A stretch of 64,000 bases of DNA from assembly GCF_009914755.1 (NCBI RefSeq), contig NC_060934.1. The stretch is one strand, 5' to 3'. The notes under the pieces are model-generated. The model was not told the origin of the DNA. It made no database searches and saw only the letters and a program-made list of their open reading frames with translations. Position 1 is the first letter of the stretch, and each line of letters begins with the position of its first letter. Positions 1 to 64,000 of this stretch are shown piece after piece. The stretch comes from the human T2T-CHM13v2.0 reference genome, Homo sapiens. A program made the position numbers and the translations under genes.

Positions 1-569
1 AGGGAGAGCTGTTCACAACTATTACTCTAAGTGGACCCTGAAGGAGCAATTAAATTAAGTGCTTCTTTACTGGGGACTTGCCTGTCATTGGGGTTCACAG
101 AAAGGCCAATTCAGATTTCTAATCCAAATGTGTAGAAAAGGGTGTGGGCCCAAGTGGGGGAGGAGGGACAGCAGGACACATTCTCTGTCCCAGCTCACAG
201 AATCTGGGTCAGGGCAGACCCAGGCTCAGGTGCTCAGAACGTGTCCACACCTGGGGACTGGAGAAAGACTGTCAGGCAGGCAAGTAGCATTTCTGGACTG
301 CTATCCATGGAAGGCGAGGCATGGAGCAAATGTTTCCATGCTTCTCTGTATAAACCACTCTTTCTAACAGAGCTGGCCTCTCCCTGTCCCTCATAAACAG
401 CTTGGATCTTATTTATCCCTGCTTGATCTCATTTCATCCAAATCCCACCCAGATCTAACTCTATCTCCCCTACCAAACCTTCCCTGACTCCCTGGAAGGA
501 AAGGACCACTCTGTCTGCTGAGTCTCTGTCCCATTCAGGGGTTCTCCACCAGGCTCTGGAGGCAATAAC

Positions 570-715
570 ATGGGCTTCAGAGTCTTTCCAGACCTGGGGT
601 AAAATCTCTGAAAGTTACTGGTCATGTGACTTTGGGTGACTGCGCTTAACCTCTCCAGGACTCATTTATAATAATGAAAAGCCTTATCGCCTTATCACAG
701 TACCTAATACAGGAA
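570..715 (+). mobile_element. MIR SINE fragment (degraded)
   Basis: Core-like 'catgtgactttgggtgactgcgcttaacctctcc...tcacagtacctaatacagg'; boundaries approximate. Confidence 0.5.
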
Positions 716-899
716 AGGGGATTGGCAATATTTTATTTCCCTTCTCCCAATTCAGGATGTACGTAGATGTATGTTTTTTCTTCCATATTAGTTAGCAAGC
801 AGAGAGCTGACTAAATATCGATGGGTTTACTATTAAAACGCACTTCAAACAGTTCTAATTTTACTAAGCAGCACTAAACTAAACAGTTCATTAATGGCT

Positions 900-1080
900 T
901 TGAGACTTTACTCTGTTTCTTAAATAGCTGCAGAAACTTGTATAAGTCCGTAGTCTCTCTGAATCCCAATTTTTCAATATATAGAATGGGAATAATTATA
1001 CCTACCTTCAGAATTTTTGCGGGGACTAAATAAGATGACGTACATGAATCCATTTTAGAAACCATGTTAGTTGTCATTAT
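900..1080 (+). mobile_element. MIR SINE fragment
   Basis: 'tctctctgaatcccaatttttcaatatatagaatgggaataattatacctaccttcaga...aaataagatgacgtacatg' matches the MIR core. Confidence 0.65.
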
Positions 1081-1239
1081 GAATGGGTCATCTATAGAAA
1101 TAATTATTCCAAAAAATTCTGCCTTGGCAGTATTAAGCCCAAGCAGATTACCTTTATTTCAACAAAATAAAAGATCCATGAACAAGGAATTCCCTTCCTG
1201 TGATGTTAATAATATGCTACCATTCAGGAATAAATGTGT

Positions 1240-1690
1240 GTTAGGTTAAAAGCTAAACTGTTAACATGAAGAGACCTAAATATACAGTGGCTTCATTTTT
1301 TCTCTTTTGCTCAACAATCTGAAGATATACATAAGTTGTGGGGTAGCTTCCAGACTGATGGGGCAGTCTTGCTCCACTAAGTCATTAAAGGATTTAGGTT
1401 CCTCTCAAATCAATGATTCTTGATCTCCTACGTGATGATTCTCTTTACCATAAAAGTTGCCATAACCTCTACATTTTAGTTGTAAAAAGGGACAATATAG
1501 AAAGCTCAAATAATACAATTTATTTTAAGCAAGTGAGGCAGATATTGTGCACATAACTTCTGCTCATATTTTACAGGCAAAAGTTTAGTTACATTGCTTC
1601 ACCTAGCTGCCAGGGAAGCTGGGAAATGTGGTCAAGCTGGAAAGATACATGTACAGGAAAAAGGGAGAATGGATTTTTGGAAAAAAAACT
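1240..1690 (-). mobile_element. MLT1-family (ERVL-MaLR) solo LTR, old
   Basis: 'ttctgctcatattttacaggcaaaagtttagttacattgcttcacctagctgccagggaagctgggaaatgtggtc' is a typical MLT1J/K/L reverse-strand motif. Confidence 0.55.
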
Positions 1691-2689
1691 AATAATTGCC
1701 ACAAATATGCAAGAGAACTAGAGATAAGGAACTTAGGAATAAAAGACTGGAAGTAAGAATGAATTGTATATGTTACTCCCGAGAACTGAGATTCGAGGAA
1801 GAAAAAAAGGATGATTATATACTTACACAAGAAAGAGGGCGGAAGTGAAAAGAAGAGGGTGAAAGAGGTAAACAGGCAATGAACAGTATTAAAAGTTAAA
1901 AGAGAAAATCAAGGACATGAATTAAAGAGTTATAATATCCTTACAAGGTATCCAGAAAGAGTCAAAAGTGGTGGAACCCTGAAAAATTATGCAGAACCCC
2001 AAAAGTTCCCATTTGATGGAGAAAAATGCTTTGTAGAGTTGTGGAATGACTGACTGAAAGAGAGTAGGATCTGTGCTGCGAGATGACTTGCTGGCCAAGG
2101 AAATGCTTGGAAACTTGGAAAAACTTAGGGATCTGGAGAATGTCATGAGGAGTCCTGCCTGGGCAATACCACTGCTCAATTTTTCCAGGCCTATCCCCTA
2201 ACCTCAGCAAGGACCAGCTATAAAACAATCCTTTTAAAACTTTTTAGTTATTTCTATCACCCAGCCATAGCCTTGGGTGCATTTCATATTTCTCAAGACA
2301 TTCGCCTTCAACTTTCCCAACATATTATCTTGGGCTTGCATCTTACATGATTAAAAAGAGAAATACCATTGTATCAGAGCTCCTCAACTTAATTACTTCC
2401 CATCTCAATCTTTCTACATCTTTAACTTCAGTCTTGGTTGAGCTCCACCCTCTGTGCTTGTTCTTGAGAAACAAGCAAAAGAGCTAAGAAAGGCTTAGAG
2501 CAAACTGGTAAACATTGTTATTTTCTTTTAGGTATCCATATTGCGACAGGGTCTTGATATAATATCCATACTAGGTATAATTTGCATACCAGATATTCAA
2601 AGAAGTAGGAGAATATGGCCATAGTGAGAAAAATAAAATCAACTCAGAAATGACAAAAATAAGAGAACTAGTAGAGACATTAAAATAGT

Positions 2690-2895
2690 AGTGATACAAA
2701 GAGAGGAACAATAAACACTGGGGCCTACTTGAAGTTGGAGGGTAGGAGAAGGGAGAGGAACAGAAAAACAACTATTGGGTACTAGGCTTAGTACCTGAGT
2801 GATGAAATAATAAACAAACTCCTGTGACACGAGTTTACCTACATAACAAACCTGCACATGTACCTCTGAACCTAAGGTAAAAGTTGTAATAAAAT
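2690..2895 (+). mobile_element. L1PA13-16-type 3' end fragment inserted into older L1
   Basis: 3'UTR 'actattgggtactaggcttagtacctgagtgatg...acaaacctgcacatgtacc'; short TSD taaaatagt on both sides. Confidence 0.75.
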
Positions 2896-5363
2896 AAAAT
2901 AGTTGTCATAACTATATTTCATATGCTCAAGAAGCTAGAGAAAAGACTTAGCATATCAAATAGAGACAAAGAAGATATAAAAAGATGAACAATTTCTAGA
3001 GATGAAAACTACAATGTCTGAAATTAATAATACATTGGATGAGATTAACAGTGGATTAGACATTGCAAAAAAATTAGCAAATTAGGGAAAAGTATAATAA
3101 ACCTGCCCAAATGAAATAGAAGTGGAAAAATAAACATAAGAACTGTAAGTGAGCTGTAAGACAACCTCAAATAGCCTAATATACATATAATTAGACCCCA
3201 TAAGGGCATGAGAAATGGGAGAAGAACAGAAAAAAATTTGAATGAATAATGGCTACAATTTTTCTAAATGTAATGAAAAATATAAACCTACAGACTTAAT
3301 AAGCTCAATGAACCCCAAGCACAATAAATATGAAGAAACTCACACCAAGCCACATGATCAAAATCAATAATAAAAATAAAATCTTAAAAACAGGCAGAGT
3401 AAAAAGGCACATTAAGTACAAAGACACAAAGATAAGAATTACAGCAGAGTTTCTATACAATCAGTACAAGCAAGAAGACAGTAGAGAAACACTAAACAGT
3501 ACTGAAAGAAAAAAACTGTCAATGTAGAATTTTACACTCACTAAAAATACCTTCTGAAAATGAAGAAAAAACATTTCACAAATATAAAAGTTAAAGGAAT
3601 TCATCATCAGAAGATATGAACAAAAAAAAAAATGTTAAAGAAAACCCAGAGACTCACAGTGAGACACACTATAATCAAACTCTCAAAAGTCAAAGACAAA
3701 GAGACAATCTTGAAAGCAGCAAAAGAAAGTAACTTGTCATGTAAAAGGAAGCCTTTATAAAATTATCAGTGGATTTATCAACAGAAACCTTGCAGGCCAG
3801 AAGGCAGGGGGATAATATATTCAAAGAGCTGAAAGAAAAGAAAATTTCAACCAAAAATATTATATCCAGCAAAACCATCCTTCAAACATAAAGGAAAAAT
3901 CAGCCTTTCCAGGATGAACAAAAACTGGGGAGTTCATTACCACTGGACCTGCTGTAGTATCTTGCAAGTTGAAACAAAAGGATGCTAAATAGTAACATGA
4001 AGTCTTATGAAAATATAAAGCTCTCCAGTAAAGATAAATATATGGACATATATAGAGACTGTACTATGCAGTTTTGGTACATAAATGCACTTTTAATTCT
4101 TGTATAGAATTTACAAGACAAAAGCTTAAAAATAACTATAAAACTGTGTTAATGAATACATTACATATGAAGATGTAACTTGTGACATAAGTAACCTAAG
4201 GTGAGGGTAGGAGCTTTGAAGAAATAGTTTTTGTACACAGTCGAAGTTATTCTCTTAACAGTTTAAAATAGCTTGTTAACACTTTAAGATGTTTTTTATA
4301 ATTCTTATGGTAACCATAAAAAAATCTATAGAATACACACAAAAGGAAACAGGAAGGGAATCAAAATGTCACCACAAAAAAAATCGACAAAACCCAAAAG
4401 AGGTCAGTAAGAGAAGGAATAAAAAACAAAATTTACAAAACATACAGGAAACAACAAAATGGCAAGTGTAGGTCCTTCCCTATCAGTAATTACTTTAAAT
4501 GTAAATGGATTAAACTCCTGAATCAAAAGATATAGACTGGAAAATGGATTTGTAAAAAGGATCCAACTTTATCCTGTCATTTAGGTCTAAGAAACAAATA
4601 TGCTTAAAATGAAAAAAAGGAAAAGTAAATGCCATGCAAATGGTAAATAAAAGCAAGCAGAAGTGACTATACTACTATCCAACAAAATAGACTTAAAGTC
4701 AAAAATAGTCACAAGACAAAAAAATGGATATTATATAACAAAAAGTCAATTCAGCAGAAAGATATAACAATTACAAATATATATACCTCTAATACCAGAG
4801 CTCCTAAATATCTGAAGCAAACATTGACAGATCAGAGAGGAAACATAAACAGCATAATAATGGTAGGCGACTTCAATTCCTCACTTACAATAATGGCTAG
4901 AACAACAAGACAGAAAATCGATAAGGAAATACAGTACTTGAACAACACTATAAATAGTGCTAACAAACATGTGCAGAACATTCCACCCAATAAAATCAGA
5001 ATAGTATTTTTCTCAAGTTTACATGGAATATTCCCAAAGATAAATCACATGTTATACCACAAAAAAACTTGTAACAAATTTTAAAAGATTGAAATTATAC
5101 AAAATATCTATTTTGATGAAAATGACATAAAACTAGACATCAGTAGCAGAAGGAAAACAAAAAATTCACAAATATGTGAAAATTAAACAACACAGTTTTC
5201 AACAAGCAATGGGTCAAAAAAGAAATCACAAGGGAAGTTAGAAAATATCTTGAGATAAAGGAAAATAAAAATACAATGTACCAAAATGTGTAAGATGCAG
5301 CAGAAGCAGTGCTAACAGAGAATTTTATAGCTATAAATATGTGCATTATAAAAGGAAGAAAGT

Positions 5364-5503
5364 GGCTAGGCATGGTGGGTCATGCCTGCAATCCCAGCAC
5401 TTTGACAGGCTGAGGCAGGAGAACTTCTGGAGGCCAGGAATTTGAGACCAGCCTGGGCAACAAAGCAAGACCCCATCTCCACAACTTAAGAAAAAAAAAA
5501 AAA
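5364..5503 (+). mobile_element. Alu left monomer (FLAM/AluJ-type)
   Basis: ~125 bp left arm plus A-tail; TSD ~gaagaaagt. Confidence 0.8.
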
Positions 5504-6151
5504 GAAGTAGAAGAAAGTTTGCAAATCAACAACCTAACTTTATACCTCAGGAAACTAGGAGAGAAAAAAAACTACACCCAAAGCTAGCAGAAGGAGGAAA
5601 ATCCTAAAGATTAGATTAAATCAGAGATAAATGAAATATAGAATATAAAAACAATAGAAAAAAATCAACAAAACTAAGAGGTGGTTTTTGAAAACACCAA
5701 CAAAATTAACAAATGCTTAGCTAGATTAACTAAGGAAAAAAGATTCAACTAATAAATCAGAAATAAAAAAGAGAACATTAGAACCCATGCCATAGAAATC
5801 AAAAGGATTATAAGAAAATACCATCAACAGTTAATTATATGTCAACAAATTGGATAATTTAGAAGTGCATAAATTTCTAGAAATATACAACCTAATAAGA
5901 GTGAATCATGAAGAAGTAGAAAAAACGAACAGACTTATAACTACGAAGGAGATTAAACTGGTTCAAAAACCTCCAAACAAACAACAGCCCAGAACCGGAT
6001 GACTACCAAACATTTAAGGAAGAATTAGAACCAATGTTTCTCAAAGTCATTTACAAAAATGAATATAAAAAACACTTCAAAGCTCATTATATGAGGCCAG
6101 TATTACCCTGATTTCAAAGTCAAACAAAGACATTACATGAAAAGAAAACTA

Positions 6152-6392
<241 letters not shown>

Positions 6393-8588
6393 TCAATGTA
6401 ATACACTATAGTAATAGAATAAAGGACAAAACAGCATGATCATTTATATTGATGTAGAAAAAATGTTTAACAAAATTTAACACCTTTTATCACGAAAACA
6501 CTCAGCAAACTAGGAATAGAAGGAAAATAACATAATAAAGGCCATATATGAAAAATCCACAGGTAAACTTACACTCAATGGTAAAAGATTCAAACTTTTC
6601 TTCTGGATTAGGAACAAGACAAGTATACTCTGTCTCTTCGCTTCTATTCAATATAGTATTTGAATTTCCAAGCAGACCAATTAGGAAAAAAAAATTAAGC
6701 AAGAAAAGACATCCAAAGAATAAAAGAAAAAAGTAAAATTATCTCTGCTCACAGATGACTTGATCCTATATGCATAAAATCCTAGACTCCTGCATAAAAT
6801 CTAGAAAACTGTTAGATGCATATATGCATAAAATCCAGAAAACTGTTGGAACTATTAAACAAATTCTGGAAAGTTGCAGGATCCAAAATCGACACACAAA
6901 AATCAGTTGCCTTTCTATAAATTAACTATAAACAATCCAAAGGTAATTAAGAAAATAATTTAATTACAATACCATCAAAAATAGTAAAATACTTAGGAAT
7001 AAACTTAGCCAGGGAAATAAAAGGCTTGTACACTGAAAACTACAAAACAGTACTGAAAGAAGTCACAAATAAATGTAAAGACATTGGTATTCATGGATTG
7101 GAAGATTTAATGTTAAGATCTCCAAAATATCAGATGTATTCCCCAAATCTGTACAACATTATGTATTAATGTGAAAAGTCAATAGAACCCAAAGCAGTCT
7201 ACAAATTATATGTAATCCCTATCAAAATCTAAGCTGCATTTTTTGAAAAAAGAGAAAAATTTATCTAAATATTCATATATACTCTGACTAGACAATCTTG
7301 AAAACTAACTGAGTTGAAGGTCTCATGCTCCGTGATCTCAAAACATGTTACAAGACTACAGTAATTAAAACAGCATGACACTGGCTTAAAGAGAGACATA
7401 TAGACCAATGGAATAGAATAAAGAACCCATTAAAAGAAAACTCCACATATATGGTCAAATAATATTTACAGCATTCCAGATCCGCTCAATGAGGGAAGAA
7501 CATTCTCTTCAACAAACAGTGTTGGGAAACTTGGATATCCACACACGAAAGAGTGAAGTTGAAACTTTGTCTTATGCCATATACAAGAATTAACTCAAAA
7601 TGGATTTAAAACTTAAATGGAAGACCTAAAACTATAAAACTCTTAGAATAAGGGGATATGGCAATTATTTTTTAATATGACACCAAAAGTACAGACAACA
7701 AAAGAAAAAATAGACAATTGGGACTACATCAAACTTTTTAAAACTTTTATGCATTAAAGGACATAACAATGTTAAAAAAAACTTGTGGATGGAAGAAAAT
7801 ATTAGTAAATTATATATCTGATAAAGAGTTAATATCCAGAATATATAAATAATTTCTACAACACAATATTTAAAAATAATATGATTTTAAAATGGCAAAA
7901 GGATTTGAATAGACATTTCTTTTAAAATTATATATGAATGGGCAAAAAACATAAGAAAAAATGCTCAGCATCCAAACTGGAAAGGAAATCATTAGAGAAA
8001 TGTAAATCAAAACCACAATGTAATATCTCCTCACAAAAATTGAGTGGTTTACTATTAAGAAAAAGAAATATTAGATAGGATGCAGTTGATAGCAAACAGC
8101 TTAAAAGCAACGTGACCCCAGATACTAACTCAAAGCCACACAAAAAACAAAAAGCTCTGGCAAAGACATTTATTTATATTTTTATTTATGTATTTATTGA
8201 GGGTTTTGCTGTTTTGTTGTTGTTGTTGTTTACTGTTTTATTTTTGCTTTTTCAACTTTTATTTTAGATTCAGAGGGCACTTGTGCAAGTTTGTAACCTG
8301 GGTATATTGTGTGATGTTGAGGTTTGGGGTATGAATGGTCCCATTACCCAGATACTGAGAATAGTACTCAACAGTTTTTCAACACTTTCTCCCTTCCCTC
8401 CTTCACCACCCCAATAGTCCCCAGTGTCTATTGTTGCTATCTTTATGTCCATCAGTACCCAGTGTTTACCTCCCCCTTATGAGTGAGAATATGTGGTATT
8501 TGATTTTCTGTTTCTGTATTTGTTTGCCTAGGATAAAGGCCTCTAGCCAAATCCATGTTGCTGCAAATGACATGATTTTCTTCATTTT

Positions 8589-10273
<1,685 letters not shown>

Positions 10274-10580
10274 TCAATTCCATGACTTTGCTGTTGTGAA
10301 TAGTACTGCAATGAACATGTGAGTGCATGTGTCTTTTTGGAGGAATAATTTGTTCTCTTTTGGATATATACCCAGTAATGGGGTTGCTGGGCCAAATGGT
10401 AGTTCTGTTTTAAGTTCTTTGAGAAATCTCCAAACTGCTTTCCACAGAGGCTGAACTAATTGACATTCCCACTGCCATGCATGAGCATTCCCTTTTCTCC
10501 TCAGCTCCACCAACATCTGTTGCTTTCTGACTTTTTGATAATAGCCATTCTGATGTGTGAGATGGTAGCCCATTGGGGTT

Positions 10581-10862
10581 TCTTTTTTTTTTTTTAAGAC
10601 AGAGTCTCACTCTGTCACCTAGGCTGTGGCACAATGTTGGCTCGCTGCAACCTCTGCCTCCTGGGTTCAAGTGATTCTCCTACCTCAGCCTACTGAGAAG
10701 CTAGGGTTACAGGCACCTGCCACCACACCCAGCTAATTTTGGTATTTTTGGTAGAGACAGGGTTTAGCCATATTGGCAAGGCTGGTCTCTAACTCCTGAC
10801 CTCAGGTGACCCACCTGCCTCGGCTTCCCAAAGTGCTGGGATTGCATGCGTTAGCTACCATG
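10581..10862 (-). mobile_element. AluS (Sx-like)
   Basis: Dimeric Alu with poly-T at left and 'cctgacctcaggtga'. Confidence 0.9.
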
Positions 10863-12274
10863 GGTGGTTTTTGACTTGCATTTCTCTGATGATTAGTAAT
10901 GATGATCCTTTTTTCATACATTTGTTGGCCACTTGTATGTCTTCTTTTGAGAAGTGTCTGTTCATATCTTTTGCCCATTTTTCAATGGGGTTGTTTTTTC
11001 CTTGTCCAGTTGTTTAAGTTATTTATAGATTCTGGATATTAGTCCTTTGTTGGGTGCATAATTTGCAAATATTTTATCTCATTCTGTAGGTTATCTATTT
11101 AATCTGTTGATAGTGTCTTTTCTTGTACAGAAGTTGTTCAGTTTAATTAGGTCTCACTTGTCAATTTCTGTTTTTGTTGTAATTGCTTTTGAGGACTTAA
11201 TCATAAATTCTTTCCCAAGGCCCATGTCCAGAATGGTGTTTCTGAGATTTTCTTCTAGGATTCTTTTACTTCAAGGTCTTATATTTAAATCTTTAATCCA
11301 TCTGGAGTTAATTTTTGTATGTGGCAAAAGTTAGGTGTCTTGTTTTATTTTTCTGCATATGGCTAGTCAGCTATCCCAGGACCATTCATTCACTAGGGAG
11401 TCCTTTCCCCATTGTTTACTTTTGGCAACTTTGTCAAAGATTAGATGGCTGTAAGTGTGCAGATTTATTTCTCAGCTCTCTATTCTGTTCAACTGGTGTA
11501 GGTATCTGTTTTCGTACTAGCACCATGCTGTTTTGGTTACTGTAGTCTTATTAGTATAGTTTGAAGCCAGGTAATGTGATGCCTCTGGCTTTGTTCTTTT
11601 TGCTTAGGATTGCTTTTTGGGCTCTCTGTTGTTGTTGTTCCATATGAATTTTAGGACACTTTTTTCCAATTCTATAAAAAAATGACATTGGTAGTTTGGT
11701 AATAATAGCGTTGAATCTGTAGATAGATTGCTTTGGGCAGTATGGCCATTTTAATGATATTGATTCTTCCAATCCCTGAGCATGGAATGTTTTTCCATTT
11801 ATTTGTGTCCTCTCTGATTTCTTTTAGCAGCGTTTTATAGTTCTCCTTGTAGAGATCTTTCACCTCCTTGGTTAGCTGTATTCCTAGGTATTTTAATTTT
11901 TTGTGGCTATTGTAAGTGGGATTGCAGTCTTGATTTGGTTCTTAGCCTGAATGTTATTGGTTTATAGAAATACTACTAATTTTTGCACATTCATTTTGTA
12001 TCCTGAAACGTCGCTGAAGTCATTTGTTTATTCCAGGAGGCTTTGTTGGAGTCTTTAGGGTTTTCTATGTATAGAATCATATCATCCACAAAGAGAGATA
12101 CTTTTCTTTCTTCTTTTCCTATCTGGACGCCTTTTATTTATTTCTCTTGCCTGATTGCTTTGGATAGCACTTCCAGTACTATGTTGAAGAGGAATGGGGA
12201 GAGAGGGCACCCTTGTCTTATTCCTGTTCTGAAAAGGAATGCTTCCAGTTTTTGCGTGTTCAGTATGATGTAAT

Positions 12275-15340
<3,066 letters not shown>

Positions 15341-15428
15341 AAAAATTGTAAACCCTAAGTTATAGTAAATTGCAGCTATTTAGAGATGACTCAAAATGAA
15401 GAAGCTGTGGTTTAAAAAAAAAAATACT

Positions 15429-15866
<438 letters not shown>

Positions 15867-16304
15867 CTAACTGTCAACCAAGGAAGTATGTTCCACACCT
15901 ATACCCATCTGTTTTGGTATTTCATCTCTGCTAAGTGAAAAATTATATGTTTTGTTTTATATTTTACTTCTTTAATTAATGGGAAAGGCTGAACAGCTTC
16001 TCACATGTATTAAATTTGTATGATTATTCTTTTTCTTAATCATTTGCCTGGGTTCTTGCTATGTTAAGAAATTATTTCTTCATCTACCACAAGTTGTAAA
16101 TAGCTTTTCGTTAGTGCGTGTGTGTCTGTGTGTTCAGAAATTTTGAATATTTTATGTGATAACATTAACAAGGCTTTTCTATTGAGGGTTTCAGCTTTTC
16201 TGTCTTGCTAAGAAACACCTTCTTTACTCTAGAATGTTAAAAATACTTAGTGTTTTTACATAATACATTTAAGGTCTAATATTTTATACGTAAAAGTATG
16301 AATC

Positions 16305-16598
16305 AGCAGCTCCTCAAAAATTTAACAGAGAATTACCATACTTATTCAGCAATTTCACTTCTGGGTATTACCCAAAGAGTTGAATACAGGAACTCAACAT
16401 GTTGATGGCAGCAATATTCATGATAGCTAAAATATGGAAGCAACCCAAGTTTCTATTGATGGATAAATGGATAAATAAAAGGTAATATATCTATACAATG
16501 CAATATTATTCAGCTTTAAAAAGGAAGGAAATTCTGACACATGCCACAACATGAATGAAACTTAAAGACATTAGGCTTAGTGAAATAAGTCAGTCACA
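16305..16598 (+). mobile_element. L1MB-type 3' fragment
   Basis: 'aaggaaattctgacacatgccacaacatg...agtgaaataagtcagtcaca'. Confidence 0.75.
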
Positions 16599-16600
16599 TA

Positions 16601-17752
16601 TTTTTCTTCCCTCCCACCTCCTCTAAACCATTGAACAAGTATAGACAGTACTATACTGCTCACAAAGGTGGCTTAACAATTAAATTTCTAAAAGACAGTA
16701 TTTCCTATGAATTTTAGCAAAAAGATATTTACAAAGTGGTATTTTATTACCTCTACATTTAACGTACATCAGGCACTTCTAAACATCTAGATAAACTAGG
16801 TGTTTCAAGTAAGGAGTTAATTTGTCCACTATATACACAGCAGTCTCGAATAAACTGCATACATGTAACCATAGTTATAATTTGAAAGAGTCTTCCAAAT
16901 AAGAACATCCTAGCTTAGAATCCCTCCCATCTCCATCAACTCAGTGCGCAAGAATGCTCAAAGATAGGAAGACAATCTTTCCTAGGAATTTTAAAACAAA
17001 ATATACAAAATATATTAGTTTACTAACTCTACTTTTGTCATACACTGGCAACCTCTTTAACATCTAAAAAGACTAGATGTTGTAAATTAGGACTCGTTTG
17101 TCCTTTATATACACTACATAAACAGATAAGTAAAACAAAATGCACAGACATAAGAGATAATGGTTAATCTTGCCTCACTGTAAACACAGCGGCATAGAGC
17201 TCTCTGCACTTTCCCCTCCTTCCTCCTCCCCTGAACCAGGACACAAACACGATGAGTATTACTCAACAGGTAGTTTGGCCATTCCCCTCCAAAAACAACA
17301 TTTCATATGAATTTTAGCAAAAAGATATTTACAAAATATTATTTTACTACCGCTAATTTTGACATATATTAGGCATTCGGAACACATAGAAAGAATACAC
17401 AAAAAAGTTTAGCATTGTCAACTATATATACAATAGTGAGGAATAAAATGCACACAAAACAATGGATAGAATATGAAAATGTCTAAATATCACAAGTCTG
17501 GTATAGAACCTTCTTTTTCTTCTCAGGCTTTCCAGATCCATGTCCCCTAACCCACTGAACAGATATAGACATATCCCTTACAGAGGTGATCTAACGACTC
17601 TATTTTAAAAAGTCATCTCCAAAAAACATCTAATTTGTATGATTTCTTTTTAAACAAATGAGAATTTACAAGATGTGTGATTTTCTAATTCTATCATATG
17701 TCAGCAACCTCTTTCCATCTAGAAAGACTGAATGTGGCAAATGTTCTCTTTT
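16601..17752 (-). pseudogene. NORAD (LINC00657) lncRNA retrocopy, downstream segment with repeated units and Pumilio response elements
   Basis: Reverse complement matches recalled NORAD sequence (e.g. TCTAGATGGAAAGAGGTTGC, GTTTTGTGTGCATTTTATTCCTCACTA, GGTTCAGGGGAGGAG, GAGTCCTAATT); five TGTAHATA sites; 30-bp repeat at a spacing of 600 bp. Confidence 0.88.
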
Positions 17753-20658
17753 ATTTTTTTAATCTCTTTTAACTTATTTATTTTTATTTTTCTTATTATA
17801 CTTTAAATTCTGGGGTACATGTGCAGAATGTGCAGGTTTGTTACATAGATATACATGTGCCATGGTGGTTTGTTGCACCCATCAACCTGTCATCTACATT
17901 AGGTATTTCCCCTAATGCTATCCCTCCCCAGCCCCCCATAGCCCAACAGGCCCCAGTGTGTGATACCCCCCCAACCCGTGTCCATGTGTTCTCATTGTTC
18001 AACTCCCACTTATGAGTGAGAACATGTGGTGTTTGGTTTTCTGTTCTTGTGTTAGTTTGCTGAGAATGATGGTTTCCACCTTCATCCATGTCTCTGCAAA
18101 GGACATGAGCTCATCATTTTTCATGGCTGCATAGTATTCTGTGGTGTATATGTGCCAGATTTTCTTTATCCAGTCTATCATTGATGGGCATTTGGGTTGG
18201 TTCCAAGTCTTTGCTATTGTGGTATTTCTAGTTCTAGATTCTTGAGGAATCACCACACTGTCTTCCACAATGGTTGAACTAATTTCCACTCCCACCAACA
18301 GTGTAAAAGTGGTCCTATTTCTCCACATGCTCTCTAGTATCTGTTGTTTCTTGACTTTTTAATGATGGCCATTCTAACTGGCATGAAATGGTATCTCATT
18401 GTGTTTTTGATTTGCACTTCTCTAATGACCAGTGATGATGAGCTTTTTTTCCTATGCTTGTTGACTGCATAAATGTTTTCTTTTGAGAAGAGTCTTTTCT
18501 TATCCTTCACCCACTTTTTGATGGAATTGTTTGTTTTTTCTTGTAAATTTGTTTAAGTTCTTTGTAGATTCTGGATATTAGCCCTTTGTTAGATGGATAG
18601 ATTGCAAAAATGTTCTCCCATTCTGTTGGTTGCCTGTTCACTCTGATGGTAGTTACTTTCGCTGTGCAGAAGCTCCTTAGTTTAATTAGATCCCATTTGT
18701 CAATTTTGGCTTTTGTTGCCATTGCTTTTGGTGTTTTAGTCATGAAGTCTTTGCCCATGCCTATGTCCTGAATGGTATTACCTATGTTTTCTTTTAGGGT
18801 TTTTATGGTTTTAGGTCTTACATTTAAGTCTTTAGCCCATCTTGAGTTAATTTTTGTATACAGTGGAAGGAAGGGATCTAGTTTCAGCTTTCTGCATATG
18901 GCTAACCAGTTTTCCCAATGCCATTTATTAAGTAGAGAATCCTTTCCCCATTGCTTGTTTTTGTCAGGTTTGTCAAAGATCAGATAGTTGTAGATGTGTG
19001 GTGTTATTTCTGAGGCCTCTGTTCTGTTCCATTGGTCTATATATCTGTTTTGGTACTAGTACCATGCTGTTTTGGTTACTGCAGCCATGTAGTATAGTTT
19101 AAAGTCAGGTAGTGTGATGCCTCCAGCTTTGTTATTTTTGCTTAAGATTGGCTTGGCTATGCAGGCTCTTTTTTGGTTCTATATGAAATTTAAAGTAGTT
19201 TTTTCCAATTCTGTGAAGAAAGTCAGTGGTAGCTTGATGGGGATAGCATTCAATCTATAAATTACTTTGGATATTATGGCCATTTTCACGATATTGATTC
19301 TTCCTATCCATGAGCATGGAATGTTTTTCCATTTGTTTGTGTCCTCTCTGATGTCATTGAGCAGTGATTTGTAGTTCTCCTTGAAGAGGTCCTTCACATC
19401 CCTTGTAAGTTGGATTCCTAAGTATTTTATTCTCTTTGCAGCAACTGTGAATGGGAGTTCACTCGTGATTTGGCTCTCGGTTTGTCTGTTATTGGTGTAT
19501 AGGAATGCTTGTGATTTTTGCACATTGATTTTGTATCCCGAGACTTTGCTGAAGTTGCTTATCAGCTTAAGGAGATTTTGGGCTGAGATGATGGGGTTTT
19601 CTAAATATACAGTCATGTCATCTGCAAACAGAGACAATTTGACTTCCTCTTTTCCTAATTGAATATCCTTCATTTCTTTCTGTTGCCTGATTGCCCTGGC
19701 CAGAACTCCCAATACTATGTTGAATAGGAGTGGTGAGAGAGGGCATCCTTGTCTTATGCCAGTTTTCAAAGGGAATGCTTCCAGTTTTTGCCCATTCAGT
19801 ATGATATTGGCTGCTGTGGGTTTCTCATAAATAGCTCTGATTGTTTTGAGACATGTTCCATGAATATCTAGTTTATTGAGAGTTTTTAGCGTGAAGGGCT
19901 GTTGAATTTTGTCGAAGGTCTTTTCTGCATCTATTGAGATAATCACATGGTTTTTGTCATTGGTTCTGTTTATGTGATGCATTACGTTCATTAATTTGCA
20001 TATGTTGAACCAGCCTTGCATCCCAGGGATGAAGCCAACTTGATCATGGTGGATAAGCTTTTTGATGTGCTGCTGGATTCGGTTTGCCAGAATTTTACTG
20101 AGGATTTTTGCATCAATATTCATTAGGGATTTCGGCCTGAAATTTTCTTTTTTTGTTGTGTCTCTGCCAGGCTTTGGTATCAGGATGATGCTGGCCTCGT
20201 AAAATGAGTTAGGGAGATTCTCTCTTTTTCTATTGTTTGGAATAGTTTCAGAAGGAATGGTACCAGCTCCTTTTGTACCTCTGGTAGAATTCAGCTGTGA
20301 ATCCGTCTGGTCCTGGACTTTTTTTGGTTGGTAGGCTATTAATTACCACCTCAATTTCAGAGTTTGTTATTGGCTTATTCAGGGATTTGACTTCTTCCTG
20401 GTTTAGTCTTGGGAGGGTGTATGTGTCCAGGAATTTATCCATTTCTTCTAGATTTTCTGGTTTATTTGCATAGAGGTGTTTATAATATTCTCTGATGGTA
20501 GGTTGTATTTCTGTGGGATCAGTGGTGATATCTCCTTTATCATTTTTTATTATGTCTATTTGACTCTTCTCTCTTTTCCTCTTTATTAGTCTGGCTAGTG
20601 GTCTATCTATTTTGTTGATCTTTAAAAAAAAACCAGCTCCTGGATTAATTGATTTTTT

Positions 20659-21097
20659 TTTTTTAATGAGAGATAAATTGTTTAATTTTAGGTTCAGCAG
20701 TTGAACAAGCTTTTTGTGGTTTGGTGGCAGTTTTCTGCCTTGGCATTACAAGGTTACCTCTTGCTAACAATCATAGCTTTTGATAGACTTAGATAAATGT
20801 GTTCAAACAGCTTTTCTCTGTTTGAAGATGCCTGGCTCTCTTTTTTTTTTTTTTTTTTTTAAGACATTTCCAAAGCCTACAGTTAGTGTCTCCATCTGGG
20901 CAAGAGAAAACATGTGAAAGTCTCATTTATGCTGGAAGATAGGGTAGGGTTGAGAGTGATGGTTACAAGAATTTTAACTTTACATCTACAAGAATGTGGT
21001 ACAGATTAAGTCCTTGATAATCATGTTGTATATTTAAAAACATCTATAGATGATTTTATGTAGAATGGGAATTTTAACATTTTATTTGTGTTTATTT
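20659..21097 (-). other. SVA 3' transduction (~430 bp unique sequence with its own poly-A)
   Basis: Lies between the SVA A-rich tail and the left TSD; ATTAAA (20681-20686, minus) 16 nt before the terminal poly-A. Confidence 0.85.
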
Positions 21098-22028
21098 CTT
21101 TTTTTATTTTATTTTATTTTATTTTTATTTTTATTTATTTATTTTTTTATTGATCATTCTTGGGTGTTTCTCGCAGAGGGGGATTTGGCAGGGTCATAGG
21201 ACAATAATGGAGGGAGGGTCAGCAGATAAACAAGTGAACAAAGGTCTCTGGTTTTCCCAAGCAGAGGACCCTGCTGCCTTCCGCAGTGTTTGTGTCCCTG
21301 GGTACTTGAGATTAGGGAGTGGTGATGACTCTTAAGGAGCATGCTGCCTTCAAGCATCTGTTTAACAAAGCACATCTTGCACCACCCTTAATCCATTTAA
21401 CCATGAGTGGACACAGCACATGTTTCAGAGAGCACAGGGTTGGGGGTAAGGTCACAGATCCACAGGATCCCACGGCAGAAGAATTTTTCTTAGTACAGAA
21501 CAAAATGAAAAGTCTCCCCTGTCTACTTCTTTCTACACAGACACGGCAACCATCCGATTTCTCAATCTTTTCCCCACCTTTCCCCCCTTTCTATTCCACA
21601 AAACCGCCATTGTCATCATGGCCCCTTCTCAATGAGCTGTTGGGTACACCTCCCAGACGGGGTGGTGGCTGGGCAGAGGGGCTCCTCACTTCCCAGTAGG
21701 GGCGGCCGGGCAGAGGCACCCCTCACCTCCCGGATGGGGCGGCTGGCCGGGCGGGGGGCTGACCTCCTACCTCCCTCCCGGACGGGGCGGCTGGCCGGGC
21801 AGAGAAAACCAGTCAGGCGTGGCGGCGCGCACCTGCAATCGCAGGCACTCGGCAGGCTGAGGCAGGAGAATCAGGCAGGGAGGTTGCAGTGAGCCGAGAT
21901 GGCAGCAGTACAGTCCAGCTTCGGCTCGGCATCAGAGGGAGACCGTGGAAAGAGAGGGAGAGGGAGACCGTGGGGAGAGGGAGACGGAGAGGGAGACGGA
22001 GAGGGAGAGGGAGAGGGAGAGGGAGAGC
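21098..22028 (-). mobile_element. SVA (C/D-like), internally deleted
   Basis: CCCTCT hexamers ~21950-22028, partial Alu-like domain, short VNTR ~21645-21803, SINE-R ~21150-21645; 16-bp TSD gattaattgatttttt at 20643-20658 and 22029-22044. Confidence 0.93.
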
Positions 22029-25000
22029 GATTAATTGATTTTTTAAGGGTTTTTCATGTCTCTATCTCTTTCAGTTCTGCCCTGATCTTAGTTATCTCTT
22101 GTTTTCTGCTAGCTTTTGAATTTGTTTGCTCTTGCTTCTCTAGTTCTTTTAATTGTGATGTTAGGGTGTCGATTTTAGATCTTTCCTGTGTTCTTTTGTA
22201 GGCAATTACTGCTATAAATTTTCCTCTACACACTGCTTTAAATATGTCCCAGAGTTTCTGGTACATTATTCTTATTGTTTTCAAACAACATCTTTATCCT
22301 TCTTCATTTCATTATTTATCCAGCAGTCATTCAGGAGCAGGTTGTTCAGTTTCCATGTAAGTGTGAGGTTTTGAGTGAGTTTCTTAATTCTGAATTCTAA
22401 TTTAATTGCGCTGTGGTGTGAGAGACTGTTTGTTATGATTTCCATTCTTCTGCATTTGCTGAGGAGTGTTTTACTTCCAATTATGTGGTCAATTTTAGAA
22501 TAAGTGCGATGTGGTGCTGAGAAGAATGTATATTCTGTTGATTTGGGGTGGAGAGTTCTATAGATGTCTATTAGGTCTGCTTAGTCTGGAGCTGAGTTCA
22601 ATTCCTAGATATCCTTGTTAATTTTCTGTCTCATTGACCTGTCTGATATTGACAGTGGGGTATTAAAATCTCCCACTATTATTGTGTGGGAGTCTAAGTC
22701 TCCTTGTAGGTGTTTAAGAACTTGCCTTATGAATCTGGGTGCTCCTGTATTGGGTGCATGTATATTTAGGATAGTTAGCTCTTCTTAGCCACTATGTAAT
22801 GGCTTTCTTTTTCTCTTTTGATCTTTGTTGGTTTAAAGTCTGTTTTATCAGAGACTATGATTGCAACCCCTGTTTGTTTGTTTGTTTGTTTGTTTGTTTG
22901 TTTGTTTTTTGCTTTCCATTTGCTTGGTAAATATTCCTCCATCCCTTTATTTTGGGCCTATGTGTGTTTTTGCATGTGAGATGGGTCTCCTGAATACTGC
23001 ACACTGATGGGTCTTGACTCTTTATCCATGTTGCCAGTCTGTGTCTTTTAATTGGGGCATTTAGCCCATTTACATTTAAGGTTAATATGTTATGTGTAAA
23101 TTTGATCCTATCATTATGATGCTAGCTGGTTATTTTGCCCATTACTTGATGCAGTTTCTTCATAGCGTTGATGGTCTTTACCATTTGGCATGTTTTTGCA
23201 GTGGCTGGCACCATTTTTTCCTTTCCATGCTTATTGCTCCCTTCAGGAGCTCTTGTAATGCAGGCGTGGTGACGACAAAATGTCTCACATTTGCTTGTCT
23301 GTAAAGAATTTTATTTCTCCTTCACTTATGAAGCTTAGTTTGGCTGGATATGAAATTCAGCATTGAAAATTCTTTTCTTTAAGAATGTTGAATATTGGCC
23401 CCTAGTCTCTTCTGGCTTATAGGGTTTCTGCAAGTTGATCTTCAATCTCTGATATCCTTTCTTCCACTTGATCGATTCAGCTATTGATATGTGTGTATGC
23501 TTCACTAAGTTCTTGTGCTGTGTTTTTCAGCTCCATCAGGTCATTTATGTTCTTCTCTAAACTCGTTATTCTAGTTAGCAATTCATCTAATCTTTTTTCA
23601 AGTTTCTTTGCTTCCTTGCGTTGGGTTAGAACATTCTCCTTTAGCTCAGAGGAGTTTGTTATTATCCACCTTTGAAGCCTACTTCTGCCAATTCATCAAA
23701 TTCATTCTCCATCCAGTTTTGTTCCCTTGATGGTGAGAAGTTGTGATTTTTTGGAGAAGAAGAGGCATTCTGGTTTTTGGAATTTTCAGCCTTTTTGTGC
23801 TGGTTTCTCCCCATCTTCATGGATTTACCTACCTTTTGTGTTTGATGTTGGTGACCTTTGGATGGGGTTTCTGAGTGGATGTCCTTTTTGTTGATGTTGA
23901 TGCTATTCCTTTCTGTTTGTTAGTTTTTCTTCTAACAGTCAGGCCTCTCTGCTGCAGGTCTGCTGGAGTGTGCTGGACATCTACTTCAGACCTTGTTTGC
24001 CTGGGTATCACCAGTGGAGGCTGCAGAACAGCAAAGATTGCTGCCTGTTCCTTCCTCTGAAAGCTTTGTCCCAGAGGGGCACCTGCCAGATGCCAGCTGG
24101 AGCTCTCTTGTGTGAGGTGTCTGTTGGCTTCTTCTGGAAGGTATCTCCCGGTCAGGAGGCCAGGGGGTCAGGGACCCACTTGAGGTGGCAGTCTGCTCAA
24201 ACACTGTGCTGGGAGATCCACTGCTCTCTTCAGAGCTGGCAGGCAGGGATGTTAAAATCTGCTGAAGCTGCACCCACAGCTGCCCCTTCCCCCAGGTGCT
24301 CTGTCCCAGAGAGATGGGAGTTTTATCTATAAGTCCCTGACTGGGGCTTCTGCCTTTTTTTCAGAGATGCCCTGCCCAGACAGGAGGAATCTAGAGAGGC
24401 AGTCTTGCTACAGCAGCCTGGCAGCGCTGTGGTGTGTTCCACCCAGTTGGAACTTCCTTGCAGTTTTGTTTACACTGTGAGAGGAACACTGCCTACTCAA
24501 GCCTCAGTAATGGCAGACGCCCCTCCCCATACCAAGCTCCAGCATCCCAGGTCAACTTCAGACTACTGTGCTGGCAGCAAGAATTTCAAGCCAGTGGATC
24601 TTAGCTTGCTGGGCTCCATGGGGGTGGGATCCACTGAGCTAGACCACCTGGTTCCCTGGCTTCGGCCCCCTTTCCAGGGGAGTGAATGGTTCTGTCTCGC
24701 TGACATTCCAGGCATCCCTGGGGTATGAAAAAAGACTCCTGCAGCTACCTTGGTGTCTACCCAAATGGCCACCCAGTTTTGTGCTTGAAACCCAAGACCC
24801 TGGTGGCATAAGCACTGGAGGGAATCTCCTGGTCTGTGGGTTGCAAAGACCATGGGAAAAGCATAGTATCTGGGCTGGAATGCACCACTCCTCATGGCAC
24901 AGCTCCTTACAGCTTCCCTTGGCTAACAGGGGAGTTTTCTGACCCCTTGCACTTCCCAGGTGAGGCAACACCCCACCCTGCCTCAGTTCACCCTCCATGG

Positions 25001-25144
25001 GCTGCACCCACTGTCTAACCAGTCCAAATGAGATGAGCCGGGTACCTCAGTTGGAAATGCAGAAATCACCCACCTTCTGCATTGATCTCACTGTGAGCTG
25101 CACACCTGAGCTGTTTCTATTCAGCCATCTTGTCAGCCTCCCCA

Positions 25145-25866
25145 CAGATGTTATCTATTAAAAGGTTGGGGGTGAGTTGAGAATAGCTTTTTCATAATAT
25201 ACACACAGCCTTCTAGAAGCAGATAGTAAATCTTCCCAAAGTGTGGCGGGCATTTCCCATAGGCCAAATGTGAGGTCCTTCCAGGTCTGGTAGAAGGAAG
25301 ACCAACAGCCCAATGCCTGCTAACTGTTCCACACTGTCCTCCTCTGTGCCTCCACTCACCTTCCAGGCCTGTTAAGGCCATTGTCTGTTGTCCTCAGGAC
25401 TAGGTAAGTCTCGCCCAGCTGGGACAGAGTGGTCACCAGGACCCGGATCTGGCAGCGCCATGGCCTAAAGAGGTGGCTGAGCCCGTGTCCTGCATCCCAA
25501 GAGCACCTTCCCAATCCTCACACCCGGATAGTCACCAAGCTGCCCCTGCCACTCCCACCACCACCCAAAGGCACTGCATCCAGGCTCAGTGGGGACTTCG
25601 TCTATACCCGGCAGGGTGCGGCCTGGGAAAGGCCACCACCACCCTCAGTCACTGAGGTGTAGGGGGAAGGGAGGCTTGCTGCATCTTCAAGGCCCAGGCA
25701 CCCACCCCAAGGGTCCTGGTGGCAGCCACCACAAGGGTCCTGGTGTCACGGGGCAGAGGCTACAGCCTATCCTGGCTCAGCTCCCCCACTGGCCAGGGCA
25801 AAGGCTCAGAAGTCCCAGGGAGCTGGTCCCGCACCATCTCACCACACTCTCTGCTGGATTGGAACT
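25145..25866 (-). pseudogene. NORAD retrocopy, GC-rich 5' segment (CpG-decayed)
   Basis: Reverse complement begins AGTTCCAATCCAGCAGAGAG (recalled NORAD start AGTTCCGGTCCGGCAGAGA) and contains GGTGACCACTCTGTC, CTTACCTAGTCCTGAGGACAAC and GGGAAGATTTACT; contiguous with 17752 across the L1 TSD. Confidence 0.87.
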
Positions 25867-25867
25867 C

Positions 25868-26207
<340 letters not shown>

Positions 26208-26319
26208 TGGACCAGAGGTCTTAATTGTATTTTTGTACCCATATACCAACCTCTCTTCATCCACCTCTCCCAGCTGTCCTTCTCAGACTGTGGAAAGCAT
26301 CCTTCTACTCACTGTTTCC

Positions 26320-26945
26320 ACAGATATTTCATGGACAGCAAATAATCACATGAAAAGATGTTCAAAATTATTAGGTTTTAGGGAAATGCAAATTGAAACA
26401 ACAATAAGCTATCACTACTCATCTATCAGAATGGCTAAAATTAAAAATCATGACACCACCAAATGCTGGTAAGGATGTGTAGAAACCGGATCACTGATAC
26501 ATTACTGATAGAAACATAAAATACTTCATCCACTCTGGGAAATTTTGGGAGTTTCTCAAAGAAAAACACACAACTATCATATGACCCAGCAATTGCACTC
26601 CCAGGCATTTATCCCAGAAAAATAAAAACTTCACACAAAAAACTGTCAAACAAATGTTTATAGCATCTTTGTTTATAATATTAATAGCTAAGAACTAGAT
26701 TCAGCCAAGATGTTTTTCAACAGGTGAATGGGTAAACAAACTGTTGTAAATACATAGCATGGAATACTACTTAGCAATGTAAAGGAATGGATGATTGATG
26801 CATGCAACAACTTGGATGGATTGCCAGGAAATTATGCTGAGCAAAAAACATCAATCCAAAAAGGTTACATAAATGTGATTCTACTTTTATAACATTTTGT
26901 TAAATAACAAAATTTTAGAAGTAGAGGACAGATGACTATCCACTG
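26320..26945 (+). mobile_element. L1MC/MD-type 3' ORF2/3'UTR fragment
   Basis: 'gggaaatgcaaattgaaacaacaat...atgacccagcaattgcactcccaggcatttatcccaga'. Confidence 0.75.
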
Positions 26946-27581
26946 TGTGAATACTTGGTGTTCCTGAAAAGGGAACCAAGAAGTGGAATCAGACAAATTT
27001 AAAGAGAGTATTAAAGAAAACTTCCAAAGACCAAAGAACACCCAAGTCTTTAGCCTAAAACATTCATCATGTCCAAAGCTGGTTGTACGTATCACTTCAG
27101 TAACTGTAGATACTAGGAGATAATGAAGCAAAACCACAAAGTTTTAAAGCAATAGAGATTTGACCCAGAAATGTACTACATAGCCTAGTTATGGATCAAA
27201 TATAAAGGCAACATAAAAAAAGTCTCCATTATCCAAAAATTAAAAATGGCATTCAATTACCCATCCCCAAATGCAGACTTGTATATATTGGCTAAATTTA
27301 ACAAATAAACTTTTAAATGTCATGAGTGAGGAAATCATGATGTAAAATCTGACTATGGACAAGAATCTATTTAGAAATTGACCTATATTTAAATAATAAC
27401 AATTCAAAATGCAATTGTAACAATTCTTGAATATTATTTAAAACATTATAATAAGCTGGCTCAGATCCAATAATATGTCCATAGAAACCAAGCCATGGGT
27501 AGTGGATTGTGTGAGGAAACAGTGTGATAACTATGCTAACATCCGCATCTTTTATATGGTGGTATTAGTAGATAATGCTTC

Positions 27582-28024
27582 TGTGATGGTTAATACTGAG
27601 TGTCAACTTGATTGGATTGAAGGATGCAAAGTATTGATCCTAGGTGTGTCTGTGAAGGTGTTGCCAAAGGAGATTAACATTTGAGTCAGTGGGCTGGGAA
27701 AGGCAGACCCACGCTTAACCTGGGTGGGCACCATCTAATCAGCTGCCAGTGCAGCTAGAATATGAAAAGTTGGCAGAAAAACATGAAAAGACTAAACTGG
27801 CCTAGCTTCCCAGCCTACATCTTTCTCTGGTACTGGATGCTCCCTGCCCTTGAACATCAGACTCGAAGTTCTTCAGTTTAGGACTTGGACTGGCTCTCCT
27901 TGTTCCTCAGCTTGCAGATATCCTATTGTGGGACCTTGTGATCATGTGAGTTAATACTTAATAAACTTTCCTTCTTATATATCTCTATCCTATTAGTTCT
28001 GCCCCTCTAGAGAACCCTAACACA
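27582..28024 (+). mobile_element. MLT2A1 5' LTR of HERV-L
   Basis: Starts TGTGATGGTTAATACTGAGTGTCAACTTG, ends ...GAACCCTAACACA; ~443 bp; AATAAA near 27960. Confidence 0.9.
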
Positions 28025-31000
28025 GATTTTTGTACCAGGAGTGGTTCTAGAGGAACAGAACATTAAGGATGCAGTTCTTTCATTGGTTTTAGGGTTTCTG
28101 GAGTGGCTGTTTAATATGATTAGACTCAAAAATGCTAAGGACTCTACTTCTGATAGTATGGAGAACACTGATTCAGTGTTCCTTTCTATGAACTGTTTAG
28201 AGAGTTAAGCAAAATAAATGCATTTGACATTCCTGATTCAGCGCTCATGAGAGGCAAGGAGTTTAGTGACTCTATAAATAATACCTTTGACCATATGTGG
28301 AAACATAATGAAGTTGGTTGGTTTCTCCTAAGTTCAATGGACAAAGTGATGAAAGAAAATGAACTTAGGGATTCTAACTCCTGGCTTCAGAAGCAGATAC
28401 TGAGCCTCAAATCTGCTAAGATTGCCCTGAGTGAAAGTATTATCTCCTGCAGAGAAAGAGCTGAAATTGTGGGAAAATGGATATGAGCTCTTATTGTGCA
28501 AGTGGCTGACTTCCAATGAAGGGTGCATGCACAGCCTCACCAGGTATGTACTATTAAAGTGAGGGCATCGTTTGGAAAAGAATGGGACCCTGCAACTTGG
28601 AAAGGGGACATGTGGGAGGACCCTGATGAAGCTGGGGACACTGAGTTTGTAAAGTCTCAGGAAACCTTTTTTGCCAGAAAAAAAACAGCTTCCCCATCCC
28701 CAGTAGTGGTGACATCCTCTCCCTGACCCATGCTGCCATCAGCCTTTCCATATTTGTCTGGGGAGATAAACACTGTGCTGCCTAAGGCAACAGTGATGGC
28801 CCCCCCTGAGCAGTTGCCAGGCAAAATAATGTTGATTCTCCTCAGGAGCCACCCCCAACACCCCTGTCTGCTTCTAGACCTATAACCAGACTAAAGTCCT
28901 TATGGGCCCCAAGAGGTGAGGTTGAGAGTGAAACCCATGAGGAGGTTCACTATACTTGAAAAGAACTACTTGAGTTTTCTAATTTATATAAACAGAAATC
29001 TGGAGAACAGGCATGAGAATGGATATTAAGGGTGTGGGATAATGGTGGAAGGAACATAGAGTTGGATCAGGCTGAATTTGTTGATTTGGGCCCACTAAGT
29101 AGAGACTCTGCATTTAATATTGCAGCTCAGGGAGTTAAAAAAAGGTTCTAATAATTTATTTGCTTAGTTAGCTGAAATATGGATTGAAAGATGGCCACTG
29201 TGAGGGAGCTGGAAATGTCTGATCACTCTTGGTTTAATGTAGAGGAAGGGATCCAAAGGCTTAGAGAGATTGAGATGGTGGAGTGGATTAGTCACTTTAG
29301 ACCTACTCATCCCAGATGGAAGGGCCCAGAAGATATACCCTTGACCAATACCTTGCAAAATAGATCTGTGAGGGTAGCACCTGCATCTTTGAAGAGCCCC
29401 GTAATTCTCTGCATATCAGATCCAATGGTGAGAACCACAGTCACTCAACTAATAAAGGTAAATACAATGGGAATAATTGGATCCCAAGGTGGCAGAGGCC
29501 AAGTGGTGGCACTCAACCATCAAAGGCAAGGTGGGCATAACTACCATAACAGACAGTAGTGGCAAAGCAGCAATCAGAATAGTCTGACTCATGTAGAGTT
29601 CTGGCATTCGCTAATTAATCACAGTGTTCCCAGAAGTGAAATTGTTAGGATGCCTACTTCTTTCCTACTTAATTTATATAAGCAGAAAACTTCCAGGTCA
29701 AATGGACAAAACACTACTTTGAATTATAAAAATAGAGAATCATGGCCCCTCAATCAATTTTTGACTTGAGCCAGTTTACAGACACAGAACCCCTTGAATA
29801 AAGGGGAAGTTGGGTCCCATTAAGGAAGGAGCCCACTACACTACCAACAATTTATGCTGTTAATCTTTCTCCCATTTTTTCCCAAGGAGACCTCCAGCCT
29901 TTTATCAAGGTAACTGTGCATTGGGGAAAGGGAAATTATCAGTCATTTGGGGGATTACAGGACACTAGCTCTGAGCTGACGTTAATTCTAAGGGACTCAA
30001 AACGTCATTGTGGTCCTCCAGTTAAAGCAGGAGCTTATGGAGGTGAGGTAATTAATGGAGTTTTAGCTCAGGTCTGACTTACAGTGGGTCCAATGGGTCC
30101 CCAGGCTCATCCTGTGTTCATTTCCCCAGTGCCAGAATGCATAATTGGCATAGACATACTTAGCAGCTGGAAGAACACCCACATTGGCTCCCTGACTGGT
30201 AGGGTGAGGCCTATTATGGTGGGAAAGGCCAAATGGAAGGCATTAGAGCTGCCTCTACCTAGAAAAATGGTAAATCAAAAACAATATCACATCCCTGGAG
30301 GGATTGCAGAGATTAGTGCCATGATCAAGGACTTGAAAGGCGCAAGGGTGGTGATTTTCATCACACCCCCATTCAACTCTCCCATTTGGCATGTGCATAA
30401 GACAGATGGATCTTGGAGAATGACAGTGGATTATCATAAGCTTAACTAAGTGGTGACTCCAATTGCAGCTGCTGTACCAGATACGGTTTCATTGCTTGAG
30501 CAAATTAACACATTTCCTGGTACCTGGTATGCAGCCATTGACTTGGCAAATGCCTTTTTCTCCATTCCTATTCATAAGGCCCACTAGAAGCAATTTGCCT
30601 TCAGCTGGCAAGACTAGCAATATATCTTGACTCTCCTACCTCAAGAGTATATAAACTCTGGCTTTGCATCATAATCTTATTTGGAGAGATCTTGACCACT
30701 TTTTGCTTCTGCAAGATATCACACTGGTCCATTACATTGATGACATTATGCTGATCGGATCCAGTGAGCAAGAAGTAGCAAACACACTGGACTTATTTGT
30801 GAGATGTTTGTGTGCCAGAGGATGAGAAATAAATTTGACTAAAATTCAGGGACCTTCTACCTCAGTAACATTTCTAGGGGTCCACTGGTGTGGGGCCTGT
30901 CAAGATACTCCTTGTAAGATGAAGGATAAGTTGCTGCATTTGGCCCCTCCTACAACTAAGAAAAAGGCACAATATGTAGTGGGCCTACTTGGATTTTGGA

Positions 31001-32531
31001 GGTAACACTTTCCTCATTTGGGTGTGTTACTCAGGCCCATTTATCGAGTGACTCAAAAGGCTGCCAGTTTTGAGTGGGGTCCAGAACAGGATAAGGCTCT
31101 GCCTCAGGTCCAGGCTGCTGTCCAACCTGCTCTGCTGTTTGGGCCATATGACTCAGCAGATCCAATGGTGCTTGAGGCATCAGTGGCAGATAGGGATGCT
31201 GTTTGGAGCCTTTGGCAGGCCCCCACAGGTGAATCACAGCAGATGCCTCTAAAATTTTGAAACAAGGCCCTGCCATTTTCTGCATATAACTACTGTGCTT
31301 TTGAAAGACAGCTCTTGGCCTGTTACTGAGCTTTGGTGGAAACTGAACATTTGATTATGGGTCATCAAGTCACCATGTGAACTGAACTGTCTATCATGAA
31401 CTGGGTGCTTTCTGACCCATGTAGCCATAAAATGGGTCATGCACAGCAGCATTCCATCATCAAATGGAAGTGATATATATGTGATTGGGCTCGAGCAGGT
31501 CCTAAAGGCACAAGTAAGTTACACAAGGAAGTAGCTCAAATGCCCATGGTCTCCACAACTGCCACCCCACCTTCTCTTCCCCAGCCTGCACCGATGGCCT
31601 CATGGGGAGTTCTCTATGATCAGTTGACAGAGGAAGAGAAGACTAGGGCCTGGTTCACAGATGGTTCTGCACGATATGCAGGCACCACCCAAAAGTGGAC
31701 AGCTGCAGCACTACAGCCCCTTTCTAGGACATCACTGAAGGGCAGTGGTGAAGGGAAATCTTCCCAGTGGGCAGAACTTCAAGCAGTGCACCTGGTTGTG
31801 CACTTTTCATGGAAGGATAAATGGCCAGATGTGCGATTATATATTGATTCATGGGCTGTAGCCAATGGTTTGGCTGGATGGTCAGGGACTTGGAAGAAGC
31901 ATGATTGGAAAATTGGTGACAAAGAAATTTGGGGAAGAGGTATGTGGATGGACCTCTCTGAGTGGCCAAAACCTGTGAAGATATTTGGATCCCATGTGAG
32001 TGCTCACCAATGGGTGACCTCAGCAGAGGAGGATTTTAATAATCAAGTGGATAAGATGACCTGTTCTGTGGACATCACTCAGCCTCTTTCCCCAGCCACC
32101 CCTGTTATCACCCAATGGGCCCATAAACAAAGTGGCCATGGTGGCAGGGATGGAGGTTATACATGGGCTCAGCAACATGGACTTCCACTCACCAAAACTG
32201 GCCTGGCTATGGCTACAGCTGAGTGCCCAATTTGACAGCAGCAGAGACTAACACTGAGCCCTCAATATGGCACCATTCCTCAGGGTGATCAGTCTGTTAC
32301 CTGGTGGAAGGTTGGTTATACTGGACCTCTTCCATCCTGAAAAGGGCAGAGGTTTGTCCTCACTGAAACAGACACTTACTCTGGATATGGGTTTGCCTAA
32401 ACTGAACACAATGCTCTGCCAAGACTACCATTCATGGACTCACAGAATGCCTTATCCACCATCATGGTATTCCACACAGCATTGCCTCTGACCAAGGCAC
32501 TCACTTTATGACTAAAGAAGTGTGGCAGTGG
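28025..32531 (+). mobile_element. HERV-L internal region (defective gag-pro-pol), truncated in integrase
   Basis: Leader 'gattttgtaccaggagtgg'; protease DTS(G)SELTLI ~29960; RT YIDD at 30733-30744; RNase H FTDGSA and integrase N-terminus in ORF 31540-32235. Confidence 0.93.
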
Positions 32532-32537
32532 ATATAC

Positions 32538-41811
<9,274 letters not shown>

Positions 41812-42258
41812 TAAGCTTATAAAATGCTTTTAATGCTATATAACTTTATAACTCTGAAAGAATAATAGATTTGTATTATGCTGTCAGTGAGTAGGTCTAT
41901 TAAGTGATAACATTAAACACAAATACCACCATTTATAAAGTATGATTTTGATATCATCGGTTGTGTATTTTCACCCCAAACTCTGTAGATAGTAACTTTG
42001 TTTTCTCATTTGACCATGCTCAATCTTTAGAGACCATGCTCTTCTCTCAAAATGACTGTAGGTTCATCCAAGTATGTTTGCTACCCAAAATCAATGAAAC
42101 ACAGTCACAACTATGTCTGTCTAGGAATAAAGCCAGCTAATTAGATTCTTATTCTAAGGAACAAGAAGAGGGCAGGTAAGAATTTGATTATGGCAGAATT
42201 CTGACCATAATCAATAACTGTTTTCTATTTTTTCTCCATGTTGTCGGGTGGTTCATAC

Positions 42259-42368
42259 CTGACTTTCATCATTTCCAATGATTCCTGTTTGTTTTGTTTA
42301 TAAATTTCAAAATCATCATGAAAAGTTTCACTGAATGAAAACCTGAAAATTGGGAAATAAACATTTTT
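42259..42368 (-). CDS. Candidate internal coding exon of an unidentified minus-strand gene (110 nt; 84 nt with the alternative acceptor at 42342)
   Basis: T13-GCAG acceptor, CAG|GTATGA donor, open frame KNVYFPIFRFSFSETFHDDFEIYKQNKQESLEMMKV(R); lies in a rare non-repeat island. Confidence 0.45.
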
Positions 42369-42639
42369 CTGCAAAAAAAAAAAAACAATGAACACTGACT
42401 TCTCCTATTTCTCAAAGTCATCTCAAAGCCATATGAGGATTACCACAAACTTGCAGGTGAGAAAATTCTTTGCAATGTAAGAAGTGCCATGCAAATTAGT
42501 TGATGCTATTATAATTAGTCTCAGGGATCAAAAATGCTTGAACCCTAAATCTAACACTTCAAAGGAAAGCATTATTTTTCATTCATTTTACAAGTTACAC
42601 CTCCCTTCTTCCCCACATCTTTGTTTAGAATCTGGACCC

Positions 42640-43110
42640 TGAAGTTAGAGGACCAAGATTCAAATCCCAGCCTCATCAGTACTAGCTATGTGATATTGGG
42701 AATGTTACTTGATCCCTGCTTATCTTACTTTCTGCATTTATTAAATGGGGATGAGAATAATATCTACCCAAATAAGGTGCCCAATGCAGTGCCCAACAGC
42801 ATGAAGCCCAATAAAGGTTAGTTAACATCACATCCATAATTGACACCTTTAGGTATTAGATTTTCATCATCCCAGAACATTTTCCTTCTTTAAGCCTTTT
42901 TCTTTCTAAGTGGCACTTTCTTGGATACTGATTGCACTCCTCACAAACTTGAAACGTTCAAACACACAAGATGCCATTTAGGAGACATTGGAACTTGGGT
43001 TTCCTTCTCTGTAAAACTGAGTAATGACAGTCACCTCCCAGGGCTGTTGTAAGAATGAATGAGCTAGAGTATGTAAAATATCTTAGCACAGAGTGCTTAA
43101 GAAATTATTA
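42640..43110 (+). mobile_element. MIR fragments
   Basis: 'gattcaaatcccagcctc..actagctatgtgatattggg' and 'gtttccttctctgtaaaactgag...tcccagggctgttgtaaga'. Confidence 0.65.
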
Positions 43111-43116
43111 GTTCCA

Positions 43117-43408
<292 letters not shown>

Positions 43409-43445
43409 GAAGAAGAAGAAGAAAGAAGGAAAGAAAGAGAGAGAG

Positions 43446-43500
<55 letters not shown>

Positions 43501-43551
43501 AAAAGAAAGAAAGAAAAGAAAGAAAGAAGGAAAGAGACAGAAAGAAAGAAG

Positions 43552-43597
<46 letters not shown>

Positions 43598-43599
43598 AG

Positions 43600-43631
<32 letters not shown>

Positions 43632-43699
43632 AAGAAAGAAAGAGAGAAAGAGAAAGAAAGAAAGAAAGGAGAGACAGAACGAAGGAAAGAAGGAAGGAA
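43409..43699 (+). repeat. Compound (GAAA)n polypurine microsatellite grown from the Alu tail
   Basis: ~290 bp of GAAA/GAAG/GA repeats. Confidence 0.97.
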
Positions 43700-44461
43700 T
43701 TATTTCCCTTTTTCCCACCCACGCCTCACCACAAACCTTGTTGTGGGGATAACATGTAAAAGTGAACAAAACTGAGAAGATCACATCGCATATCACTCAG
43801 CCTCTAGTGGGAGACACAGGCAATAAACAGGAAAAGTTAAAAACAGTACTAGGTAGTGGTGAGTGCAATTAGCCTCCCGCAGCATAAAGGGAGGAGAATA
43901 ACCAGTGGCTCTTTCATGCAGAGAATCAGGGTAGACCTCTGGGGAGAGACCCGCACTCAGACTGGGATGGAATTATTTATTTTATGCGTGTTCAGTTAGG
44001 AGTAGAGGTGCTCTGTCGTGATTATCTAATCTTGGGAGGAACAATGTCAGACGGGTTTCAAGATGAGTATGAGAATTGGTCTTCCTTCTGAAAAAACAAG
44101 AATTGAGTTCACACTAATCACAAATACATCAAGCCTATTTGAGTCTTGTGTGTGTCATGGATTGAAGTGTATCTTTCCACTTAGTCAAGAAGTTCCAATG
44201 AGAAGAATGCTCCTTAACTTCCTAAGTGCAACAGAGTAGTTGAACTGAGCCATGGATGGTAAATCTACTTAAGAAAGCACATGCCATGGAAAGATAGCAT
44301 TGGCTGCCCTGCCTACTTCTGATGGCACAGCCTTGCAGGAAGGGAAAGAAGCCAAGAGGCAAAAGCCTGGTCTTGTTCTGAAAGGCACAAGGAGGTGGAA
44401 GATTAGGGGAAACTCACCCAAAAATGACTCAGCTCTGAACTCAGACTCAAGAAGCCACAAT

Positions 44462-44902
44462 AAGCAACATGAATGGAACTGGAGGGAAATAAACCAGGCG
44501 TAGAAACACAAATGTTGCATATTCTTACTCATGTGGGAACTAAAAACATGCATTTCAAGGAGAATAGAATGATGGTTATCAGAGACTGGGAACAGTTGTG
44601 GGTGGGGGTGTTAAGAGAGGTTGCTTAATGGGTACAAACATATAGTTAGATAGAAGGTATAAGTTCTAATGTTTGACAGCAGAGTAGGAGAACTATAGTT
44701 AACAGTAATATATTGTATACTCCAAAATAGCTAGACAGGAAGATTTGAAATGTTCCCAACACATAGAAATGACAAAAGCTTGAGGTAATGGATACCCTAA
44801 ATATCCTGACTTGATCATTACACAGTCTATGCGTGTAACGAAATACCATATGTACCCCATAAATATGTACAAATATTATGTATCAATAAAAATTTTTAAA
44901 AA
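44462..44902 (+). mobile_element. L1MA-type 3' UTR
   Basis: 'gggtacaaacatatagttagatagaagg...taccccataaatatgtacaaatattatgtatcaataaaa'. Confidence 0.8.
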
Positions 44903-45639
44903 GAAGCTGCAATCAACATTTCATCATTATCTTTTCAGCAGCATCCTTACAAAGTTACAGAGACATCTTAAGATGTATCCCTCTTCCTCTGAATCTTCCT
45001 GGGATAGAACAAATGAAAACTAAACAAGGAGTGGGCTGGGAGGAGCTGTCAACATCCATCCTAAGGAAAAGTCTGTTAGGGCTATGAGCTTCCTCTGTCC
45101 TAGAGTAGAGCTGGGAAAATAGAGTCTTGACAATTGATTTCTTATTCTTTCTTTCTCTAAATCCCCAATGAATATGTTTTTCTTTTTAGTGCTCAGTGGT
45201 AGACAGGGCTTAATTCTGTTTAGTTATGCAAACAGGCCAGAAGAAACTGAAATAGGCTATAAATGTTTGAAGCTGGCCAAAAGAAGATGTAGTCACACAA
45301 GATACCCTCTGGAGGAAAGTGACTGTCAGGAAAGTCACTTTCCTGACCAGCAAAAGGACCAGCACTATTTTGTCCTGCTGAAGAAGTACATTTGTCCTGC
45401 TGCTGTCATGGGGACAGTGGCTCCAGGGCTTCCTGTGGACATGCCACAAGTTCCACTCCATGAGTCAGGAGATCATGCGGTCAGCTGGGGGGAACTTAGG
45501 GTTGCTCTCTTGAGCTTAGCCTTATGCTGCGTGTCTGCTTTGCCAACCACAAAAACGATAGTTTCATAGCAAGTTGCAGGCTCCCTGGAAACTTAACCTA
45601 CCTACTAGGATACATTTACAGCTGCTTTTCTCCTGGCAT

Positions 45640-45990
45640 CAGGCTGGAGATCAAGAAATACATAAAACATAGTCCCTGCCCTCAGTTAGCTCAGAATATG
45701 GTGGGGGAATGGAGACAGAAGCAAATACTGGTGGGACAAGTGACGATGGGCCAAAATATGGGCTTAAACAAAGGTTGTGGGAGCTCAGAAAAGGAGCAAC
45801 TCACTCTGCCTGAAAGAGTCATGGAGGGCTCCACGGAAAAAGCAACATTTGTGCAGGAGGAGATTAGAACACAGAGGAGGAGGATAGCAGCACTCCAGAT
45901 GAAGGGAAGGAAATGTGCCAAGATTTCATGGGAATGAGAAGATGTAAACTGCTCAGGAAAAACCATGGTTGAAGCTCTTCACAGTGGCTG
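45640..45990. mobile_element. Possible L2 fragment
   Basis: 'catagtccctgccctcag..gctcaga' L2-like motif; very degraded. Confidence 0.4.
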
Positions 45991-45998
45991 AAGCATGG

Positions 45999-46175
45999 TG
46001 TGATTGTCAGTTTTGCTTGTCAACTTGGTCAGGCTGTAGTACTCAACTATTCAACCAAGCACTGATCTAGGTATTGCTGTGAAGGTATTTTGTAGTCGCA
46101 ATTAACCTCTACAATCAGTTGACTCTATTTAAAGGACATTATTCTGTACTATCTGAGTGGACCTGATCCACTTCA
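45999..46175 (+). mobile_element. Older MLT2 (C/D-like) LTR 5' fragment
   Basis: 'tgtgattgtcagttttgcttgtcaacttggtcaggct...ctaggtattgctgtgaaggtattttgtag'. Confidence 0.65.
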
Positions 46176-46419
46176 TCCCAAAGGTAAATGATTCTCCAAC
46201 AGTGTTCTCATCTACATCTAGGGCTTGGAAGATGAAGGTGAAGGAGAATATGGAAAAACAACAAGAAAAAAGTCAATCAATCAGAACTTCCAGCCCTGTG
46301 TTTGTTAGTTCACTTTATGTTCAACCAGTATGTCTCCACTTTTATCTGCTTCCTTGTAAGATTTCATCTGAAAAAGGGAATTCACTCTTCAGGTGTTGGA
46401 AATCAATTATGAGAGAAGC

Positions 46420-48135
46420 ACTTACAGAATGACTATCTGAAGAGCTCTGCAGACATTCTCCAGAGTAAAACAACCATAACCGGTGAAAATTAAAAACAAA
46501 CAAAATAAAAAAATGTTAGAGTATTGGAAATTGTTCTAAGGGCCGACAGCAAATGAAGAAATCCAAGAAAGCCTACCAATTTCAGTGAGAGGAGTGAGAG
46601 TCTATGGTGTTGAGTCTATGGTGTTTAAGTTCTGTTCATTTCCTCCCTCTCCTGCAATCAGTTCAGTGAAACAGAAACCCTGCTCCAGAGATGTGCAGCC
46701 AAAAAGACAGGGTGCCCTTTCCCCTCAGCTCCCAATCTAGGGCAGACTACCAGCATTTCCCAAGCCCATCTCTGGCTCTATGTTGCAGAAGTTCTATTCC
46801 AAGAAAGTTTGACTGAGAATCTGAAGCTTCCTTCTTCCACTCAGCCTCTACTATTAAGGCGTAAGTTCTATCCCCAGTGCCACGGGCCAAGAATACTGAT
46901 GCTGAATGTCCTTGCTCCGCTACACTCATAGGGCAGAGATTCCATGGGAGGAGTGAAGTTTCCATTCCAGAAAAGGCAGAAAAACAGAAATTACTGCCCA
47001 ATCCAGTACCCCACCCATAAAGAAGGAAAGACATCTGAGAAAAGCATGACACTGTCCCCAAAACCACCTGCAGAGTAGTGGCAGTAGAGGCAGTAGGGAG
47101 ACTAGAGGACCTGCCTAGAGGGAGAAGTAGGCCATAAGAAGAAAAGTCTCTAGTTCTCCCTAAAGGGACAAACTTTATTTGCAACAGAACATGCGGAAGT
47201 TCAAGCCTAAGGGCACTGTCAAAAACAATGAATATTTTGGTGGTAAGCAATTAATAGGTTAATGGCAGCTTAGTGAGAGCAACAAACTAAACCATAAACC
47301 AGCTAGACATATACAATAAAAATCCAAGAAAGAGAGAGCCAAGAAGGGCCTTCCTGAGGTTAAAACAAACATCAAAGTCTTGTCTGAAAAACTGCTCCTG
47401 CAAAGGAAGCAAAATATATTTGGATCAGACTGTGGAGCAATTTATGCCCCTAAAAAGCTGTCAAAACCAAAAGAGCAATTATCTAGCAATTGCTGGAGGT
47501 TAACAGTTGGGTATGATACCAAAAGAGGCAAACAACTGAACAGATCAGAGAAAGAGGCAGTCAAAGAGAGCACTGCTAAATGCACTGTAATTCCAATTTG
47601 AGAGAAAATGTGCCCAGTGCTGTGACTCCCTCAGGAACAACATCAGAGGCCACAAATTATGGTGGAAATAGGCTTCACTATATAGTCTAGCCAGGCAATT
47701 AAACAAATAAACAATTAAACAACAGTAACATAGTGAGGGGGGCAGAAATGAGTATTGCAACTAGCTAGAACATATTTTTGAACAAAAAAATTATGAGTCA
47801 AGCAGAGATATGGAAAAGACAGAGCCATACACCAGAAAAAAGGTAAGCAAGAGAAACTGCCTTTGTGAGTGCCAAGATGTCAGACATAGCAGAAAAAAAA
47901 CCTCAAAGTAATTATTATAAATATGTTCAAAAACTAAAAGAAAATGTGCTTAAAAAATAAAAGATGGTATGATAATTTCTTGTCAATTCAAAAATACCAA
48001 TAATAGATTAAAAATATTTTTTCAAAAGTTAATTAACCAAATGGAAATTCTGGGGTTTAAAAGTAAAATAACAACAATAAGAACATTTTGCTAGAGGAAA
48101 TGAACAATAGATTTGTACCAGAAGGAAAAATAATC
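46420..48135 (+). mobile_element. Old L1M 5'UTR/ORF1 remnant
   Basis: ORF1-like A-rich tract at 47780-48130 preceded by a degenerate L1M 5' region. Confidence 0.55.
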
Positions 48136-49774
48136 AAATAAACAGGGATTTCATCAACACCAAACCTGTCTTACAAGAAATACTAAAGGGAGTTCAATCT
48201 GAAAGAAAGAACATTAACAAGCAACAGGAAATCATCTGAAGGTACAAAACTCACTGTACCTTCAGATGATAATAAGTCCTCAAAAAACACAGAATATTAT
48301 AACACTGTAATTATGGTGTGTAAGCTACTTATATCATAAGTAGAAAGAGGAAAAGATGAACTGATTAAAAAACAATTACAACAGCTTTTCAAGACAGTAT
48401 AATAAGATATATAAATAACAGAAAGCTTAAAAGCATATAAATAAAGTTAAAATGTAGAGGTTTTTTTAGTTTTCTTTTTGCTTGATTGTGTATTTATTTA
48501 TGCAATCAGTGTTGTTTTCATCAGCATAAAATAATGGGTTATAAGATAGTATTTGCAAGCCTCATAGTAACCTCAAATTTAAAAACATACAATGGATACA
48601 CAAAAAGTGAAGAGCAAGAAATTAAAACATACCACCAAAAAAAATACTTTCACTAAAAAGGAGACAGGAAGTAAGAAAAGATGGGAGAGAAGATCACAAA
48701 ACAACCAGAAAATAAATAACAAAATGGCAAGCAAGTCCTTATTTGTCAATAATAATATTGAATGTAAATGGACTATACTCTCCAGTAAAAAGATACAGAG
48801 TGGTTGAATGGATTAAAAAAAAGGACCCAATGATCTGTTACCTACAAGAAATAAACTTCACTTATAACAATACACAGACTAAAAATAAAGTCATGGGAAA
48901 TGATACTTCACGACAATGGAAACCAAAAAAGAACAGGAGTAGCTATACCTTTATCAGACTAAATAGATTTCAAGACAAAAATTGTTAAGAAAAACCAAAT
49001 AAGGTCATTATATAATGATAAAGAGATCAGTTAAGCAAGAGGATGTAACAATTGTAAATATATATGCACTCAACATTGGAGCACCTAGATAAATAAAACA
49101 AATATTATTAGAGCTAAAGAAAGATAGACCCCCTCCCCCAAAACAATAATAGCTGTAGATTTCAATGCTCCACTTTCAGCATTGGACAGATCTTCCAGAC
49201 AGAAAATCAGCAAGGAAACATCAGATGTAATCTGAACTATAGACCAAATGGGCCTAATAAGTATTTACAGAATATTTCATCCAAAGGTTACAGAAGACAC
49301 ATTTTTCTCCTTAGCACATACATCATTCTCAAGAACAGGCCATATATTAGGTCATGAATCAAGTCTCAAAACATTCAAAAAAACTGAAATAATCTCAAGC
49401 ATCTTCTTTGACCACAATGGAATAAAACTAGAAACCAATAACAAGGGGAATTTTGGAAACTATACAAAAACATGGAAATTAAACAATATGTTCCTAAATG
49501 ATAAGTGGGTCAATGAAGAAATTATGAAATGAATTGAAAATTTTCTAAAAACAAATGACAATGGAAACATAATGCACCAGAACCTATGGGATACAACAAA
49601 AGCAGTACCAAGAGTGATATTTCCAGATAAGGGCCTACATCAAAAAGGAAGAAAAACTTCAAGTGAATAACCTGATGATGCATCTTAAAGAATTAAAAAG
49701 GCAAGAGTAAACCAAACCCAAAATTAGTAGAAGAAAAGAACTAATAAAGATCACAGTAGAAATAAATAAAATTG

Positions 49775-52700
49775 GACTTCTGCTCCAAGATGGCCTAATA
49801 GAAACAGCTCCAGTCTGCAGCTCCCAGCATGATTGGCACAGAAGATGGGTGATTTCTGCATTTCCAACTGAGGTACCAGGTTCATCTCATTGGGACTGGT
49901 TGGACAATGGATGCAGCCCATGGAGGGTGAGGTGAAGCAGGGTGAGGAGTCACCTCACCCCGGAAGCACAAGTGATTGGGGGATTTCCCTTTCCTAGCCA
50001 AGGGAAGCCGTGACAGACTGTACCTGGAAAATCGGTTCACTCCCACCCAAATACTGTGCTTTTCCCATAGTCTTAGCAACCGGCAGACCAGGAGATTCTC
50101 TCCCAAGCCTAGCTCATCAGGTCCCATGCCCACGGAGCCTGGCTCACTGCTAGCACAGCAATCTGAGATCAACCTGCGAGGCTGCAGCTGGGTGGGGGGA
50201 GGGGTGTCAGCCATTGCTGAGGACTGAGTAGGTAAACAAAGTGGCCAGGAAGCTCAAACTGGGCAGAGCCCACCGCAGCTCAGCAAGGCCTACTGCCTCT
50301 ATAGATTCCACCTCTGTGGGCAGGGCATAACTGAACAAAAGGCAGCAGACAACTTCTGCAGATTTAAACGTCCCTGCCTGACAGCTCTGAAGAGAGCAGT
50401 GGTTGCCCCAGCATGGCATCTGAGCTCTGAGAACAGACAGACTGCCTCCTCAAGTGGGTCCCTAAACTCCATGTAGCCTAACTGGGAGACACCTCCCCAT
50501 AGGGGCCGACAGACACCTCATACAGGTGGGTGCCACTCTGGGACAAAGCTCTCAGAGGAAGGATCAGGAAGCAATATTTGCTCTTCTGCAATATTTGCTG
50601 TTCTGCAGCCTCTGCTGGTGATACCCAGGCAAACAGAGTCTGGAATGGACCTCCAGCAAACTCCAGCAGACCTGCAGCTGAGGGACCTGACTGCTAGAAG
50701 GAAAACTAACAAACAAAAAGGAATAGCATCAACATCAACAAAAAGGACATTCACACCAAAACCTCATCTGTAGTCACCAATATCAAAGACCAAAGGTAGA
50801 TAAAACCACAAAGATGGGGAGAAACCAGAGCAGAAAAGCTGAAAATTCTAAAAACTGAGCACCGCTTCTCCTCCAGAGGATTGCAACTCCTCACCGGCAA
50901 CGGAATGAAGCTGGGTGGAGAATGACTTTGACAAGTTGGCAGAAGTAGGCTTCAGAAGGTCGGTAATAACAAACTACTCCAAACTAAAGGAGCATGTTCT
51001 AACCCATTGCAAGGAAGCTAAAAAACCTTCAAAAAAGGTTAGACAAATGGCTAACTAGAATAAACAGTGTAGAGAAGAACTTAAATGACCTGATGGAGCT
51101 GAAAACCGTGGCATGAGGACATCATGATGCATGCACAAGCTTAAATAGCTGATTAAATCAAGTGGAAGAAAGAATATCAGTGACTGAAGATCAAATTAAC
51201 AAAATAAAGCAAGAAGATAAGATTAGAGAAAAAAGAGTAAAAAGAAATGAAAAGCACCTCCAAGAAATATGGGACTATGTGAAAAAACCAAATCTACACT
51301 TGATTGGTGTACCTGAAAGTGATGGGGAGAAGGAAACCAAGTTGGAAAACACTCTTCAGAATACTATCCAGGAGAACTTCCCCAAACTAGCAAGGCAGGC
51401 CAACATTCAAATTCAAGAAATACAGAGAACACCACAAAGATACTCCTCAAGAAGAGCAACCCCAAGACACATAATTGTCAGCTTCACCAAGGTTGAAATG
51501 AAGGAAAAAAATGTTAAGGGCAGCCAGAGAGAAACGTTGGGTTACCAACAAAGGGAAGCCCATCAGACTAAAAGTAGCTCTCTCAGCAGACACCCTGTAA
51601 GCCAGAAGAGAGTAGGGGTCAATATTCAACATTCTTAAAGAAAATAATTTTCAACCCAGAATTTCATATCCAGCCAAACTAAGCTTCATAAGTGAAGGAG
51701 AAATAAAATCCTTTACAGACAAGCAAATGCTGAGAGATTTTGTCACCATCAGGCCTGCCTTACAAGAGCTCCTGAAGGAAACACTGAACATGGAAAGGAA
51801 CAACTGTTACCAGCCACTGCAAAAACACGCCACATTGTAAAGACCATCGATGACATGAAGAAACTGCAACAATTAACTGGCAAAATAAGCAGCTCACAGC
51901 ATAATGACAGGATCAAGTTCACACATAACAATATTAACCTTAAATGTAAATGGGCTAAATGCCTCAATTAAAGACACAGACTGGCAAATTGCATAGAGTC
52001 AAGACCCATCAGTGTGCGGTATTCAGGAGACCCATCTCACATGCAAAGACACACATAGGGATGGAGGAAGATCCACCAAGCAAATGGAAAGCCAAAAAAA
52101 AAAAAAAAAAAAAAAAGCAGGGGTTGCAATCCTAGTCTCTGATAAAACAGAGTTTAAACCAACAAAGATCCAAAGAGACAAAGAAAGCCATTACATAATG
52201 GTAAAGGGATCAATACAACAAGAAGAACAAACTATCCTAAATATATATGCAACCAATATGGGAGCACCCAGATTCATAAAGCAAGTCTGTAGAGACGTAC
52301 AAAGAGATGTAGACTTCCACACAATAATAATGGGAGACTTTAACACTCCACTGTCAATATTAGACAGATCAATGACACAGAAGGGTCACAAAGATATCCA
52401 GGACTTGAATTCAGCTATTCACCAAGTGGACCTAATAGACATCTACAGAACTCTACACCCCAAATCAACAGAATGTACATACTTCTCAGCACCACATCAT
52501 ACTTATTCTAAAATTGACCACATAATTGGAAGTAAAACACTCCTCAGCAAATGTAAAAGAACAGAAATCACAACAAACTGTGTCTCAGACTACAGTGCAA
52601 ACAAATTAGAACTCTGGATTAATAAACTCACTCAAAATCACACAACTACATGGAAACTGAATAACCTGCTCCTGAATGACTACTGGGTACATAATGAAAT

Positions 52701-53185
52701 GAAGGCAGAAATAAAGATGTTCTTTGCAACCAATAAGAACAAAGACACAACATACCAGATTCTCCGGGACACATTTAAAGCAGTGTGTACAGGGAAAATT
52801 ATAGCACTAAATGCCCACAAGAGAAAGCAGGAAAGAACTAAAATCAACAACCTAACATCGCAATTAAAAGAACTAGAGAAGCAAGAGCAAACACATTCAA
52901 AAGCTAGCAGAAGGCAAGAAATAACTAAGATCAGAACAGAACTGAAGGAGATAGAGACACAAAAAGCACTTCAAAAAAATCAATGAATCCAGGAGCTGGT
53001 TTTTAAAAAGATCAACAAAATTAATAGACCGCTAGCAAGAATAATAAAGAAAAGAGAGAAGAATCAAATTAGACTCAATAAAAAAAGATAAAGGGGATAT
53101 CACCACTGATCCCATAGAAATACAAACTACCATCAGAGAATACTATAAACACCTCTACATAAATAAACTAGAAAATCTAGAAGAA
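49775..53185 (+). mobile_element. L1PA6-type 5' half (5'UTR, ORF1, ORF2 endonuclease)
   Basis: 5'UTR 'tccaagatggcctaatagaaacagctccagtctgcagctccc'; EN ORF 52012-52986. Confidence 0.85.
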
Positions 53186-59204
<6,019 letters not shown>

Positions 59205-59620
59205 ATGTTACTAGCAAATTGTAGATGGGTATACCTAATATAACTCTGCATGTGCACTATGTGTCTGGATACACATGGAAAGTATTCAGGCATACACACC
59301 AAATTGTTAAAATAAATCCCCTTCCAACATTAGGAGTGGCTGGGGAGCAGATGGCTTTCACTTCCGCACATTCCATGGTGCCAGGGTAATACCACATCAC
59401 AATAGTAAATAGCAAAAATAACAACCTTAAGTTTAGATTTTCTTATCTAAATTTTAATTCTGTGAAGAAGTTTCCATTTCCCTTTTTCACACAGGATAGT
59501 AGAATGCAGTTTAGAAAGAGTGAGATCACTTGTTAGACTGTACAATTTTTAAGCATCAGCGAAGTATACCATTAAACTTCTCTATCAATCCATTCTCTAA
59601 ACTTCCCAACCCAAAAAAAA
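59205..59620 (+). other. L1 3' transduction (~410 bp) with second A-tail
   Basis: Unique sequence between the L1 tail and the right TSD; ATTAAA at 59571-59576; A-run from 59613. Confidence 0.8.
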
Positions 59621-60869
59621 AGAAACACATAAAATTGAAATGAAGAAAACAATACAAAAGATCAACAAAAATGAAAGGTTGGCTTTTTAAAGAGATAAAC
59701 AAAATTGACAAATGTTTAGCCAGACTAAGAAAAAGAGAAGGCCCAAATAAATAAAATCAGAGATGAAAAAGCAGACATTATAACTGATACTGCGGAAATT
59801 CAAAGGATCATTAATGGCTACTATGAGCAACTGTATGCCAAACATTGGAAAATCTTGAAGAAATGGATAAATTCGTAGACACACGCAACCTAACAAGATT
59901 CAACCATGAAGAAATTCAAAATCTGAACAGACCAAAAACAAGTAACAAGATCAAAGCCATAATTAAAATTTTCCCAGCAAAGAAAAGCCTGAGACCCAAT
60001 GGCTTCACTGCTGAATTCTATCAAACATTTAAAGAACTAATACCAATCCTACTCAAACTATTCCAAAAAGTAGAAGAGGAGGGAATATTTCCAAACTTAT
60101 TCTATGAGGCCATTACTGCTCCTATATCAAAACCAAGGACACATCAAAAAAAGAAAACTATAGGCCAATATCTCACATGAATATTGATGAATCCTCAAAA
60201 AATGCTAGCAAACTGAATTCAACATCACATTAAAAATCATTCATTATGACCAAATGGGATTTATCCCAGGGATGCAAATATGGTTCAACATATACACATC
60301 AGTCAGTGTAACATATCATATCAACAGAATGAAGAAGAAAAACCATATGGTCATGTTAATTGATGCTGAAAAAGTATTTGAGAGAATTAAACATCTCTTC
60401 ATGACAAAAACCCTCAAAAACACTGGAGACAGAAGGAACATACCTCAACACAATAAACAGACATATATGACAGACTCACAGCTAGAATCATACTAAATGG
60501 GGAGAAACTGAAAGTCATTCCTCTAAGATCTGGAACAAGACAAGGATGCTCATTTTCACCAGTGTTAGTGGAACATAGTACTGAAAGTCCTAGCTAGAAC
60601 AGACTAGAGACAGAAATAAGGGGCATCCAAACTGGGAAGAGAGAAGTCAAATTACCTTTGTTCGCAGATGGTATGATCTTCTGTTTGGAAAAACCTAGAC
60701 TCCATAAAAAAATGATTAGAACTGATAAATTCAGTAAAGTTTCAGGATACAAAATTAACATACAAAAATCAGTAGCATTTCTATATGTCAATAGCAAACA
60801 ATCTGAAAATGAAATCAAGGAAGTAATCCCATTTCCCATTTGCAATAGCTATAAATAAAATTAATATAA

Positions 60870-62575
60870 TCTCATCTCTTCAATAAGTGGTGTTGGGAAA
60901 ACTGCATATCCACATACAAAAGAATAAAATTAGACCCTTTTAATATACAAAACTGGACCCAAGTTAATATACAAAAATTAACTTGAAATGAATTAAAGAC
61001 TTAAATGTAAGATCTGAAACCAAAAACTCCTAGAGAGAAACATAGGGGAAAAGCTCCTTGACGTTGGCCTTGGCAATAATTTTTTGGGATATTACACCAA
61101 AAGCACAGACTTTTGAAAAAATAAACAAGTAGGACTACATCAAACTAAAAAGCTTCTGCATGGCAAAAGAAAGTCAACAACATGAAAAGGCAACCTACAG
61201 AATGGAGGGAAATATTTGCAAACCATATACCTGATGAGAAGTTAATATCAAAATATAGAAAATATATAAGGAACTCACATATCTCAATACCAAAAAAATA
61301 ATAACCTGTTTTATAATGGGCAAAGGACCTGAATAGACATTTTTTCAAAGAAGACACACAGATGGCCAACGAGTGCAGGAAAAAGCGTTCAACATCACTA
61401 ATCATCAGGGAAATGCAAATCAAAACCACAATGAGATATCACTCCACACCTGTTAGGAAAGCTATTATGAAAAACACAAGAGACAATGAATATTGGCAAG
61501 GGCATGGAGAAAAAAGAACCCTTGTACACTGTTGGTAGAAATGTAAATTGCAACAGCCTTTATGGAAAATAGAATGGAGGTTCCTCAAAAAATAAAAATA
61601 GAACTACCATACAATCTAGCAATTCCACTTATGAGTGTACATCCAAAGGAATCAAATCACTATGTCAAAGAGATATCTGTACTTCCTTGTTTATTGCAGC
61701 TTTACTCACAGTAGCCAAGATAAGGAAAAAATCTAAATGTCCATCAACGGATAAAGAAAATGGGGGGAGGGGTGTGCATGTATACATACACAATGGACTA
61801 TTTTTCAGCCATAACAAAGAAGGAAACCCTGCCATTTGTGACGATATGAATGAACCCAGAGGACATTATGTTAAGTGAAATAAGCCAGACACAGAAATAC
61901 AAATATTGTATGATCTCATTTATATGCGAATCTAAAAATTTCAAACTTGAAGACGAATAAGTAGAACAGTATTTATCAGGAGCTAGGGGATGTGGGGAAG
62001 AAGCAAAATATTGGGCAAAGAGTATAAACTTTCAGTTATGAGATGAAGGCCAGGTGCGATGGCTCATGTTGGTAATCCCAATACTTTGGAAGGCTGAGGC
62101 AGAGGGATTGCTTGAGACCAGCCTAGGCAAGAAAGTGAGACCTCATCTCTACAAAAAATAAAAATAAAAGAATCAGCTGGGAGTGGTGGCATACACCTGT
62201 AGTCCCAGCTAGTCAGGAGGCTGAGGGGGGAGGATCATTTGAAATTGGAAAGTCAAGGCTGCAGTCAGCCAAGATAGTGCCACTGCATTGCAGCCTGGGT
62301 GACAGAGCGAAACCCTGTCTCAAAAAAAAAAAAAAAAAAAAAGATGAATAAGTTCTGGGGATCAAATGTACAGCATGGTGACTATAGTTTATAACTGCGT
62401 TATTACTTGAAATTGGATAAGAGCAGATTTTAAGCATCCCCAGCACCCCCCCAACATACACACACACAAATGGTAACTATAGGTGGTGATAGATATGTTA
62501 ATTTGACTGTGACAATCAGCATTCAATATATACATATATCAAATCATCACATTTTACCCCTTGAAATAGAAACTT
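60870..62575 (+). mobile_element. L1MA7/8-type 3' portion interrupted by AluJ
   Basis: ORF2 C-terminus and 3'UTR 'gagtataaactttcagttatgagatgaa|taagttctgggg'. Confidence 0.8.
62048..62342 (+). mobile_element. AluJ
   Basis: 'ggattgcttgag', 'aggatcatttga...gtcaaggctgcagt'; TSD agatgaa. Confidence 0.85.
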
Positions 62576-62599
62576 TGATTTGTCAATCAAATATTTTAA

Positions 62600-64000
62600 A
62601 ACGAAAATAATCATAATATTAATATAGCATACAGGAAAAAATTTCGTATCTCGACTGATACAGAAAATTTCATGATAAAAACACTTTAAAACAAAAGAAA
62701 TAAAAGGGAACTCCCTCAACCTGATAAATGGCATCTGTGGAAACCCCCAGCTAGCATCAAACTTAATACAGAAAGGCTGGGTGTTCACCTCTTGAACCAG
62801 GAACAAGACAAAGATGCCTGCTTTTGCCACTTCCATTTGACCTTGTACTGAGGTTCTGGCTAGGGCAATTATCCCTGAAAAAGAAATAAAAGGCTTCCAA
62901 ATAAAAGAAGAAGTAAAACTATCTCTACTCGCTCATGACATGATCTTGCATATAGAAAATGTGCACATGTACACACACACAAACCATTAGAACTAATAAA
63001 CAAGTTCAGCAAGTTTGCAGAATATAAAATGAATGTACAAAAATCAAGTGTTTTTCTATATACTAGCAATTAACAATCTCAAAATGAATTAAAATTCCAT
63101 TTACAATAGTATCAAACATAAATTATTTAGAAATAAAAAGTGCACTGAAAACTACAAAATATTTTGAAATAAATCAGAAAAGATTTAAGTAAATGGATCA
63201 CTTGAACCTGGGAAGCAGAGGTTGCAGTGTGCCGAGATTGTACCACTGCACTTTAGCCTGGGCAACAGAGGGAGACTCCAAAGAGTCGAAAAGAAAAGAA
63301 AAGATTTAAATAAGCTGAAACATATTCTATGGATCAGAAGACTTAATATTGTTAAAGTGACAATATTCCCCAAATTGATCTACAGCTTCAACTCAACCCC
63401 TATCAAAATCCTAGCTTGCTTTTTGGCTGAAATTGACAAGCTGATTCTATAATTTATATGGAATCTCAAAGGATCCAGAATAACCAAAACAATATTGAAA
63501 AATAAAGAACAGCGTTGGTGGATTAACATTTTCCAATTTCAAAACTTACTATAGCACTGCGGTAATCAAGCAGTGTGGCACTGTATAGCATGTACATTAC
63601 AGATCAGTGGACTAGAATCAATGTCCAGAAATAAACCGTTATGTTTATAATGAATTACTTTTTAATAAGGTGTCAAGACAACGCAATGGGAAAAGAATAA
63701 TGAATTCAACAAATGATGCATGGACAACCGGACATGCACATGCAACACAATGAATTTGAATTCTTCTATCGCTCCATGCATAAAAACTAACTCAAAATGG
63801 GTCACGGATGTAAATGAAAAGCTAAAACTATAATAATCCTAGAGGAAAACCTAGGAGTAAATCTTTAAGATGTTATTGTAGGCAGTGGTTTCTCAGATAG
63901 GACCCCAAAATCACAAGCGACAAAAGAAATTGGACTTAAAGTTAAATACTTTTGTGCTTCAAACATCATCAAGAAAGTGAAAACACAACCCGCAGAAGCA
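62600..64000 (+). mobile_element. Old L1M ORF2 remnant, running off the window end
   Basis: RT-region motifs; '[19 protein letters not shown]'. Confidence 0.8.
63194..63296 (+). mobile_element. 5'-truncated Alu right arm
   Basis: 'ggatcacttgaacctgggaagcagaggttgcagtg...'; TSD agaaaagatttaa(g/a)taa. Confidence 0.8.

What the first reader, a model, noticed from the sequence alone, without database searches (positions are those of the whole stretch)
16601..25866. Hidden NORAD lncRNA retrocopy, split by an L1, with an intact Pumilio-site cluster
Seen: removing the TSD-bounded L1PA7 joins 25866->25145 to 17752->16601 into ~1.9 kb of minus-strand sequence that starts GC-rich and becomes AT-rich and repetitive. 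It holds five perfect UGUAHAUA elements within ~710 bp (16726-16733, 16830-16837, 17106-17113, 17326-17333, 17425-17432), plus near-misses at ~17000, ~17663 and ~25195. Established: NORAD sequesters PUM1/PUM2 through clustered PREs and has several primate retrocopies. My assignment comes from recalled NORAD sequence. Inference: the copy predates L1PA7 yet retains a dense PRE cluster. It is co-oriented with the L1PA7 promoter and with the candidate host gene, so any read-through or intronic RNA would be a mini-NORAD Pumilio binder. The split may make annotation miss or fragment it.
Basis: partly seen in the sequence, partly recalled or inferred. Interest (0 to 1): 0.8.

Follow-up and report, generated by a model that had tools for sequence, protein, structure and literature searches.

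The report
Old, broken NORAD pseudogene fragment
This is an old, truncated and transposon-split dead copy of the NORAD long noncoding RNA, one of dozens in the human genome, and its Pumilio-binding motifs have survived about as often as chance decay predicts.

Summary
Its functional reading is not supported.

- **Identity.** On the minus strand, window 25866->25144 plus 17752->16603 aligns colinearly with nt 1-1951 of the 5,343-nt NORAD locus on chr20. The AT-rich part is 86% identical.
- **Interruption.** A 7.39-kb full-length L1 with a 15-16-bp target-site duplication splits the copy. The L1 itself carries a nested SVA.
- **Motifs.** Five perfect UGUAHAUA motifs lie where stated. Dinucleotide shuffles give a mean of 0.19.

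The copy is an ordinary decayed processed pseudogene:
- At least 43 NORAD-like places turned up in this genome, and the literature already notes the "large number" of NORAD pseudogenes.
- It belongs to the old tier, with about 10% private non-CpG divergence (HCG11 has 4.7%).
- It lacks NORAD nt 1952-5343, a poly(A) tail and its own duplication.
- Its 5' CpG island has decayed from 73 CpGs to 11.
- It lies outside every annotated transcript, about 10 kb upstream of the OR13A1 start.
- It keeps 5 of 7 ancestral PREs, while 49-53% of control 8-mers are intact (P = 0.21-0.27). That fits neutral decay.

Transcription and Pumilio binding could not be tested here. Interest is low.

The parts
26208..26226 (-). 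Upstream copy of the Alu target-site duplication. Its last 12 nt look like a decayed second copy of NORAD nt 1-12.
   Evidence: It matches 25873-25855 at 13/19 ungapped positions. Only 19 of 127,982 window 19-mers match it that well. Where the two copies differ, the parental sequence is intermediate by CpG transitions (alignment; inference).
25868..26207 (-). Alu inserted about 12 nt into the 5' end of the NORAD copy, with an A-rich tail abutting NORAD nt 1.
   Evidence: Rfam SRP/Alu-type hits on the minus strand at 26090-26206 and 25902-26071. Alu cross-matches. Sequence read.
25144..25866 (-). NORAD copy, 5' piece, covering NORAD nt 1 to about 827. GC-rich with decayed CpGs and several deletions of 14-21 nt.
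   Evidence: Alignment starts exactly at NORAD nt 1 (= window 25866). 11 CpGs against 73 in parental nt 1-812. Differs from the majority ancestor at 85/393 aligned sites.
25196..25203 (-). Decayed PRE (TGTATATT), orthologous to the NORAD PRE at nt 761.
25144..25159 (-). L1 target-site duplication, 5' copy.
   Evidence: The parent has this stretch once, at nt 812-827.
17753..25143 (-). Full-length primate L1 (7,391 bp including the nested SVA), same orientation as the NORAD copy, with broken ORFs.
   Evidence: The 5' end and A-rich 3' end were read. Longest open stretches are 165, 387 and 182 aa. The 3' 640 nt are 89-92% identical to the best genomic relatives. The subfamily name was not testable.
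21090..22027 (-). SVA-type element nested in the L1: CT-rich hexamer repeats, an Alu-like part, a GC-rich repeat, a SINE-R-like part and an A-rich tail. Coordinates are approximate.
   Evidence: GC 0.61 and 25 CpGs in L1 nt 3001-3500. Sequence read. The name rests on recalled SVA architecture, not on a database match.
17737..17752 (-). L1 target-site duplication, 3' copy.
16603..17752 (-). NORAD copy, 3' piece, covering NORAD nt 812-1951. AT-rich; holds about four of the ~300-nt NORAD repeat units and all five intact PREs.
   Evidence: 85.6% identity over 1,170 columns to chr20. 9.8% different from the majority ancestor. The recurring YTAGATG unit motif sits at 17722, 17633, 17067 and 16790.
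17425..17432 (-). PRE TGTATATA, in the ancestral register of the NORAD PRE at nt 1138 (today's NORAD has it shifted to nt 1140).
17326..17333 (-). PRE TGTAAATA, matching the NORAD PRE at nt 1241.
17117..17124 (-). Decayed PRE (TGTTTATG), orthologous to the NORAD PRE at nt 1442.
17106..17113 (-). PRE TGTATATA, matching the NORAD PRE at nt 1451 (C to T at the free fifth position).
16830..16837 (-). PRE TGTATATA, an ancestral PRE at about nt 1721 that today's human NORAD has lost.
   Evidence: In one search, 4 other copies show TGTACATA here and 2 show TGTATATA.
16726..16733 (-). PRE TGTAAATA, matching the NORAD PRE at nt 1825.
16300..16598 (+). Fragment of an old L1-type repeat (sense on the plus strand) that abuts the truncated end of the NORAD copy.
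   Evidence: 5,697 first-look candidates in the genome, at 74-82% identity. Family members continue past the junction, but that continuation is not next to the copy's other side. The L1 ORF2 assignment is from recall.

Best explanation
The locus is a non-functional processed pseudogene (retrocopy) of the lncRNA NORAD. A NORAD RNA was reverse-transcribed and inserted on the minus strand, starting at the true 5' end of the transcript.

Later events, in inferred order:
- An Alu inserted about 12 nt from the 5' end.
- A full-length L1 inserted at NORAD nt 812-827, with a 15-16-bp duplication.
- An SVA inserted into that L1.
- Everything beyond NORAD nt 1951 was lost, including 3.4 kb of NORAD, the poly(A) tail and the downstream duplication. 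A deletion or rearrangement most likely did this, and it now joins the copy to an old L1 fragment.

The sequence has since drifted neutrally. The five PREs are the survivors of seven ancestral ones, not a conserved cluster. The identity, the anatomy and the neutral PRE decay are shown. The order of events, the deletion and the lack of expression are inferred.
For: 1. Identity.
- Colinear alignment to the chr20 locus from nt 1 to nt 1951.
- The chr20 locus is NORAD by several criteria. It shares a 5,343-nt block with the chr6:26.39 Mb HCG11-like copy. It has 15 UGUAHAUA motifs and 55 CpGs in its first 500 nt. Published NORAD qPCR primers from PMC10480464 (passage read) match it exactly.

2. RNA-mediated origin. 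Homology starts exactly at transcript nt 1, as it does in four other copies (L014, L028, L029, L031).

3. One of many.
- I counted 37 places and 7 more.
- Tichon 2016 (PMC4947167, passages) reports a 'large number' of NORAD pseudogenes, none apparently expressed except HCG11.

4. Age. The copy shares 2/49 parent-lineage derived states and has 10.7% private non-CpG divergence, against 4.7% for HCG11.

5. Independent lineage. No other copy shares more than 13/110 of its rare states.

6. Neutral decay.
- 5 of 7 ancestral PREs are intact, against control 8-mers at 537/1097 and 240/455 (P = 0.21 and 0.27).
- PRE sites changed at 4/42, other non-CpG sites at 193/1403.
- Pooled over 22 copies: 152/1407 against 6835/55313.

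7. No promoter signature. 11 CpGs against 73 in the parent.

8. No annotated transcript over the locus (hub table).
Against: - The count of surviving PREs (5/7) is nominally above expectation (about 3.5/7). With seven sites, the test cannot exclude weak constraint.
- Two defining marks of a retrocopy, the poly(A) tail and flanking duplications, are absent because the 3' end is missing.
- NORAD is unspliced, so intron loss gives no information.
- Expression, CLIP data and primate orthologues could not be examined here, so 'non-functional' is inferred rather than shown.
- A construct of the NORAD 5' module plus two repeat units ('mini-NORAD3/4' and '7/8') de-represses a PRE reporter when over-expressed (PMC7617650, passages). 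An RNA of this general architecture could therefore act if it were abundant.
Confidence: 0.9

Rival explanations
1. One reading: a working 'mini-NORAD'. Transcription from the L1 5' UTR (or the nested SVA), or read-through from upstream, yields an RNA that carries the five PREs and sequesters PUM1/PUM2.
For: - Five perfect PREs lie within 707 nt on the same strand as the L1 and SVA.
- L1 read-through into 3' flanks is a known phenomenon (general knowledge).
- Mini-NORAD constructs with the 5' module plus two repeat units work when over-expressed (PMC7617650, passages).
Against: - PRE retention is not above the neutral level.
- No annotated transcript covers the locus, which lies outside the OR13A1 span (hub table).
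- CpGs have decayed in the copy's 5' piece and in the L1 5' end: 11 and 3+3 CpGs.
- The L1 ORFs are broken.
- 7.4 kb of L1 and SVA separates the export-related 5' module from the PRE-bearing part.
- NORAD acts through high abundance: about 70 to thousands of copies per cell (PMC4947167, PMC7617650).
- Tichon et al. saw no expression of NORAD pseudogenes other than HCG11.
Confidence: 0.03
2. The 3' truncation at nt 1951 is original, not a later deletion. The source would be a short, internally polyadenylated or internally primed NORAD RNA, or a template switch during L1-mediated reverse transcription.
For: Other copies do end inside NORAD with A-runs. Three of the 22 copies examined end at nt 2149-2151 (L030, L034, L037), one at 2593 (L028) and one at 2719 with about 25 A (L038). 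The window copy ends in GAAA plus two extra A.
Against: - None of the other 21 examined copies ends at nt 1951.
- There is no A-run and no AATAAA within 40 nt upstream of the end. The only AATAAA is at 16748-16743, about 140 nt upstream.
- No duplication of the sequence flanking the 5' end is seen at the 3' junction (by eye).
- The adjoining old L1 fragment is antisense to the copy. That rules out the usual L1-3'-end chimera made by template switching.
Confidence: 0.2
3. The locus is a DNA-level (segmental) duplicate of NORAD or of another NORAD pseudogene, not an independent retrocopy.
For: No poly(A) tail and no flanking duplication remain to prove retroposition. The region lies in a rearrangement-prone part of chr10q11 (general knowledge).
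Against: - Homology starts exactly at transcript nt 1 and does not extend upstream.
- The locus is single-copy at high identity. The next best hit is 86%.
- No other copy shares more than 13/110 of its rare states.
Confidence: 0.03
4. The motif cluster is a chance product of AT-rich, repetitive sequence.
For: The piece is 33.5% G+C. Another AT-rich stretch at 12381-12623 has three TGTATATA motifs without NORAD homology.
Against: None of 2,000 dinucleotide shuffles reached 5; the mean was 0.19. Each of the five motifs aligns to a PRE position of NORAD or of its inferred ancestor.
Confidence: 0.01

Closest known systems
NORAD (LINC00657), chr20, the parent gene
   Same: Colinear sequence over nt 1-1951: the GC-rich 5' module, then about four of the ~300-nt repeat units with PREs at orthologous positions.
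   Different: - Only 37% of the transcript is present.
- Identity is about 86% in the AT-rich part and 67-76% in the 5' part.
- The CpG island has decayed (11 CpGs against 73).
- A 7.4-kb L1/SVA and an Alu interrupt it.
- It has 5 PREs against 15.
- It has no promoter, no poly(A) site of its own and no annotated transcript.
HCG11 (chr6p22), the expressed NORAD retrocopy
   Same: Both are NORAD retrocopies that begin at transcript nt 1.
   Different: - HCG11 is full length (nt 1-5343) and keeps 11/15 PREs.
- It is younger: 4.7% private divergence against 10.7%, and it shares 51/168 parent-derived states against 2/49.
- It is annotated and expressed at about 1/20 of the NORAD level (PMC4947167).
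- The window copy is none of these.
The other NORAD processed pseudogenes of the human genome
   Same: Same origin and same neutral decay of PREs. Pooled PRE-site change is 10.8% against 12.4% at other non-CpG sites. Several are also 3'-truncated or interrupted by repeats.
   Different: Its end point, nt 1951 without an A-run, is unique among the 22 copies examined. It belongs to the older tier.
Engineered mini-NORAD3/4 and mini-NORAD7/8 (PMC7617650)
   Same: The architecture, a 5' module plus a few repeat units with clustered PREs, resembles what this copy would encode if the L1 were removed.
   Different: Those are intact parental sequences over-expressed from plasmids. This copy is diverged and split, and nothing shows it to be transcribed.

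Membership tests
NORAD processed pseudogene (retrocopy) | Colinear nucleotide homology to the mature NORAD transcript | tested here: met
   NORAD nt 1-1951 aligns. The AT-rich part is 85.6% identical over 1,170 columns, E = 0.
NORAD processed pseudogene (retrocopy) | Homology limited to transcribed sequence (starts at the TSS, no promoter homology) | tested here: met
   The alignment starts at nt 1 (= window 25866). Upstream lie an Alu tail and unrelated flank.
NORAD processed pseudogene (retrocopy) | 3' poly(A) tail | tested here: not met
   The copy stops at nt 1951 with only two extra A and then an old L1 fragment. The 3' part is missing, so its absence is uninformative about origin.
NORAD processed pseudogene (retrocopy) | Flanking target-site duplication of the retrocopy itself | tested here: inconclusive
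   None is seen at the present ends (by eye). The original 3' junction is gone.
NORAD processed pseudogene (retrocopy) | Loss of introns | not testable with these tools
   NORAD is unspliced (PMC4947167), so this criterion cannot apply.
Functional Pumilio decoy RNA (NORAD-like) | Cluster of canonical PREs on the transcribed strand | tested here: met
   Five UGUAHAUA within 707 nt on the minus strand and none on the plus strand.
Functional Pumilio decoy RNA (NORAD-like) | Purifying selection on the PREs | tested here: not met
   5/7 PREs retained against 0.49-0.53 of control 8-mers, P = 0.21-0.27. PRE sites changed at 4/42 against 193/1403 elsewhere. Power is low and no orthologues were available.
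Functional Pumilio decoy RNA (NORAD-like) | Own promoter or CpG island, and abundant cytoplasmic transcript | tested here: inconclusive
   CpGs have decayed from 73 to 11, and the hub table shows no annotated transcript. No expression data could be examined.
Functional Pumilio decoy RNA (NORAD-like) | PUM1/PUM2 binding in cells | not testable with these tools
   No CLIP data were accessible.

The most novel reading that the evidence does not exclude
The PRE-bearing 3' piece (17752->16603) is transcribed in some tissue, by read-through from the co-oriented L1 5' UTR or the CpG-rich nested SVA. As a five-PRE RNA it would add measurably to Pumilio buffering, making it a transposon-driven, primate-specific mini-NORAD. 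A less dramatic but likelier by-product concerns the set of 40-odd retrocopies as a dated fossil record of NORAD. It shows PRE turnover in the parent (a register shift at nt 1138/1140 and a PRE lost at about nt 1721) and short, internally polyadenylated germline isoforms ending near nt 2150, 2593 and 2719.
Probability: 0.03. Interest if true: 0.5.

Novelty: new member of a known kind. Interest (0 to 1): 0.1.

Why it matters
It matters little as biology. NORAD pseudogenes are known to be numerous, and this one behaves as neutral DNA.

There are two practical points:
1. Copies like this one attract multi-mapped NORAD RNA-seq and CLIP reads. Both NORAD laboratories already map around them (PMC6407921). 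One published NORAD primer pair also matches the chr5 copy exactly.
2. Old copies preserve ancestral states of NORAD. They could be used to date when individual PREs, and the Alu inside NORAD, arose or were lost.

Tried and rejected
1. **Rfam scan of 16000-26500.** No NORAD family hit. Only Alu/SRP-type and weak miRNA-like matches inside repeats came up, so identity could not be read from Rfam.
2. **The repeat finder on the minus strand.** Internal repeats were seen instead as cross-unit BLAST matches.
4. **Chimeric NORAD-L1 retrocopy made by template switching.** Rejected. The repeat abutting nt 1951 is antisense to the copy, has no poly(A) on that side, and shows no matching duplication.
5. 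**NORAD inserted into the old L1, with the L1 continuing on the far side.** Not found.
   - The continuations of 11 family members do not match next to 26221.
   - 26221-26337 is non-repetitive, and 26338-26933 belongs to a different old repeat family.
6. **An orphan 3' half of this copy elsewhere on chr10.** Not found. A search with NORAD nt 1952-2700 gave only the window itself (a cross-unit match at 68%) and a short 74% piece at 58.59 Mb.
7. **Naming the L1 subfamily.** No repeat library is on hand. Only the pairwise identity to relatives (89-92%) was obtained.
8. **Literature search for this particular copy.** Three searches were run: 'NORAD + HCG11 + pseudogenes', 'NORAD + retrocopies' and 'NORAD pseudogene'. 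They returned only general statements about many pseudogenes. Supplements were not read.

Full report
**What is there**

Read on the minus strand, the window holds the five perfect UGUAHAUA motifs at exactly the coordinates given. In the 1,152-nt piece 17752->16601, 2,000 dinucleotide-preserving shuffles gave a mean of 0.19 motifs and never more than 3. The opposite strand has none. The 5' piece is 57% G+C and the 3' piece 33.5%.

**Identity**

The window's own genome could be searched. The 3' piece hits chr20:37,769,990-37,771,134 (minus strand) at 86%, chr6:26.39 Mb at 85%, and many other places. I fetched 10 kb around the chr20 and chr6 hits.

The two share one block of 5,343 nt. On chr20 that block has 15 UGUAHAUA motifs and 55 CpGs in its first 500 nt. 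Published NORAD qPCR primers (PMC10480464, passage seen) match it exactly. Tichon et al. describe NORAD as an unspliced 5.3-kb RNA from a CpG-island promoter (PMC4947167, passages). I take chr20 as NORAD and chr6 as HCG11. The chromosome assignments of both genes are recalled, not read.

A global alignment shows the following:
- Window 25866 equals NORAD nt 1.
- The 5' piece runs to nt ~827 at 25144.
- The 3' piece resumes at nt 812 (17752) and ends at nt 1951 (16603).
- The 15-16 nt present twice (25159-25144 and 17752-17737) are present once in NORAD. They are therefore the target-site duplication of the insert.

**Anatomy around the copy**

- **The insert (17753-25143)** is 7,391 bp. It is a full-length primate L1 with broken reading frames; the longest open stretches are 165, 387 and 182 aa.
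- **A nested element** of about 0.95 kb sits inside the L1 at ~22027->21090. It is CpG-rich, with CT-rich hexamers, an Alu-like part and an A-rich tail. I read it as an SVA from recalled architecture.
- **The L1 3' end** is 89-92% identical to its best genomic relatives. The name L1PA7 could not be tested.
- **An Alu (26207->25868)** abuts NORAD nt 1. The 19 nt before it and the 19 nt after its tail match at 13/19, and only 19 of 127,982 window 19-mers do as well. The Alu therefore probably inserted about 12 nt into the copy and duplicated NORAD nt 1-12.
- **At the other end**, homology stops at nt 1951 with no A-run. The next bases belong to an old, very abundant L1-type repeat lying antisense to the copy (5,697 first-look candidates, 74-82% identity).

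Three searches bear on how the 3' end was lost:
- Relatives of that old repeat continue past the junction, but the continuation is not found beside the copy's other flank.
- No orphan NORAD 3' half starting at nt 1952 exists on chr10.
- No other copy ends at nt 1951.

A later deletion or rearrangement is the most likely cause of the 3' truncation. An originally short copy remains possible, at about 0.2.

**How common and how old**

I counted 37 distinct places, with the parent and the window included, and 7 further ones. The tool scores only the best candidates, so these are lower bounds.

I aligned 22 copies to NORAD: the window, HCG11 and 20 fetched loci.

- The window copy shares the parent's derived state at only 2 of 49 informative sites.
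- It has 10.7% private non-CpG divergence. HCG11 shows 51/168 and 4.7%. The youngest copy, on chr5, shows 77/86 and 1.8%.
- No other copy shares more than 13 of its 110 rare states, so it is an independent, old insertion.
- With commonly quoted neutral rates (recalled), about 10% suggests very roughly 45-90 Myr.

**Are the PREs conserved?**

Today's NORAD has six PREs in nt 1-1951. By strict position the copy keeps three. It keeps a fourth in a register shifted by 2 nt, and has one where NORAD has none.

The other copies resolve this. Older copies show that the ancestral RNA had its PRE at nt 1138, which in the parent has since shifted to 1140. They also show a further PRE at about nt 1721, which the parent has since lost.

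- Against a majority-rule ancestor, the copy keeps 5 of 7 PREs.
- Control 8-mers in the same region are intact at 537/1097 (0.49). AT-rich, CpG-free 8-mers are intact at 240/455 (0.53).
- The binomial P is 0.21 and 0.27.
- At the fixed PRE positions, 4 of 42 sites changed, against 193 of 1,403 other non-CpG sites.
- Over all 22 copies the figures are 152/1,407 and 6,835/55,313. The small deficit is expected, because changes on the parent lineage are counted as differences and are rarer in PREs.

This is neutral decay within the power of seven sites.

**Function**

- The 5' piece has lost its CpG island: 11 CpGs against 73.
- The L1 5' end has few CpGs left.
- The hub table shows no transcript here. 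It puts the OR13A1 start at 6657, so the copy is not intronic.
- Tichon et al. saw no expression of NORAD pseudogenes other than HCG11.
- NORAD works through abundance, and engineered mini-NORADs work when over-expressed (PMC7617650).
- An unexpressed or rare RNA with five PREs would not matter.

I could not look at RNA-seq, CLIP or primate orthologues. 'Non-functional' is therefore an inference, held at about 0.9.

**Verdict**

It is not annotated in the RefSeq table supplied, yet it belongs to a class that both NORAD laboratories have already noted as numerous. Three literature searches found no separate description of this copy; supplements were not read.

Noticed in passing
window ~21090-22027 (minus strand), inside the L1: A CpG-rich element of about 0.95 kb is nested in the L1. 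It has CT-rich hexamer repeats, an Alu-like part, GC-rich repeats and an A-rich tail, which looks like an SVA.
   Followed up: partly
L030 (chr7:23.34 Mb), L034 (chr9:105.95 Mb), L037 (chr2:53.55 Mb), L028 (chr5:25.29 Mb), L038 (chr2:108.87 Mb): Five of the 22 aligned NORAD copies end inside NORAD and are followed directly by an A-run. Three end at nt 2149-2151, one at 2593 and one at 2719 with about 25 A. This suggests short, internally polyadenylated NORAD RNAs in the germ line.
   Followed up: partly
NORAD nt 1138-1147 and 1716-1728 (L013, chr20) compared with the copies: Older retrocopies show PRE turnover in the functional gene. The parent's PRE at nt 1140 sat 2 nt upstream in the ancestor. 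A PRE at about nt 1721 is still TGTACATA or TGTATATA in six other copies as well as in the window, but it is lost in today's human NORAD and in the youngest copies.
   Followed up: partly
NORAD nt ~3651-3960 (L013) compared with L039 (chrX:77.69 Mb): NORAD carries an Alu in its 3' part that HCG11 also has. The old chrX copy joins nt 3650 directly to nt 3961. The Alu therefore entered NORAD after the old copies were made and before HCG11.
   Followed up: no
L005/L028 (chr5:25.29 Mb): Both published NORAD qPCR primers (PMC10480464) match this young copy exactly as well as chr20. The copy is 97% identical and covers nt 1-2593. The assay could not tell the two apart if that copy were expressed.
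   Followed up: no
window 12381-12623 (minus strand): Three TGTATATA motifs lie in a very AT-rich stretch with no NORAD homology. They are probably compositional.
   Followed up: no
window 26338-26933: An old interspersed repeat of about 600 bp flanks the copy upstream. It has 6,954 first-look candidates at 70-75% identity. The family was not named.
   Followed up: no
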